Assembly: GCA_018062305.1 (NCBI GenBank)
Contig: JAGOSK010000003.1
Location: forward strand, 1-62,615
Direction of reading: 5' to 3'
Source: Minisyncoccota bacterium
GTDB taxonomy: Bacteria > Patescibacteriota > Minisyncoccia > Phycocordibacterales > CAIZLB01
DNA length: 62,615 nucleotides
The translations under genes were made by a program, and so were the position numbers. The notes beneath the pieces were generated by a model. That model ran no database searches and was not told the DNA's origin. It worked only from the letters and a program-made list of their open reading frames with translations. Positions 1 through 62,615 of the stretch are shown piece by piece (the first letter of the stretch is position 1; every line of letters begins with the position of its first letter).

Positions 1-1623
1 ACTCCACGTGGATTCACTGTGTACATAAACACTACAAACTTTGGATCATAGGCTGGGAGATACCCTACAAACGAGTGAAGATATCGATCATCAGAATACC
101 CACCCTTCACGGCGATCTGCGCTGTACCAGTCTTTGCTGCCACACTGTATCGAGGATTTTTGGCTTTACCTTCTAGAAGTGAATTATCTACGTTATACAC
201 CATCATATCAGTCACCTCTTTTGATGTAGTTTCTTTTATAACTCGCACATTAGCGCTTGCATCACTGTCCCCTTTTTTATCTTTTGAAATTCCAACTCGA
301 TAGTCTATTTGTTTTACTACATGTGGTGTTACGAGTGTCCCTCCATTTGCGATAGCAGAAAATGCACGCACTACTTGCACCGGAGACAATGCAATACCCT
401 GACCGAATGATGCAGTGATATGTTCGATATCTCGTGGACTGTTCAAATTGTCGACAAGCCCTGCTCCCTCATTTGGCAAATCAATACCTGTCTTTGTCCC
501 AAATCCAAAATTCTTAAAATATTCAGTGAATGCTTTGTTTCCAGTTCTCTGCACTACATACGCAAAACCAGTGTTCAACGATTTTGAAAGCGCATACTGG
601 AGCGTAATAACTCCACGTCGTCCTTTTTTATCAAAGTTATAAATAGTTCGTCCATCAGAAGTAACTGAACCAGTGTCATTGTACGTAGTAGTTGCATGAA
701 CCTTACCAAGGTCAATTCCCACGGCCATGGTCAAAGGTTTTAAAATAGAACCCATTTCATTCACACTTTCCACCATATCATTTCGAAATACTTCAGGTCC
801 TGATGCTGCTTGGAAATTGTTGGGATCAAATGTTGGATACAGCGCCATAGAAACGATTTCACCCGTATTTGGATCCATTACTATTGCACCTGAACGTTCA
901 GAACTATACTGACCGCTGATTTTTTTGAGCATGTCCTCGACATAGGCTTGAGTTCTTGGTTCTATACTCGTCACCACATCACCTTGCAGTTCCCCACTTA
1001 CACCTTTTTTAATATTTGAAAAAAGCTCAGCAAAAAAGTTTACATACACATCATCGCTCTCACGTTTGAGATTATCCTCATATGAACGCTCAAGTCCATA
1101 CCGCCCACCAATTTCATTACCTTTGTAGCCCATGAAGCCGAGCACGTGTGCAGCAAGCTCTCCACCTGGGTAGTATCGCCATTTGTCTTTGTACAGACTC
1201 ACACCAGGGATTTTAAGAGCGGCAATTTTCTTGCCTTGCTCTTCATCAATTCTTTTAGCGATTTCCTCGTATGTGTCACCCACTTTATTTGCTTTAGCTG
1301 CGTATTCTTCATAGTTAAGTGTTGGCACTATTTCGAGCAGTTTGTTGTATGTCGTATCAATAGAAGCGTCTCTCTGGAGAGACTTTGGAATAATAGCTAA
1401 GATAAAGCCCGTTTTGAGAGTTGCAGCTGATATTTTGGTACCTGCCTTATCAGTGAAATATATTGTTCCACGATTGAATGCGTTCGCAGGTCGCTGATAT
1501 TGTCTATCTGCTCTATCTCGAAAATCTTCACTGTGAATTATTTGAACTGAATACAATTTTACAAGAAGTAAAATAGCAAAAAGAAAAACACATCCAGCAA
1601 TAATTCTAATTCGAGTCTTCATT
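1..1623 (-). CDS. ftsI: Penicillin-binding protein, peptidoglycan D,D-transpeptidase FtsI-like (C-terminus cut by window edge)
   Basis: Absent from the ORF track because it runs off the left edge. My translation from the ATG (revcomp of 1621-1623) gives MKTRIRIIAGCVFLFAILLLVKLYSVQIIH... with a TM anchor, SxxK (GSILKP), SxN (SLN) and KTGTA. It lies downstream of mraZ-rsmH-ftsL, as in dcw clusters. Confidence 0.85.
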
Positions 1624-1705
1624 ATGAAAAATAGTATAGCACGGCAGTTTGCTGAATCGAGCGGCGTTTAGTAATAAAAATCAACTCGAATGTATCGACG
1701 CTAAC

Positions 1706-2026
1706 CTATCGAATAGCAACAGTTTGACTAATTCGCTCTCGTGTTACAAAAGTCTTATCAACTGCAGATTGGAATCCGAGTTTCTGTGCACTTTCGAGCG
1801 TAATATCACCCACTGAATTTATATATTGAAATTCGCTTTCTGAGAGCTTTGAATTTAGCGCGACAATGTCTGACTGCAGAGTACTTCGTTGCACCACATT
1901 ACGCACAGTTTTTTGCACATTAAACATGTAGAAACCTGCTAACACAACGATGCCAACTAATAGTGACCAGAAAATCGTATCACTGAGTCTGTCTATTTTT
2001 CGTATTGTTTGTGTTGCGTGTTTCAT
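1706..2026 (-). CDS. Small bitopic membrane protein, FtsL-like by position
   Basis: 106 aa with one TM helix (IFWSLLVGIVVLAGFYMF). It sits between rsmH and ftsI, where ftsL normally lies. No diagnostic motif. Confidence 0.4.
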   Translation of the reverse strand: MKHATQTIRKIDRLSDTIFWSLLVGIVVLAGFYMFNVQKTVRNVVQRSTLQSDIVALNSKLSESEFQYINSVGDITLESAQKLGFQSAVDKTFVTRERISQTVAIR

Positions 2027-2049
2027 CTTGTCTTGTGCTAATGTGCGAT

Positions 2050-3165
2050 TTATAATTTTTCGACTATCCGTAACTTTGAACTTCTTGACCTTGGGTTTTC
2101 CTTTATTTCAGCTTCGCTTGGAGTAATCGGTTTTTTGCTTATTATCCTGATTTCCGCTTCCTGAGCTGGTTTAAATCCCCCATAAATCAAATCTTCTTCG
2201 CCACGTTCTTCCCCTGATTTTTCCTTAAAAAATTGTTTAACTATTCGGTCCTCTAAGCTGTGAAAGCTGATGACTAGTAGTCTTCCCCCTGGCTTCAGGA
2301 CTTCGAGCGCTTGTGGTAATGCGTCTTGGAGAGCTCGTAACTCATCGTTGACTGCGATACGCAATGCCTGAAATGTTCTCGTCGCTGGGTTTGTCTTTCC
2401 AAATCGAGCAAATGCTGGATAAGCCTTTTTGATAATTTCAGCAAGTTCGGTAGTTGTTTGAATTCCACCTATTCCCATTGCAATATCTTCATTGGGCTTA
2501 TTTTTATCTCGCGATTCGTACGCTATAGCTTTTTTACGAGCTTCACGTTCGTCGACGATGGCTTTTGCTATTCTTCTTGAATACTTATCTTCTCCGTACG
2601 CATAGATGATGTCGGCGATATTTTCTTCTTGCCATGTGTTTACAATGTCATATGCAGTAAACTCGTGGTCAATTTCGCCATCTTGTGCGCCGTTAGCTGA
2701 GTCGGTCACTGGCGCATTTCCAGTTGCTCGCTTTGACTTACCAAATGTCATAGACAATGGTTCATCTTTTTGGAAACTGAAGCCTCGTCCCGATTCATCT
2801 ATTTCGTATGAGCTAATTCCTAAGTCGAAAAGTATTGCATCTGCGATTGGCTCTACAGCGCCATCGACATTTGTCTTGAGCATCCCCTCTTTGGAAAGAG
2901 TTTCTTTTAGAGTTCTAAAATTTTTTCTAAAAAGTTTGAGTTTTGTGTTCGCACTGAATGCATTACTTGATGTGATGTTTTCAGTTGCTCGCTTAATTGC
3001 ATCTTGATCAAGGTCGAACCCTATTGCAGTTACATCACCGTCTAATGATTCAATAACTGCTTGAGTATGTCCTCCATCACCGAGATTACAATCGATATAC
3101 ACTCCACCTTTTGGAAGCTTTAGATTCTCTAATATTTCTTGTAAAAGAACTGGTTTGTGTCGCAT
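2050..3165 (-). CDS. rsmH: 16S rRNA (cytosine1402-N4)-methyltransferase RsmH
   Basis: MRHKPVLLQEILENL..., GDGGHT, FHSLEDRIVK. Follows mraZ. It is roughly 60 aa longer than usual because of internal insertions. Confidence 0.9.
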   Translation of the reverse strand: MRHKPVLLQEILENLKLPKGGVYIDCNLGDGGHTQAVIESLDGDVTAIGFDLDQDAIKRATENITSSNAFSANTKLKLFRKNFRTLKETLSKEGMLKTNVDGAVEPIADAILFDLGISSYEIDESGRGFSFQKDEPLSMTFGKSKRATGNAPVTDSANGAQDGEIDHEFTAYDIVNTWQEENIADIIYAYGEDKYSRRIAKAIVDEREARKKAIAYESRDKNKPNEDIAMGIGGIQTTTELAEIIKKAYPAFARFGKTNPATRTFQALRIAVNDELRALQDALPQALEVLKPGGRLLVISFHSLEDRIVKQFFKEKSGEERGEEDLIYGGFKPAQEAEIRIISKKPITPSEAEIKENPRSRSSKLRIVEKL

Positions 3166-3213
3166 ATGATTGATAGTCTGAGTTTTAGTTTTTCTGTTAG
3201 TTTGGAATTTGAC

Positions 3214-3654
3214 CTAGATCGCGCCAATTTCACCGAGCTTTTCAGCAAGCTGGTCTGCCTGCTTCAAGATTTTTGATGAGTAGTCTCTCCATCGAGTCTC
3301 CTCCCAGATTTCAACTCGACTATGAACACCTGCGAACACTACCTTGTTTTTGCTTTCGATTCCTGCGTACTCTCTTTGAAATTCAGGTAGAAGTATTCGT
3401 CCAATTGAATCAATCTCGATTTCTTGAGCTCCTCCAAGGAAGATACGATTGAAACCTCTACTATCTGCCTGTCCGATTGAAAGTCCGCCAAGTTTCTCAG
3501 AGATTTTTGACCATTCCTTGACTGTGTACATAAAAAGACAATTGTCGAGACCTCGGGTCACCACAACCTTTTTTCCCATTTCCTTTCGAAATTTCGAAGG
3601 GAGTGAAATTCTTTTTTTGTCGTCTTGGGTGTGGGTATATTCTCCTATTAGCAT
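3214..3654 (-). CDS. mraZ: Transcriptional regulator MraZ
   Basis: MraZ-like sequence starts at an internal Met (MLIGEYTHTQDDKKRISLPSKFR...; second half RILLPEFQREYAGI). The ATG at 3652-3654 was checked. The longer track ORF (to 3783) reads through leader DNA. Confidence 0.85.
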   Translation of the reverse strand: MLIGEYTHTQDDKKRISLPSKFRKEMGKKVVVTRGLDNCLFMYTVKEWSKISEKLGGLSIGQADSRGFNRIFLGGAQEIEIDSIGRILLPEFQREYAGIESKNKVVFAGVHSRVEIWEETRWRDYSSKILKQADQLAEKLGEIGAI

Positions 3655-4026
3655 GATTTTTTGTATGCGATTCTGCGAATTGGATCGCACGAGTCCTTTT
3701 GGTGCGATCAAATCGCGAACGCGATTTTGTATCAGAACCATAGTCACGTGGCAGCGGACTGATGGCTCTATAAAACAACTCACTGTCCCCGACTAGTTTT
3801 GGTAGTTTTTGCTTGGCTTTACTCGATTGGGTTTGCCCCGCAAATTCCACTTTCTTTTTATTTTTCTCACACAACACTTTTTGCTGAAGTTTTATGTGAG
3901 TTTTCTTGGTGAATTTCTCAAAATTTCCAAGATGCAATTTGAGTTTGCAAGACTATTCCCTAGGTAAATTCTATTTTTTTGCCTTTCACGGTCAGAATCT
4001 TGATTTGAAAGGCATTTTGTAGAATT

Positions 4027-4080
4027 TACCATTTCATCCCACTTACATACCATTTTATTCCACTTGATACTCTTTTGCAA
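4027..4080 (-). promoter_or_regulatory. Candidate Pmra promoter with MraZ-box-like tandem repeats
   Basis: On the minus strand: TTGCAA (4080-4075), a 17-nt spacer, then TAAAAT (4057-4052). Two tandem copies, AAGTGGAATAAAATGGTA and AAGTGGGATGAAATGGTA (4065-4048 and 4044-4027), give four RTGG boxes spaced 10-11 nt apart. Confidence 0.5.
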
Positions 4081-4137
4081 ACAAAAATACCCACGCTAGG
4101 TGGATAACTCTAGAACTTATTTTAAAAATTTAGCAAC

Positions 4138-4176
4138 AAAAAAACCCCAGAGTAGCTTCACACTCCCTGGGATTTT
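4138..4176 (-). terminator. Intrinsic terminator after the large surface-protein gene
   Basis: CCCAGAGT...ACTCCCTGGG hairpin, followed on the minus strand by a T-run (plus-strand A-run 4138-4144). Confidence 0.6.
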
Positions 4177-4183
4177 CCACTAC

Positions 4184-6922
4184 CTACCCTCTACACTTCT
4201 TGTCCACAATTTCCTTGATGGTCTTAAGGGATGTTGTATATACATATCCTGTTCCCTTTCTAAGACCCCATGGAGTAAGCACACTAGCTCTATGCTTCTC
4301 TTGCCATTTCACAATGATGTCTCTGTCTGATCGTTCATAGATACCATTTACAGGGATGTTGTATCCTTCGTATGTATTTAGGAATGTTTCAAGAAGTTGT
4401 ACATCTGATGAAAGGTTTGCTGAACCAAACTTTACAGGTCTCTTGAGGAAGAGTTCTGTGCCGCAGAGGTTTTTAGTTGTTGAAGCATTAGTATTACTTA
4501 CTATTGCTGGAACTGATGCTCCGAACACCTTACTTCGTGTTTGAGCATCAAGGATACCTGATGCTGGTATACCTACCGATCTCTGATATGCCCGTAGCGC
4601 ACTCTGTGTCTTTGTTCCAAAGTATGCACTTTCCTTACCTGGAGAACCTGCTCCTGTAGTTGATACTGTAAATCCTTGTGTATTAAGGAACTGTTGAAGT
4701 TGACGTACACCACTATGAGTAATACCTAGAGAAAGAGTTGGAGTAGGTGTTTGAGCAATTCCTACTGGTGTTTGAGAGAATGGTGCATTTCCTCCACCTC
4801 CACCTCCACCACTTGTTACTGTTGGTGTGCTAACCACTACAGTAAGAGCCTCTGTTGCAAATGTGAGGTTAGTTGATGTTGCGGCGTTACCAGAAGCGTC
4901 ATATACGGTAACAAGGAAATTGTATGTAGTAGCGGGTGTAAGTCCTGTGAGTGTAATACCATGTGTAGTTGTTGCTACAAGGATGGTTGAAGTTGCACCA
5001 TATGAAGTAGTGAGACCGTATGCAAGTGTTGAAGTTGCAGCTTCGTTTGTAGTCCATGAAATGGTTGCAGTGGTTTGAGTGGTAGATGAAGCGATTGAAG
5101 AGATGGTTGGAGGTGTTGTGTCTGCTGCTGCTACCGTTGCACTTGATGTAGCTCGTACAGATATGTTTCCTACTGCGTCTTTTGCAAAGATAGCATAGTA
5201 ATATATACCTGCAGCAAGTCCAGTATCATTATGTGATGTACCTGCTGTATTTGTAACTTGTGTTCCATCTGTGATTGATGTTGGGAGTGTTGTAGTACTT
5301 CTTCGTATTGTTGAAGATGCAAAGTCGGTTACTGGGTTAACCCATGCAAGAGCTATGGTACTAGTTCCTGTTGGTGTAGCAGTAAATGCTGTTGGAGCAG
5401 ATGGAGCAGTTGTATCAATGACTATGTTACTTGAAGCAGCTAAGTTTGTAGCTGGTGCAAAGTTTGACATTGCGTTAGATGCTTGATCTGCAATGGTTCC
5501 TGATATTGAGTTCACTGTAAGGTCTGCCGTAGTGTCTCCTGCTTGTACAGTGTATATACAAGTTCCTGTAGTAGCATTAGTAACTGTGAATGTACATGTT
5601 CTGTCTGTAGCACCTGTTTCAAGGGTTACAGTTACGTTACCTGTTGATGTAACTGCTTCATCAAATGTTACAGTGATGTTTATTGTTGATCCTACTCCAT
5701 ATGTACCGTTTGGTGTTGTTGAGGTAACTGAAGAGATGGTTGGAGCGGTGACATCACAAGAACCTGAAGTATCAGTTGAGGTTCCCGTATCGTTGAAAGT
5801 TCCACTGTTATTGAAGTGTGCGTAGTTGAAGGTTCCTGCGTTGTTGAAGGTTCCTCCTAAATTTAGATTAAAGAAAGCAAAACAGAGTACATTCAAAGTA
5901 CCACTATTGGTTACATTCAAAGTACCACTGTTTACATTCAAAGTACCACCGTCTACATTCAAAATACCACCACTGTTTACATTCAAAGTACCACTAGTGT
6001 CTACATTCAAAGTACCACTATTGGTTACATTCAAAGTACCACCACTGTTTACATTCAAAGTACCACTGGTTACATTCAAAGTACCACCAGTGTTTACATT
6101 CAAAATACCACCACTGTTTACATTCAAAATAGCACTATTGGTTACATTCAAAGTACCACTAGTGTTTACATTCAAAGTACCACTAGTGTCTACATTCAAA
6201 GTACCACTACTGTTTACATTCAAAATACCACCACTGTTTACATTCAAAATAGCACTATTGGTTACATTCAAAGTACCACTGTTTACATTCAAAATACCAC
6301 CACTGTTTACATTCAAAGTACCACTAGTGTCTACATTCAAAGTACCACTATTGGTTACATTCAAAGTACCACCACTGTTTACATTCAAAGTACCACTGGT
6401 TACATTCAAAGTACCACCAGTGTTTACATTCAAAATACCACCACTGTTTACATTCAAAATAGCACTATTGGTTACATTCAAAGTACCACTGTTTACATTC
6501 AAAGTACCACTGGTTACATTCAAAGTACCACCGTCTACATTCAAAGTACCACTAGTGTTTACATTCAAAGTACCACTAGTGTCTACATTCAAAGTACCAC
6601 TATTGGTTACATTCAAAGTACCACTAGTGTTTACATTCAAAGTACCACTGGTTACTTGCAACGTGTAGTCAACAGCAACGGTGCCAGTTTCAGTTACAGT
6701 AATTCCTGATTGTATAATACCCGTATCACCAGATGTTGGAAGAAATCCGTTTGTTCCACTTACAAAAAAGTCAGATGCATCCCACCATGAGTTAGAGTCA
6801 GAGAGAGTTCCTGAACCATCGTGGTAGTAGGTAGCAGCAGATACTGTGTTTGGGAGTAGTGATATAGTGAATAATAGGAAAACTGATGTTAGTAATAGTT
6901 TTTTAAATAAAGAATGTTTCAT
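4184..6922 (-). CDS. Large secreted repeat protein: signal peptide, ~33 SGTLNV-type repeats, Ig-like module, FN3-like modules, poly-Gly, two peptidoglycan-binding domains
   Basis: Likely start is MKHSLFKKLLLTSVFLLFTISLLPNTVSA (ATG 6920-6922). The C-terminus has PG_binding_1-like segments (GVRQLQQFLNTQGFTV...; SDVQLLETFLNTYEG...). Confidence 0.8.
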   Translation of the reverse strand: MKHSLFKKLLLTSVFLLFTISLLPNTVSAATYYHDGSGTLSDSNSWWDASDFFVSGTNGFLPTSGDTGIIQSGITVTETGTVAVDYTLQVTSGTLNVNTSGTLNVTNSGTLNVDTSGTLNVNTSGTLNVDGGTLNVTSGTLNVNSGTLNVTNSAILNVNSGGILNVNTGGTLNVTSGTLNVNSGGTLNVTNSGTLNVDTSGTLNVNSGGILNVNSGTLNVTNSAILNVNSGGILNVNSSGTLNVDTSGTLNVNTSGTLNVTNSAILNVNSGGILNVNTGGTLNVTSGTLNVNSGGTLNVTNSGTLNVDTSGTLNVNSGGILNVDGGTLNVNSGTLNVTNSGTLNVLCFAFFNLNLGGTFNNAGTFNYAHFNNSGTFNDTGTSTDTSGSCDVTAPTISSVTSTTPNGTYGVGSTINITVTFDEAVTSTGNVTVTLETGATDRTCTFTVTNATTGTCIYTVQAGDTTADLTVNSISGTIADQASNAMSNFAPATNLAASSNIVIDTTAPSAPTAFTATPTGTSTIALAWVNPVTDFASSTIRRSTTTLPTSITDGTQVTNTAGTSHNDTGLAAGIYYYAIFAKDAVGNISVRATSSATVAAADTTPPTISSIASSTTQTTATISWTTNEAATSTLAYGLTTSYGATSTILVATTTHGITLTGLTPATTYNFLVTVYDASGNAATSTNLTFATEALTVVVSTPTVTSGGGGGGGNAPFSQTPVGIAQTPTPTLSLGITHSGVRQLQQFLNTQGFTVSTTGAGSPGKESAYFGTKTQSALRAYQRSVGIPASGILDAQTRSKVFGASVPAIVSNTNASTTKNLCGTELFLKRPVKFGSANLSSDVQLLETFLNTYEGYNIPVNGIYERSDRDIIVKWQEKHRASVLTPWGLRKGTGYVYTTSLKTIKEIVDKKCRG
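5885..6655. repeat. Tandem 21-24-nt coding repeats (TTACATTCAAAGTACCAC...) with a higher-order duplication
   Basis: Read directly. The block 5961-6160 recurs identically at 6291-6490 (offset 330 nt). Confidence 0.95.
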
Positions 6923-7124
6923 ATATATGCACAATATATCATACATGGGAGATGTATGAAGTGTGACTTATCCACATTTGACTATTCAAAGTTGATTTGG
7001 AAGATTTAGGGATAGTATATTGGGCACACCCATACGAGCTGTTCCAACCAAAAGAGTACAACTTTTTATATAGTTGTACATACCCATCATAATTCGTAGT
7101 TATTCTCTATGGAAAAATTGATTG

Positions 7125-9215
7125 CTATTCCACCAACACAGTACCTTCACTCACCTCCTCCACGAGACTCTTCGGACCAAACACGAGTACACCAAGATAT
7201 TCGATATCATCGAACTTTTTCTCTTTGGTAGTTGCGACCACTTTATTATCATTTGTGGTTTCAATCATTTCACGAGTGAACTCTGCGATAGCAAGACCTT
7301 TTTCAACTGCTCGAGCAATAACATTTTTTACAGCATCATTTGAATCTATTTCCTTAATCATGATCGCATGTTGAATATTAAGCTTGATGTCTTTATCATC
7401 AGCAGTCTTTGCACTTTCATATTTAAAAAGTTTTTTTCCTGCAGTTCCTGCAAAAGATGCACTAAGATGCGCAACAGTATTCATTCTCTGCCAACCCACA
7501 AGATTTGCACCAGCATTGAGAACAATAACTGCTATCAGATTTTCTTTTTTCTTTGCATTTTTTCCGCTACCATTTATGCCGTCTGAGCCATTTGAACCAA
7601 CTGAATTAGCACTGCCATTTCCACCATCTTCAGGCTTCATCGTTGGGAAAAGAATAGCGTCTTTGATATTTCCAGTATTCATGAAAAGCATAGCAAGACG
7701 GTCAACACCAATACCGATACCACCGTTTGGTGGCATACCGTATTCCATTGCTTCGAGATAGTCTTGATCACTTGGTGAAATTTCTCCATCACCTTTTCGC
7801 TTCTTTCTATCTTGATCTTCATATCTCTCTTTTTGATCAACTGGATTATTGAGCTCTGAGAAGCAGTTTGTAACTTCGAGTCCTCCCATAACAAGCTGGA
7901 ATCGGTCGATAAGTGTTTTGTCATCCTCTCTTCTTTTTGCAAATGGATTAAATTCAACAGGATAGTTGATGAGGAATATTGGCTGGAAAAGTTTTGGTCG
8001 AACAGCTTTTTTGTAAATCTTGTCGATAATCTTTTCAAACTCGTCTGCTGGTTCAATATCAGCTCCATACTTGTGAGCTACCTCAACAAGCTCTTCTCGA
8101 GACTTTGAACGTACATCACTGATGCCTGCGTATTCTGCAATCACATCAAGATATTCACGAACGATAAATGGTTTACCTGTATCAATAGTTTGCCCTTCGT
8201 ACTCAAATGAATCAGTACCAAAAAGTTCTCGCACCAATGACTGTACAAGGTCTTGTATAAACTGTCTCTGAGATTTTGCGTCAGCATATGCCTCCTGAGA
8301 TTCGAGCATGGTGAACTCTGGGTTGTGAGTAGCATCAATTCCCTCATTTCGAAATCGTCGTCCTACTTCATACACTTTATTGAAACCACCTACTATAAGC
8401 TTCTTGAGGTACAGTTCTTGGGCGATAGTAAGATTGAAGTTAAGGTCGAGTGCATTGTGATGTGTTTCGAAAACAGCTGCTGTAGCGCCACCTGCGAGTG
8501 CCTGGAGGATTGGAAGCTCTACTTCGAGGTATCCATTAGAATCATAAAATCGTCGAACAGCTGTGAGAAGTTTTGAACGGAGTATGAAAGATTTTCGAAC
8601 ATCTTCGTTTGAGAGAACATCAAGATATCGTCTTCGATATCGCTCTTCAACATCTTGTAGTCCATGCCACTTTTCAGGAAGTGGTCGAAGTGACTTCGTA
8701 ATAATTCTCCAAGCAGAAACAACGAGACTCATTTCACCACGTGCAGTTTTGAGTAGTCGTCCTCGCACTTCCAAGAAGTCACCAATATCAGCAGTGTCTT
8801 TAAATAATTCAAAAGCATCTGCAACACCAGTGTGAGCAATAGTCTCTGTAATACCCGAAACCTTTTCTGTGTGAACACCATTTGCATCACTTTCACACCC
8901 ACCCTGCGCACTCATAGTATAGATTGGGTTTTGATCTTTCTTTACAATAGTTTGAAAAGTAGCAGTACCATCAAACAAGTCTGCGAATACCAAAGCACCT
9001 TGCCCACGCAAAGATAATATTCGTCCAACGATGCAGATTTCTTGATTTGTGTACTCAGCAGAACCTTCCTCTTTTACAAGAGCATCAAACTGTTCTCGTA
9101 GATCCTTGAGGTCAAAATCTTTTCGAACAGATACTGGATATAGTTCAATACCAAGAGACTCAAGTTTTTTGAGTTTTTCAAGTCGTACTGCTTTTATTTC
9201 TTCTTGTGATGCCAT
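7125..9215 (-). CDS. lysS: Lysine--tRNA ligase (class II) with a ~168-aa C-terminal extension
   Basis: RFRNEGID, GIGVDRLAMLF and ILFPTMKP motifs. 696 aa versus ~500 typical. The extra C-terminal domain follows a G/S/N-rich linker. Confidence 0.9.
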   Translation of the reverse strand: MASQEEIKAVRLEKLKKLESLGIELYPVSVRKDFDLKDLREQFDALVKEEGSAEYTNQEICIVGRILSLRGQGALVFADLFDGTATFQTIVKKDQNPIYTMSAQGGCESDANGVHTEKVSGITETIAHTGVADAFELFKDTADIGDFLEVRGRLLKTARGEMSLVVSAWRIITKSLRPLPEKWHGLQDVEERYRRRYLDVLSNEDVRKSFILRSKLLTAVRRFYDSNGYLEVELPILQALAGGATAAVFETHHNALDLNFNLTIAQELYLKKLIVGGFNKVYEVGRRFRNEGIDATHNPEFTMLESQEAYADAKSQRQFIQDLVQSLVRELFGTDSFEYEGQTIDTGKPFIVREYLDVIAEYAGISDVRSKSREELVEVAHKYGADIEPADEFEKIIDKIYKKAVRPKLFQPIFLINYPVEFNPFAKRREDDKTLIDRFQLVMGGLEVTNCFSELNNPVDQKERYEDQDRKKRKGDGEISPSDQDYLEAMEYGMPPNGGIGIGVDRLAMLFMNTGNIKDAILFPTMKPEDGGNGSANSVGSNGSDGINGSGKNAKKKENLIAVIVLNAGANLVGWQRMNTVAHLSASFAGTAGKKLFKYESAKTADDKDIKLNIQHAIMIKEIDSNDAVKNVIARAVEKGLAIAEFTREMIETTNDNKVVATTKEKKFDDIEYLGVLVFGPKSLVEEVSEGTVLVE

Positions 9216-9318
9216 GTGTTTTACTAAATATTTGCGGAAAAACTAAATATGGATAATTAGTGCAAATTATAACACCATATGCGAGATATGCGGAACTTTC
9301 CTAAGTTTTTCCTAAACC

Positions 9319-9804
9319 CTACTCAATACTCACCACAGTATACTTTGCCTCGCCTGCTGGTGTTTTGAATTTGAATTCCTCGCCCTTCTTTTTTCCAAGA
9401 AGAGCTTGGCCAATTGGAGATTTGAATGAGATTTTTCCTGTGGCAGTATCAGCTTCCTCTGAGCCTACAATAGTATATATACGCTCTGCTTTGTCCCCAG
9501 TCTTCTTTACATGAACAACAGAACCTACTTCAACGACATCAGAGTGATGTTTAGCCACGATCTCAGCATTAGCGAGAATAGATTCGAGCTGTAAAATACG
9601 ATCCTCGAGTGTTGCCTGTGCTTCACGAGCTTCGTGATACTCAGCATTTTCTGACAAATCACCAAGACCCTTTGCAAACTCTAATTCTTCAGCGATTTTC
9701 TTTCGCTTAACAGTCTTAAGATCCTCAAGCTCTGCAGTGAGAAGTTTGAATTTTTCCTTCGAAAGATATTCTTTATTGTTTGGGTTTTTTGACATAATTT
9801 GCAA
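9319..9804 (-). CDS. greA: Transcription elongation factor GreA
   Basis: Coiled-coil N-terminus (LTAELEDLK...GDLSENAEYHEAREAQ) plus a C-terminal FKBP-like fold. An alternative ATG lies at 9795. Confidence 0.9.
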   Translation of the reverse strand: MQIMSKNPNNKEYLSKEKFKLLTAELEDLKTVKRKKIAEELEFAKGLGDLSENAEYHEAREAQATLEDRILQLESILANAEIVAKHHSDVVEVGSVVHVKKTGDKAERIYTIVGSEEADTATGKISFKSPIGQALLGKKKGEEFKFKTPAGEAKYTVVSIE

Positions 9805-9893
9805 TTTGGGACAAGTATACAGGTTTGGGGTCGCTGGGTCAATGTAGATTTTAGAGCTATCACCTCACAAATACAAAAGTCCGCTCAGCTAGG

Positions 9894-11627
9894 TTAGACA
9901 CTTGAAAGATACTCAGGTGCATACACATTCATCCAATCGAGCCAAAGTGCCATTGCTGCCGTTCCACCCTCTGTAGCTGTGCTAGGACCCCGCTCAAGGA
10001 GTACAGCGAAGGCATATCGAGGTGCATCACTTGGGAAGAATCCTACTGCCCATGAGTTGATTTGTTTCTTTGCCACACCGAGCTGTGCAGTACCGGATTT
10101 GCCTGCTACTTTAACATATGGCACGTTGAGTAACATCATGCTCCCCTCAGTGACAGTCTGACGCATACCCTCACGGACGACTCTATAGTAGGCCTCCTGG
10201 GTTATATCTATTTTTGTGCCCGAGTTTGCGCCAGCCGTTGTACCGACGTTTTGACCAACCGTGTTTTGACCAGCGACCTTCTGGAGAGTTGGGGTAAGTA
10301 AAGTTCCACTATTTGCCAAAACTGCCGTAGCTCGAACTGCTTGTATGGGACTGATTTGAAAACCGTACTGACCAATAGAAGTGTTGTATGTATCACCCAC
10401 GCGCCAAATATCTCCGTCGAAGTTTAGCTTTTTCCAATCGGGCGTCGGAATGACACCCTTTTTACCATGGAAAAATGTCCCTTCGAGTGAATCACCAAAA
10501 CCAAACATACGTGAATACTTGTCTATATTGTCGATACCTAAACCTTTTTGTCCCGGAAATCCTCCTCCTATTTGATAAAAATAAACATCGGATGAAACTG
10601 CAATAGCTCTACGCATATCTGTATATCCATGTGCTTTCCAGTCTTTGAAGATTGTAAACTCTCCAGGTCGATATGGATTTGGCACTTTCAACTCACCAGT
10701 ACTTTCTATTTGTTTTTCTGGAGTAATGACGCCCTCAACCAGTGCGGCAAGTGCAAATATAGGCTTGACGATTGATCCTGGAGTGTACAAGCCGGATGAA
10801 ACTCGATCGAGAAATGGGTTGCTCTTATTTTGTAAATATCCATTTATTTTTTCTACATCCTTTCCATCTGTCAGAACATTTGAATCATATTCAGGATTTG
10901 AAACACTCACTAGTATCTCTCCAGTTCGTACGTCCATTACTACTCCTGCCCCACCTTCAAAACCAGACCTTCGTCGCATTTCAGATATTGCTTCATACAT
11001 AGATTTTTGGGCTCCTGCGTGTATAGATAGACTAATGTTGTCACCTTTTTTAGGAGGGCGAACTACACTTTCAGAAAGTGTTTTTCCAAGTGCATCAGTT
11101 TCAGTAATTTTCAAACCGTTATCACCTGAGAGTAGTTCATTGTAATATTTTTCAACACCATCTCCACCTGCAAACTCAGTATTGTAGTAAAACCCAAATT
11201 TGTCTTTTTTGGGATATTTTACATATCCAACCAAGTTGTGCAATCCAAGTTCTGTCGTATACGAACGAAGAGAAAAATCGGCTTGAGTAGGGTCTGTTTG
11301 GTTCCAAGCAAGCAGTGTCCCCTCTCTATCGGTTATTGCTCCGCGTTCAGCGAATAAGAGACTGTGATGAAGACGGTTGTTTTCAGAAATAAGTCTATAT
11401 CGCTCGCCCCCGACTACTTGTAAGGTGGTGATTTTATATATAAAAAAAACAGCAACAAAGAGAAATACTACGCCCGCAATACGTATTGAATTTTTAGAAA
11501 TAGGTTTTTCAATCTGCCCTTCAAACTGGTCTGTATCAAACTCAGGTAAGTTTGATGAATCAAGGAAAATTTCCTCAGGATTAATTTCCGTATATCTTCG
11601 AACATCTTTTGAACGCCTAAATATCAT
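9894..11627 (-). CDS. mrdA: Penicillin-binding protein 2 (elongasome transpeptidase)
   Basis: TM anchor, SxxK (GSIVKP), SSD and KSGTA. Immediately follows mreBCD. Confidence 0.85.
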   Translation of the reverse strand: MIFRRSKDVRRYTEINPEEIFLDSSNLPEFDTDQFEGQIEKPISKNSIRIAGVVFLFVAVFFIYKITTLQVVGGERYRLISENNRLHHSLLFAERGAITDREGTLLAWNQTDPTQADFSLRSYTTELGLHNLVGYVKYPKKDKFGFYYNTEFAGGDGVEKYYNELLSGDNGLKITETDALGKTLSESVVRPPKKGDNISLSIHAGAQKSMYEAISEMRRRSGFEGGAGVVMDVRTGEILVSVSNPEYDSNVLTDGKDVEKINGYLQNKSNPFLDRVSSGLYTPGSIVKPIFALAALVEGVITPEKQIESTGELKVPNPYRPGEFTIFKDWKAHGYTDMRRAIAVSSDVYFYQIGGGFPGQKGLGIDNIDKYSRMFGFGDSLEGTFFHGKKGVIPTPDWKKLNFDGDIWRVGDTYNTSIGQYGFQISPIQAVRATAVLANSGTLLTPTLQKVAGQNTVGQNVGTTAGANSGTKIDITQEAYYRVVREGMRQTVTEGSMMLLNVPYVKVAGKSGTAQLGVAKKQINSWAVGFFPSDAPRYAFAVLLERGPSTATEGGTAAMALWLDWMNVYAPEYLSSV

Positions 11628-11935
11628 GAGTAGAATCTTACTCTTTTTTTAATCATCTGCAAAACAAAAACTATACCCGCAGTAATCAGTGTAAAAAAGA
11701 AAGTTCTGAGGATGAACGATGCGCCTGCTACCAACGGAACATCTGATACAGCACTCATATACCGTGATGCAAAAAATACGTCCATTAAAAAACCAAGTGC
11801 GATAAATTCATAGTATGAGAGATACCAAGCAGCAACTATACCAATAGCAAAAGGTATGTACCATGGCAAAAAAGGTACAAATATAAACGAACCAAATAAG
11901 ACGATATTAACGAGTGCTCTTTTTGATTTGAACAT
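11624..11935 (-). CDS. mreD: Small polytopic membrane protein, MreD-like by position
   Basis: 103 aa, three hydrophobic helices, between mreC and PBP2. Shorter than typical MreD. Confidence 0.45.
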   Translation of the reverse strand: MFKSKRALVNIVLFGSFIFVPFLPWYIPFAIGIVAAWYLSYYEFIALGFLMDVFFASRYMSAVSDVPLVAGASFILRTFFFTLITAGIVFVLQMIKKRVRFYS

Positions 11936-12635
11936 AATGGAGTGCGTTGAGTTTTACAGGTAATTTAAAATATATATGTGAAAATGCTTCACCTTCACTC
12001 GTATCAACATGCTCTGCTGTTCCCAAAATTACAGGGCGACCAGCAGCCACCAAAATCTGGTCACCCTCAACGATGGGGATATTTTTTGGGACTTTGATAT
12101 AAAAATTTCCAGCACCTCTCCCTTCTGCAACCACTGGTATCGTACTCGAACCGACCAGCACATCTATTTTTTCACCCGGCGCAGAAAAAAGTTTTACAAC
12201 GGATGATTTTGAATTCACTACCTCGACTCGACCAATACTGTAGTCCATCTCTGCATATACCATGTCGCCCATCTGCAAACCGTGGTCCTCACCGATATCG
12301 ATGATGAGTGAATCATATGGCACTCTCGGCGGTCGCGACAGCACAACAGAAAGTAGTCGGTCATCATGCTCTGTTTTTCTACCGACTATTTCCTTCAACT
12401 GCTCATTTTCATTTTTCAAGGCTTGGATAAGAGTATTTTCAGAAATAGGACGAACTGGATCGTCATAATATCCCAGTACATAGCCGACACCTTTCTGTGT
12501 GGCATGGAGCGCTGAAGCAAGCGGTTTAGAAAAAAGCACGTATACAAACATCAGCGCTATAACAATAAGCACAATACGAAAAAATTCTTTACCTGAATTT
12601 CTTTTTTTATCGCGTGACAGGTAGTTCATGTTCAT
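11907..12635 (-). CDS. mreC: Rod shape-determining protein MreC
   Basis: N-terminal TM, coiled coil (LKNENEQLKEIV), beta-rich C-terminus. Located after mreB. Confidence 0.75.
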   Translation of the reverse strand: MNMNYLSRDKKRNSGKEFFRIVLIVIALMFVYVLFSKPLASALHATQKGVGYVLGYYDDPVRPISENTLIQALKNENEQLKEIVGRKTEHDDRLLSVVLSRPPRVPYDSLIIDIGEDHGLQMGDMVYAEMDYSIGRVEVVNSKSSVVKLFSAPGEKIDVLVGSSTIPVVAEGRGAGNFYIKVPKNIPIVEGDQILVAAGRPVILGTAEHVDTSEGEAFSHIYFKLPVKLNALHYVQIKKSTR

Positions 12636-13671
12636 TTTGGATTAGCATATCTTCAAATTTTTCTAGCTCTTCTAGGATAATACCAGCTCCACGCGCGACC
12701 GCAGTGAGAGGATCCTCAGCGACATAGACCGGAATACCAACATAGTCTGAGAGCGCTTCGGGCAATCCCCGAATCAATGCACCACCTCCCGCGAGATAGA
12801 TACCATTTCGCATCACATCAGCGAGGATCTCGGGAGGTGTTGTTTCGAGCACTTCTTTTACAGCATCGAGGAGTGTGTTCATCGACGCACCTATAGCTTC
12901 GCGGATATCTGAATCTGTAATAATCACTTCCCGTGGAAGTCCAGTGACGAGGTCTCGCCCACGGATAGTGGTTTCAAGTGAAGGGTTGCATGGCAATACG
13001 CTTGCAATAGATATTTTCATATCTTCGGCTGTTTTTTCGCCAATCAAAATTTTAAATTCATTTCTAATATATGAAATAATATCGGTGTTGAGTTTGTCGC
13101 CTGCTATTTTCAGATTTTTGGCACGCACGATACCACCAAGTGAGATGACCGCAATGTCTGTGGTACCGCCACCAATATCTATAATCATCGAACCTGTCGC
13201 TTCACGCACAGGTAGTCGAATACCAATAGCTGCAGACATCGGTTCTTCTATAATATGCACTTCTCGAGCACCAGCATTTTTGGCAGCGTCACGTACCGCT
13301 CGACGCTCTACATTTGTCACACCATATGGCACGCCGACAACAACTTTTGGTCCGAGCATTTTTTTGGAAAGCCCTTCAGCTTTTTTTATAAGGTACGAAA
13401 GCATTTCTTCTGTAATTTCAAAATCAGAAATAACACCATCAACAAGTGGACGTATAGCGATGATGTGCCCTGGAGTCCTACCGAGCATGGCTTTTGCTTG
13501 TGCGCCTACTGCCACTACTCGTCCAGTTTTTTGATTGACTGCTACTACTGATGGCTCGTTTATGACAACACCTTTTCCTTGCATATACACCAGAGTGTTT
13601 GCAGTACCAAGGTCAATACCGATGTTATTTGAGGTCATTCTATGAAATTTTTGTTTGAGCTTTTTATACAT
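12607..13671 (-). CDS. mreB: Rod shape-determining actin homolog MreB
   Basis: IGIDLGTANTLVY, IDIGGGTTDIAVISLGG and LAGGGALIRGL motifs. Confidence 0.95.
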   Translation of the reverse strand: MYKKLKQKFHRMTSNNIGIDLGTANTLVYMQGKGVVINEPSVVAVNQKTGRVVAVGAQAKAMLGRTPGHIIAIRPLVDGVISDFEITEEMLSYLIKKAEGLSKKMLGPKVVVGVPYGVTNVERRAVRDAAKNAGAREVHIIEEPMSAAIGIRLPVREATGSMIIDIGGGTTDIAVISLGGIVRAKNLKIAGDKLNTDIISYIRNEFKILIGEKTAEDMKISIASVLPCNPSLETTIRGRDLVTGLPREVIITDSDIREAIGASMNTLLDAVKEVLETTPPEILADVMRNGIYLAGGGALIRGLPEALSDYVGIPVYVAEDPLTAVARGAGIILEELEKFEDMLIQNEHELPVTR

Positions 13672-13909
13672 AGATGTATTGAGGTGTTTGGGGATATGTG
13701 AAAATGGTCGCCTTTTAAGGGCTATCCTGTTGCCGGTATTTTACACCAAAGGGCGTATTTGCACTATTCTCAGATTAGACCTTTCGTGGTAGCATCCACG
13801 TCAGGACACACATTGCCCTTTTCATCAACAAATCCGCCGTTATGGTGGCATAAAACGACAGAAAACACAGACTGCTAGGAAACCAACAACTCAAGAAACC
13901 CAGAATCAT

Positions 13910-14389
13910 ATGAACGAATTTTTCGCCAAGTTTTTCACGAAGCATGGGCACTTCATTAAGAAAATCGTCTGGAATGCACTCAAGTCACTACTATTCGGCA
14001 TTGCAGGGCTTTGCCTCCTGATTACATTTATGGAGGAAACTCACTTCTACTTTCGGTTTGCACCGCATGCACTCTGTGCTCTCGGCTTTTTTGCAGACTA
14101 CAAAGCATCTAAATCCGAGCTGTGGGGACAGTGGGTAAAGTCCGCCGAAGGACCAAAGTCATTCAACGCAAAGATTGATACTTTGCGTGTAAACCTGCAT
14201 AGAAAGGTAGCTGGATTGATAATCCTAGCTGGTTTGATGGCTCGCCTTGAACTAGTGGGAGCTTCTAGCAAAATCAGCCAGGGAGAAAGTGTAAATCACG
14301 ACATTCTGAGTACCAGCCTGTCAGTAATTTTACTCCTACTCGGAATAGTTTTGTTCAGCAGGACTATGGGTTCGACCGTACGTCGATAA
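13910..14389 (+). CDS. Hypothetical membrane protein
   Basis: 159 aa with four predicted hydrophobic segments. No recognisable motif. Confidence 0.5.
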   Translation: MNEFFAKFFTKHGHFIKKIVWNALKSLLFGIAGLCLLITFMEETHFYFRFAPHALCALGFFADYKASKSELWGQWVKSAEGPKSFNAKIDTLRVNLHRKVAGLIILAGLMARLELVGASSKISQGESVNHDILSTSLSVILLLLGIVLFSRTMGSTVRR

Positions 14390-14393
14390 GCCC

Positions 14394-14436
14394 AAAACCG
14401 CAGAGACACTTCATTGTGCTTCTGCGGTTTCGTTTT
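14394..14436. terminator. Bidirectional intrinsic terminator between convergent genes
   Basis: AAAACCGCAGA...TCTGCGGTTT hairpin flanked by an A-run and a T-run. Confidence 0.65.
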
Positions 14437-14463
14437 GTCTCAAATTATATTTTTGAGCGCCCC

Positions 14464-15132
14464 CTACCCCTCAATCTCCATATTTCGCTTGAACTTCATA
14501 ACACCCTGACCGTTTGGTAGCATGAGATCTAACTGAATGGTACGCATATCGTACGAAGTTACTTTCGCGAGATCAGCCAAGAAAGATTTTTCCTTGCTCC
14601 ATTCGCAGATTTTTTTTGGTGCGCCTGATGCTGTAGTTGCAGATGCTGCGCCAGTTACATCAAACTTGATTGTACCTAATGCCATTTCATCTTCTGACTC
14701 GAGTCCTGATACTGTATTTTTATCAACTGTATATGTTCCACGAATAGTATTACAATCCCCGATCACAAACAAAGTTTTATCTTCATTCAACTTCAAAACA
14801 AAATCTTTTCCTTTTACAGGACCCACTGGTGCCCATGCAGGATTTGAATATGTAGTTTTGAACCATACCCATTCTGATTGGATTCGAGAATATGCGGCTT
14901 TTGTATCAACTGATCTAGCTTGTAAATTATTAACAGCACCAGTCGTCGATGTAGACGTTGTGTCGTAGATATCAGAAATGCCCGTGCCTGCTGACTCGTT
15001 TGTTGCTTCATTAGATTTGGATGATCCAAAGAAGATAGCGACGAGTGCCACGATGACTGCTACCAAGATACCAATGTATACTTTTTTATTATTTCGAAAA
15101 TTTTGCATGATGTTTTGTGTGAAATTTTTCAT
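14464..15132 (-). CDS. Secreted or anchored protein, possibly META/HslJ-like domain
   Basis: N-terminal TM. IGDCNTIRGTYTV resembles the GCN..G.Y motif of META domains. Confidence 0.4.
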   Translation of the reverse strand: MKNFTQNIMQNFRNNKKVYIGILVAVIVALVAIFFGSSKSNEATNESAGTGISDIYDTTSTSTTGAVNNLQARSVDTKAAYSRIQSEWVWFKTTYSNPAWAPVGPVKGKDFVLKLNEDKTLFVIGDCNTIRGTYTVDKNTVSGLESEDEMALGTIKFDVTGAASATTASGAPKKICEWSKEKSFLADLAKVTSYDMRTIQLDLMLPNGQGVMKFKRNMEIEG

Positions 15133-15177
15133 ATGATTTTATATAAGATTTTGTGTGAAATTTTGTGTAAGATTTTA

Positions 15178-16284
15178 CTAAAACAGCGTCCAAATGTCCT
15201 TTGCCGTCACCACCAGCATGAGTGCTATGAGTAGCAAGAATCCGATACCATTTACCCACTGGATAATCTTTGGATTAAGCTCACGTCTGATAATTGCCTC
15301 TATAGCCACTACTACTATACGCCCACCATCGAGTGCTGGGAATGGGGCAAGGTTTAGCACAGCGAGGTTCGCTGATATGACAGCAGCAATGACAAGCAGA
15401 CTAGCAAATCCAACTTTGGCTGATTCACCTACTGCGCCAGCGATACCAACTGGACCGCTAACCTGTTCGAGGCTCGCATTACCCATGATGGCAGACCCGA
15501 GAAAAGTATAAAGACCGATTGCTACATTTTTTGTGAGGTAATAGGTCTGTCGAGCGCCATAGTAAAAGGATTCAAAGAAACCAGCTTTCACCGTAGCTAC
15601 CATATCCATAGAAATACCCACAGCTTTCTTTCCAGCGACGATTCCTTCTTTCGGTGTGATGACTATTGATTTTACCTCATATTCTTTTTCACCAGTTTTT
15701 GGTTTGAATTGCTTCACTGTAACTTCGATGTTTTTTTCAGCGCCAGCAATTACCTCTTGTGCTCCAACAACTGAAAGTGAAGTCGAAGCAAGTACTTTTT
15801 TAGAATTTGTGATAGAAAGAATTTCATCACCAGATTTGAGTCCAGCCATTTCAGCAGGACTTCCAGGAGCTACCATAACTACTGTGAGAATAGGATTCTT
15901 GACGATAGCTGCGGGCATCGCGTCAGCTGATGCTTTTGCACCGATAAATAGCGACAACGAGAGTAAAAGCCACGCGAGGATAATATTGAAAGTAACACCA
16001 GCGGCAAGCACTACAACCTGTTGCCACTTTGGTTTTGAAAGCATATTGTCTGGAGTACGTGCATCCTCTGAGTTTTCACCATAAATACGTACATAGCCAC
16101 CAAGTGGTAAAAGGTTGATAGCATACCGAGTCTTACCCCACATCCAGCTACCAATACGTGGAGGAAAGCCAATAGCAAACTCATCTACTCGAATACCAAA
16201 CATACGAGCAGCAAGAAAATGTCCCAACTCGTGGATGAATACCAATAATGTAAGTACTAATAGAAATATGATTGTTGTAGACAT
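15178..16284 (-). CDS. rseP: Site-2 protease, M50 family zinc metalloprotease RseP-like with PDZ domain
   Basis: HELGHFLAARMFG (HExxH), PDZ-like middle region, NLAPFPALDGG. Start is likely MSTTIIFLL (ATG 16282-16284); the track ORF extends to 16311. Confidence 0.85.
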   Translation of the reverse strand: MSTTIIFLLVLTLLVFIHELGHFLAARMFGIRVDEFAIGFPPRIGSWMWGKTRYAINLLPLGGYVRIYGENSEDARTPDNMLSKPKWQQVVVLAAGVTFNIILAWLLLSLSLFIGAKASADAMPAAIVKNPILTVVMVAPGSPAEMAGLKSGDEILSITNSKKVLASTSLSVVGAQEVIAGAEKNIEVTVKQFKPKTGEKEYEVKSIVITPKEGIVAGKKAVGISMDMVATVKAGFFESFYYGARQTYYLTKNVAIGLYTFLGSAIMGNASLEQVSGPVGIAGAVGESAKVGFASLLVIAAVISANLAVLNLAPFPALDGGRIVVVAIEAIIRRELNPKIIQWVNGIGFLLLIALMLVVTAKDIWTLF

Positions 16285-16383
16285 GCGATTTAGCGAAATC
16301 GCGTCGCGCAAGTCCGAACCTGTTGGTTCGTGTCGAATCTCTTTCCTTTTAGATTCGACCTGCGCGACGCTGGTTCAGATATA

Positions 16384-16935
16384 TTAATTTATAATTTCTT
16401 GTTCTTTCTTTGCAAAAAGTTCGTCGAGCTTCACGTTCCCTTCTTGTACAAACTTTTCCATCTCTGTTTTTGCTCGCATAGCATCATCCTCACCCATACT
16501 ACCTTCTTTTTTCTGAGTATTGATATCATCTGAAACTTCACCTCGCTCACGTCGAAGTGCAACTTTTGCATCTTCAAGTTTGTCCTTTGCAACTTTTACA
16601 AGCTGTATACGTCGCTCACCCGTAAGCTCTGGAAAAATGACCCGGAGACCTGAACCATCTGCGACCACTGACACACCAAGGTTTGCAATAGTAATAGCTT
16701 TTTCGATAGCCTGTGTCTGACTGTTATCCCAAGGAGAAATACGAATAGATCGAGCGTCCTCTGAAGTAACAGTAGCAAGTGATGTAATAGGCATCTCAGA
16801 ACCGTATGACTCTACTCGAACTGGATCCAAAAATGCAGTAGAAGCTCGTCCAGTACGAATACTAGCAAGCTCTTTTGAATACCACTCTTGTGTTTCTTTT
16901 ACTTTTTGTTGAAATTTTAAAAAATTGTATGCCAT
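16384..16935 (-). CDS. frr: Ribosome recycling factor
   Basis: Frr-like sequence starts at an internal Met (MAYNFLKFQQKVKETQEWYSKELASIRTGRAS; ATG 16933-16935). Confidence 0.9.
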   Translation of the reverse strand: MAYNFLKFQQKVKETQEWYSKELASIRTGRASTAFLDPVRVESYGSEMPITSLATVTSEDARSIRISPWDNSQTQAIEKAITIANLGVSVVADGSGLRVIFPELTGERRIQLVKVAKDKLEDAKVALRRERGEVSDDINTQKKEGSMGEDDAMRAKTEMEKFVQEGNVKLDELFAKKEQEIIN

Positions 16936-17069
16936 TGTGTGATTTTGCGATTTAGCGAAATCGTGCCGCGCAACCGTCCTCTTAGCGCGGCTCTTATTCT
17001 GATTTTTGATTAGTATGCTCATTATACTAGCACGAGGTGAAATTTTGTTAAAATTTTGATAAAAACACA

Positions 17070-17498
17070 CTACCCTTTATTCCCCCTCAAATACACATCT
17101 ATTCTATCCCTATCTTCATTTTGCTTTTGACCTTTAAAATAGATTTCTATATACAAAAATGTCGCAGATACTACGGGTACTTTAGAAATAGAAGGTTCTG
17201 TCGAGCTCATATCAGCGTGATATGCATAAATAACTCGAATCGATCTATCCTTTAAACTTGCACAGGCAAGACGGGTTTTCACTATTTTTATATGTTTGGT
17301 GTTGTGCAGTAAAACAAAATTCGATCCAACACCTATCGGATTCAACAACAAGACTTTTTCGAGTCTTGCCAAATCTGATTCCAAACTTCTATACTTTTTA
17401 GAAAGTTTGGTGAGTTCTTTTTCAAATTCTGGCAGACGTCTAAAGTTGCTCATAAGCTCGTACGGAAGTTTCTTCGGGTCGGTAAAAGACGTACTCAT
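17070..17498 (-). CDS. RelE/ParE-superfamily toxin-like protein
   Basis: FEKELTKLSKKYRSLESDLARLEKVLLLNP..., IRVIYAY, LYIEIYFKGQKQNEDRD. Overlaps the 3' end of the upstream antitoxin-like gene. An alternative start lies at 17453. Confidence 0.55.
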   Translation of the reverse strand: MSTSFTDPKKLPYELMSNFRRLPEFEKELTKLSKKYRSLESDLARLEKVLLLNPIGVGSNFVLLHNTKHIKIVKTRLACASLKDRSIRVIYAYHADMSSTEPSISKVPVVSATFLYIEIYFKGQKQNEDRDRIDVYLRGNKG

Positions 17499-18252
17499 AG
17501 TCGAGCTGTTCTTTTTCTTTTGCAACAAGCCATGGAGTATCCTTGTGCGATAATGCCGATATCTGTGATGCAGTGAAGTCTGAAAGTCGACCGAGCTCCT
17601 CATCGATATGTGCTAACTCTTGAGCGCTGAGTTCAGAGAATTCTATTCTTTCATTTGGATTGACCAAATACTTTGTCTGTTCGTATTTGTAAAATTTACT
17701 CTTTATGGTCTCAATCTTTCCCTCTTTTTCGAGACTAGAGATAATAGTGCTAAAAGCTACAGGGGTTGGACCATGAGTGTTCTTGATATATCGAGCACCG
17801 ATGAGTTGCTCTTCGTATTTTTCGTAATAATCAAAATCAATAAAGTATAAAATCTTGTATAGCACTGTCTGCCCTATATTTGGTTTACCCCCAACTTTTG
17901 ACAAAATATACAACAGAACTTGCTTGTACTTTTTGACCTTTTCTTGTGGAATAGAAATACGCTCTTGCGACTTGTCATGTGACATATGACTTGATGTGCT
18001 ACCACGCACTTTGTGGTTAGACTCTAAAATGATTGTTGGTTCAGATTGTAATTTACCTATGTTGATTTCTTCTAATGAAATATCAAACATGCTCCCTAGA
18101 ATCGAGGCCTCGTCGAGAGATAGATCTCTATCCCCTTTTTCAAAAGAAATATATGAAGTGCGAGAAATACCGAGCTTTTCTGCGACTTCTAATTGCGAAA
18201 GCTCTTTCTCTTCACGCAGTTTTTTGATAAGTGATGCACTTTTTGTACTCAT
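17440..18252 (-). CDS. XRE-family HTH fused to a DUF4065 (Panacea/SocA-like) antitoxin domain
   Basis: N-terminal HTH (LSQLEVAEKLGISRTSYISFEKG). The C-terminal region (YKQVLLYILSKVGGKPNIGQTVLYKILYFIDFDYYEKYEEQLIGARYIKNTHGP) matches my recollection of DUF4065. Confidence 0.6.
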   Translation of the reverse strand: MSTKSASLIKKLREEKELSQLEVAEKLGISRTSYISFEKGDRDLSLDEASILGSMFDISLEEINIGKLQSEPTIILESNHKVRGSTSSHMSHDKSQERISIPQEKVKKYKQVLLYILSKVGGKPNIGQTVLYKILYFIDFDYYEKYEEQLIGARYIKNTHGPTPVAFSTIISSLEKEGKIETIKSKFYKYEQTKYLVNPNERIEFSELSAQELAHIDEELGRLSDFTASQISALSHKDTPWLVAKEKEQLDYEYVFYRPEETSVRAYEQL

Positions 18253-18355
18253 GCAAGAATTATATACCCGAGTAAAAATATGTCAATATATTGTACTACT
18301 GAGTGTATAACTATGTGACACACACGATTGGCACTCTCTGGCAATTTATGGGTAA

Positions 18356-19084
18356 TTACAAAACTGGCAATGTCAACGCCATATACTCAAGTAGTAGCTT
18401 CTTGGAAGAAGAGGTGTCTCTCATATAGTCTTCTATTTTTGTAAATATTTTTGCAATTGAAGTGTGCGCCATGCTCGGAGTATTTACACTGTTACTCGAA
18501 CCACATACCAACTTCTCAACCTCTTGTATAAAACTAAATATCTCTGCATCCCCTATTTCTTCATCAGATTTTAAATCAAGAATTTCTTTTATCTGTGCAA
18601 GTCTTTTCGTTTGAGAGTTCTTTATGAAAAGTTCAGGCGACAAGACTTGCTTGGACAGAACTCCGTTATTGGCTGTACTTTTATGGGTCGCACTTTTCTG
18701 AATATCTCTAATAACCTGCACTCGTGAAAGTATAGTCGGCAAAAAGATAGCGGATGTATTTGTGAGTATAAAAATAAATGTACCTGGGCGTGGTTCCTCG
18801 AGAGTTTTGAGAATTGCATTTTGAGCTTGATGTGAAATAGAATGCAAAACTACAACAATGATTTTATACATTCCAACAGTTGGTTTTCGAGAATTTACAT
18901 TAACAATTTCCTGTACGTTATCAATACCAAAATCTCCTCTATCGAGCAAAATAAGATCGTTGTGTCCTATATCTATTCCAAACTCTTTTTTTAGAAAATC
19001 AAATATAGCGAGTCGAGTCTGAGTAGTATCACCTTCTATGATGAAGGCGTGATGCATTGATTCTTTTTTGAGGTGGGAGAGCAT
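18356..19084 (-). CDS. holB: DNA polymerase III delta-prime subunit-like clamp-loader protein
   Basis: HAFIIEG, LKTLEEPRPGTFIFILT, LPTILSRVQV. Confidence 0.65.
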   Translation of the reverse strand: MLSHLKKESMHHAFIIEGDTTQTRLAIFDFLKKEFGIDIGHNDLILLDRGDFGIDNVQEIVNVNSRKPTVGMYKIIVVVLHSISHQAQNAILKTLEEPRPGTFIFILTNTSAIFLPTILSRVQVIRDIQKSATHKSTANNGVLSKQVLSPELFIKNSQTKRLAQIKEILDLKSDEEIGDAEIFSFIQEVEKLVCGSSNSVNTPSMAHTSIAKIFTKIEDYMRDTSSSKKLLLEYMALTLPVL

Positions 19085-19175
19085 ATTGTATTAGAGAGTA
19101 TATCAAAAATAAAAAGAAAAACCGCCTGCCCTGTCACGACAGAAGGTTTTTCTGTCGCCGGGAGGCGATTGAGGA

Positions 19176-19730
19176 TTAGGGTCGAGAGCGGGGTAAATGT
19201 GGTCTATACCCATTCTTCTCTCTGTGACGAATCCATCGGATGCGAGCGTACAGCAGTAGCACACACACAGGCCATATTGAGAGACAGATCAAGACCCCCA
19301 GACCATTGAAGTAAACTCCACTGAAGGAGACCCAATATCCGTCAGTCTGCCAGTACACCATCATTCCAACAAGACCCATTTTCTCAGTAAGAATTGACCT
19401 CTCCCAGAGAATGTCGTCTAGGTCTCCCCCATAGTCGAGAGTGGACCCTCTTTCGTTTGAGGCATAGCGATGATCTGGTTCCGATATCGCAACCTCTTCA
19501 AACCTCTGCATCAATGGCGTCAATGCATTCCAGGCAGACGAAGTGCTATGGAACATATCGATCCCCACAGCTGTAAAACTGATGCAAGCGAGGATGACGG
19601 AGCATAAATACTCCGCTGAATCAGTGAAGATTTTTGTAGTGAGAGCGACTGCTCCGCAAAACAGTGCGATCAGAATGACCACCAAGAAGATTTGCAAAAT
19701 AAGCGTCATGTCATTATCCCTTTCATGCAA
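19176..19730 (-). CDS. Hypothetical polytopic membrane protein
   Basis: Hydrophobic N- and C-terminal helices. No motif. Appears locally GC-richer. Confidence 0.4.
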   Translation of the reverse strand: MHERDNDMTLILQIFLVVILIALFCGAVALTTKIFTDSAEYLCSVILACISFTAVGIDMFHSTSSAWNALTPLMQRFEEVAISEPDHRYASNERGSTLDYGGDLDDILWERSILTEKMGLVGMMVYWQTDGYWVSFSGVYFNGLGVLICLSIWPVCVLLLYARIRWIRHREKNGYRPHLPRSRP

Positions 19731-19841
19731 CGTTCAGTGCACTTTGGCTCCCTTTCTAAAAAGCCGATTTTGTTGTTGATTTATTTGACTAAAAAGAACG
19801 TGAATATATTATATCACGTCATGTATATTAGTCAATACCAC

Positions 19842-20855
19842 TTATCTCTTCGTAATAATAGTCTTCTTGTATGTATCCAAGTGATCGAGTGCGATACCAG
19901 TCCCCTTCACCACACAGTAGAGTGCATCGTCAGCAAGCACAGCTTTTACGCCAGTACGTCGAAATACAAGTTCGGGAAGGTTTCGGAGCATTGATGAACC
20001 ACCGGTCATAATGATTCCATTATCAATAATATCTGATGCGAGCTCTGGAGGAGTTTCCTGCAACACATCCTTTATGGCCTTGATCATATCTCGAAGTTCT
20101 TTTGAAATAGCTTTTACAATTTCATTGGTCTTGATCTCGACTCCTCGTGGAAGTCCTGTTAGAAAATCTCGTCCTTTGATAGTCATGGCAAGTTCATCTT
20201 CTACAGGCACCGCAGAACCAACTTGTATTTTTATTTCCTCTGCAGTTTTATCTCCGATAGCGAGGTTGTATGTCTTCTTTATATAGTCAGTAATAGCAGC
20301 ATCAAGTTTGTTGCCTGCACACTTCACAGATGTACACGCTACGATACCTCCAAGTGAAATCACAGCAACGTCAGTTGTACCACCTCCGATGTCTACAATC
20401 ATATGTCCCACTGCTTCTTGTATTGAAATGCCAGCACCAATTGCAGCGAGAATTGGCTCTTTTACTACATATGCATTTTTAGCACCAGCTTTGATAGCAG
20501 CTTCGATAACCGCACGACGTTCAGTTGAGGTAACTCCAGCTGGTACAGAAATCATTACTTCCGGTTTCCAAATATTCCATTTACCCAAGGCTTTGTTTAT
20601 AAAATACCGGAGCATCGCCTCAGTCACACGATAATCGGCAATCACTCCGTCTTTCATCGGTCGATACGCAATAATACTGTCCGGAGTTTTTCCAATCATA
20701 TCTTTTGCTTCATTTCCTACAGCAAGAATCTGATTGTCTTGTTCGGAAACTGCGACCACTGACGGCTCATTGAGCACTACTCCACGTCCAGGTAAAAACA
20801 CGAGCGTGTTTGCGGTTCCAAGGTCTATTCCGAGTTTTTTTGAGAAGAATGACAT
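19842..20855 (-). CDS. mreB: Second MreB/Mbl-type actin homolog
   Basis: LGIDLGTANTLVF, VDIGGGTTDVAVISLGG, MTGGSSMLRNL. Confidence 0.9.
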   Translation of the reverse strand: MSFFSKKLGIDLGTANTLVFLPGRGVVLNEPSVVAVSEQDNQILAVGNEAKDMIGKTPDSIIAYRPMKDGVIADYRVTEAMLRYFINKALGKWNIWKPEVMISVPAGVTSTERRAVIEAAIKAGAKNAYVVKEPILAAIGAGISIQEAVGHMIVDIGGGTTDVAVISLGGIVACTSVKCAGNKLDAAITDYIKKTYNLAIGDKTAEEIKIQVGSAVPVEDELAMTIKGRDFLTGLPRGVEIKTNEIVKAISKELRDMIKAIKDVLQETPPELASDIIDNGIIMTGGSSMLRNLPELVFRRTGVKAVLADDALYCVVKGTGIALDHLDTYKKTIITKR

Positions 20856-20902
20856 GTGGGCATATAGTACTACAAAACGAGTAAAAATAAAAAAGACAGA
20901 AG

Positions 20903-20932
20903 AAGACCTGCCGGACTGTGTCGGCAGGTCTT
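20903..20932 (-). terminator. Intrinsic terminator hairpin (11-bp stem)
   Basis: AAGACCTGCCG-N8-CGGCAGGTCTT, downstream of the 20987-21538 ORF. Confidence 0.55.
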
Positions 20933-20986
20933 GTTTTCCAAGCTGAAAGGCGACACATTGGCAAAGCCAAGGTCTAAACTAACCTC

Positions 20987-21538
20987 TCAATTACTCAAAC
21001 AAATAGGAAGCCCTACCTTTCGTCTCGCTTCACGCAACGAAAGGGCTGAAATCTTGGGAAACCATTGATTGAACGACCAAAGCCGTGAGTAACGGTTAAA
21101 TTCGCTGCGGGATGTGTCACCTCCAGATAACTGCTCCGCAAATTCTACTGCGGATTCTATGTCATCAAAGTGACCCTTGATTGGAGAAGTGTGGAAGACT
21201 TCTTTCATCACTCCATCGCGTGCACACCTACTCAGGACACGTAAACCTCTCCTGAGTTCGAAGTATGCGATGCTTCCACGAGTCGGAAACAGGCACGTAC
21301 CTACATCAAACTGACTTGAACCACTCAACCAAACTTTCCGAATCTGAAACCGTTTGCGGTGGCAACCAATGCGACTTGGTTTGACGACGATAAATCGCCA
21401 GACTGAAACAGAAGAAGCAGACTGGGTGACAAAGGCGAGGGATGTTTTTCTCGGAGATACGAGATATTGTACCCCTCTCTCATTTCTAACTTTTTTCTGG
21501 GCCATTTCAGTAAGTGCAGGTACGTTCTGCAGACGCAT
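20987..21538 (-). CDS. Hypothetical basic protein
   Basis: ORF only, no recognisable motif. Confidence 0.3.
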   Translation of the reverse strand: MRLQNVPALTEMAQKKVRNERGVQYLVSPRKTSLAFVTQSASSVSVWRFIVVKPSRIGCHRKRFQIRKVWLSGSSQFDVGTCLFPTRGSIAYFELRRGLRVLSRCARDGVMKEVFHTSPIKGHFDDIESAVEFAEQLSGGDTSRSEFNRYSRLWSFNQWFPKISALSLREARRKVGLPICLSN

Positions 21539-21692
21539 CGTTTTATATTCCGCTGATGATACGGTTTTGTTTATATAACTGGAATCGACTTAAAAATCGA
21601 CCAAAGAATGTCAACGATCGAGCAAGGAAGCTTGGATATGTTGACCAAACTTCATCGTAAGACATCATTAAACCATACATCAATAAATATAC

Positions 21693-21737
21693 AACAAAAA
21701 AAACGCTGACCGGAGGATTGGAACCTACTGGTCAGCG
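21693..21737 (-). terminator. Intrinsic terminator
   Basis: CGCTGACC-N18-GGTCAGCG, followed on the minus strand by a T-run (plus-strand A-run 21693-21703). Confidence 0.6.
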
Positions 21738-21768
21738 CTCGGCATGTGGCATGTACTTCAATACCCCA

Positions 21769-22257
21769 CTACCTACAACCCCGAGGTGGTGGAGGATAAG
21801 GCATCTTATAACCTTCTCCTCCCGGCTTTGATTCGTCTGCTGAGTATGAGTGATCCTTTTCCTCAACCGTTTGTTTCCTTCCCAATTCTAGAGAGGGTGA
21901 AAGCAGACGAAAGATTTGATCGAGATCAGCTTCAGTGGGTGCATACTCAGTCGGAAGTTCTGGTTCAGCCGAATGTGGCTGACCACCGAACTGACTCACC
22001 GAGTAAGAGTAGCTTGGTAACTGCGCGGCGCTACTGGAATCGCAGATTGCGGCAGCACTGGACTTTTCCCACTGATAGATGTAGGAGTGATTAACAGTGA
22101 CAGTAAGGCCACCGTGGGCAATTTGCAGCGCGATTGCGACGAAGCAAGCACCAATGGCTGAGCACAAGAAAGCAAGGGCAAGTTCAATAAGGTAACGGTA
22201 GGACATAATTTTTGCGGAGAGGCTGAGTTTGAAGTGTTGTCGATGAGCTGATGTCAC
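21769..22257 (-). CDS. Hypothetical membrane-anchored protein with an acidic, Pro-rich tail
   Basis: ORF with one TM (LIELALAFLCSAIGACFVAIAL). The start may be the internal MSYRYL. Confidence 0.35.
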   Translation of the reverse strand: MTSAHRQHFKLSLSAKIMSYRYLIELALAFLCSAIGACFVAIALQIAHGGLTVTVNHSYIYQWEKSSAAAICDSSSAAQLPSYSYSVSQFGGQPHSAEPELPTEYAPTEADLDQIFRLLSPSLELGRKQTVEEKDHSYSADESKPGGEGYKMPYPPPPRGCR

Positions 22258-22404
22258 CTCATATACGAAAGTCGAGTAGGCTTCGTGCGTGAAATAACCA
22301 CAAAACAGTAATACACATATAAATAATAGTCAATACGCCGGAACCCTTCATTTTTGAGAGAATAGTAGTGAGCATCGAAACGCGACCGCGTTTCGCCGAA
22401 CCAC

Positions 22405-24432
22405 ATGAACATAGTCACCGTCTACCCTATTATCCGCGGAGCATTCAAAGATGAACTTACCTATTGGAGTTCACATGTTTTTTCACCCGGGACAATTATC
22501 GAAGTTCCCCTCCGTGGTCGAACCATCCCCGCACTCGTTGGGTCAGTAGTACCTGCAAGTCATGCTAAAGCAAATATTAAACAAGCATCGTTTGTCACTC
22601 GTAAAATTGAGAAAACAAAGGAGTTACATGTTGTAAAGCCTGAGTGCATACAGGCTTGCGCAAAAATGTCCGAACAATATGCCGTGCCGTTTGGGAGTGT
22701 GTTGAAATCATGTATTCCTGACGCAATATTGAAGGAGACCATCGAATCAAAAATTAAATTAGAAAAAATAAGTGAGTCAAAAGTAAATCCCGGAGTTGCC
22801 AGTGACATTTTAATTTTTCAGACTAATACCGAAGATCGTCTTGGTACATACAAAAGTATTGTACGCGAAGAATTCGCACGAAAACGCTCAGTGCTTATTA
22901 TTGCTCCAACTGTAATATCAGCAGAAGAGTTGCATAACAATCTTCAAAAAGGAATTGAGGATTATGTAGTCGTACTTCACGGAAGTCTGAGTAAAAAGAA
23001 ACAAATCGACATTTGGAAAAAAGCACTAAAAACTGATCACCCTGTACTAATTATTACTACCCCACTATTTGCATCAATTCCTCGACCTGATATTCAAACT
23101 ATAATTCTTGAAAGGGAGTCCTCGAGAGCCTATTCAGCTATTCGTATGCCATATATAGATTTTCGAGATTATATTGAAACCTACGCGAAGCTTCAGAACT
23201 CTCGACTCATTTTGGGAGATACAATGCTTCGTGTTGAAACATTGTATCGAAGAGAAACTGGAGAAATTAGCGATTTCTTTCCTGTCTCGTACAGAGTTGA
23301 AAAAGAAGCAGAACTTATTATTGTAGATACTAGTAAAAAGGAGCTCACTAAAGAGCAGATTAAAGAAGGGGTGAAAAATAAACCATTTCAACTTTTCTCA
23401 GAAGAGCTCCACTCAATGATTGAATATACCGGCAAGAAATCTTTACCTATGTTTATATTCACCGCCCGGCGAGGTCTTTCACCACAGACGGTCTGTGGAG
23501 ACTGTGGACACACAGTAGAGTGCCAGGTCTGTCATGCACCGATTGTATTGCATCAAAAAAAGACTGCATCTCTTGCAACAAGTGTGACAGGTTCATCAAT
23601 ATCTGCATCAACATCCAAAAACGAGTATTCCATGGATATCAACCCAAATCGTTTTTTCCTCTGTCATCATTGTGGTACTGAGCGCGGAGCAGTCGAAGCG
23701 TGTGCTATATGTGGAAGTTGGAAACTTATTACCCTTGGTATCGGTATTGAAACAGTTGCAGAAGAGATCAAAAAACATTTTCCAAAACGACATCTGTTTA
23801 GGCTTGATAAGGATGTAGTAAAAACGGACAAACAAGCACACGATGTTATACAAGAATTTACAAAAAGTTCTGATGGAATTTTACTAGGAACAGAAAGCTC
23901 ACTTGCTTTTCTTCCACAGATAGAATACTCCGCCATAGCGTCACTTGATAGTCTATTTTCAATTCCTGATTTCAAAATTAATGAACGTATTACTCATACT
24001 ATCTTGAGAATTCTTGAAAAGACCTCAAAATATGTTCTCATCCAGACGAGAAGTCTAAAGAATTCTGTTTTAAAACATATCGAATCTGGAAATCTATTGA
24101 GCTTATACAGAGAGGAGATAGCAATACGAAAAATGCTTCATTATCCCCCATTTATAACTCATATAAAAATTACAATTGAAGACACTCGAGCAAGTGCAAC
24201 TTTAAAGATGAAAAGACTTCAGCAACTTTTGGAAGAGTGCGAGAAAAATTCTTCTGCTAAGTTTGAAACCTTAGTATTTCCAGCATTTGTTCCAGGCGCC
24301 AAAGGAAAGTCAACATTACACCTACTCCTATCCTTAACAAAGGATGCATGGCCAGACGAACACCTTCGACTACTTTTGCAAAGTTTACCTCATGAATACG
24401 CAGTGCGAGTAAATCCTGAAAGTTTGTTATAA
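22405..24432 (+). CDS. priA: Primosomal protein N' (PriA) homolog with degenerate helicase motifs
   Basis: PriA architecture and a Cys-rich zinc region (CGDCGHTVECQVCHAPIVLH...CHHCGTERGAVEACAICGS). The Walker A, DEEH and arginine-finger positions are substituted. Confidence 0.75.
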   Translation: MNIVTVYPIIRGAFKDELTYWSSHVFSPGTIIEVPLRGRTIPALVGSVVPASHAKANIKQASFVTRKIEKTKELHVVKPECIQACAKMSEQYAVPFGSVLKSCIPDAILKETIESKIKLEKISESKVNPGVASDILIFQTNTEDRLGTYKSIVREEFARKRSVLIIAPTVISAEELHNNLQKGIEDYVVVLHGSLSKKKQIDIWKKALKTDHPVLIITTPLFASIPRPDIQTIILERESSRAYSAIRMPYIDFRDYIETYAKLQNSRLILGDTMLRVETLYRRETGEISDFFPVSYRVEKEAELIIVDTSKKELTKEQIKEGVKNKPFQLFSEELHSMIEYTGKKSLPMFIFTARRGLSPQTVCGDCGHTVECQVCHAPIVLHQKKTASLATSVTGSSISASTSKNEYSMDINPNRFFLCHHCGTERGAVEACAICGSWKLITLGIGIETVAEEIKKHFPKRHLFRLDKDVVKTDKQAHDVIQEFTKSSDGILLGTESSLAFLPQIEYSAIASLDSLFSIPDFKINERITHTILRILEKTSKYVLIQTRSLKNSVLKHIESGNLLSLYREEIAIRKMLHYPPFITHIKITIEDTRASATLKMKRLQQLLEECEKNSSAKFETLVFPAFVPGAKGKSTLHLLLSLTKDAWPDEHLRLLLQSLPHEYAVRVNPESLL

Positions 24433-24443
24433 TATGAAAAAAT

Positions 24444-25082
24444 ATGTCACCTGCTAAAAAAACACAATCAAACGGTTTTATTCCAGCAATCGTAAGTGAA
24501 GGCCATCCAGCATTACGAGCTATTTCAGAAGAGATTCCCCTTTCTGAAATATCGAGTGCTAAAATTCAAAATCTTATTACTGATATGAAGAAAGCTCTTG
24601 CGTCACAAGAGGACGGTATTGGACTTGCTGCTCCTCAAATAGGTGTGCCTTTGCGAATATTTATTGTTTCCAAGAAGATTTTTTCATCGCACGGGCCAAG
24701 CTCTGAACAAGAGTCAGAGAACGACACCACTAAATCATCTGCAAAGTCTGCAAAGATTGATGATTTAGTGTTTATTAATCCAGTCCTCACTAAGGAATCA
24801 AAAGAAAAAAAATGGATGGAAGGTGAAGGGTGTCTTTCTGTCCGATGGGTATACGGTAAAGTGCGAAGATCTACCAAAGTGACCATTCGAGCATATGATG
24901 AAAACGGTCGAGTATTTGAGAGAGGTGCAGGAGGACTGCTTGCCCATATTTTTCAACATGAAGTTGATCACTTAAACGGTTTACTATTTATTGATAAAGC
25001 GAAAGACATCGAGGAGGTAGACCCTAAAGAAGTTAAAGCTCATTCCAAGAAAACTAACAAACCAAAAGAATCCAAAAAGTAA
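24444..25082 (+). CDS. def: Peptide deformylase
   Basis: GLAAPQIG, EGCLS, HEVDHL. Carries an acidic/Ser-rich insertion and a Lys-rich tail. Confidence 0.9.
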   Translation: MSPAKKTQSNGFIPAIVSEGHPALRAISEEIPLSEISSAKIQNLITDMKKALASQEDGIGLAAPQIGVPLRIFIVSKKIFSSHGPSSEQESENDTTKSSAKSAKIDDLVFINPVLTKESKEKKWMEGEGCLSVRWVYGKVRRSTKVTIRAYDENGRVFERGAGGLLAHIFQHEVDHLNGLLFIDKAKDIEEVDPKEVKAHSKKTNKPKESKK

Positions 25083-26050
25083 TGAGAAGTAACGGGATTT
25101 TAAATTTAAACCACACAGATACAATGTTCAAAGATACAAAAACAGATTCATACGGTTCATACAGGTCGAAAGGAATTAACACTATATTTTTTGGTACATC
25201 AGAATTTTCAATATATGTACTCGAACAGCTCATACAACGTGGTATCACTCCTACTGCAATAGTTACGGTAGCAGATAGACCTGCAGGGCGAAAAATGGAA
25301 CTCACTCCCCCACCACTCAAAGTCTGGGCTACTCTGCACAATGTAACTTACTTTCAATTTGAAAAACTCAAAGAGGAAAATACTATTACAACTCTCAAAT
25401 CGCTCGAAGCCGATGTGTTTATCGTCGCCTCATATGGGAAAATAATACCAGAAGCTATCCTTCAAATACCAAAGTATGGTGCTCTCAATGTGCACCCTTC
25501 GCTACTCCCAAAACTACGTGGCGCAACTCCACTTCAGACTTCTATTATGCAAGACATGCAATACACCGGTGTAAGTATTATCAAAATGGACAAAGAAATG
25601 GATCATGGTCCGCTGGTAGCTACACACGAAGAAGAAGTGAGTCCGTGGCCACAGACGTATCCTGAACTTGAAAAATATCTTGCATTAAAGGGCGCGGACT
25701 TACTAGCAGACAAGCTCAATGACTATATCAGTGGTAAACTAGTACCATCAGAGCAAGCGCATGAAAATGCTACCTACACTGCAAAGATCGAAAAAAATGA
25801 TGGACTTATTTCCCTCGATAATTTAGTTGGCGACCAAGGGTGGAATACTTTTCTCAAATATAATGCGTTTTATGGCGGTCCAGGACTCTTCTTTTTTGCA
25901 CGTAAAGGTAATGCAGACATCCGCGTGAAAATAAAAGAAGCAGCGTGGAACACAGCACTCGAGACTATGGAAATTCTTCGAGTTATACCTGAGGGTAAGA
26001 AAGAGATGAATTGGAAAGAATTTATAAATTATATTAATATACAAAAATGA
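25082..26050 (+). CDS. fmt: Methionyl-tRNA formyltransferase
   Basis: IFFGTSEFS, VASYGKIIP, NVHPSLLPKLRGATPLQ. Start overlaps the def stop (TAATG). Confidence 0.9.
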   Translation: MRSNGILNLNHTDTMFKDTKTDSYGSYRSKGINTIFFGTSEFSIYVLEQLIQRGITPTAIVTVADRPAGRKMELTPPPLKVWATLHNVTYFQFEKLKEENTITTLKSLEADVFIVASYGKIIPEAILQIPKYGALNVHPSLLPKLRGATPLQTSIMQDMQYTGVSIIKMDKEMDHGPLVATHEEEVSPWPQTYPELEKYLALKGADLLADKLNDYISGKLVPSEQAHENATYTAKIEKNDGLISLDNLVGDQGWNTFLKYNAFYGGPGLFFFARKGNADIRVKIKEAAWNTALETMEILRVIPEGKKEMNWKEFINYINIQK

Positions 26051-27873
26051 ATAACATAAAGACACACAGATATACCCTTTTACTCGTACTGGTCCTATGC
26101 AGTTTATACAGCATCAACAATGCGCAAATCTCTTCTGCTGATACTCTGACAGAAACTATCAGCACTGCTGCACCTGGTGTACAAGATATCATCGTGGTTG
26201 GAGACAAGTTATACATTGCTACAACAGGCGGTAGTGGACCAGTAGTGATCATCGATACTGCAAACAATAACGCGACATCAAGTGTAAATATTGGGTCACT
26301 CCCAACTGCACTTGCCAGTCTTGGGGATAATATTTATGTTACAAGATTTAGTAGTAATAATATTTCCATAATAGACACTGCAAATAGCAACGCGGTATCA
26401 ACTCTTGCGGTAGGTGGAGGCACCTCAGCAATCACTGCTCTCGGCACGAAAGTATATGCAACACTTCACAACCTTGATTCAGTAATTGTTATTGATACAG
26501 CTAACAGTAACGCAACATCGAGCGTAACAGTTGGTGATAACCCAAGAGCTATAACAACTTTGGGTGACAAGGTATACGTCTCAAACACAACAGGCAATAC
26601 TGTGACTGTGATAGATACAGCAGACAACAACGCCACTACCACGATATCTGTTGGAACTTCACCCCAATTTATTACCGCTATAGGCAGTAATATATATGTT
26701 GCAAATGCAGGAAGTAATAGCGTATCTATTATTGATTCGGCAACTAATGCCGTCAGTACCGCCATTGTTGAGGGTACACCATTTCACATCGACAGTATTG
26801 GAACAAATGTGTATGTTTCGAATGTAGCAAGTAGCTCTGTCTCAATCATCGACACTGCAAATAGCAACGCGGTATCACACGTAGCTGTTGGTACGGGTCC
26901 GAGAAAGATAGAGGTCCTTGGAAGTAAGGTATACGTAACAAACCACAGCGATGATACTATTTCTATTATAAATACAGCAAACAATAATGCTATTCAGACA
27001 CTCTCAGTTGGAGATGATCCGACTAATATAAAAGCCCTCGGTACCAAGGTCTATTCTGCAACATCTGCTAGTGGTGTGGTCAACGTTATCGAACCAGATA
27101 CGACTGCCCCTACTATATCCTCAGTATCTTCAAACAAAACAGACGGCACATACGGTGTTGGAGAGGTTATCGACATTGAATTAACTTTTTCTGAAATCGT
27201 GACATCAAGTAGTACCGTTACGGTGACGCTCGAAACAGGAGCTACAGACAGAACTTGCACATTCACCGTAGCCGCATCTACAACCGCCAGCTGTGACTAT
27301 ACCGTACAAGCCGGCGACTCATCTTCTGACTTATCTATATCTAGTATTTCAGGAAGCATTACTGATATCGGGACAAACGCCATGTCAAATTTTGTGCCAA
27401 CTATTGATCTTGCTACAAATAAAAATTTAGTAATAAATACAGACACACCGACTCCTCCGCCTACAACTGGTATGCGTACTGGAGGTGGTTCAGGTGGAGG
27501 TTCTTCTGGTGGTACTAACAGCACTGTGAACCCAACAACAGTTATCAATCAAGGCATTTCAAATGACCATCAAACAGTACCGGCAGGGCTGGGGCTAAAT
27601 CAAATAAGCGCAGACTACAAATTCACTCGAAACGCGACTTTGAGCGCTAGAAACAATGAAGTGCTTCAACTTCAAAAATTCTTGAACCTGCAAGGTTTTT
27701 CAGTATCAAAAAGTGGAAATGGAGCTATAGGGAGTGAGACAAATTATTTTGGTAATGCTACTCGCTCAGCTCTTGCCCGATTCCAAAAAGCAAAAGGCAT
27801 ACAACCTGCCGTTGGATTCTTTGGACCTATCACCAGATCATACATAAACGGTATCATTCACTCAATGAAATAG
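26047..27873 (+). CDS. Secreted YVTN-type beta-propeller repeat protein with Ig-like module and C-terminal peptidoglycan-binding domain
   Basis: Signal peptide, about eight ~41-aa repeats (...VYV.N..SN.VSIIDTANN.A...V.VG..P...), an Ig-like module shared with the 4184-6922 protein, poly-Gly/Ser, and LQLQKFLNLQGFSV...ALARFQKAKGI. Confidence 0.8.
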   Translation: MNNIKTHRYTLLLVLVLCSLYSINNAQISSADTLTETISTAAPGVQDIIVVGDKLYIATTGGSGPVVIIDTANNNATSSVNIGSLPTALASLGDNIYVTRFSSNNISIIDTANSNAVSTLAVGGGTSAITALGTKVYATLHNLDSVIVIDTANSNATSSVTVGDNPRAITTLGDKVYVSNTTGNTVTVIDTADNNATTTISVGTSPQFITAIGSNIYVANAGSNSVSIIDSATNAVSTAIVEGTPFHIDSIGTNVYVSNVASSSVSIIDTANSNAVSHVAVGTGPRKIEVLGSKVYVTNHSDDTISIINTANNNAIQTLSVGDDPTNIKALGTKVYSATSASGVVNVIEPDTTAPTISSVSSNKTDGTYGVGEVIDIELTFSEIVTSSSTVTVTLETGATDRTCTFTVAASTTASCDYTVQAGDSSSDLSISSISGSITDIGTNAMSNFVPTIDLATNKNLVINTDTPTPPPTTGMRTGGGSGGGSSGGTNSTVNPTTVINQGISNDHQTVPAGLGLNQISADYKFTRNATLSARNNEVLQLQKFLNLQGFSVSKSGNGAIGSETNYFGNATRSALARFQKAKGIQPAVGFFGPITRSYINGIIHSMK

Positions 27874-27930
27874 GATCGGTGAGTTGGAAAAATTCTTGAA
27901 TTATAATTATATTGTATGTCTCCTCTAACT

Positions 27931-28461
27931 CTAGAGCGAATTTAGAATACTGTTAATTTGTTTAAATGAGCTTACTTTCACAATCTTGTGCTTATACGGC
28001 TCTAAAAGTTTATGTAGATGAGACACATGGCTTGAATATGTAGTGTCATACCGCTTCTTTGTAACATGCTTGAGCATACCGAACGCTTCTCCCAAGCTCT
28101 CTTTTGGACCATCTCCGAATCTACGCTTTATACTTCTATTAATAAGCGAAAAATATTGATGAAGAATATTTTCAAAAGCTAGAAGATAGATGGTGTCACA
28201 TTTCTCAAGTGCACCTCTAATCAAATGTTTAGTAGTACCGTCAACAATCCAGCCATTCGGCTGAGAATAAACTTCATCCTCTATCATCGTCACACTCAGA
28301 TCTCTATCTCTTGGCACAGAAAACTTTTTTTCGAAATAGAAGTCATCCGTACTGTAATGATTAACTCCCAACTTTTTTGCCAAAGCGGATGCAAATGTCG
28401 TCTTTCCACGACCAGCATCTCCGACAACTAATATTCTTCTAGGGTTTTGCGATGCTTCCAT
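27931..28461 (-). CDS. P-loop NTPase, adenylate-kinase/topology-modulation-protein-like
   Basis: ILVVGDAGRGKTTFASALAKKLGVNHYSTDDF...WIVDG. Confidence 0.6.
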   Translation of the reverse strand: MEASQNPRRILVVGDAGRGKTTFASALAKKLGVNHYSTDDFYFEKKFSVPRDRDLSVTMIEDEVYSQPNGWIVDGTTKHLIRGALEKCDTIYLLAFENILHQYFSLINRSIKRRFGDGPKESLGEAFGMLKHVTKKRYDTTYSSHVSHLHKLLEPYKHKIVKVSSFKQINSILNSL

Positions 28462-28467
28462 AATAGC

Positions 28468-28860
28468 CTACTTCCCCCTCAGTCTCTTTAATTTCCTCCC
28501 TGCAGAGCCTGCGACACCGTGAGCGAGTGCTTTGATAGTCTGTGCACCTCTTCTCCATAGAGTGTGTTTTTTATCCTTCTTTGATGCGAGCACATCGAAG
28601 AGATCATTTTGTGCCTTGTCGATTGCTGTGTAGAGATCAGAATCCTCTGCTACCACGCGAGAAAACTGACCATGAGAGTTCGTATTGAATTCAGCTTTAA
28701 AAATATCTCCTGACCGATGATGATTGGTTGTTTTACCCAGGTCAGCTTCCACTCGAGAATCAGCATCTAAAAACTTTTCGAGCGTCTTGAGCTTTTTGGT
28801 AACATACTCCTCAACCGCTGAACTAATTTCTATATGTGAACCTTTGATGATGATATTCAT
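28468..28860 (-). CDS. hpf: Ribosome hibernation promoting factor / RaiA family
   Basis: MNIIIKGSHIEISSAVEEYVTKKLKTLEKFL... is typical of the sigma-54 modulation protein/S30EA family. Confidence 0.8.
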   Translation of the reverse strand: MNIIIKGSHIEISSAVEEYVTKKLKTLEKFLDADSRVEADLGKTTNHHRSGDIFKAEFNTNSHGQFSRVVAEDSDLYTAIDKAQNDLFDVLASKKDKKHTLWRRGAQTIKALAHGVAGSAGRKLKRLRGK

Positions 28861-28956
28861 ATTATTTTGTTGAATTAACTACTCTGATAATGTCTTAATT
28901 ATATCACCTTTTCCAAGCTACATGTTCCATTACCTATTCCAAATCGAGTCTCTATC

Positions 28957-29181
28957 TTACCGGCCCATAACTTCGATTATTTTGGAAGGACTATGATGTC
29001 CAGTTATAATTCGCAAGATAGAAACAGGAACATCTAAATATTCCGCCATAAGCAGAAGCATCGCATAGTTTGCCTTATTCTCTTTCGCCTCCTCACGCAC
29101 AAATACTATATACGAAGCGTCGTTCTTTTTGACCACCTCATCTTTGTTCGAATCAGGTTTTATTTTGATGTGTATAAGCAT
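28957..29181 (-). CDS. DUF167 (YggU-like) protein
   Basis: IKIKPDSNKDEVV...YIVFVREEAKENKANYAMLLLMAEYLDVPVSILRIITGHHSPSKIIEV. Start taken at the internal ATG 29179-29181. Confidence 0.6.
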   Translation of the reverse strand: MLIHIKIKPDSNKDEVVKKNDASYIVFVREEAKENKANYAMLLLMAEYLDVPVSILRIITGHHSPSKIIEVMGR

Positions 29182-29250
29182 TCTTATATGTAAGGTATCA
29201 CAATTTGGCACCATGTTCCAAAAATCCAAAATTTGAAGTATACTGTGTAC

Positions 29251-29364
29251 ATGCCTAAACGAATCAACGCTCGACTCAAGACATCGAGATCAAAGAAAAC
29301 AAAGAAACGCCTTGCTACTAAGCATGCTCGAAACGCTGTTCGAGATGCAAAGAAGAAAAAGTAA
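29251..29364 (+). CDS. Candidate 37-aa highly basic peptide
   Basis: Below the track's length cutoff. ATG 29251 to TAA 29362-29364 translates to MPKRINARLKTSRSKKTKKRLATKHARNAVRDAKKKK. Confidence 0.3.
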   Translation: MPKRINARLKTSRSKKTKKRLATKHARNAVRDAKKKK

Positions 29365-29448
29365 TTTTCTCTTATAAACTGGGTAGTCTGAAGACGGTTG
29401 GATGAAAATTCCAGCTGTCTTTTTGTGTAAATGTCGTTTTTTACGACT

Positions 29449-30045
29449 TTATTTCATCAATCCCTCAAGCACTCCATCCGGCGTTACCTTCAAGAGCAAA
29501 ACTGCTCCAACACTAGGTTCTGCACTCATCGGCTCTCCTTTTCTTCTTTCTGCAAAATTTACATGTAGCTCCTTAGCATCTTCCTGTATCTCCGTCGATT
29601 GTGGCGCAATCCTGTCACCTACAAAAAAGGTGTTCGTGAGCTGATATCCTTTTGGAGTTCGCAGAGCTACAACTACGTAGTAAAACAATCCTGTTCCACC
29701 GCCATCCTGCGTTATTAAAAAGGCTGCGTCATTATCATCATCGCCGTCAACATCACCATATGCCTCATTTCCAAAATATCGAGTAGTGGTTTTCGAGCTA
29801 GATCCAGGTGCACTTTCAACTTCGCTGATACCGTTTACTAGAGTCACTGACTGACCGTCGATAACATAAGTAGCATTCTTCGGATCAAAAGTGTACAGCT
29901 TAGGTTGTGTATTAAACACACCAGAATCGCTATTCATATCGACAATAGTTCGTGGATAGAAAAAATATAACAATGCTCCGACGCATGCGATGCATACCAA
30001 GAGTGCAAATATTTTAACGTTTTTTTGTTGGTATATTGGGTACAT
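29449..30045 (-). CDS. Hypothetical secreted or anchored protein
   Basis: N-terminal TM (IFALLVCIACVGALLYFF). No motif. Confidence 0.5.
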   Translation of the reverse strand: MYPIYQQKNVKIFALLVCIACVGALLYFFYPRTIVDMNSDSGVFNTQPKLYTFDPKNATYVIDGQSVTLVNGISEVESAPGSSSKTTTRYFGNEAYGDVDGDDDNDAAFLITQDGGGTGLFYYVVVALRTPKGYQLTNTFFVGDRIAPQSTEIQEDAKELHVNFAERRKGEPMSAEPSVGAVLLLKVTPDGVLEGLMK

Positions 30046-30188
30046 CTAAATGTGTATGTATATCCGCTATTATATCATCAAGTTTGTGATTACTCTTCAC
30101 ATCAGGACTTATTGCAGCGACTCTCGCTGTAGCAGTAGTACCTGCACTCGCTTCTGCTGACACACTCTACCGACAGCTTCAGTTTGGT

Positions 30189-30728
30189 ATGCGAGGTAAC
30201 GACGTATCATCACTCCAGACTTTTCTTGCGACTGACAATACAATTTACCCACAAGGACTTGTAACAGGATACTTCGGTGGACTTACAAAATCTGCTGTTT
30301 CAAACTTCCAAGTTCGAAATGGTCTCCCAGGAGTAGGACGAGTAGGACCAGCGACACTTCCTGTTATCAACGCCCAGATGAATGCTGGTATGAACACTGG
30401 TGGCGCAACTGTAGGTGGACGATCAGCTTCTATCTCAAACGTTAGTGTAGCAATCAATGGAAGAATCCCAACAGTGACATGGAACACTGATGAGCTTACA
30501 AAGGGTGTTGTCTACTATAGTTCAACTCCACTTACTGCATACGAACGAGAAAATGCAGTTGATATCAATGGCGCTTCAATTATGACAGACGCAAACTTCC
30601 GAGGCTCACAAAGTGTTTCAATTCCAAACCTTGCATCAAATACAACATATTACTATATGCTCTATACAACTGATCAGGACGGAAATGTAAGTGTTACAAC
30701 ACAGAAGACTTTCCAGACTTCAAACTAG
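30189..30728 (+). CDS. Peptidoglycan-binding-domain protein with FN3-like C-terminus; 5' end unresolved
   Basis: NDVSSLQTFLATD...LTKSAVSNFQVRNGLPGVGRVGPAT. A signal-peptide-like sequence is encoded in frame upstream of the first ATG (see findings). Confidence 0.7.
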   Translation: MRGNDVSSLQTFLATDNTIYPQGLVTGYFGGLTKSAVSNFQVRNGLPGVGRVGPATLPVINAQMNAGMNTGGATVGGRSASISNVSVAINGRIPTVTWNTDELTKGVVYYSSTPLTAYERENAVDINGASIMTDANFRGSQSVSIPNLASNTTYYYMLYTTDQDGNVSVTTQKTFQTSN

Positions 30729-30800
30729 TTTTAGTTACGATAGATTCGCAAAAGTTGCAAAAGTATTCGTAAAGATTGAAACTACGAGGTTCATAAAATC

Positions 30801-30832
30801 AAAAGACACTGCCTTAATTGGTAGTGTTTTTT
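30801..30832. terminator. Bidirectional intrinsic terminator
   Basis: AAAAGACACTGCC-ttaatt-GGTAGTGTTTTTT between convergent genes. Confidence 0.65.
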
Positions 30833-30833
30833 G

Positions 30834-31523
30834 TTAAACCCCCTTATCAGTCCCCTTCCATTCTGTTATATTTCCAGCTTTTAATTCCATAGCATCTGCC
30901 CGGCGGAGATGTTTCCTATTTTTTGTAGGGTACATTTTGTGATGAGGTGAAGTGTCGATCGTATCAGCAAGCCAAAATAAATCATCGATTCCAGATATCC
31001 AATCTTTAATTTGTCTTGTCTTATCTTTTTTGAGATTAAATTTAAGATCAAAAACTGCGTAACTTTCAAGAATCTTTTCACCAGTTTTTACGTGTATATA
31101 TTCGTGGAAATATGAAAGAGCAAGCTCTCGTACATTCAAATATACAGGGTCACGGAATCGGAGAGTTGCGTGATTTGTCTTACTTATCGCTCCCCACCTT
31201 CCACCAATTTTATATAGCGCTACAATATGATCATCGCCAGTAAATGATTTTAAATCTAGTATAAGTGGTTGCTTACCATGTATCCACAAAGCGAGAGCTG
31301 CTACAAGCGCACCTTCTAGGCAATGTGCCTTCCCCGCCTTCAATGTTCGTTCTACAGACATATAGGTCTCATTTCCATGCTCCCAATTGAGAGGAAGTGT
31401 ATCGAGAAAGTCTTGAATCTTTTTAGGAGTACTTAGGCGTTGCAGAACTTTAAAATTTTGCAACGAGAGTCCATAGGTGCCACAGATTTTTTCACTCATA
31501 TTCATTGTATATATATGATACAA
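30834..31523 (-). CDS. Transglutaminase-like cysteine-peptidase-fold protein
   Basis: Candidate Cys/His/Asp arrangement (KAHCLEGALVAA ... GDDHIVALY ...). The start may be internal (MSEKICG). Confidence 0.45.
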   Translation of the reverse strand: MYHIYTMNMSEKICGTYGLSLQNFKVLQRLSTPKKIQDFLDTLPLNWEHGNETYMSVERTLKAGKAHCLEGALVAALALWIHGKQPLILDLKSFTGDDHIVALYKIGGRWGAISKTNHATLRFRDPVYLNVRELALSYFHEYIHVKTGEKILESYAVFDLKFNLKKDKTRQIKDWISGIDDLFWLADTIDTSPHHKMYPTKNRKHLRRADAMELKAGNITEWKGTDKGV

Positions 31524-31999
31524 TCATGCACATGAAAAAACCAGAAGTTAAGACTACTAAGAAAGAAACGGAAAAGTTAAAAACTGTCAGCAAAAAGAGA
31601 AAATCTAAATATGACATTAGTGGTCACAAAGTACGAGTTGGGCGATCATCAGCAGGACTTGGGCTATATGCAGCAGAGGACATGCCAAAAGGTGTTTGTT
31701 TTATAGAGTACGTTGGACGAGTTATAAAGGGTGAGGAAGAATATACAAGCACAAGTAAATATTTGTTTGAAGTCCACGCGAGAAAAACTATTGATGGACG
31801 AGATCGAGCCAATACCGCACGATATATAAACCATTCATGTAAACCAAATGCAGAACCTGAAACGCACAAAGGGCGTGTATTTATTTTTACATCAAAAAAG
31901 ATAAAAGCTGGTGAAGAGATTTGCTATGACTATGGAAAAGAATATTGGGATGATCACATCAAACCACTTGGTTGCAGATGTGTAGGGTGTAAAAAGTAA
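31505..31999 (+). CDS. SET-domain protein-lysine methyltransferase-like protein
   Basis: GLGLYAAEDMPKG, RYINHSCKPN, EEICYDYG and a post-SET-like CRCVGC. Confidence 0.8.
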   Translation: MYIYDTIMHMKKPEVKTTKKETEKLKTVSKKRKSKYDISGHKVRVGRSSAGLGLYAAEDMPKGVCFIEYVGRVIKGEEEYTSTSKYLFEVHARKTIDGRDRANTARYINHSCKPNAEPETHKGRVFIFTSKKIKAGEEICYDYGKEYWDDHIKPLGCRCVGCKK

Positions 32000-32002
32000 G
32001 AA

Positions 32003-32938
32003 TTAAAATATCAAAAGCAAATACTCATCAATCACCCGCTGGTCCAGATCGTAGAAATTTTTACCTTCCCTCTTCAGTCGACTTGCTAAATCTATACCAA
32101 CATATCTCCAGTGCCATGGTTCATATATATAATATGTGTTCCCCTTCGGATATGACATAATAAAGCCATACAAATGCGCATTATTTACTAGCCATGTGAA
32201 TTCTGGAGTAGTATCAAAACCGTTCAAAACTGCGCCTATTTTAGGTGTAGTGAAATCGAGAGTTGTGCCAAGTTGATGTTCTGAATATCCCTGCTCCGCA
32301 GAAAACTTATTTGCAGTTCCAGCACCATAGGTAACCTTATAGTTTGCTTTGAGTGAACCCTGTGTTCCATACGAACGATATGCCGAAGCCACTAACAGAT
32401 GTATACCCTGTGATTTCGCCGTCTTTAGCATATTATCTAATGTAGTCGCAACATTTGCATGTACTTGATATTTTGTTTCTTGATTTAATGAAAATTCGGA
32501 AGGCACAGTTGCTAAACTCGGAGGTATATAATGCTCATTTAAAAAGAAAATCTTTGAATATTTTTGTAATAATTCTGGATCAGTTTTGCTTAACTTATCA
32601 AGTGAACCAATAGTACTTGCAACTTTTCCTACCTGTTCTTGAATGACCTCATTTTTGCTTTTTTCATTTTGAACAACGCCGGTGAGCGCTATACTTTCAT
32701 TACTTAAAGTGTCTATTTTTGATATCAACGCAGTCAACATCGTATGCATTTCACTACTACTCGCAGCGAAAGATGCAATTTGGTTTGTAAAATCTATCTG
32801 TTTTACAGTAACTACTTTTTTGAGTTCAAGATATCGGTATTCTGACCAAGCTACAATAGCAATAAGCACAACAAACCCAGTGACGGTCACGCCAATGTGC
32901 TTTCGTATTATTTCTGCTAATGAAGTCTTTCTTTCCAT
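32003..32938 (-). CDS. D-alanyl-D-alanine carboxypeptidase, VanY/M15B family
   Basis: TM anchor plus coiled coil. ASAYRSYGTQ, SEHQLGTTLDF, EPWHWRYVG. Confidence 0.8.
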   Translation of the reverse strand: MERKTSLAEIIRKHIGVTVTGFVVLIAIVAWSEYRYLELKKVVTVKQIDFTNQIASFAASSSEMHTMLTALISKIDTLSNESIALTGVVQNEKSKNEVIQEQVGKVASTIGSLDKLSKTDPELLQKYSKIFFLNEHYIPPSLATVPSEFSLNQETKYQVHANVATTLDNMLKTAKSQGIHLLVASAYRSYGTQGSLKANYKVTYGAGTANKFSAEQGYSEHQLGTTLDFTTPKIGAVLNGFDTTPEFTWLVNNAHLYGFIMSYPKGNTYYIYEPWHWRYVGIDLASRLKREGKNFYDLDQRVIDEYLLLIF

Positions 32939-32973
32939 ATGTGCTCTATAATAGCACGAACACTTTTAGCTCA

Positions 32974-34419
32974 CTATCTCGTCACTCGATATGAAGCCAC
33001 GTATTCGTTAGTTGGGATACCACTCGGCCTTGCCTGTGGAGAAACACCTGCCAACTGTATTGTGTACCCATCTACTACCACAACTGCCTGTGTATCACCT
33101 CCAGTATAGGATCCAGCCACAAGGTTTACTACCCTAATCATGTCACCACTTTGAATATGAGTCTCAATAACAGCTCTGCCCGATTGGAAACAATTGATAC
33201 CTACACCCACTGGGCAACGACTATCTTCGATTATACGAACTGGCTTGATTTGGATAGTGCCAGTACTTGTTGTACTTGTAGGAACAGAGATATTTGCTGT
33301 ATTCCCCACATATACACTGACGGTTTGATCAAATGATTGAGGAGTTGTTGGATCGATTGAAAGGAGAACAAAATTTACGCTATTACTTGTACCATTCTGG
33401 TTACTCACACTAATCGGATATGTTCCGGGCGGCATAACTACTTGTGCACAAGATGCTCCATTTGGACAAGGTGTAGCTGGGATAGTGAATTGCAGAGTTG
33501 TACCATTTGTAGATTCGACTCCAACAACAGCGCCTACTCTACCAGCGTAGTTTATAGAGTTATTGTATCGAGTAAAACCTGAACCTGTCACAGTGACTAC
33601 AGTTCCATAAATCCCCATGTTTGGAGAAATATGTGAAATTGATGGAGATTGTGTCTGGCTACTGCCTGTTACCTGAACTGAAGCTGAAGCCTCTGCTGTC
33701 AAACCATTTGAACCTCGTACATAAAATCGTGGGGTGTACACACCTGCTTGTGTATATGCGTGACTAAAGGTTGCAGATTGAACAAAGTTTACAGGAACTG
33801 AGAGTGGTGCGGAAGAATTTTGTGCATACTGAGATTCATCTCCCCAGACTACACGGTAACTCAATCCGCCGGAAGTTGTGTCAGTTGCTCGTACTGTCCA
33901 TGTACCCGTCTGATTTACGGACAAGACTGAAGGACTGTCGATACCATTTATAACAGGAGCACCACTCACCGGTGGCACTGTACCGTCACACGATACTCTT
34001 TGGATATGTGCTCGAGTCAGTGGACCAGCTAAACCTATCGCCAAGATGCCATTATCTCTTTGGAAATTTCTAACAGCAGAAAACGTCAAAGAGCCGTAGA
34101 AACCAGTAGGATTCACATACAAGTATCCACGTGCTTTAAGAAACGCTTGAAGTTTAGCTACATTATTTCCTGAAATAAAACGATCGGAAGCACCAAAATA
34201 AAGGTTGCTCGTAATAACTGTACAGTTTGCTGACACTGGAGGAAGAGTCGTCATTGACTGTGCCTGTGCCAAAGTCTGTGCTTCCGCTCGCCCGCCAACT
34301 CCAGCTACTCCTGGCATAAATACCAAGACAGCTGCAGCAATAAGAAACCCGAGCACTACTGCAGACGCTACTATTTCACCCAGGACAATCCTTAAAAAGT
34401 TTTTGTTATTCATATACAA
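32974..34419 (-). CDS. Secreted protein: peptidoglycan-binding domain plus PKD-like and IPT/TIG-like Ig domains
   Basis: Signal/TM; NNVAKLQAFLKARGY...AVRNFQRDNGI; WGDES..., and an IPT-like segment PSISHISPNMGIYGTVVTVTGSGF. Confidence 0.7.
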   Translation of the reverse strand: MYMNNKNFLRIVLGEIVASAVVLGFLIAAAVLVFMPGVAGVGGRAEAQTLAQAQSMTTLPPVSANCTVITSNLYFGASDRFISGNNVAKLQAFLKARGYLYVNPTGFYGSLTFSAVRNFQRDNGILAIGLAGPLTRAHIQRVSCDGTVPPVSGAPVINGIDSPSVLSVNQTGTWTVRATDTTSGGLSYRVVWGDESQYAQNSSAPLSVPVNFVQSATFSHAYTQAGVYTPRFYVRGSNGLTAEASASVQVTGSSQTQSPSISHISPNMGIYGTVVTVTGSGFTRYNNSINYAGRVGAVVGVESTNGTTLQFTIPATPCPNGASCAQVVMPPGTYPISVSNQNGTSNSVNFVLLSIDPTTPQSFDQTVSVYVGNTANISVPTSTTSTGTIQIKPVRIIEDSRCPVGVGINCFQSGRAVIETHIQSGDMIRVVNLVAGSYTGGDTQAVVVVDGYTIQLAGVSPQARPSGIPTNEYVASYRVTR

Positions 34420-34477
34420 GTTAAGACGCCTAGGATGTGGAATGATTACCGACCTACATCTCTGGCTGAATCAATCC

Positions 34478-34533
34478 AAACAAAAGCCCACCGTGCGATG
34501 GACTCCTGTATTAGGTTTCCGCCGTAAGGTGGG
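34478..34533 (-). terminator. Probable intrinsic terminator with a long loop
   Basis: On the minus strand: CCCACC-N35-GGTGGG followed by CTTTTGTTT. Lies downstream of 34595-35200. Confidence 0.4.
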
Positions 34534-34594
34534 TGTGTGAGATGTACTGTCGAGGTCAGTGACCTAGGACGTGTCAAAGTGATACAACAGCATA

Positions 34595-35200
34595 TCAGGC
34601 ATGAATCGGCAAAGTAAGAATCTGAAGAACGTCTGCATCGTCACCATCCTCATACATCACTCGAAGCACAAGGCATACCTCAATTTCGTCAGGGTACGGA
34701 TACACACTTCCATTGATTTCCCCCCGCTCTGGATCTTCGGCTTCAATTCGCCAACCTATACTTTCGTAGTATTCGATAAGAATCTCCCTCACTTCTTCAA
34801 GTGAAGGCTTATTCTCTCGAAATTTGAAACGCACAAAATCTGAAAGTGCATCATCCAACTGGTCAAATAGTGTCCCAACACTACGAGGAAGGTTAAGTTG
34901 CAGTTCTTTAACAAGTAGGATTTCCCCCGCATACGACTCGAACAAGAACTGTCCTAAAGTCCTTGTTTCTTCAATTCTTAGTGCTCTCTTTATTTTCGGC
35001 TTCGATTGCTGATGTAACAAATTAATCAACCGAAAAGAAGCGTATATTCCTGGCAGGAGGATTAAGCCTGCCACTGCCCAAGTAAAGATGAGGAATTCTG
35101 TGGAAGTTTCATCAGTGATAAATGGCAGGACATAACCATATACTGCGACAGCAATAATGATCCAAGTGGCCCAAAAAAATATCGACGTTCTGGTTTTCAT
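34595..35200 (-). CDS. Hypothetical membrane protein
   Basis: Two N-terminal TM helices. No motif. Confidence 0.45.
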   Translation of the reverse strand: MKTRTSIFFWATWIIIAVAVYGYVLPFITDETSTEFLIFTWAVAGLILLPGIYASFRLINLLHQQSKPKIKRALRIEETRTLGQFLFESYAGEILLVKELQLNLPRSVGTLFDQLDDALSDFVRFKFRENKPSLEEVREILIEYYESIGWRIEAEDPERGEINGSVYPYPDEIEVCLVLRVMYEDGDDADVLQILTLPIHA

Positions 35201-35436
35201 AGCTTTTTTTATTGTTTAGGTTAACTACACATGTCAGGGCACATAGACACAGTACGTCGCCAAAGCCCATTTCAAAGCCCGATCGAAATGCACTGAAATG
35301 TGTAGTTAGACTAGAGTATGTCAAAAGACTGCACTGCCGATACAGTACTGCTTTTCTCCTGATTCGTCAAAAGAACAGAAAAACCACCACCTCGCTACAG
35401 GATGCCAAAGTGTGGCTTCTGTGTTAAGTGTGATGG

Positions 35437-35937
35437 TTATAGATTTTTGAGATGCGCTAGGCTATGACGCATCTTTTCCAATATTTTGACCTCTACTACA
35501 GTCTCATTCTTGGCCTCATAATACTTAATGAGGTTTTCGAAGAAAAGCGAGCGGAAGTTGATGTAATCAACCATGACAAGTCCTCTTTCTCTTGCCAGGT
35601 CCAGCTCATACTGGAGAGATCGGAGGCAGATGTGACAGTCCTCTTCCTTGGTTGTGTTGCAAACGAGCTCATGAATGAGCCCTAACTCGCGGTATTCCTC
35701 AGGATAAGCTTCACTTATCGCCAAGACCTCACCGTTCATAATTGCAAAAACCTCTGGAGCTCCTTGATTGGTGGCAAGCGCAGACGCGACAACAGCATAC
35801 TCATGATCTTCATCGTCGTGGAAAAAGGTCGAATGTGTGATTACGAAGCTTTCCAGCCACGTGGGAATTTTTGTCTTCATGGTTTGAAAATATGGGGGTT
35901 TGTGGGGTGTTTTGATTAACTGCAAAATAAAATTCAC
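35437..35937 (-). CDS. Hypothetical protein
   Basis: ORF only. The likely start is the internal ATG at 35878-35880 (MKTKIPTWLESF). Confidence 0.4.
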   Translation of the reverse strand: MNFILQLIKTPHKPPYFQTMKTKIPTWLESFVITHSTFFHDDEDHEYAVVASALATNQGAPEVFAIMNGEVLAISEAYPEEYRELGLIHELVCNTTKEEDCHICLRSLQYELDLARERGLVMVDYINFRSLFFENLIKYYEAKNETVVEVKILEKMRHSLAHLKNL

Positions 35938-36155
35938 TAATTTAGCAGACTTTATTCTGCAGTTAAATATAAAAAGAACATGACATTTATATCACGTTCT
36001 TTTAATTTTGTCCAATTTGCTCCGCGTTGTTGATGAAATAACTACCTATTTTAAGACCACAAGTAACTACCATTATATCCCTAATTTGAAGGATGGGATC
36101 TATCCTTTGGTTCGGCCAACGAGTGAACAATTGGCTCTGGTGTAGAAATCCACAG

Positions 36156-36184
36156 TTGACTCATATACCCCCTAGGGGTATTAT
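36156..36184 (+). promoter_or_regulatory. csoR/copA promoter with an embedded CsoR-type operator
   Basis: TTGACT (36156-36161), 17-nt spacer, TATTAT (36179-36184). The spacer holds the GC-tract palindrome ATACCCC-CTA-GGGGTAT (36165-36181). The ATG lies only 8 nt after the -10. Confidence 0.7.
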
Positions 36185-36192
36185 ACCTATAT

Positions 36193-36459
36193 ATGAGACA
36201 AGATATAAAAACAAAGGCCATTCGCCGATTAAAAATTGTTGAGGGACAGATTAGAGGACTCCAAAAGATGGTGGAGGATGAGAAATATTGCATCGATATT
36301 ATCACTCAGGCATCAGCTATCAAAGAAGCACTCACAGGGATAGAGAACTTGGTGCTTGAAAATCATCTTTCCACACATGTGGTTCACCAGATGAAGCATG
36401 GAAGCGAAAAGAAAGCCGTCGATGAGATTCTTAAGGTTTATAAGCTCAAGCGCAAATAA
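36193..36459 (+). CDS. csoR: CsoR/RcnR/FrmR-family metal-sensing repressor
   Basis: AIRRLKIVEGQIRGLQKMVEDEKYCIDIITQASAIKEAL...ENHLSTHV (DUF156 pattern). Confidence 0.85.
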   Translation: MRQDIKTKAIRRLKIVEGQIRGLQKMVEDEKYCIDIITQASAIKEALTGIENLVLENHLSTHVVHQMKHGSEKKAVDEILKVYKLKRK

Positions 36460-36464
36460 AATAC

Positions 36465-38795
36465 ATGAATCACACCCAACCTAAAACATATCGAGTGAAA
36501 GGAATGCATTGCGCCTCTTGCGCTGGCATTATTGAGAAGACCTTCAAGAAGACAGAGGGGGTCCACTCTGCCGAGGTAAACTATGGGACCGAAAAGGCAA
36601 AAGTTGCCTTTGACGAATCAAAAACAAGCGCACAGGAGCTTTCAAAGAAGATAGAGCCACTTGGCTATTCTCTTGCCTTGGATCAAGAAATGTCACACGA
36701 GCATGGTGGTCAATCAGCAGAGGAGATGGGTATGTCGGCCGATGAACATGCTGCACATCTCGGGCTTAACCAGTCAAAGAAAGAGAAACTTGCCGAGGTT
36801 TCAGACATGAGAACAAAGCTATTCTCTGCCGTTCCACTCGCAATTTTTGCAGCACTCGTTATGGCCTGGGATATTCTCGCCCAGTACAAAGCGGTCCCAG
36901 AGATGAGCTACACAATCAAAGAGTTTATTCATCATCTCCTTCCGATACTGGCCACATACATCCTGTTTGTTGTCGGAAAGCCATATCTCCAAGGATTTTA
37001 CAGATTTCTCCGATACGGTAAGGCCAACATGGATACACTGATTGGTATAGGAACTTCGGCCGCATTTTTATACAGCTTTGCAGTCACAGCTTTCGAGGAA
37101 GCATTGAGACCATTCATAAACGTTGATTACCAATACTACGATGTAACGATCGTAGTTATTACCTTTATCGCACTCGGTAAATACCTTGAGGCTCGATCAA
37201 AAATAAAGACTGGAGATGCTATAGAAAAACTCCTCAATCTCCAGGCTAAAACAGCTTTGGTGATTCGTGACGGGAAGGAGGTAGAGATTTCAGTCAACGA
37301 AGTAAAACATGGAGATCTCATTATCGTAAAGCCAGGTGCAAAGATCCCAGTAGATGGTGTTATTACCGAAGGGTCCTCATTTATCGATGAGTCCATGGTC
37401 ACCGGAGAGCCAATGCCTGCTCAGAAGAAAATCGGAGACAGTGTTGTATCTGGGACCATAAACACAAGTGGCTCATTCACATTTAGAGCAACAAAAGTTG
37501 GATCAGAAACACTTCTCGCACAGATCATAAAGATGGTTGAAGACGCTCAGGGTAGCAAAGCGCCCATTCAGGCACTGGCAGATAAAATCTCAGCAGTCTT
37601 TGTCCCTATCGTTTTAGTAATTGCTTTTCTTACTCTTGGTGCATGGCTCATCTTCGGATCGCAATACCTGGGATTCTCTCAAGCTCTCTCATTCGGTCTG
37701 GTCTCGTTCGTCGGTATTCTTGTGATCGCATGTCCTTGTGCTCTTGGTCTCGCTACACCAACTGCAATCATCGTCGGAGTTGGTAAGGGAGCTAAGGAAG
37801 GCATTCTTATTAAAGATGCAGCGACACTTGAGAAACTGCATAAGGTAAATACAGTTGTGGTTGATAAGACTGGAACCATTACCAAAGGTAAGCCAACACT
37901 TGTTGATATTCAAAACCTTTCTGATCTTAAAGACGAAGAACTTGTTTCAATCCTTGCTTCACTAGAAAAGAAATCAGAACATCCGATTGCGCATGCGATT
38001 GTAAGTTATGCGCAAGAAAAGAATATCTCCGTATCAGACATATCAAATTTTGAAGGTATACAAGGCAAAGGACTCAAAGGATCAATCAATGGCACAGAAT
38101 ACTTTGTCGGTAATGCAAAGCTCGTAAGCGACCTCAAAGTTTCTTTCGATATCACAAAGCTTAATGAGTTTACTTCTCAAGGTAAAACACCAGTCATTCT
38201 CGCTACCAAAGAGAAGGTCCTCGGCTTTGTCATGGTGGCAGATGAAATAAAAGCAGAGTCAGTTGAAGCGGTAAAGAATCTCCATGCTCTTGGAATTAAA
38301 GTAGTAATGCTTACCGGAGACGATGAAAAGGCTGCCAAGTACATAGCTTCTCTTGTAGGTATTGATGATGTAGTTGCCCATGTCCTACCACAAGACAAGC
38401 TTAAAAAAATCAAAGAGCTTCAGTCACAAGGTCGGGTGGTTGCTATGGCTGGTGACGGCGTAAACGACGCTCCAGCACTCGCTCAAGCAGATGTCGGTAT
38501 CGCCATGGGGACTGGAACAGATGTGGCTATTGAGTCGGCAGGTATTACACTTCTAGGTGGAGATATCTCTAAGCTCGTAAAAGCCATCAAGCTCTCGAAG
38601 ATCACTATGCGTGGCATCAAACAGAACCTCTTTTGGGCATTTATTTACAACATCGTAGGCATACCTCTTGCAGCAGGAGCTTTGTATCCAGTCTTCGGTT
38701 GGCTTTTGAATCCCGTCTTTGCTGGATTTGCCATGGCCATGTCCTCAGTGTCTGTGGTGTCTAACTCACTTCGCATTAAAGCTAAAAAACTATAA
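36465..38795 (+). CDS. copA: Copper-translocating P1B-type ATPase
   Basis: HMA domain GMHCASCAG, CPC, DKTGTIT, GDGVNDAPAL. Confidence 0.95.
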   Translation: MNHTQPKTYRVKGMHCASCAGIIEKTFKKTEGVHSAEVNYGTEKAKVAFDESKTSAQELSKKIEPLGYSLALDQEMSHEHGGQSAEEMGMSADEHAAHLGLNQSKKEKLAEVSDMRTKLFSAVPLAIFAALVMAWDILAQYKAVPEMSYTIKEFIHHLLPILATYILFVVGKPYLQGFYRFLRYGKANMDTLIGIGTSAAFLYSFAVTAFEEALRPFINVDYQYYDVTIVVITFIALGKYLEARSKIKTGDAIEKLLNLQAKTALVIRDGKEVEISVNEVKHGDLIIVKPGAKIPVDGVITEGSSFIDESMVTGEPMPAQKKIGDSVVSGTINTSGSFTFRATKVGSETLLAQIIKMVEDAQGSKAPIQALADKISAVFVPIVLVIAFLTLGAWLIFGSQYLGFSQALSFGLVSFVGILVIACPCALGLATPTAIIVGVGKGAKEGILIKDAATLEKLHKVNTVVVDKTGTITKGKPTLVDIQNLSDLKDEELVSILASLEKKSEHPIAHAIVSYAQEKNISVSDISNFEGIQGKGLKGSINGTEYFVGNAKLVSDLKVSFDITKLNEFTSQGKTPVILATKEKVLGFVMVADEIKAESVEAVKNLHALGIKVVMLTGDDEKAAKYIASLVGIDDVVAHVLPQDKLKKIKELQSQGRVVAMAGDGVNDAPALAQADVGIAMGTGTDVAIESAGITLLGGDISKLVKAIKLSKITMRGIKQNLFWAFIYNIVGIPLAAGALYPVFGWLLNPVFAGFAMAMSSVSVVSNSLRIKAKKL

Positions 38796-39412
38796 TGAAA
38801 AAACTCCTCTCATTATTAATAATCATAAGTGTCCTAGTAATAGGGGTGTTTGGTTTTACCTCAATGAATCATGGGGCAAATCATTCTGTGGGATGTATAG
38901 CTTCGGCCGTAGATAATACGCCATGTCCTGAAAATATTGCTGCTATGTCGGTCCATCATATTCAGGCATTCATTTCATTCTTTAGTGTTATCCCTTCGAT
39001 TCCGTTTATCTTCCTGCTTGTATTGTTTCTCGCAGTATTTCTGAGTGCAGGATTTCTCTATATAAAATATCGGGACTTACTTTTAACCAATCTGGCATTT
39101 TGGCGAATCCGACACGATCCCGAACGTCAGCTTGCTCGTCCAAGGGAAATTATTCGCTGGCTTTCTCTACTTGAAAACAGTCCTTCGATGCATAGAATTT
39201 TCATTATAAATTCTAATCTCATAAATCTATGCAAACAAAAAAGTCTAAGGAAAATAAAAAACATAAAACTATCGATCCAGAAGTGGCATTCGATCTTGTC
39301 TGCGGAATGGAGCTTGATGCAGACGGCATTAAGGCAACTGCAGACTACAAAGGTAAGACTTACTACTTTTGTGCCATCCACTGCAAGAATCACTTTACAG
39401 CCGATCCTGTGA
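38795..39412 (+). CDS. Small membrane protein; the 3' ~180 nt overlap the YHS gene and look non-coding
   Basis: Signal/TM, Cys/His-rich loop (NHGANHSVGCIASAVDNTPCPEN, SVHHIQ), second TM. The tail beyond about aa 135 is low-quality sequence. Confidence 0.45.
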   Translation: MKKLLSLLIIISVLVIGVFGFTSMNHGANHSVGCIASAVDNTPCPENIAAMSVHHIQAFISFFSVIPSIPFIFLLVLFLAVFLSAGFLYIKYRDLLLTNLAFWRIRHDPERQLARPREIIRWLSLLENSPSMHRIFIINSNLINLCKQKSLRKIKNIKLSIQKWHSILSAEWSLMQTALRQLQTTKVRLTTFVPSTARITLQPIL

Positions 39413-39429
39413 AGTATGCCGGAGAGTAA
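39229..39429 (+). CDS. YHS/TRASH-domain metal-binding protein
   Basis: DLVCGMELDADGIKATADYKGKTYYFCAIHCKNHFTADPVKY. Confidence 0.8.
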   Translation: MQTKKSKENKKHKTIDPEVAFDLVCGMELDADGIKATADYKGKTYYFCAIHCKNHFTADPVKYAGE

Positions 39430-39452
39430 ATTATTAAACTAACTACATTACT

Positions 39453-40097
39453 ATGAACAACAATCAAAACAACAAAATCTTATACGGTATTGGAGGTATT
39501 GTGATAGGACTTCTCCTTGCCGGAGTGCTTTATCCGATGATGCGGTATGGCAATTACGGAATGATGAACTGGAGAAATAACTCCGTGTCGAACCAAAGAG
39601 TAAGCGACAACACCCAAGTGGCAGGTACAATCGACAAACACTTCATCGAACAGATGATTCCACATCACGAAGGAGCAATTGCCATGGCAAATCTCGCGCT
39701 TACGAAAGCAAAACATCCAGAGATCAAGACTCTAGCAACGGCGATCATCGCAGCCCAGACAACAGAGATTCAAAGCATGAATGGCTGGTATCAGGACTGG
39801 TTTGGAAACGTTGTTCCAAAAGTAAGCACTGGAATGATGGGTGGCGGCATGATGTCACAGAGTGGTATGCATATGGGCGGACAGGAAGATATGACGGCAT
39901 TGGAAAACGCTACTGATTTCGATAAGGCATTCATCGAGGAAATGATTCCTCATCATCAGTTGGCGATCATGATGGCAAATATGCTCCAGTCAGGGACCAG
40001 TCGTCCTGAGATGCAGCAGCTCGCAAGGAACATCATCTCATCTCAATCAAAAGAAATTCAGCAAATGCAGGCTTGGTATACTCAGTGGTACAAATAA
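39453..40097 (+). CDS. DUF305 family protein (copper-resistance associated)
   Basis: Duplicated motif FIEQMIPHHEGAIAMA / FIEEMIPHHQLAIMMA, plus a Met/Gly-rich linker. Confidence 0.8.
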   Translation: MNNNQNNKILYGIGGIVIGLLLAGVLYPMMRYGNYGMMNWRNNSVSNQRVSDNTQVAGTIDKHFIEQMIPHHEGAIAMANLALTKAKHPEIKTLATAIIAAQTTEIQSMNGWYQDWFGNVVPKVSTGMMGGGMMSQSGMHMGGQEDMTALENATDFDKAFIEEMIPHHQLAIMMANMLQSGTSRPEMQQLARNIISSQSKEIQQMQAWYTQWYK

Positions 40098-40129
40098 ATT
40101 TATTAAAAAATAATTAAACATAAAAATAT

Positions 40130-40351
40130 ATGAAACTATCAAAAGTAATGCATGTAGGAAGTGTTATCACAGGTTTTGTTGGAGTAATAGTATTTATAGG
40201 AACACTCATCGGCGGTGGCGACAATCTAGTGTTTGGAATTACAAAAATGGATGCATTAGCGTGTTCTGCGATTCTTATCCTTATCGCCACATGGCTTCAG
40301 ATCGCAACCATCCATCACATGATGCTTGAGAAAAAGGGAGAGATTGTGTAA
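40130..40351 (+). CDS. Small two-TM membrane protein
   Basis: ORF inside the copper cluster, hydrophobic. Confidence 0.45.
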   Translation: MKLSKVMHVGSVITGFVGVIVFIGTLIGGGDNLVFGITKMDALACSAILILIATWLQIATIHHMMLEKKGEIV

Positions 40352-40372
40352 TCAAGAGAAATATTATCAATC

Positions 40373-41392
40373 ATGAAAACACTAACCTTCCACGTACATG
40401 GCATGCACTGCAACGCTTGTGTGCTCATGACAGAAAGCGAGCTTGGAGACTTGCCTAATATCACTCACGTTAAATCGAGCCTTAAGAATCATTCAGTAGA
40501 AGTTACCGGAGACTTTGGAGATAAAACACAGGAACAAATTGCTGAAGAACTTACTGTTCCACTGAAGCCTCATGGCTACACAGTCTCAGTAGAAAAACAA
40601 CAGCACAATGCTAAATGGGGAGACTTCAAGATTGCAGTGCCTATCGCACTCGGCTTTGCGGTGCTCTTTGTGGTGCTACAGAAAATGGGAATAGTAAATC
40701 TTGTTAGCGCTGGCAATGTAACCTACGGCACAGCATTTGTGATCGGCATCATTGCGTCACTCTCAACATGCATGGCGGTTGTTGGTGGACTGGTCCTCTC
40801 AATGTCTGCCACATTTGCTAAAGAAGGAGATAGGGTCCGGCCCCAGCTCATGTTCCATGCAGGACGAATCGCTTCATTCTTTGTTCTCGGCGGAGTAATA
40901 GGAGCAATTGGATCGGCGTTCACGCTCAACACATCGGCGACATTTATTCTGAGCCTGATTATTGGCATCGTCATGCTGATTCTCGGTATCAATCTTCTCG
41001 ACACTTTCCACTGGGCAAAGAAACTCCAGCCTTCAATGCCGAAGTTCATCGCAAAACATGCTTATGGTGTGTCGAAGTTAAATCACACCCTTACTCCGCT
41101 TCTAGTTGGTGTTGCAACATTCTTCCTACCATGCGGATTCACTCAATCAATGCAGCTCTATACATTGACCACAGGAAGTTTCCTCACTGGAGGACTCACC
41201 ATGCTTGCGTTCGCACTCGGTACGTTGCCAGTCCTTGCTCTCATTAGCTTCAGCTCATTCAGTATTCAAAAGAGTTCCAAAGCCGGAGTCTTCTTCAAGA
41301 CAGCGGGACTGATCGTGATCATGTTCGCACTCTTCAACCTTATTAATAGCTTGGTCGTGATTGGGGTTATACCGCCAGTCTTTAATTTCTAG
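40373..41392 (+). CDS. HMA-domain fusion to a DsbD_2/TauE-like polytopic membrane protein
   Basis: N-terminal HVHGMHCNACV followed by six or more TM helices, with Cys in a TM segment (FFLPCGFTQ). Confidence 0.65.
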   Translation: MKTLTFHVHGMHCNACVLMTESELGDLPNITHVKSSLKNHSVEVTGDFGDKTQEQIAEELTVPLKPHGYTVSVEKQQHNAKWGDFKIAVPIALGFAVLFVVLQKMGIVNLVSAGNVTYGTAFVIGIIASLSTCMAVVGGLVLSMSATFAKEGDRVRPQLMFHAGRIASFFVLGGVIGAIGSAFTLNTSATFILSLIIGIVMLILGINLLDTFHWAKKLQPSMPKFIAKHAYGVSKLNHTLTPLLVGVATFFLPCGFTQSMQLYTLTTGSFLTGGLTMLAFALGTLPVLALISFSSFSIQKSSKAGVFFKTAGLIVIMFALFNLINSLVVIGVIPPVFNF

Positions 41393-41405
41393 TATAATCT
41401 CATTT

Positions 41406-41795
41406 ATGAAAGCAACTATTATTTCAGTCATTGTGGCAGTAGTCCTCATCGGAGGAGCTTTTATGCTGACCAGAAGTGGTGGCAATACAGCACAAGTGGC
41501 AAATGCAAACAACGTCACTGTTGTAGACGGAAAACAAATCATCGAGATAAGTGCCAAAGGCGGCTACCAGCCACGAAAGAGTATTGCTAAGGCAGGTATC
41601 CCAACTATCATCCGGTTCAACACAAAAGGAACCTTCGATTGCTCATCATCGGTCCGTATCCCAAGCATGGGTATAAGCAAATCGCTTCCACAGACAGGAT
41701 CAACTGACATTGATATTGGTAGTGGTAAGCTCGGCACACTCCAGGGATCGTGCGGAATGGGAATGTATCCGTTCGAGGTAGAGTTTCAGAGTTGA
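41406..41795 (+). CDS. Membrane-anchored cupredoxin-like domain protein
   Basis: Start at MKATIISVIVAVVLIGG (ATG 41406). ...IIRFNTKGTFDCSSSVRIPSMGI...GSCGMGMYPFEVEF. Confidence 0.55.
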   Translation: MKATIISVIVAVVLIGGAFMLTRSGGNTAQVANANNVTVVDGKQIIEISAKGGYQPRKSIAKAGIPTIIRFNTKGTFDCSSSVRIPSMGISKSLPQTGSTDIDIGSGKLGTLQGSCGMGMYPFEVEFQS

Positions 41796-42010
41796 TCTTG
41801 TTCCAGTTTTTTAATCAAAGCTGGCAATGTATCTTTTCTCCGTTTCTGGATAGCATCGAACTGTTCCTGGGTCATGGGTCTATAAACAGCTTTCATCAAA
41901 GTCAAAAGCTTTGTGCCTTTTGCGAGAGCCTCTTGCCGAGAAATATCCTTATTGAAATGCTTTTTATAAAGTGCCTGGAAACTCTCGAGGTCTTTATCTG
42001 TGAGTTGCAT
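41786..42010 (-). CDS. Small conserved hypothetical protein, paralog of 51129-51398
   Basis: 74 aa. Aligns without gaps to the N-terminal 43 aa of the 51129 ORF, including TKLLT and VYRP. Confidence 0.55.
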   Translation of the reverse strand: MQLTDKDLESFQALYKKHFNKDISRQEALAKGTKLLTLMKAVYRPMTQEQFDAIQKRRKDTLPALIKKLEQDQL

Positions 42011-42156
42011 AACGGAACATTATTCCTTGGCAATAAAAAAGTAAAGGTCCCGCTAGACTTCTTAGGAACCTTCTAGATCAAGAAATAGCAGGAACTTTTA
42101 ATTTGAAACCAGTGTATTAAAAGTTAAGGTCTCAAACTTTAATATGTTTTATAAAT

Positions 42157-42215
42157 TAGTGAACAGACCCTTATTTTAAGGACTTATTCACTAGTTTTTA
42201 CCTAAGTTTAGTGAA
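42157..42215. promoter_or_regulatory. TAGTGAA repeat triplet upstream of abiEi (candidate operator)
   Basis: TAGTGAA at 42157-42163 and 42209-42215, inverted copy TTCACTA at 42187-42193. Confidence 0.35.
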
Positions 42216-42295
42216 TTTATAGATATTGCTGATATTACTAAAATATGCTAGTATTGTGACTAGAAAGGGATTTAAACACCCCTTTCAGTCATCGA

Positions 42296-42901
42296 ATGGA
42301 TAAAATACCCACAAAAGGTGAATATTTAGAGGTCTTATTGAGATCCACAAAAACAATCTTTTCCACAAAGGATGCGGCTTTGTTGTGGAGTGAAGACGAC
42401 AATAAGATTGTTACCGACAGATTAAAGAAGTATGTAAACGCCGAGAAGTTGGTCAGACCATACAGAGGATTATATGCAAAAGACAAAGACTTTGATCATT
42501 TTGAATTAGCGACTCGTATTTACACACCCTCATACATCAGCTTTGAAACAGTTTTAACAAGAGAGGGTGTAAATTTTCAATATTACGGAAACATTTTTGT
42601 TGCCTCATATGTAAATCGAGAGATTAGTGTTGGTGAGCAGAAAATCACATTCGTCCGAATGAAAGATTATGTTTTGAGTAATACTACCGGCATCGAACAT
42701 AAAGATGGTTATGCGATTGCGACCAGAGAGCGAGCTTTTTTGGATCGTGTATATGTGAGCAAGGATTACCACTTTGATAACTTGGCTAATTTGAATTGGG
42801 ATAAGGTATTTGAATATTTGCCTATCTATCATAACAAGCGCTTGGACAAGAAAATCAAAGAATACTTTAAAAGCTATCAGGATAACCAGATAAAGAAATA
42901 A
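42296..42901 (+). CDS. abiEi: AbiEi-family type IV antitoxin / transcriptional regulator
   Basis: DRLKKYVNAEKLVRPYRGLYAKDK...TPSYISFETVLTREGV. Directly precedes an AbiEii-like gene. Confidence 0.7.
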   Translation: MDKIPTKGEYLEVLLRSTKTIFSTKDAALLWSEDDNKIVTDRLKKYVNAEKLVRPYRGLYAKDKDFDHFELATRIYTPSYISFETVLTREGVNFQYYGNIFVASYVNREISVGEQKITFVRMKDYVLSNTTGIEHKDGYAIATRERAFLDRVYVSKDYHFDNLANLNWDKVFEYLPIYHNKRLDKKIKEYFKSYQDNQIKK

Positions 42902-42902
42902 C

Positions 42903-43598
42903 ATGACGTTAGATTACTCAAAACATAAGAATATTTTATTACAGATTTTGAAGGACATCTATTCTGATACCTCTATTGCTCCCTACTTAGGGTTTAAGGG
43001 CGGTACTGCCGCCATGATGTTTTATGACTTACCGAGAAACTCTGTAGATTTGGATTTGGACTTATTGGATGAGACAAAAGAAAAAGAGGTATTTGAGAAG
43101 ATAAATAAAATCATCACCAACTACGGAAAGATTACAGACTCATACATACAGAGATTCAATTTGAGAAATGTCATCTCATACGATCCAAAGGCTCAGAATA
43201 TAAAAGTGGAAGTAAACCGTCGCCAATTCGGTTCAAAGTATGAAATGAAAACCTTGCTTGGTATCTCTATGCTTGTCATGGTCCAAGAAGATATGTTTGC
43301 TCATAAGTTGATGGCGATGCTTGAACGAATCGGCAAAACAAGTCGAGACATATTTGATGTTCAATATTTTGCTAAAAATAACTGGCCAATAAATCGAAAA
43401 ATTGTAGAGGAACGCTCAGGTGTTTCTTACAAACAGGCATTAGAAAAATCTATTGCTATGTTGGAGTCGATGGACAATAAGCATATCTTAGACGGGCTTG
43501 GTGAATTACTTACTGACTCACAGAAAGATTCTGCGCGTGCCAAATTAAAGAATGACACCATCTTTATATTGAAGGTAATGCACAGTAACGAAAAATAA
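42903..43598 (+). CDS. abiEii: AbiEii/AbiGii-family nucleotidyltransferase toxin (DUF1814)
   Basis: LGFKGGTAAMMFYDLPRNSVDLDLDL. Starts 1 nt after the abiEi stop. Confidence 0.75.
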   Translation: MTLDYSKHKNILLQILKDIYSDTSIAPYLGFKGGTAAMMFYDLPRNSVDLDLDLLDETKEKEVFEKINKIITNYGKITDSYIQRFNLRNVISYDPKAQNIKVEVNRRQFGSKYEMKTLLGISMLVMVQEDMFAHKLMAMLERIGKTSRDIFDVQYFAKNNWPINRKIVEERSGVSYKQALEKSIAMLESMDNKHILDGLGELLTDSQKDSARAKLKNDTIFILKVMHSNEK

Positions 43599-43602
43599 AT
43601 CT

Positions 43603-43791
43603 ATGAATCCAGTTGCAAACCAAAACAAAAAAGAAACCTATATCAAGTGTAAAAAGTGTGGCACTGAGATCTTTTGGAATACACACAAGAAAATGACCCC
43701 ATGCAAGTGCGGGGCTATTGAGATTGATGGAACTGAAGGATACGTAAGGGTGATTGGCAGTAAAGAGGATTACGAAGAAGTACAAAAATAA
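43603..43791 (+). CDS. Small zinc-ribbon-like protein
   Basis: CKKCGTEIFWNTHKKMTPCKCGAIEIDG (CxxC...CxC). Wedged between abiEii and mod with 4-nt gaps. Confidence 0.5.
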   Translation: MNPVANQNKKETYIKCKKCGTEIFWNTHKKMTPCKCGAIEIDGTEGYVRVIGSKEDYEEVQK

Positions 43792-43795
43792 TTAT

Positions 43796-46048
43796 ATGAA
43801 ACTTACTGATAATGAAAAACGAGATATCGTAAAATACTTGGAAGCTGGAAAACCTCTTCCAGAGAAATATCGCTTTTTACTATTCAATGATGATCGAGAG
43901 GTCGAACTTCTTTGGAACGGAAAAACAAATGAAGTAACTAATGTTGTTTTACCTTTTCAAGTGATAGAACAAATTGACGAGCCAAGAAGTGATGCGAAAT
44001 TTGGTAATCAAAATTCTCTTTTTGATACATCAGGTAGACAAATAACCGGTTGGACAAACAAATTGATCTGGGGAGACAACAAGCTCATTCTCTCCTCTCT
44101 AAAGAATGGTCCGCTGCGAAAAGAAATAGAAGCTCAAGGTGGGTTGAAATTGGTCTATATTGATCCACCATTTGATGTAGGGGCAGACTTTTCAATGGAT
44201 ATAAGTATTGGTGATGGCGAAGGTGAACAAAGTTTTACAAAAAAACCATCTGTGATAGAAGAAATCGCTTACCGTGACACTTGGGGTAAGGGTGCTGATA
44301 GCTTCATTGCAATGATATATGAGCGACTAAAATTAATACACGATCTATTGGCGGAAGATGGGAGTATTTACGTACATTGTGATTGGAGAGTAAATAGTTA
44401 TATGAGATTGGTGCTTGATGAGATATTTGGTAAGGATAATTTTATGAATGAGATTGCCTGGCAAAAAATTAGAACCACAAAAGCTCAATCACTTGGATTT
44501 GGAAATGTTCACGATTCAATTTTATTCTATAGGAAAAGTGATAATGCAATTTTTAATAACCAGTTTACAGAATTAGACCCTAATTATATCGAATCACATT
44601 ACAAAACTGATCCAAAAACAAACCGTCTCTACAGAACAGTCTCAATGGTACAAAAAGGTTCAGGTCCTGCGCGAGATTTTGGAGGTAAGGTTATATCTCC
44701 ACCACCTGGAAGACATTGGATTTGGAGCCAGGAAAGAATTAATGAGGCCATAAAAAATAATAGAATTCGATTTACATCTACTGGGACACCTGAAAAAATC
44801 CAATTTCTCGATGAAATGTCCGGAGATATTGTTGATGATATGTGGAGTGACATATACCCGATCAATTCACAGGCTCTTGAGGCGCAAGGTTACCCAACTC
44901 AAAAGCCAGAGGATCTATTGGAGAGAATAATTAAAGCGTCTTCGAATGAAGGCGATCTCATCGCAGATTTTTTCTGTGGTTCAGGAACAACACTAACAGT
45001 GGCAGAAAAGCATGGCCGAAAATGGATCGGAACAGATCTGGGTAAATTTGGTATTCATACGTCTAGAAAAAGGATGATTGGCGTACAAAGAGAGATGAAA
45101 AAAGAAAGTAAGAATTTTAGGGCTTTTGAGATTTTGAATGTTGGTAGATATGAGAGAGAAAATTTCCTTGCAACCAACAATGATTTACGAGCGGAGGAAA
45201 AAGCACAGCAAGCAGAGAGAAAAGAAAAAGAGTTTATAAAAATGATTCTTTCGGCCTATAAAGCTGAACCCGTTGAATCTTTTGTAAACATGCTCGGTAA
45301 GAAGAGGGACCGACTTGTAGCGGTAGGACCAATTAATACACCTGTTTCTTCAAGGTTGGTCCAGGAGATCGTGAAGGAATGTAAGGAAAAAGGAATTACT
45401 AAAGTTGATGTGCTTGGCTTTGATTATGAAATGGGTCTTGATTTCGGTGAGTATAAAGACCAAGGAATTGATATTGCTTTTAGAATAATTCCAAGAGAGG
45501 TTTTTGATAAAAAAGCTGTAGAAAAAGGGCAAGTTAAGTTTTACGATGTGGCATTTATTGAGGCTAAGCCGATTATTAAAGGCAAAGGAAAGGATAAAGA
45601 GATATCAATCGAGCTCTCTGATTTTTCAGTTTTCTACAATCAAGATGATTCTGGTGAAGTCTCCGAGGCTCTACGCCCTGGTGGGTCTAAGGTGGTAGTA
45701 GAAGATGGTCAGGTTGTTAAGATTTTAAAAGATAAAAAGACTGAAGAAGTTTCGAAAGAGATTTTGACGAAGAAATGGAGTGATTGGATCGATTACTGGG
45801 CTGTTGATTTCGATTTTGCAAGCCGAAAAGAAATAATCAAAGTAATTGAGAATGGTGAAGAAAAAGAAATATGGACCGGTGATTACATCTTTGATAATGA
45901 GTGGCAAAGTTTTCGAACAAAGAAGAATAGGAATCTCGATCTGATCAGTGCGCCAAAAGTAGCGGCAAAGGGCTCTTATAAAGTTGCTGTAAAAGTGGTT
46001 GATATCTTTGGAAATGACACAACGAGAGTAATTGAAGTAACTATATGA
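43796..46048 (+). CDS. mod: Type III-like DNA methyltransferase (Mod), beta-class N6A/N4C MTase
   Basis: Start at MKLTDNEKRD (ATG 43796). VELLWNGK, motif IV VYIDPPFDVG preceding motif I FFCGSGTTLTVAEKHGRKWIGTDL, and a long C-terminal region. Confidence 0.85.
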   Translation: MKLTDNEKRDIVKYLEAGKPLPEKYRFLLFNDDREVELLWNGKTNEVTNVVLPFQVIEQIDEPRSDAKFGNQNSLFDTSGRQITGWTNKLIWGDNKLILSSLKNGPLRKEIEAQGGLKLVYIDPPFDVGADFSMDISIGDGEGEQSFTKKPSVIEEIAYRDTWGKGADSFIAMIYERLKLIHDLLAEDGSIYVHCDWRVNSYMRLVLDEIFGKDNFMNEIAWQKIRTTKAQSLGFGNVHDSILFYRKSDNAIFNNQFTELDPNYIESHYKTDPKTNRLYRTVSMVQKGSGPARDFGGKVISPPPGRHWIWSQERINEAIKNNRIRFTSTGTPEKIQFLDEMSGDIVDDMWSDIYPINSQALEAQGYPTQKPEDLLERIIKASSNEGDLIADFFCGSGTTLTVAEKHGRKWIGTDLGKFGIHTSRKRMIGVQREMKKESKNFRAFEILNVGRYERENFLATNNDLRAEEKAQQAERKEKEFIKMILSAYKAEPVESFVNMLGKKRDRLVAVGPINTPVSSRLVQEIVKECKEKGITKVDVLGFDYEMGLDFGEYKDQGIDIAFRIIPREVFDKKAVEKGQVKFYDVAFIEAKPIIKGKGKDKEISIELSDFSVFYNQDDSGEVSEALRPGGSKVVVEDGQVVKILKDKKTEEVSKEILTKKWSDWIDYWAVDFDFASRKEIIKVIENGEEKEIWTGDYIFDNEWQSFRTKKNRNLDLISAPKVAAKGSYKVAVKVVDIFGNDTTRVIEVTI

Positions 46049-47784
46049 AATTAAAATCCTTTCAAATTGAACATGTGAAATCTATAGTAGACTCTGGTGT
46101 CTGTCATGCTTCAGATACTGAAAAAATACTTGTCCTTGCTGGACAAAATGAGGCAGGAAAAAGTGCAGTATTGGAGGCATTAAATTACTTTGGTAATGGT
46201 CCGGACGAGCGATTTATTAAACTTTCAAAGAGACTTAACGCAGAACCAAAAGTTACATGCACCTTTCTTATAGAAGACAAGGATTGTAATTCAGACGATC
46301 AGGAAATAAATGATCTTCTAAAAGAACTAAAGACAGTAGAGTGTTACAGAAGTGGTACAACGAAAGAAGACAATACTTTGTGTACTTCAGATAAGAGTGA
46401 TGAACAAATAAAAGAGTTGATCAAAAAAATTGATTTCTCTGCAAAGGTCACTGAGGAAAATAGTGAAGCAGACGATTCAGCTCGTGAGCAAGCCATTCAA
46501 AAGAAAAAAGATGAGCTCTTTGATACAGTCATCTCTCACATAATTGATTCATTGCCGGAATTCATTCTTTACGACTCTTTTACTGGGTTGTTGCCTGGCG
46601 AAATAAAGATTGCTGAGATTCCTTCAAACCAAGCAGTTCAAGATTTTGAAAGGATCTTTAGTGTTAACTTTGCTGATGCTGTTACTAAAAATCCACAGGA
46701 GCGCAGCTCTATTAAGAGTGCCATCGAGGGTAAGGCTGAACTTGATCTTAATACCTACTGGAGCCAAAAGAGAACAGATGGAGAAGAGGACAAATATCGT
46801 TTTGACATAAACATGATTCCTGGTACGGAGGCGAGAGTTGAATTTCTTATACATCGTGAGGATGGTACCCCATTGTTTATGGAGCAAAAGAGCAAGGGCT
46901 TCCAATGGTTCAATGCTTTCATGCTTCGTTTAAAAGCAATCGGTGTTGAAGATGGTAATTTTGATAACTATATTCTTTTGATTGATGAACCAGGTCAGGG
47001 CTTACATGAGACTGCTCAGAAAAATGTAAAAGTTGTATTGGAAGAGCTGGCTCAAAAAGGAATGCATATTCTCTATACGACACACAATCCTTCCCTTATT
47101 GGAGTAAATGATGATGAGCTTTTAAGAATTCGCCTCGTGTTTCAGAGTAAGGATAAGGGTACTAAAATAAACACGATTGCACAGTTTGCATCATCTCAGG
47201 AAACAGCAAGTAAAGATGCACTGTCACCGATTATCACTGCAATGGGTATCAGTCACCTCGGACAAATCGTTGACGCAAACAAGCTGTGCGTTGTCGTTGA
47301 AGGAATAACAGATCATTATTATTTTACTGCTTTCAAGAGTTTGATAGGTATCGCAAACGACTTTGCTCTTATCCCAGCATGCGGAGTGAAGAATATTCGT
47401 CCACTTGTCAGTATTCTTATTGGTTGGGGCACTAGCTTTAAGGCGATATTTGATGATGGGAAAGAAGGAAAAAGTGTACACAAAGATCTTGCCAAACATC
47501 TCTTCAAAGAAGATGAGGATGGTCTTGCAAAAGTAGTTAAGAAAATGGATGGCTTTGAAGGTATAGAGGACCTCTTAACTAAGGAAGATTTCTATACTTA
47601 TGTATTGAATGAAAGTGTTGCTACTGCAGCAACCTCAAATTCTGAAATTGCAAAGGATAGAAAGAAGGAATTGCTTGCCCGTTTGTTTTTAGAGAAAGTA
47701 AAGAAGGGTGAGATTAAGAAAGAAAATCTGAATGCAACTACTCTTAGTAATTTCTCCAACGCATTAAATTGGCTTACATCATAA
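46045..47784 (+). CDS. OLD-family-like protein: ABC/SMC-type ATPase head plus C-terminal Toprim/DUF4435-like domain
   Basis: Walker A GQNEAGKS (aa 33-40), SKGFQWF (283-289), Walker B LLIDEPGQGLH (311-321), TTHN, VVVEGITDHYYF (416-427), IFDDGKEG (468-475). ATGA overlap with the mod stop. Confidence 0.7.
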   Translation: MKLKSFQIEHVKSIVDSGVCHASDTEKILVLAGQNEAGKSAVLEALNYFGNGPDERFIKLSKRLNAEPKVTCTFLIEDKDCNSDDQEINDLLKELKTVECYRSGTTKEDNTLCTSDKSDEQIKELIKKIDFSAKVTEENSEADDSAREQAIQKKKDELFDTVISHIIDSLPEFILYDSFTGLLPGEIKIAEIPSNQAVQDFERIFSVNFADAVTKNPQERSSIKSAIEGKAELDLNTYWSQKRTDGEEDKYRFDINMIPGTEARVEFLIHREDGTPLFMEQKSKGFQWFNAFMLRLKAIGVEDGNFDNYILLIDEPGQGLHETAQKNVKVVLEELAQKGMHILYTTHNPSLIGVNDDELLRIRLVFQSKDKGTKINTIAQFASSQETASKDALSPIITAMGISHLGQIVDANKLCVVVEGITDHYYFTAFKSLIGIANDFALIPACGVKNIRPLVSILIGWGTSFKAIFDDGKEGKSVHKDLAKHLFKEDEDGLAKVVKKMDGFEGIEDLLTKEDFYTYVLNESVATAATSNSEIAKDRKKELLARLFLEKVKKGEIKKENLNATTLSNFSNALNWLTS

Positions 47785-47787
47785 TTT

Positions 47788-50478
47788 ATGGCCCTACACA
47801 AAAATTTTCCAAAAGATCCATATGAAATACTTGATCCAAGCATCAGGTGGTTTCCTGCTGATGAAGATCTACGTGAAAAAGGGTTCGATAAGCTCATCCC
47901 TCCTCTTGTGGCTGATCTCCGCAAAAAGGTTAAAGAATGGCGGGATAGAGGATACGACGGTGCAAGCGATACTTCCCAAGCACTTTTGAATTGGTGGTTT
48001 AAAGAGGATCATATTCTATATGACCAACACGGCGTATCTTCTCACTTCAGGTACTATTTCTCACAGCGAGAGGCACTTGAGACAGTAGTGTGGCTCTATG
48101 AAGTGGCTAAGGTAAAAGATAAGTATGATCTCATTCGCTATAATTCTACCGGCGTACTCAGTCCCCAGATGTTTACTGAAGAATGGCTTCGTTTTGTCAT
48201 AAAGATGGCAACTGGTGCGGGTAAAACCAAAGTCATGAGCCTCATTATTGCGTGGGCTTATTTCCATAAGAAGTATGAAAAGGATTCTGTATTAGCAAAA
48301 AATTTCCTCCTCATAACACCAAACGTTATCGTCTTCGAAAGAATAAGGAATGATTTTGAAGGATTAAAGATATTCTTCAGTGACCCTGTATTACCAGATA
48401 ATGGATATCGTGGACAAAATTGGCAGGATGATTTCCAGTTGACACTGCACCTTCAGGATGACTTGCGAAATGTTTCTGATACAGGAAATATATTCCTTAC
48501 AAATATCCACAGAGTATTTGAAGGTGATGTAAAAGACGCAAGCCTCGACGATGAGGACACCTCAGCATATTTCCTTGGAAATAAACCTGTTACAAAAACA
48601 AATGATTCTATCGTTGACTTGGGAATGATCGTACGAGATATCGATGAACTCATTGTTATCAATGACGAAGCTCACCATTTACATGATGATAAATCAGCCT
48701 GGGTAAAATCTATTGCGGATATAGATAATCGTTTGAAGCAAAAAGGAACAAAATTGTCCTTACAACTTGATCTTACGGCTACACCTAAAAAGAATGATGG
48801 ATCCATCTTTGTACAAACCATTTCTGATTACCCACTCGTTGAAGCAATACACCAGAGAGTGGTAAAAAATCCAGTGGTGCCTGATGCGGCGAGTCGTGGA
48901 AAACTAAAGGAAAATCAAAGTACGCTCTTTAGTGAAAAATACAGAGATTACATAAACCTCGGTATTGAGGAATGGCAAAAAACATACGAGGCACTAAAAC
49001 CAATGGGTAAAAAGTCTATTCTCTTTATCATGACGGATGATACAAAAAACTGTGATGAGGTAGCCCAATATATTGAGACAAGCTTCAAGGAACTCAAAGG
49101 TGCTGTTTTGACTATTCACACAAACAAGAGCGGTGAAATTTCAGAAACAATCTCTGGTAAAAATAAGGAGGAGTTGGACCTACTCAGAAAACAAGCAAAC
49201 GAGATAGATAGCTGGGAAAGTCCGTTCAAAGTCATTATTTCCGTCTTGATGCTTAAAGAAGGTTGGGATGTAAAGAATGTGACAACTATTGTCGGACTAA
49301 GACCGTATGCCGCAGATTCAAAGATCCTTCCGGAACAAACTCTCGGCCGAGGCCTCCGAAGGATGTTTTTCGGCAGAGATGACGTTGAGGAATATGTGAG
49401 TGTTATCGGTACGCCAGCTTTCATGGACTTCGTAGAATCAATCAAAGGTGAAGGTGTCATTCTTGAAAAGAAGTCGATGGGAACGGGTGCTAAACCCATA
49501 TCTCCAATGGTTATTGAGGTTGATAAAGATAATCCAAAGAAGGACATCGAAAAACTGGATATTGAAATTCCGGTAATGTCCCCTCGAATTCAAAGGGAAT
49601 ATAAAAACCTTGCCCAGTTAGATGTGTCTGCGTTTGGAAATAAAAAGGTTGCGGTTAAAGTTTTTTCCGAAGAAGAAAAAAGAGAGATTGTCTTTAAGGA
49701 TGTCGTTGGTGAAAAAACACATCACACAACAATCCTTTCAGGTGAAATTGAACCAGATTATCAAAGTGTTGTTGGTTTTTTTGCACAGGCAATTATGCGA
49801 GAACTCAGGCTTTTCGGTTGTTACGATATCTTGTTTGGTAAGGTAAGAGAATTTGTGCAGGGCCATCTGTTCGATAGCCAGGTAAATTTATCTGACTTAA
49901 ATACACTTCGAAATTTATCGGAGGTTGAGTATATACGACTCATAAAGGACTCATTCAAAAAAGCCATCAACGATCTTACTGTTGAGGACAAAGGAGATAC
50001 GGAAATAAAGAATTACATAAAAATTAGTGAGGCACGTCCTTTCGTTGTTAACGACAAGTCATATTTAATACCTAAAAAATCAGTCTTCAATAAAATTGTT
50101 GGTGATAGTGATTTTGAGTTGGTATTCTCAGACTTTCTTGAAAATTGCGATGATGTAATTTCCTTTGCGAAGAACTTCCAAAACAAGGAAGCAAGCGCTC
50201 TTAGAATTGAGTACAAAAACTCAGAAGGGTTCATAGCCACTTATTATCCCGACTTCTTTGTAAAAAAAGATGAGAAAACGGTTTACATTGTTGAGACAAA
50301 AGGACGAGAGGAGGAAAATGACAAGTTGAAATTTGAGAGACTACAAAAATGGTGTGAGGATGTGAACAATCGACAAAACAGGGTTGTTTATAAAGCGCTC
50401 TACATAAGGCAAGAAGACTGGGAAAAAGACAGACTCAAGAACTTTAACGAGGCTGTAAGGATGTTTAATAAGAGCTAG
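47788..50478 (+). CDS. res: Type III restriction enzyme Res subunit (SF2 helicase plus PD-(D/E)xK nuclease)
   Basis: ATGAGKTKV, VINDEAHHLH, QTLGRGLRR, and C-terminal YYPDFFVKKDEKTVYIVETKG. Confidence 0.85.
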   Translation: MALHKNFPKDPYEILDPSIRWFPADEDLREKGFDKLIPPLVADLRKKVKEWRDRGYDGASDTSQALLNWWFKEDHILYDQHGVSSHFRYYFSQREALETVVWLYEVAKVKDKYDLIRYNSTGVLSPQMFTEEWLRFVIKMATGAGKTKVMSLIIAWAYFHKKYEKDSVLAKNFLLITPNVIVFERIRNDFEGLKIFFSDPVLPDNGYRGQNWQDDFQLTLHLQDDLRNVSDTGNIFLTNIHRVFEGDVKDASLDDEDTSAYFLGNKPVTKTNDSIVDLGMIVRDIDELIVINDEAHHLHDDKSAWVKSIADIDNRLKQKGTKLSLQLDLTATPKKNDGSIFVQTISDYPLVEAIHQRVVKNPVVPDAASRGKLKENQSTLFSEKYRDYINLGIEEWQKTYEALKPMGKKSILFIMTDDTKNCDEVAQYIETSFKELKGAVLTIHTNKSGEISETISGKNKEELDLLRKQANEIDSWESPFKVIISVLMLKEGWDVKNVTTIVGLRPYAADSKILPEQTLGRGLRRMFFGRDDVEEYVSVIGTPAFMDFVESIKGEGVILEKKSMGTGAKPISPMVIEVDKDNPKKDIEKLDIEIPVMSPRIQREYKNLAQLDVSAFGNKKVAVKVFSEEEKREIVFKDVVGEKTHHTTILSGEIEPDYQSVVGFFAQAIMRELRLFGCYDILFGKVREFVQGHLFDSQVNLSDLNTLRNLSEVEYIRLIKDSFKKAINDLTVEDKGDTEIKNYIKISEARPFVVNDKSYLIPKKSVFNKIVGDSDFELVFSDFLENCDDVISFAKNFQNKEASALRIEYKNSEGFIATYYPDFFVKKDEKTVYIVETKGREEENDKLKFERLQKWCEDVNNRQNRVVYKALYIRQEDWEKDRLKNFNEAVRMFNKS

Positions 50479-50504
50479 TTTGGCCCATAATTAGGCCCTA
50501 AATT

Positions 50505-50543
50505 GCCCTGTGTACGCTTTTCCAAGCCTATTCAGGGCTTTTT
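50505..50543 (+). terminator. Intrinsic terminator after res
   Basis: GCCCTG...(inner GCTT/AAGC)...CAGGGC followed by TTTTT. Confidence 0.55.
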
Positions 50544-50580
50544 ACGTTGTCTCGGCCAATACCCACTAATTTGCACTTAT

Positions 50581-51000
50581 TCGGACCTCATACTTACTCG
50601 GGTCCCTAAGGAAAAGTAATTCACACTGAAGTGCGTGTTTAGACGGATCATACTACTCCTATCCAAGAATTGATTCCGCAGAGTTTTGAGGGTTTTTTCT
50701 TGGGTACCATCAGATCGTCCTAGCAGAAAAGTAATGCAACGCATTTTTCACTTTTTGGACAATAGGATTAAGACAGTCCTCAGAGGTAAGAGTAATTCCT
50801 ACAGTTAGGAACTTTATACATCTTAGGATAAACCCATAATCCTAGCCATAAAAAGTAATACACCATGTTTTGCTTTTTTTAAGCACTAGGATTAAGTAGT
50901 TCTTTGGTCCGAAGTAATTCCTGCAGTTAGGAATTTATAGGGCTTCAGAATAGACAAATCGAAGGTCCAAAAGTAATGCACGTAATTTTGCATAAAATTG
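50581..51000. repeat. Array of seven ~60-nt degenerate units, each with RTCC...AAAGTAAT flanked by short stem-loops
   Basis: Cores at 50614, 50665 (degenerate AAGAAT), 50729, 50790 (GAGTAAT), 50853, 50912 and 50971. See findings for the stems. Confidence 0.8.
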
Positions 51001-51021
51001 GGTCTACGATACATAACACTT

Positions 51022-51078
51022 CCAGTTGCACGGAAAGAGCTGAGTCACTTGCAACTGGGACTCAGCTCTTTCTGTTTT
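51022..51078 (+). terminator. 14-bp-stem terminator-like hairpin interleaved with a second 9-bp inverted repeat
   Basis: GAAAGAGCTGAGTC (51033-51046) pairs with GACTCAGCTCTTTC (51059-51072), then TGTTTT. CCAGTTGCA (51022-51030) pairs with TGCAACTGG (51050-51058). Confidence 0.6.
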
Positions 51079-51128
51079 CAGGAAGATCTCAATAACGGTC
51101 GAAATTATTAACCAAACACTACACCATT

Positions 51129-51398
51129 ATGCTAAGCAAACAAGCACTAGATGAATATCGAGAGATCTATCGCAATGAACATGGCAAGGTCCCTTCGGAT
51201 GAAATTCTTGTTGAAGAAGCAACCAAACTCCTAACTGTCTTTGACCTTGTCTACCGGCCTGTGAAAAAGGTGTGGCTTAAAGAATATGAACAACAACGAG
51301 AAGAATTTCCTCGAGTGGTTGGACCCGAAGAAGAGCAAAGTGGAGATAGCCCATGCCTACCACAAGGCGAAGATCGAGGAACTGAAGAATCAGATTGA
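51129..51398 (+). CDS. Small conserved hypothetical protein, paralog of 41786-42010
   Basis: The N-terminal 45 aa are homologous to the left-end ORF. The 3' third overlaps the next ORF out of frame. Confidence 0.5.
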   Translation: MLSKQALDEYREIYRNEHGKVPSDEILVEEATKLLTVFDLVYRPVKKVWLKEYEQQREEFPRVVGPEEEQSGDSPCLPQGEDRGTEESD

Positions 51399-52185
51399 TC
51401 GGTCCCTATTGCGCGGCAAGAGAAAGCCTACTCGGTTTTTCGTAGAGAATGAATTTGTGGAGCATGGCTATATGGAAAAGTTGCCAAAGCTCTGCACGCT
51501 CGTTTATTGCGCAATTCTGAAACATGGAAATACGCAGACACAAGTCGCATGGCCGAGTCTGACCACTATCCAGGACCTGACTGGAGAGAAGAACAGAAAC
51601 TATGTGTCAAATGCGGTCCGACTTCTTGTTGAGTGCAGCATCCTTGGTGTGGTCCAGACAAAGAGTGGATTCAAAACTCTGAACCTGTACTACTTTAAGT
51701 CGGTCGATTTTTGGAAAAGCATAGCCCATGTTAAAGGGCGTCTCAAACTTAAAGATTCAGTTGCGCAGTATCCAGATATACATCTCCGTAGTATCCGAAA
51801 GCGCAGGAACCGTAGTATTAACGTAGATACTCTAACTAACCAAATAAATAAATCCCCGAATTCTTTAACTAGCATAGGCGATGTTCTTAAGAGGAAAATG
51901 CATAAGTGGCAACTACCGGAACAAGTTGCTATTCAAGAGCCTTCTGGGCATGATGTCGTTGAGACAGCCTATGAAGGAAAGATACCCTTAAGTGAGGTAG
52001 TGAGACCCACAGAAAACGCAGATAATTTTCCCGATATAGCGGGAAATTTACGGGAAGTCGGCAGTATCCAATCAGATACTACGGAACCACCGTTAAAAAA
52101 CGGTGAAAAATGGGCAGAGCCAGTAAATGAGACCCACATACCTGACACACAAATAAACCATGAACCAGACAAACCAACCAATTAA
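51286..52185 (+). CDS. Winged-helix (HTH_36/DnaD-like) DNA-binding protein, possible replication initiator or regulator
   Basis: LCTLVYCAILKHGNTQTQVAWPSLTTIQDLTGEKNRNYVSNAVRLLVECSIL. True start uncertain. Confidence 0.5.
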   Translation: MNNNEKNFLEWLDPKKSKVEIAHAYHKAKIEELKNQIDRSLLRGKRKPTRFFVENEFVEHGYMEKLPKLCTLVYCAILKHGNTQTQVAWPSLTTIQDLTGEKNRNYVSNAVRLLVECSILGVVQTKSGFKTLNLYYFKSVDFWKSIAHVKGRLKLKDSVAQYPDIHLRSIRKRRNRSINVDTLTNQINKSPNSLTSIGDVLKRKMHKWQLPEQVAIQEPSGHDVVETAYEGKIPLSEVVRPTENADNFPDIAGNLREVGSIQSDTTEPPLKNGEKWAEPVNETHIPDTQINHEPDKPTN

Positions 52186-53797
52186 ATACTTCCTCTATGC
52201 TCGTAAATCCAGCGAGGCAGAAGATCGCCAGGCAGCATCCATAGATGCCCAGAAAGACGAGCTTTTGAAGATTGCAAAGGATCAAGGCTTACACATCCTG
52301 GATATCCTTGAAGAATCACAATCAGCCAAGAAACCAGGTAGGAAGGTATTCAACTCAATGCTTGAGAGGATCTATAAAGGCGAAGCCAATGGCATCCTAT
52401 GCTGGAAACTGGACCGCCTAGCCCGTAATCCTGTCGATGGTGGCCAGATAAGCTGGATGTTGCAGCAGAGTGCCGTATCTAAAATCGTTACCTTCGGCCG
52501 AACCTATTATCCGACCGACAACGTGCTCATGATGCAGGTTGAGCTAGGTATGGCTAATCAGTTTATACGAGACCTATCAGTGAACGTAAAGCGAGGTCTG
52601 CAAAAGAAGGTAAGAGATGGCTGGATGCCAAGTGGCGCACCGATTGGATATCTCAATACCCCAAATAAGCAAAAGGGATATAAGACCTTAGAAAAAGATC
52701 CCGATAGATTTCCATTGGTCCGAAGACTCTTTGACCTTGCACTTACCGGCAATTATTCCATGGCCCAAATTTGGAATATTTCAAGAAAACAATTGAATCT
52801 CCGAACGGTCCCACGTAGGAATATAGGCGGAGAACATCTTTCACGATCAGCAATTTATGCAGTCCTCGGTAATCCATTTTATTACGGCTGGTTTGAGTTT
52901 CCACTACACAGTGGCAATTGGAATAAGGGAGCACATGAGCCAATGGTAACCAAAGAAGAATTTGATCAGGTACAAAAGGTTATGGGTAGGACCAACCAAC
53001 CACGCCCACGACATGAAGAGCGAATGTTTGCATTTACCGGCCTTATGAAATGCGCCACCTGTGGCTGCAGCATTACAGCCCAAGCCAAAGTAAAGCGTTG
53101 CAAAAATGGCAACGTACATCACTATGTTTACTACAACTGCACCAAAAAGAGATACGATGCTGGCTGCACTGAAAAGCATGTCGAAGTAAAACTGCTACAT
53201 CTACAGATTGGAGCAATACTTAAAGATATAAGAATTTCAGAGGAGTATCGTGACTGGGCGGTCCGCCACGTCCATGAGGTCCGCAAGAATGAGGCCGAGA
53301 GTGATTCGATAGCGATAAGGACCAAACACAAAGAGTGTGAAGAAGTAACGCAGCAGCTGCAGTCTTTGACCTTGAACTTCACAGCGCCTTCCAACAAGGC
53401 TCGAAACGTTATTGGTGAACAGGAATACCAGTCTCTCAAGTCTGAATTACTCAGAAAGAAGGGACTCCTCGAAGATGAATTGAAGATCAAGAATAAGGCA
53501 GTTGAACAATGGGCAGAACTTTCAGAGCAAACCTTTGACTTTGCCTGCTATGCACACCTTTGGTACGAGAATGGCGATGAAAAGACCAAAAGAGCGATAC
53601 TCGCATGTCTTGGCTCGAACCTCACCATTTCCGACAAAAAGATCCAGCTTTCCTACAGTTCTTTCTTTTTGAGCCTCATAAAAGCACGAGAAGCTATTGA
53701 GCGGGAAATCGAGCACGCTCGAACCTACAAAAAGCCAGGCCACATACAACAAAAGTGGCATCATGTGCCACTTTTGTCAGTCAGGCTCCGTGGGTAG
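52160..53797 (+). CDS. Large serine recombinase
   Basis: YLYARKSSEAEDRQAASIDAQ (catalytic Ser region), CWKLDRLARN, recombinase domain, zinc ribbon (CATCGCSITAQ...YYNCTKK), coiled coil. Confidence 0.9.
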   Translation: MNQTNQPIKYFLYARKSSEAEDRQAASIDAQKDELLKIAKDQGLHILDILEESQSAKKPGRKVFNSMLERIYKGEANGILCWKLDRLARNPVDGGQISWMLQQSAVSKIVTFGRTYYPTDNVLMMQVELGMANQFIRDLSVNVKRGLQKKVRDGWMPSGAPIGYLNTPNKQKGYKTLEKDPDRFPLVRRLFDLALTGNYSMAQIWNISRKQLNLRTVPRRNIGGEHLSRSAIYAVLGNPFYYGWFEFPLHSGNWNKGAHEPMVTKEEFDQVQKVMGRTNQPRPRHEERMFAFTGLMKCATCGCSITAQAKVKRCKNGNVHHYVYYNCTKKRYDAGCTEKHVEVKLLHLQIGAILKDIRISEEYRDWAVRHVHEVRKNEAESDSIAIRTKHKECEEVTQQLQSLTLNFTAPSNKARNVIGEQEYQSLKSELLRKKGLLEDELKIKNKAVEQWAELSEQTFDFACYAHLWYENGDEKTKRAILACLGSNLTISDKKIQLSYSSFFLSLIKAREAIEREIEHARTYKKPGHIQQKWHHVPLLSVRLRG

Positions 53798-53857
53798 GGA
53801 TCGAACCTACGACCAAGCGATTAACAGTCGCTTGCTCTACCGCTGAGCTACCACGGA
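53786..53857 (-). tRNA. tRNA-Asn (anticodon GTT), CCA not encoded
   Basis: Manual cloverleaf: TCCGTGG-TA-GCTC-AGCGGTA-GAGC-A-AGCGA-CTGTTAA-TCGCT-TGGTC-GTAGG-TTCGATC-CCTAC-CCACGGA-G. Confidence 0.9.
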
Positions 53858-53963
53858 ATGTCTCGTTCCCCCTCTTTTCAGCTTGGGAACGTTGTCCATA
53901 ATAGCATATTTTTGGAGTATGAAAAGCTCCAACTTTTCCACCCTCACCCGACTCGCTCCGACG

Positions 53964-53994
53964 AAAAAACAGACAGGTTTAGTGTCTGTTTTTT
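53964..53994. terminator. Bidirectional intrinsic terminator after the pilin gene
   Basis: AAAAAACAGACA-ggtttag-TGTCTGTTTTTT. Confidence 0.7.
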
Positions 53995-54061
53995 CTATTG
54001 ATTATTTTGTAATAATTTTCGGCAGTAATTTCAGGATACTTTTCCTGAACGTTACTCCGTA

Positions 54062-54607
54062 CTACCGCGTCACCGCAAGTGTACTACTCGATACTTCCCC
54101 ATCAGCTGATACAGTGATGCGCCCCTCGCTGTCTGATTGGATAAAGTATCCAGTATTGTAGTCGAGCTCATCGATGAATCCTGAACCCTCTTTTGATGGG
54201 TCAAACGGCAGAACAGATATATAATCTGGTACGAGACACACTGCAATGTTAAAGTCACCATCAACTGCCGACATCAAAGTCTTGTCAGTTGGTATAGGAG
54301 TGATCACGCCCTCACAAGTGAAAACTCCTCCATGGTCAGTCAGATTTTGACCTATAGCATTGAGAATCGTGCTGATATTGGCATTTCTCTGTGAGTCACG
54401 AGCGATCTTGAACTGCCTGGCAGGATTGATAGCAACCAGCACCACTCCCGCGAGTATCGCCAGGATACCAATAACCATAAGTACCTCCAGCAAAGTAAAA
54501 CCGCTTGAATTCGCTCGCTTATTTTGATAATTGTTTTGATAATTTGAATAATTTTTATTATGTTTTTTAATTTTAAAAACATCAAACATATTTATTTTTT
54601 GTTTCAT
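54062..54607 (-). CDS. Type IV pilin-like protein (prepilin N-terminal methylation domain)
   Basis: ...NKRANSSGFTLLEVLMVIGILAILAGVVLVAINP, preceded by an unusually long Asn/Lys-rich leader. Confidence 0.8.
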   Translation of the reverse strand: MKQKINMFDVFKIKKHNKNYSNYQNNYQNKRANSSGFTLLEVLMVIGILAILAGVVLVAINPARQFKIARDSQRNANISTILNAIGQNLTDHGGVFTCEGVITPIPTDKTLMSAVDGDFNIAVCLVPDYISVLPFDPSKEGSGFIDELDYNTGYFIQSDSEGRITVSADGEVSSSTLAVTR

Positions 54608-54737
54608 GGCAGGAGTGTATCAGATCAACATGAAGCCACTATCAAATTTTTATAAAAATCGAATCGGCGGCTAGACTGAAAGACAAAAAAGTTCAAACTT
54701 AAGCCATGCCGAGTAAAGCTACCCCACTCGAATGGAG

Positions 54738-55259
54738 TCATTCCACCCTTTCAATATTTTCAGTATGAATATACCCAAATATTTCATCTGTAATAGAGTA
54801 TGTATATTTGATTTTAAAAGTATGCAAGGTAGCCTGCGAGCCCTGCGACGTAGTTGTTGCGACACCTTGTGTCAAGCTTTGCCACACACCTTGACGCAAA
54901 TCTCGATACACGCCAACAATATATGCAGTTCGGATATTTTTCGTCTGCACAAAAGACTCAAATCTACATATTGACCCATACGGTGTCGCTATGTCTACAC
55001 CAATAGGCGGTATATATTCAATGTTCTGTAAGGTGGTGTTGTACAGTCTATGTTTACAATACAAGGCGGAAGACCTGGCATGATCGCCATTTTTAAAACT
55101 TTCAAGAAGTATGAACATATACTGTGCACGGAGTACGAGACTAAAAATCAATGTCGCGAGTGCCGCCGAAAGCATTAAAACGAAAAACAAGGCAACAAAA
55201 CCACGCTCAAAACTAGTACCTGAAATAGTATTTACTCCAATGCTCAGTTTAGTATTCAT
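54738..55259 (-). CDS. Hypothetical membrane-anchored protein, possibly a minor pilin-like protein
   Basis: SFERGFVALFFVLMLSAALATLIF resembles a pseudopilin N-terminus lacking Glu5. Confidence 0.35.
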   Translation of the reverse strand: MNTKLSIGVNTISGTSFERGFVALFFVLMLSAALATLIFSLVLRAQYMFILLESFKNGDHARSSALYCKHRLYNTTLQNIEYIPPIGVDIATPYGSICRFESFVQTKNIRTAYIVGVYRDLRQGVWQSLTQGVATTTSQGSQATLHTFKIKYTYSITDEIFGYIHTENIERVE

Positions 55260-55342
55260 TCAGCCACTATACTCTAGCGAGCTAAATTCCTAATAAAATA
55301 AATATCAAAAAGTGAATTTTTCAAAAATTAGATACCTATCAT

Positions 55343-55368
55343 GTATCTAAAGTATATACTTTGGATAC
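55343..55368. other. 26-nt near-perfect palindrome in a GATAC-rich intergenic region (possible dedA terminator or operator)
   Basis: GTATCTAAAGTATATACTTTGGATAC, with one T/G asymmetry. Confidence 0.5.
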
Positions 55369-55417
55369 ATGATACACGCGCAAAAAAATAAATACTCTGA
55401 TATAGATACGCCACACC

Positions 55418-56110
55418 CTACAACAAATCTGCCGTGGTATCTTTCTCTGTAAGCTCTTCCATCGCCACCTCCCCCTTAGCAAGATCCTCCAGCTTCCTTC
55501 CTCTCCTTCTATTAAAAAAGTAAATCCCTGCGCCGACAATCAAAGCTGTAAACACAATACCAATTCGAGAGATAACTTTGTCTATCAATTCTCCATTCGC
55601 ACCAAAATAATATCCAAGCAATATATAACTAATAGCCCACAAAAACGCACCTACAACATTCAAAATCACAAACTTCCGATATGGCATATACACAGCGCCA
55701 GCGATAAATGGAATAATCTGCCGGATAGGGCTGATAAATCTCCCAAGTAATACACTTTTACCACCATGTTTGTGAAAAAAAGCCTTACCAATTTCAATAT
55801 GACTGATCCGTAATAGCCCCTTATTTTCCTTTATAAAACTACTTCCATATCTACCGATAAAATAACTGATAAAATCTCCGAGAATCGCTCCAACTGCCGT
55901 AGCGAGTATCACTCCATACAAACTGATATCCCCAGCCGCAGCCGTAAATCCAAAAAATAACAAGATAATAGTCCCAGGTATAAATGTCCCCAAAATAAAA
56001 GTTGATTCAAAAATTGCAGCGAGAGCTACCAGCACATAAAACCAATATCCGAGTTGGTGCACTACAGGCAAAACGCTAGTATTTAAAAAATGTATTACAA
56101 ATTCGATCAT
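55418..56110 (-). CDS. dedA: DedA family membrane protein
   Basis: FIPGTIILLFFGF..., LGDFISYFIGRYG, GRFISPIRQIIPFIAG. Confidence 0.85.
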   Translation of the reverse strand: MIEFVIHFLNTSVLPVVHQLGYWFYVLVALAAIFESTFILGTFIPGTIILLFFGFTAAAGDISLYGVILATAVGAILGDFISYFIGRYGSSFIKENKGLLRISHIEIGKAFFHKHGGKSVLLGRFISPIRQIIPFIAGAVYMPYRKFVILNVVGAFLWAISYILLGYYFGANGELIDKVISRIGIVFTALIVGAGIYFFNRRRGRKLEDLAKGEVAMEELTEKDTTADLL

Positions 56111-56128
56111 TCTATTTTATTTGCCGCA

Positions 56129-57568
56129 TTACTTCACCGCTTTCCGGCTCACTATTTTCTTGAACAATTTTGAACTTGAGTACACCGCTCGAGGATCAAA
56201 CAATGAGGGCGCCAGCTTTTGACCAGATAAGATATCTCCTATCCGCTTACCTCCATAGATAGAAGTCAAAATACCAACACCGTTGCATCCCAAGTTATAC
56301 ATCAACACTCTATTTTTTGGTTCCTCTCCTACCACTCGAATACTGGTCGGTGTATACCCCATCAACCCATGCCATTTAAAACGAAAATCAATATCACCTT
56401 TTGGAGCATTCTTATATGTTTTATGGAGAAAAGTAGAAATTTCTTCAGTTGCTTCTTCTTTGTATTCCGCTTCTGACACATATTGTTCAGTATCATCGAG
56501 CGAATGCTCAGGTCCACCTACACATATTAGGTTATGCTTTTCATTTTTTTCTAACTCATACGGACGACGAGTCATATAAATATATGGCTTTTGATCGTAT
56601 GGATCTTCGACGCTTTCCACATCATCTGCTGTTTGATCATAAAATGCCAGAGCGATAGGAGGATGTGTCAGTTCTTCGAGGTATCCTGCCATGTATCCGA
56701 TTTTACCTCGGACCATATGATGGAATTTAGTATCGATGTCAGCACCCGCATTGTTAGTAATCAAAAACTTCTCAAAACCGTTGGTACACAAGACCACTTT
56801 GTCAGCAGTTACTGCATACTCTTTTGACTTGAGTAACGCCAAATCTTTTTCCAAAATAACTTCCTGGATATGCGTTTCTTCGCATAATACAAATCGACCT
56901 TTGAATGTTGAGAGTAAATATCCCACTATCTCCTCTATGAGTACAGCAGCATTCACGCACCCTTTTCGCTCAGACATGACGGCAACATATGAAGTGTCCT
57001 CTGTCTCGAGCAAAGACAGAATGTCTGCATGTGGTACCAGACTATATAAATCTTTATATATTTTTGGAATTTGATCTATATCTTCTGCCGTGTCTGATAT
57101 ATATATTGGGGATACTTGGATACCCGCCTCCGTACGAAAAATATTATTTTTCAACTCTTCTACGACTCGTCCGATATCGGTAAATCCGTTGTATCCCATG
57201 AACGAAGACATCGGCGTTGTTAGCTTTGCCTCTTCATATATTTGCTCAAGTAAAATCCAAGCACCTCGCACAGACTTTTCTGCATCAGCTGCCATGCTCA
57301 AACCAAACTCTTCTACAAGCGAATAAAACTCTCTTTCAAATTCAAAGACAATCTGACCTGCATTGTGCCCAGTCGCACCGTGTGCCACTCGATTTCCCTC
57401 GATAAGGAGAACCTGTTTGTCAGTATTTTTCAATGTAAAATACGCAGTCATCACACCAGCAATACCAGCGCCTACGATGGCAATATCTGTTGCGATATCA
57501 CTTTGTAATGTGTCGATAGGCCTCGTAACGTTTAGTTGATGTAACCAGGGTGAATTGTTTGGCTTCAT
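56129..57568 (-). CDS. FAD-dependent oxidoreductase (DAO-like)
   Basis: N-terminal Rossmann motif DIAIVGAGIAGVMTAYF. Confidence 0.7.
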   Translation of the reverse strand: MKPNNSPWLHQLNVTRPIDTLQSDIATDIAIVGAGIAGVMTAYFTLKNTDKQVLLIEGNRVAHGATGHNAGQIVFEFEREFYSLVEEFGLSMAADAEKSVRGAWILLEQIYEEAKLTTPMSSFMGYNGFTDIGRVVEELKNNIFRTEAGIQVSPIYISDTAEDIDQIPKIYKDLYSLVPHADILSLLETEDTSYVAVMSERKGCVNAAVLIEEIVGYLLSTFKGRFVLCEETHIQEVILEKDLALLKSKEYAVTADKVVLCTNGFEKFLITNNAGADIDTKFHHMVRGKIGYMAGYLEELTHPPIALAFYDQTADDVESVEDPYDQKPYIYMTRRPYELEKNEKHNLICVGGPEHSLDDTEQYVSEAEYKEEATEEISTFLHKTYKNAPKGDIDFRFKWHGLMGYTPTSIRVVGEEPKNRVLMYNLGCNGVGILTSIYGGKRIGDILSGQKLAPSLFDPRAVYSSSKLFKKIVSRKAVK

Positions 57569-57640
57569 AATATATTGAGTATATCATGCTCTGTTTCAAA
57601 AAAACCTGTAGATAACTAGGCAAAAATACTACGTGTTACG

Positions 57641-58120
57641 CTAGCGATTGTAGACATACGTCTGGTATGGATACTGAGTATATGTATATGTATCCTGATA
57701 TGTTTGAGGTCGAGGGTCTTGAAAATAGGTGTACTGATAGTATGGATATTGCACATAACTTGTATTTCCATAGCCATAGTTGTCGTATCCGTAGTTGTTA
57801 TACGAAGGATAATACGCTGGCTGATTGTACACATACTGATATGAAGGATACGGAGTGTAGTAGTTTCCATAGTCAGAGTATCCAGAGTTGTAGTAAGAAT
57901 ATCCTGAATCATAATAATCATACCCACCATAGTAGTCTCCGTAATTACCTCCACAACCATACGTATCATATGCATAATACGAACCGTACGACGAACAAGC
58001 TGAGGCTGTCTGTACCCCGATAAATCCAAAGAGTGATACAGATGCGATAAGTACTACTAGCAGGATATGCACCGTAGAAACGATAAAAGGTGCCACCTTG
58101 TGAAAATTTTGTTTTCTCAT
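57641..58120 (-). CDS. Secreted, extremely tyrosine-rich low-complexity protein
   Basis: Signal peptide (VAPFIVSTVHILLVVLIASVSLFGFIGVQTASA), then 118 aa of which I counted 42 Tyr. Confidence 0.65.
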   Translation of the reverse strand: MRKQNFHKVAPFIVSTVHILLVVLIASVSLFGFIGVQTASACSSYGSYYAYDTYGCGGNYGDYYGGYDYYDSGYSYYNSGYSDYGNYYTPYPSYQYVYNQPAYYPSYNNYGYDNYGYGNTSYVQYPYYQYTYFQDPRPQTYQDTYTYTQYPYQTYVYNR

Positions 58121-58194
58121 AGTGACACACTTATATCATTTTTTGTATTGTCTCGCAAACCTAGATTACGCACCTTGCGTATCTACTCACTTAC

Positions 58195-58842
58195 TTAGTT
58201 AAGTATTGAGGTAATAGTAAATCCAGAGTCTCTACTCGCACTTAGTCCATTTGATGAATATCCGTTTGTAGATGATACAGGCACATATGTTTTCTTGTAT
58301 TTATTCATCTGTGCTGTGGCATCTGTACCGTGATAAATATACACTTGTTCTGGGTACTGACCTGAAGTAGCTGGATCATATTTTGGAGCTGGGTTTTGGA
58401 AATATGAGTATCCATAATATGGGTACGGCACATAGTTAGTAGAGTTTGTCGAAGTTGCCTTACGATATGCATCAGTTGATGGGAAGTTCGTATACACCTG
58501 ATATGGGTACTGTACATAGTTTGGGATTGATGTAGATGCAGTTGGAGCAGTTGTAGGACGAGTACTTGTTGCAGTTGTAGTTGATCCGTTATTTGTATTA
58601 CTAGTATTTGAAGTACTAGTATTCTGATTGTTTGTACTTGTAACAGATATACCATTTGCAGTTAGGTATCTATAGAAGTCTGCGCAATTATTTCCACAAC
58701 CATTTCCAGTAATATCAACAAAGTATGTAGACTCACCTGCGGCTTCTACCTTTTCCATTCCAGCTGTTCCAGCAGTAACTGCGACGATAGCGATTGCTAT
58801 GATTGAGGCTATTGCGATTGATATGTTAAGTAGTTTTTTCAT
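58195..58842 (-). CDS. Secreted Thr/Asn/Tyr-rich protein sharing YVQYPYQ-type motifs with the 57641 protein
   Basis: Signal peptide. YVQYPYQVYTNF, YVPYPYYGYSYFQNP. Confidence 0.6.
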   Translation of the reverse strand: MKKLLNISIAIASIIAIAIVAVTAGTAGMEKVEAAGESTYFVDITGNGCGNNCADFYRYLTANGISVTSTNNQNTSTSNTSNTNNGSTTTATSTRPTTAPTASTSIPNYVQYPYQVYTNFPSTDAYRKATSTNSTNYVPYPYYGYSYFQNPAPKYDPATSGQYPEQVYIYHGTDATAQMNKYKKTYVPVSSTNGYSSNGLSASRDSGFTITSILN

Positions 58843-59027
58843 ATATTTTAGATTAAATTATGTTTTGCTAAAGGAGGCTTTTAAAGGCTAGTCTTAGGGG
58901 TCTCAGTGAGATATCCCCGACTCAATATATACATTATATCATAGATATATATAATGTCAAGCATCTCGTAATCCTCTCCTCCCTAGTGTCGATTCAGAGG
59001 ATCTGCCTAATTACCTACTATATCTAC

Positions 59028-59744
59028 CTAATTACCAGTACCACACGCATCTTCCGCCCATAAACCTAGTTTCCCCACTTCGGCATTTCGTTGTGCTTCC
59101 TTAAATTCCTTCTGATATTTGTATGGCTTATCATAGGTGTACTCGTATGCGTAACCAGAAGCTATCATGTATTTGTTAAAAAATATTTCTGTGTCCTTAG
59201 TATTCGTGGCGTAAGTGTGATCACCTTCCCTACTATGTACATATACATACGCAAGACCTCTTCCATACTTATCTTTAGTATCTTGAGTCTTATCATATTC
59301 GAGACGTACCATTTTTCCCAAAAGTAACTCTTTTGCTTTAGCAGATGCTTCCCTTCCAAAACACTCTACTTTTTTTCTAGGATCAACAGTTTCAGGTGTA
59401 TTTATACCTATGAGTCGTATAGTTTGTTTTAGATTAATATCATCTATACCTTTTTGCACAGTGATTGTATCACCATCTACAACCTTGACCACATACATCC
59501 ATATATCTGAAACAGAATTCACTGTTGTATCTGAAGTTGCGTTGGAAGTTTCATTCGAAGTTACCACTTGACTCACTTGAGTGGTGACGAACGGATCTAT
59601 ATCTATTTCTTGATCGACTTTCTTTGAATCAACACCCTTAAGCATATCGATAGATATTCCTAAAAGGACTATAAAAGATGAAAGTACAATACCAACAAAC
59701 TTTATCTGTTTTCTCATTTCACGAATAGAAATATTTTTATGCAT
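59028..59744 (-). CDS. Secreted thermonuclease (staphylococcal nuclease family)
   Basis: VVDGDTITV, IRLIGINTPE, ECFGREASAKAKELL, YGRGLAYV. Confidence 0.85.
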   Translation of the reverse strand: MHKNISIREMRKQIKFVGIVLSSFIVLLGISIDMLKGVDSKKVDQEIDIDPFVTTQVSQVVTSNETSNATSDTTVNSVSDIWMYVVKVVDGDTITVQKGIDDINLKQTIRLIGINTPETVDPRKKVECFGREASAKAKELLLGKMVRLEYDKTQDTKDKYGRGLAYVYVHSREGDHTYATNTKDTEIFFNKYMIASGYAYEYTYDKPYKYQKEFKEAQRNAEVGKLGLWAEDACGTGN

Positions 59745-59804
59745 AGATATTTTTATATATGAATATCAACTATACAGATTTTGATATGCGTAATCTAGTA
59801 TAAA

Positions 59805-61130
59805 TTATTGATACTGAATATAAATAGGCGCTGGTGTGAGCTTGATAACCTCCGATGCAGTCATCAGCCGTGAGTTTTCCTGCTTTAGATCATTTTTATA
59901 AAATAGTTTGAAACCGGTGAACTGAATAGGCTCTGGGTATACAAAACCTTTGTATGTTCCAATCTTACGAGCTTGGTGTCCCCATCCGTCCATTGTGAGA
60001 ACCATTTGCACTTCGGGGATTGTCTGAATGTTCTTGTAGTTGGTAACCATGTTTCGAGTAAATCTATAAAAGGTCAGAACCTTTGGAGGTAGGTCGTGCT
60101 TCTGAACCAATCCAGCGAGATATGAGGCAGTGAAGTTTATATCTCGAGCATCCATCGTTCCAATGACACTTCCCGGCTTGTTTCCTGATTTCATAGAAAA
60201 CTCTGGATCGATACCAAGATGTACATTTGGGAGTGATAAATATTTTTCGAGCGCAGGCAATTCACGCTGTACGTCTGATAAGGCAACTTGAATATCGAGG
60301 AAGACGATTGCATCTATTTTCTTTGCCATTTCCAAAACTTTGTCGATCTCAGTGTCTGGCATGCGAGCTCTGTATTTTCCGTCTTTGCCGGCAGAGCCTT
60401 GCGCTACTACTGCAATATAGTGAAGAGCAGGCTGTACAGGAGTAGCTGGATCTGCAAGTTCCCATTCTTTAACCTGAGTCTTGAGTCGTCGAAGTACATC
60501 ATCTGGTTCGTATTCGCCGAGTACTCCCATTTTTTTAGAATATAAGTTTCCATAGTACGCCACTATTCTTTTGAAAGGTAGAATCGCGCCAACTTTTGGA
60601 TACGCTGTTCCTTGCACTGGCCAGAGGGCTTTTACAACTGCATTTACTGGGGCCTTCGCAACAGAAACAGTTGGACTTTGTTTGGTAGTCGTCGCACTTT
60701 TAGATGTTGAAATATTTGTGTTAGCGACCACTGTATTTGACGCTGTCGCAGTGCTCGTAGCAATCGGCGTCAACGTAGTTGTAAATGTAGCTCCTGTTCC
60801 AAACTTGAGTCGAGATTTAAACTCTGCAGTGGAAGTAGCATTGTTTAAATCTACTGCGTGAGCAAGGTGAAAGAGACGAAGGTCATAGTCCACCCTATCG
60901 AGTTCTGGTTTTTTTGCAATGATATTTGTGCCAAATGTAGTACTCGAAGCGAATCCATTTTCCATAATAGAAGCGATGACATCGGTAGTGTATGCGAACA
61001 CTTTAGTGCTCACAAAAATCACAGCGATAATAGAGACAATCAAAATAGCCACTTTTCGGGGGTCGACTCTACTTCGGTGTCTTCTTTGCACCGCACTCTT
61101 TTGTGACACATTTCGTTGCACCGCGACCAT
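59805..61130 (-). CDS. Hypothetical secreted or anchored protein
   Basis: N-terminal TM, Thr/Ala-rich linker, ~270-aa globular C-terminus that I could not assign. Confidence 0.5.
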   Translation of the reverse strand: MVAVQRNVSQKSAVQRRHRSRVDPRKVAILIVSIIAVIFVSTKVFAYTTDVIASIMENGFASSTTFGTNIIAKKPELDRVDYDLRLFHLAHAVDLNNATSTAEFKSRLKFGTGATFTTTLTPIATSTATASNTVVANTNISTSKSATTTKQSPTVSVAKAPVNAVVKALWPVQGTAYPKVGAILPFKRIVAYYGNLYSKKMGVLGEYEPDDVLRRLKTQVKEWELADPATPVQPALHYIAVVAQGSAGKDGKYRARMPDTEIDKVLEMAKKIDAIVFLDIQVALSDVQRELPALEKYLSLPNVHLGIDPEFSMKSGNKPGSVIGTMDARDINFTASYLAGLVQKHDLPPKVLTFYRFTRNMVTNYKNIQTIPEVQMVLTMDGWGHQARKIGTYKGFVYPEPIQFTGFKLFYKNDLKQENSRLMTASEVIKLTPAPIYIQYQ

Positions 61131-61131
61131 A

Positions 61132-61788
61132 TTAGATAATTGATTCGATAATTATTGGAGAAATTGGTCGATCATCGGCATCTACCGGCATATTTTCAAT
61201 CAGATTTACAACGTCCATACCTTCAACTACTTTTCCAAACACAGTATGCTTGCCATCAAGACGGTTGTTTGGATTTACATTGATGAAAAATTGACTACCG
61301 TTTGTGTTCGGACCAGCATTTGCCATTGCAATAGTACCTACATCGTTTCTATTGTCTGAGTGTATTTCATCTGCAAACTTGTAGCCAGGACCTCCAGTTC
61401 CCCATTCTGCACTCTTGCTATCGTCTTTTGTCAGTGGATCTCCACCTTGGATCATAAAGCCTTTTATCACTCGGTGAAATTTGACGCCGTTATAAAAGCC
61501 AGATTCTGCGAGTTTTCGGAAGTTTGCTGTGGTATTTGGAGCTTTTGCGTCAAACAGCTCGATAGTGATGTTTCCTTTATTTGTTTTGAGTGTAATGTTC
61601 ATAGTTTTTTTATTTTTAGTTGATGGTGTCGTTGCTGTAGATGAGGCTGATGTTGTTGATAAAGCACTCTGCGTGTCTTTCTGATAATTTTGAAGTACGA
61701 GTTTGTCTTCACCTTTATTTGAATAAAATGAATAAGCTAGTATTGCTACAATTGCACATGCAATTAAAATTGAAATGTTTTTACCCAT
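61132..61788 (-). CDS. ppiB: Membrane-anchored cyclophilin-type peptidyl-prolyl isomerase
   Basis: [34 protein letters not shown]. Confidence 0.9.
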
Positions 61789-61820
61789 AATGCCGAAAAT
61801 TATATCATAAAATGCAATAT

Positions 61821-61854
61821 AAAAACCCCTAAAGTATAAGCTCTAGAGGTTTTT
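61821..61854. terminator. Intrinsic terminator after csp
   Basis: AAAAA-CCCCTA...TAGAGG-TTTTT (one G-U pair on the minus-strand RNA). Confidence 0.5.
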
Positions 61855-61891
61855 ATATGATTTGTATATTTCTATATAAATCGAGAGCGGA

Positions 61892-62089
61892 CTATGCTCG
61901 AGCTACGTTTGTAGCTGCAGGTCCTTTTTCGCCCTGTGATACTTCAAATGTAACTTCGTCACCAGCTCGAAGTTCATCAAAAGTAACTCCAACCAACTCT
62001 GAAGAGTGGAAGAAAAGATCCTTAGCTTCTCCCTCTCGAGAGATGAATCCGAATCCTTTTGGGTTCAATGTTTTTACAATTCCTTTCAT
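61892..62089 (-). CDS. cspA: Cold-shock domain protein
   Basis: KGIVKTLNPKGFGFISREGEAKDLFFH (RNP1/RNP2). Confidence 0.9.
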   Translation of the reverse strand: MKGIVKTLNPKGFGFISREGEAKDLFFHSSELVGVTFDELRAGDEVTFEVSQGEKGPAATNVARA

Positions 62090-62162
62090 ATAATGTGATT
62101 TTTTTATTTTTTTCTTAAATTCGACTTATTTACCCCATAGTACAGGTAAATTGGTAAATAAG

Positions 62163-62615
62163 CTACTTTTTCTGAAGAAAGGGGTGCTCTATGTACTTAT
62201 AGGTAATAGTCGAGACAAGCACGGTCAAGAGCGCTGAGACCAGGATTAGACCCCAAAAAGACCACGTGGCGAGCTGATCAATAGGGATAATAGTGTCTGC
62301 CAGATGGAGCACTGTAAATAGAACGATGCCATGCATCAGATATACACTATAGCTAATAGTACCTAGGAAAAGGGCTGCTTTTGTTTTGAATAATCCAAAG
62401 AAACTATTGCCGTATATAAAGAGTAGTAGAATGCACAAGCTAATAACATATTGCGGCACTCCGTATGGCTTGTATTGAATCAAATAGATGGCAATCAATC
62501 CGATAATCGGAATACACGAGATGGTCCAATTTCTCACAAGATTTTTTGGATTTGCATCCAAGCCTTGATGACTTCGCCCACTTTTATATATCCAATTAAT
62601 CCGTGGCCATTTATG
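62163..62615 (-). CDS. Acyltransferase-3 family membrane protein, N-terminus beyond the window
   Basis: LGTISYSVYLMHGIV. The frame stays open from 62561 (a TTG in the track) to the window end. Confidence 0.6.
   Translation of the reverse strand, partial: HKWPRINWIYKSGRSHQGLDANPKNLVRNWTISCIPIIGLIAIYLIQYKPYGVPQYVISLCILLLFIYGNSFFGLFKTKAALFLGTISYSVYLMHGIVLFTVLHLADTIIPIDQLATWSFWGLILVSALLTVLVSTITYKYIEHPFLQKK

Follow-up and report, generated by a model that had tools for sequence, protein, structure and literature searches.

Why should the large serine recombinase gene of a Minisyncoccota bacterium be preceded by a run of divergent, structured repeats in non-coding DNA? We studied this question in a window of 62,615 nt (the whole stretch of DNA analysed), in which a first-pass annotation had described tandem units with AAGTAAT-type cores. 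The tract is non-coding, as had been stated, and no ORF longer than 55 aa was found at 50479-51128. The placement of the cores on one strand was also verified, with exact AAGTAAT at 50614, 50729, 50853, 50912 and 50971 (five + strand copies within 360 nt), and with the variant GAGTAAT at 50790; another 14 AAGTAAT copies lie on the two strands of the 62.6 kb window. The site at 50665, which had been taken for a degenerate AAGTAAT, belongs instead to a second core type (C-type, AAGAATTGATTCC) that recurs in related loci. The whole feature, from 50497 to 51103, turned out to be broader than first outlined (Table 1).

The array comprises seven units of about 60 nt on the + strand (50583-51010). 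An nhmmer profile built from 116 distinct units gave seven + strand matches within 50558-51011 and none elsewhere in the window, five with E values below 1e-4, one at 0.005 and one at 0.13; the last (50558-50588) is a degenerate 'unit 0' within the promoter region. Unit 2 was missed by the profile and was assigned through its C-type core and its fold, and similar units of the form AATTGATTCCGCA...TTTT were also identified in loci L005, L019, L020 and L038. The units have diverged too far for Tandem Repeats Finder to report any repeat in the array. Along it, A-type units (AGTAAT-GCAC...TTTGCAC-TTTT) take turns with B-type units (AGTAAT-TCCTACAGTTAGGAA), the period being about 122 nt. The conserved core is AAAGTAATnC, with an invariant C at +7, and a third conserved box, TAnGAT, follows at a fixed +33/34 from the core. 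Across the array loci compared, unit length and core-to-core spacing range from 51 to 68 nt.

Table 1. Features of the tract and of the adjoining operon (positions in the window)
Feature	Position	Strand	Description
T1	50497-50543	+	conserved block CCCTAAAttGCCCTGTGTACGCTTTTCCAAGCCTATTCAGGGC plus T5; terminator-like hairpin, stem 50505-50510 / 50533-50538
Putative sigma-70-type array promoter	50541-50570	+	-35 TTTACG (50541-46), 18-nt spacer, -10 ACTAAT (50565-70)
Unit 1, A-type, degenerate here	50583-50642	+	5' hairpin GGACCU/GGGUCC; profile E 0.005
Unit 1 core	50612-50620	+	AAAAGTAAT; apical hairpin 50616-23 / 50627-34
Unit 2, C-type	50660-50706	+	core AAGAATTGATTCC at 50665-50677 in an 18-bp imperfect hairpin (fold)
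Unit 3, A-type	50717-50768	+	closing stem GUCCUA/UAGGAU; E 5e-9
Unit 3 core	50727-50735	+	apical AAUGC/GCAUU
Unit 4, B-type	50776-50829	+	21-bp imperfect hairpin GUCCUCAGAGGUAAGAGUAAUUCCUA / UAGGAACUUUAUACAUCUUAGGAU; E 1e-7
Unit 5, A-type	50837-50894	+	closing stem UAAUCCUAG/CUAGGAUUA (9 bp) around AAAAAGUAAUACA/UGUUUUGCUUUUU; E 1e-8; class 3
Unit 6, B-type	50899-50951	+	GUUCU..GGUCC / GGGCU..AGAAU around AAUUCCUG/UAGGAAUU; E 4e-5; class 9
Unit 7, A-type, last	50958-51010	+	closing stem AUCGAAGGUCCAA / UUGGGUCUACGAU (12 bp); apical AUGCA/UGCAU; E 3e-6
T2 helix H1	51022-51058	+	CCAGUUGCA (51022-30) pairs with UGCAACUGG (51050-58); encloses the H2 5' arm
T2 helix H2	51031-51078	+	51031-51046 pairs with 51059-51074 (16 bp), then UUUU run 51075-78
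GGTCGAA box, conserved	51097-51103	+	between T2 and small ORF; present in nearly all loci
Small ORF, 89 aa	51129-51398	+	conserved 55-residue two-helix hairpin, variable basic tail; 3' end overlaps the HTH_36 gene start
HTH_36 (PF13730) protein, 299 aa	51286-52185	+	winged helix, then long predicted disordered region with conserved short motifs
Large serine recombinase	52160-53797	+	Resolvase, Recombinase and zinc-ribbon domains; stop codon inside the tRNA-Asn 3' end
tRNA-Asn(GTT)	53784-53857	-	adjoins the recombinase gene wherever the flank could be examined

We then considered how the units fold. The first-pass annotation had mostly paired the RTCC of a unit with an upstream GGAY. In whole-array folds of 42 arrays, RTCC paired with the downstream TAnGAT in 103 of 133 units, and thus each unit is one long imperfect hairpin; pairing with the upstream GGAY was seen in only 16 of the 133. 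Complementary GGAY and RTCC segments do exist, but they form a weaker, inter-unit alternative, the unit-internal duplex being stronger in 87 of the 90 comparisons. The apical hairpins and T-runs listed earlier are present, whereas the core, which had been held to be single-stranded, had on average 5.3 of its 8 nt paired in the folds, mostly with the T-run.

The claim that pairing is kept while sequence changes was borne out by the folds of ortholog classes, by a permutation test and by compensatory pairs. All 17 classes with at least three members gave an identical consensus fold with one hairpin per unit. Arms of the same unit paired at -11.8 kcal/mol compared with -8.9 kcal/mol for arms taken across classes, an advantage matched by none of 20,000 permutations (p < 5e-5). 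Compensatory pairs are present in the class of unit 4 (class 6), and among the orthologs of unit 7 (class 4) locus L012 has GAUCCAA/UUGGAUC. Formal covariation inside the classes is modest, 8 pairs being compensatory and 46 showing no variation other than breaks, and a rigid unit alignment had 72.8% of its cells paired. The whole tract folded with a z-score of -5.8 on the + strand and -4.6 on the - strand. Unit hairpins were more stable on the + strand in 66 of 124 cases and whole arrays in 17 of 36. Since the unit hairpins show no strand bias, either strand may be the functional one, and they may also work as single-stranded DNA or as cruciforms.

The module is conserved well beyond this genome. 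The first-pass annotation had linked the array to the adjacent winged-helix and recombinase genes and had asked for homologous arrays beside related genes, and these were found: among the 51 related Saccharibacteria/Patescibacteria loci with enough upstream DNA, 46 carry one to six profile-detected units, always upstream of and co-oriented with a homologous operon of small ORF, HTH_36 protein and large serine recombinase. The 164 unit matches all lie on the + strand between T1 and T2, with none elsewhere in about 520 kb, and copy number per array is 1-7. Between loci L009 and L040 the array is 88% identical and the recombinase gene 87.5% identical, and the intervening HTH_36 gene can barely be aligned. 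In the window, Rfam 15 gave only the tRNA above the gathering threshold; a permissive scan of 50400-51200 gave only chance-level matches (E at least 0.02), and the tract matched no Rfam riboswitch, T-box, STAXI or CRISPR repeat. Our search of the literature on Saccharibacteria serine-recombinase or tRNA-Asn elements returned nothing relevant. The module is a conserved, undescribed non-coding element with two to seven hairpins of about 60 nt that ends in a two-state terminator upstream of a recombinase operon.

At its left end, T1 marks the edge of conservation. Of 57 loci scanned, 47 carry its 17-mer upstream of the array (at most 3 mismatches), blastn homology with other loci begins at about 50482-50490, and the variable cargo ends there. 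RNAalifold predicts a long T1 hairpin, and a scan called a terminator-like site at 50524-50540, inside T1. Just 3' of T1 we infer a putative promoter of the array transcript from its recurring sequence: divergent loci repeatedly show TT(A/G)CGT and, after 16-19 nt, one of ACTAAT, TCAAAT, GAAATT and CAAAAT. The site is weak by consensus and was not called by a consensus promoter scanner.

At the right end, T2 consists of two interleaved helices. In 21 sequences, the 9 pairs of H1 and the 16 pairs of H2 were 100% paired (525 of 525 cells), with 5 and 6 pairs, respectively, changed on both sides (11 of 25), while slid controls had only 36-48% of cells paired. Nascent RNA ending at 51058 has H1 as its minimum-energy fold (-12.7 kcal/mol), and the energy of H2 is -26.8 kcal/mol. 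Because the helices follow the order A-B-A'-B' with 0-nt joins, H1 and H2 are mutually exclusive. In all 14 cases the + strand gave the more stable T2 (-29.2 vs -22.4 kcal/mol), and H2 includes G-U pairs that would be C-A on the opposite strand; clear + strand specificity in the module belongs to T2 only, not to the unit hairpins. A U-run follows H2 in 20 of 28 distinct T2 versions and is absent in 8, so T2 is not always a canonical terminator. Judged from sequence, H2 with its U-run is an intrinsic terminator and H1 a competing helix under selection. Beyond T2, the GGTCGAA box (the GGTCGA box is about 10 nt from T2 in L048) could be part of the ribosome-binding region or a pairing partner.

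The operon lies in an island beside tRNA-Asn whose cargo consists of phage-defence genes. Across genomes we identified AbiE, Type I/II/III restriction-modification, Avs4, HerA-type and PDC-S06 systems; the cargo varies by locus and always ends just before T1. Homology to other genomes stops at 53823, and this position was considered as a crossover, with the element boundary at the anticodon. This reading was withdrawn because a group I intron in the tRNA of the other genomes explains the end of homology. The small ORF product was modelled well (pLDDT >90 for residues 1-60), and despite the good model no fold match was found, nor any family match in Pfam, PHROGs, NCBIfam or PADLOC. The same databases gave nothing for the HTH_36 protein besides HTH_36 itself; its structure model was of low confidence and not good enough to search for folds. 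Searching PDB sequences with a profile for clues to the proteins returned nothing.

How might these parts work together? The gap between T2 and the operon start codon is 35-50 nt, and no conserved promoter was seen in it across loci. No promoter fits there, and therefore the operon must be transcribed through T2. For this reason the tract is best read as a transcribed leader of tandem hairpins whose bistable terminator would gate the recombinase operon; we assign this reading a probability of roughly 0.4. Transcription arriving from the cargo would halt at T1, and the promoter immediately 3' of T1 would initiate an RNA of about 500 nt. This RNA would fold as a string of independent imperfect hairpins of about 55 nt, seven in the window, every one bearing the invariant AAAGUAAUnC on its 5' strand. 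At T2, the 9-bp H1 would form first, its loop trapping the 5' terminator arm, and the 16-bp H2 would form only after H1 is displaced, so that the choice between H1 and H2 would set the share of polymerases reading into the operon. The hairpins may then be binding modules for a factor that biases this choice or the stability of the RNA, a candidate being either of the two basic-tailed proteins whose genes follow directly. The tract may equally be viewed as an upstream non-coding RNA that shares the putative promoter of the operon.

Known leaders offer a partial precedent. The pT181 repC and pIP501 repR leaders act by transcriptional attenuation, and 11 repeated triplets in the B. subtilis trp leader serve as TRAP sites. 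As in leader attenuators, a long structured leader precedes a replication- or recombination-type gene, a coding-strand hairpin with a U-run (H2) stands as intrinsic terminator just ahead of the first ORF, and a second, mutually exclusive helix (H1) is kept by selection. As in the trp leader, a run of repeated motifs lies directly upstream of the switch; here, however, the repeats are hairpins of about 55 nt, not triplets. Unlike leader attenuators, the competing H1 encloses the terminator arm (A-B-A'-B') rather than overlapping it, so that any block would be topological, and the U-run is missing from the 8 T2 versions noted above. An antisense promoter of the pT181/pIP501 type was not identified: a consensus scan of 42 arrays found no conserved sigma-70-like site on the - strand, the best promoter-like position there being common to only 6 of the 42.

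The array may also act as DNA, carrying sites for the HTH_36 protein as an initiator and serving as an island origin, a P1 incA-like control or titration array, or a centromere-like site. HTH_36 domains typically occur in the replication initiators of plasmids and phages; small Paracoccus plasmids use an HTH_36 Rep, and the domain is a mark of lambda-O-like initiators (PMC6209633, PMC5509034). This favours a DNA role for nearby repeats and speaks against the leader reading. The array resembles iteron and control arrays (lambda ori in O, P1 oriR/incA, HTH_36-Rep plasmids) in lying directly upstream of an HTH_36 gene with constant orientation and in a copy number that varies from 1 to 7, as redundant binding sites would show; its equal folding on both strands would suit double-stranded palindromes, and its core is conserved far past what base pairing requires. 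We nevertheless consider this account unlikely. The units are imperfect palindromes spaced 51-68 nt apart with co-varying stems, in contrast to iterons, direct repeats of 17-22 bp phased at about two helical turns (about 22 bp, within 17-24 bp), and double-stranded recognition leaves the co-varying arms unexplained. The gap between the half-site-like TAGGA/TCCTA arms is variable. The core stays unchanged between HTH_36 types sharing only about 40% identity, and the operon must be transcribed across the array. Moreover, a better origin candidate lies not in the array but inside the HTH_36 gene (51764-51830), where a lineage-specific cluster of iteron-like 9-mers at 22-24 nt spacing is followed by an AT-rich stretch, in the lambda ori-in-O pattern.

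Under another account, which we also find unlikely, the tract encodes a trans-acting RNA made in excess since most transcripts would stop at T2. Its hairpins would sequester the small ORF product, the HTH_36 protein or a host factor, and release of the protein would trigger excision or replication. Many similar hairpins with one invariant motif, a defined 3' end supplied by T2, and basic, predicted disordered tails on both downstream proteins (RSIRKRRNRS in the HTH_36 protein and the C-terminus of the small ORF product) are consistent with such an RNA. The order of promoter-like site, tandem repeats, terminator (T2) and protein genes in a mobile defence context also recalls type III toxin-antitoxin loci (ToxIN, CptIN, TenpIN), to which the first-pass annotation had compared the locus. 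Membership in that family was not upheld: the units of one array are divergent hairpins of 51-68 nt, whereas ToxI-type repeats are near-identical pseudoknot units of 34-40 nt, and no ToxN/AbiQ/CptN/TenpN-type endoribonuclease was found downstream in Pfam, PHROGs, NCBIfam or PADLOC. More generally, no toxin-like or RNase-like protein was found at the locus, and no sign of processing sites was seen. CsrB/RsmZ RNAs expose GGA in loops; here TAGGA/TCCTA is enriched (nine copies in 50657-50932) but forms the unit stems.

A bolder proposal, which we regard as quite unlikely, sees in the tandem hairpins a modular nucleic-acid element of a new class, one that would direct the life cycle of a serine-recombinase shuttle for defence islands in CPR bacteria. 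The evidence is compatible with two versions. In one, the RNA stoichiometrically restrains the basic-tailed proteins of the island and counts them through the topologically blocked terminator, which would be a protein-sequestering switch unlike any known riboregulator. In the other, the recombinase exchanges defence cassettes via folded hairpin sites at the T1 boundary, which would amount to a platform like that of integrons but based on a serine recombinase.

It is very unlikely that the hairpins work as single-stranded DNA or cruciforms, either as signals for priming or entry once DNA has been taken up or as folded sites for recombination when cargo is swapped at T1. The hairpins are strand-symmetric, the cargo differs among loci and ends just before T1 every time, and structure is kept with variable sequence around short arm motifs (CCTAA/TTAGG), which by analogy would follow the logic of integron attC sites, conserved in structure and variable in sequence. 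STAXI (Rfam RF01728), a tandem structured motif near mobile-element integrase genes, likewise places a tandem structured unit beside the recombination genes of a mobile element and has a possible single-stranded DNA role; it differs in phylum, in conserved core and in its unit, a pseudoknot instead of a hairpin, and no Rfam match to it was obtained here. No relaxase, HUH Rep or tyrosine integrase was found in the core, and the units are not interspersed among the cargo genes. The unit profile had no match at the other cargo end, array-like fragments at the left end of the island (about 42040 and 42168) were not significant with it, and homologous recombination between the conserved flanks is a simpler account of cargo turnover. 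Least probable of all is a passive insulator of stacked weak, bidirectional terminator-like hairpins between cargo and operon: an A-run and a T-run border each apical hairpin, one unit was called terminator-like on the - strand and T1 and T2 would be terminators, but an insulator with no specific partner needs neither an invariant 10-nt core, nor C at +7, nor a TAnGAT box at fixed spacing, nor co-varying closing stems.

Several further candidates were tried and rejected. Per-unit sigma-70 promoters were discarded since only 11 nt separate TTGCAC from TAnGAT, AGTAAT has neither the -11 A nor a -35 partner, and scans showed nothing conserved; a sigma-54 site was discarded by eye, the TGCAC...TTGCA spacing being off by one with a single G. 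A DnaA box matches at 7 of 9 positions (TAATGCACA vs TTATCCACA) in one unit type only. A CsrA-type sponge was dismissed because the GGA motifs lie within stems, and a K-turn or sarcin-ricin motif at AGUA because the facing strand is U-rich, not GA. Small peptides were considered for the UAAUG stop-start overlaps in A-type cores, which are in frame in only some units, B-type units having no AUG. For a viral origin, the T1 17-mer matched only two unrelated high-GC phage ORFs, and the unit motifs were absent from IMG/VR. Strand assignment by unit energies was also abandoned, as no bias was seen.

Almost nothing is known about the regulation of mobile elements in Saccharibacteria and other CPR bacteria. 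Our analysis defines a compact conserved core, beside tRNA-Asn, of T1, hairpin array, bistable terminator, small ORF, HTH_36 gene and recombinase gene, which carries interchangeable phage-defence systems across genomes. If the module is a recombinase switch, it would offer a concrete, testable way into how defence islands excise and are maintained in an uncultivated phylum, add a new structured RNA motif to Rfam-type libraries, and exemplify an unusual terminator design in which a competing helix encloses the terminator arm.

The repeat array whose outline the first-pass annotation had correctly seen upstream of the recombinase operon is a real, conserved and structured feature. The longest ORF in the tract that holds it is at most 55 aa, and no Rfam family matched the tract; a search of the literature did not find the feature either. 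Five copies of AAGTAAT lie on the + strand at 50614-50977, with 14 other copies in the rest of the 62.6-kb window (both strands), and 50657-50932 holds nine instances of TAGGA or its complement. The units are too divergent for Tandem Repeats Finder, which reported no repeat in the tract; pairwise repeat finding identified a ~122-nt period in which two unit types alternate, and seven units were located by folding. The second (50665) is of a third core type, with AATTGATTCC in place of AAAGTAAT, a substitution also present in some units of other loci.

Features of the array region and its surroundings in the window
Feature	Position	Strand	Description
Left-border fragments	42035-42070, 42165-42182		array-like; AAAAAGTAAAGGTCC...TTAGGAAC and CCCTTATTTTAAGG
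Inverted repeat	42232-42254 / 53898-53920		23 nt, 83% complementary
Cargo	42296-50478		AbiEi/AbiEii, Type III methylase and restriction subunit, OLD-family ATPase
Type III restriction subunit gene	47788-50478		left flank of tract
Non-coding tract	50479-51128		right flank: small ORF, HTH_36 and large serine recombinase genes
T1 (terminator block)	50497-50543		left edge; nearly invariant block CCCTAAAnnGCCCTGTGTACGCTTTTC, then hairpin, then T5
Promoter-like site			after T1; TT(A/G)CGT, 16-19 nt, -10-like hexamer
Units	50583-51010	+	after promoter-like site; AAA-AGTAAT-n-C (logo of 118 distinct units)
T2 (two-helix terminator element)	51022-51078		right of units
H1 (T2 helix)	51022-30 with 51050-58	+	
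H2 (T2 helix)	51031-46 with 51059-74	+	
GGTCGAA box			between T2 and small ORF
Small ORF	51129-51398		right of GGTCGAA box
HTH_36 gene	51286-52185		
9-mer region	51764-51856, 52060-52083		inside HTH_36 gene
Recombinase gene	52160-53797		
tRNA-Asn	53784-53857	-	

The HTH_36 protein (299 aa) has 63 database relatives, with identity down to about 37%, and scanning genome and metagenome collections with their alignment gave 57 loci. Where these carry an organism name, it is nearly always Candidatus Saccharibacteria or another member of the Patescibacteria. Clusters of 2-7 copies of AGTAAT, 55-68 nt apart and always on the strand of the HTH_36 gene, were found 300-600 nt upstream of that gene, even at only about 40% protein identity. 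A unit profile built from 116 distinct units gave 164 matches at E 0.01 or better, all on the + strand and all within arrays, and no match elsewhere in about 520 kb. By this profile, homologous arrays adjoin the related wHTH and recombinase genes in 46 of the 51 loci for which 650 nt or more of upstream sequence was available. Among the five loci with no match, T1 and T2 are present in L006, whose units have a different core type; L007 and L026 share one variant in which the entire leader is lost, and L022 and L059 are distant relatives. The conserved non-coding motifs were absent from IMG/VR viral contigs save for chance matches. Homology between loci starts exactly at T1, and the genes to its left vary by locus. 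Between loci L009 and L040, the array is 88% and the recombinase gene 87.5% identical, with the intervening HTH_36 gene almost unalignable. Similar pairs show the same mosaic, in which identity is about 88% for the array with the small ORF and for the recombinase gene, and the HTH_36 genes, at about 40% protein identity, are almost unalignable.

In the logo, the C after AGTAAT-n is 100% conserved and is followed by TTTTGCA at +14 to +20, TTTTT at +22 to +26, TAnGAT at a fixed +33 to +38, and a variable 17-29-nt linker. Minimum-energy folds of 42 whole arrays formed one discrete long hairpin in 103 of 133 units. In this hairpin the upstream RTCC segment pairs with the downstream TAnGAT segment, the T-run is the partner of the A-run and core, and the unit is capped by a short apical hairpin. 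The stems first assigned, RTCC with a preceding GGAY, were wrong for most folded units and were used by only 16. In 90 comparisons between neighbours, the unit-internal duplex was the stronger in 87 (-12.5 kcal/mol, versus -6.9 kcal/mol for the inter-unit duplex). After clustering of the units into ortholog classes, the RNAalifold consensus was the unit hairpin in all 17 classes with at least three members, and the closing-stem sequence differed between classes. Flanks (5′ and 3′) from the same unit paired at -11.8 kcal/mol versus -8.9 kcal/mol for flanks from different classes, which 0 of 20000 permutations reached. Between A- and B-type units, the two types that alternate, the apical pairs 6:19 (G-C / U-A) and 8:17 (A-U / C-G) switch together. 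Rigid alignment of 13 B-type units showed pairing in 72.8% of cells, versus 34-57% with a slid partner; four pairs have changes on both sides, giving 11 such cells, a number equalled by 1 of 500 shuffles. Pairs within classes are mostly invariant. The evidence for intrastrand pairing is thus good but not overwhelming, and the class folds, permutation test and compensatory pairs support the earlier claim that pairing is kept despite sequence change.

T2 is the strongest result of the analysis. Across 21 distinct sequences, all 525 cells of H1 and H2 are standard pairs, and both partners have changed in 11 of the 25 pairs, five of them in H1 and six in H2; when the partner was shifted by 1-3 columns, pairing fell to 36-48%. 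The arms run A-B-A′-B′ with zero nucleotides from A to B and from A′ to B′, indicating that H1 and H2 cannot coexist and are alternative states. Up to 51058, the nascent chain folds best as H1 (-12.7 kcal/mol), H2 prevails once its 3′ arm is made (-26.8 kcal/mol), and a U-run follows H2 in 20 of 28 distinct versions. H2 contains G-U pairs, which would be C-A on the opposite strand. In all 14 cases compared, the + strand of T2 was the more stable, indicating that a + strand RNA is under selection at T2.

The most likely mechanism, which we hold tentatively at a probability of about 0.4, is a tandem-hairpin leader RNA that ends in this bistable terminator and gates the recombinase operon. Only 35-50 nt separate T2 from the small-ORF start codon (in locus L048, T2 is only about 10 nt from the GGTCGA box) and no conserved promoter was found in this interval, which implies that the operon has to be read through T2, starting at a promoter on its upstream side. 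The site just after T1 is the sole conserved candidate for this promoter, and no conserved antisense promoter was found. The similar degree of conservation of the array and the recombinase gene was also counted toward the leader RNA.

Folding of the tract gave a z-score of -5.8 for the + strand and -4.6 for the - strand, and the unit hairpins show no strand bias in stability and therefore do not themselves indicate RNA. This property, together with the HTH_36 domain, which is characteristic of plasmid initiators and of those resembling lambda O, leaves room for a DNA role, in which the array would be bound by a Rep-like HTH_36 protein; we consider this less likely than the leader but a serious rival. 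The 55-68-nt unit spacing, the co-varying unit arms and a separate 9-mer cluster inside the HTH_36 gene count against the array as an origin. That the array acts instead as a trans-acting, protein-binding RNA is a rival of equal weight to the DNA-binding array. The array failed the defining tests of a classical iteron array and of a type III toxin-antitoxin system, an echo of which the first-pass annotation had perceived.

The 9-mers CGCAGTATC (51764), CGTAGTATC (51787) and CGTAGTATT (51811) lie 22-24 nt apart in an iteron-like cluster, with an inverted copy at 52075, a layout that resembles the lambda origin inside gene O. CGTAGTATT is followed by CGTAGATAC and then an AT-rich stretch, and the inverted copy and a further direct copy occur ~290 nt downstream of the cluster. 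At one mismatch or fewer, there are four 9-mers in 320 nt versus 23 in the whole window. Related HTH_36 genes carry lineage-specific repeated 7-9-mers at equivalent positions. The HTH_36 structure model was confident over the winged helix only. The small ORF is conserved in the family; 55 residues are confidently predicted as a two-helix hairpin, its variable, basic tail runs across the HTH_36 start in a different reading frame, and no family, fold or structural match was found for it.

The recombinase stop codon overlaps the tRNA-Asn 3′ end; the ORF ends 14 nt inside this convergent tRNA gene (53784-53797), so the attachment site is probably in the 3′ part of the tRNA. The 23-nt inverted repeat brackets the low-GC island including tRNA-Asn and could represent attachment-site half-sites or a chance match. 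The unit profile gave no significant score to the left-border fragments. A group I intron carrying an HNH-like ORF interrupts the anticodon loop of the tRNA-Asn next to the recombinase in several related genomes (L012 8541-9112, with RF00028 at 8557-8794 on the - strand, 72.7 bits; L010 about 8581-9163). The tRNA-Asn in the window lacks the intron, which explains why homology to the window ends at 53823 in those loci.

The variable cargo directly upstream of T1 consists of phage-defence genes in the window and in most of the other loci checked (L003, L004, L009, L010, L013, L015, L017 and L020); those outside the window comprise Avs4 (1964 bits), Type I and Type II restriction-modification systems, PDC-S06 and HerA. 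With few exceptions, the cargo ORFs identified point the same way as the core. Beyond the cargo on the left, the window and L009 share syntenic host genes. Judged by this defence cargo and host synteny, the region of ~42.0-53.8 kb behaves as a defence island in which the core is conserved and the cargo can be exchanged.
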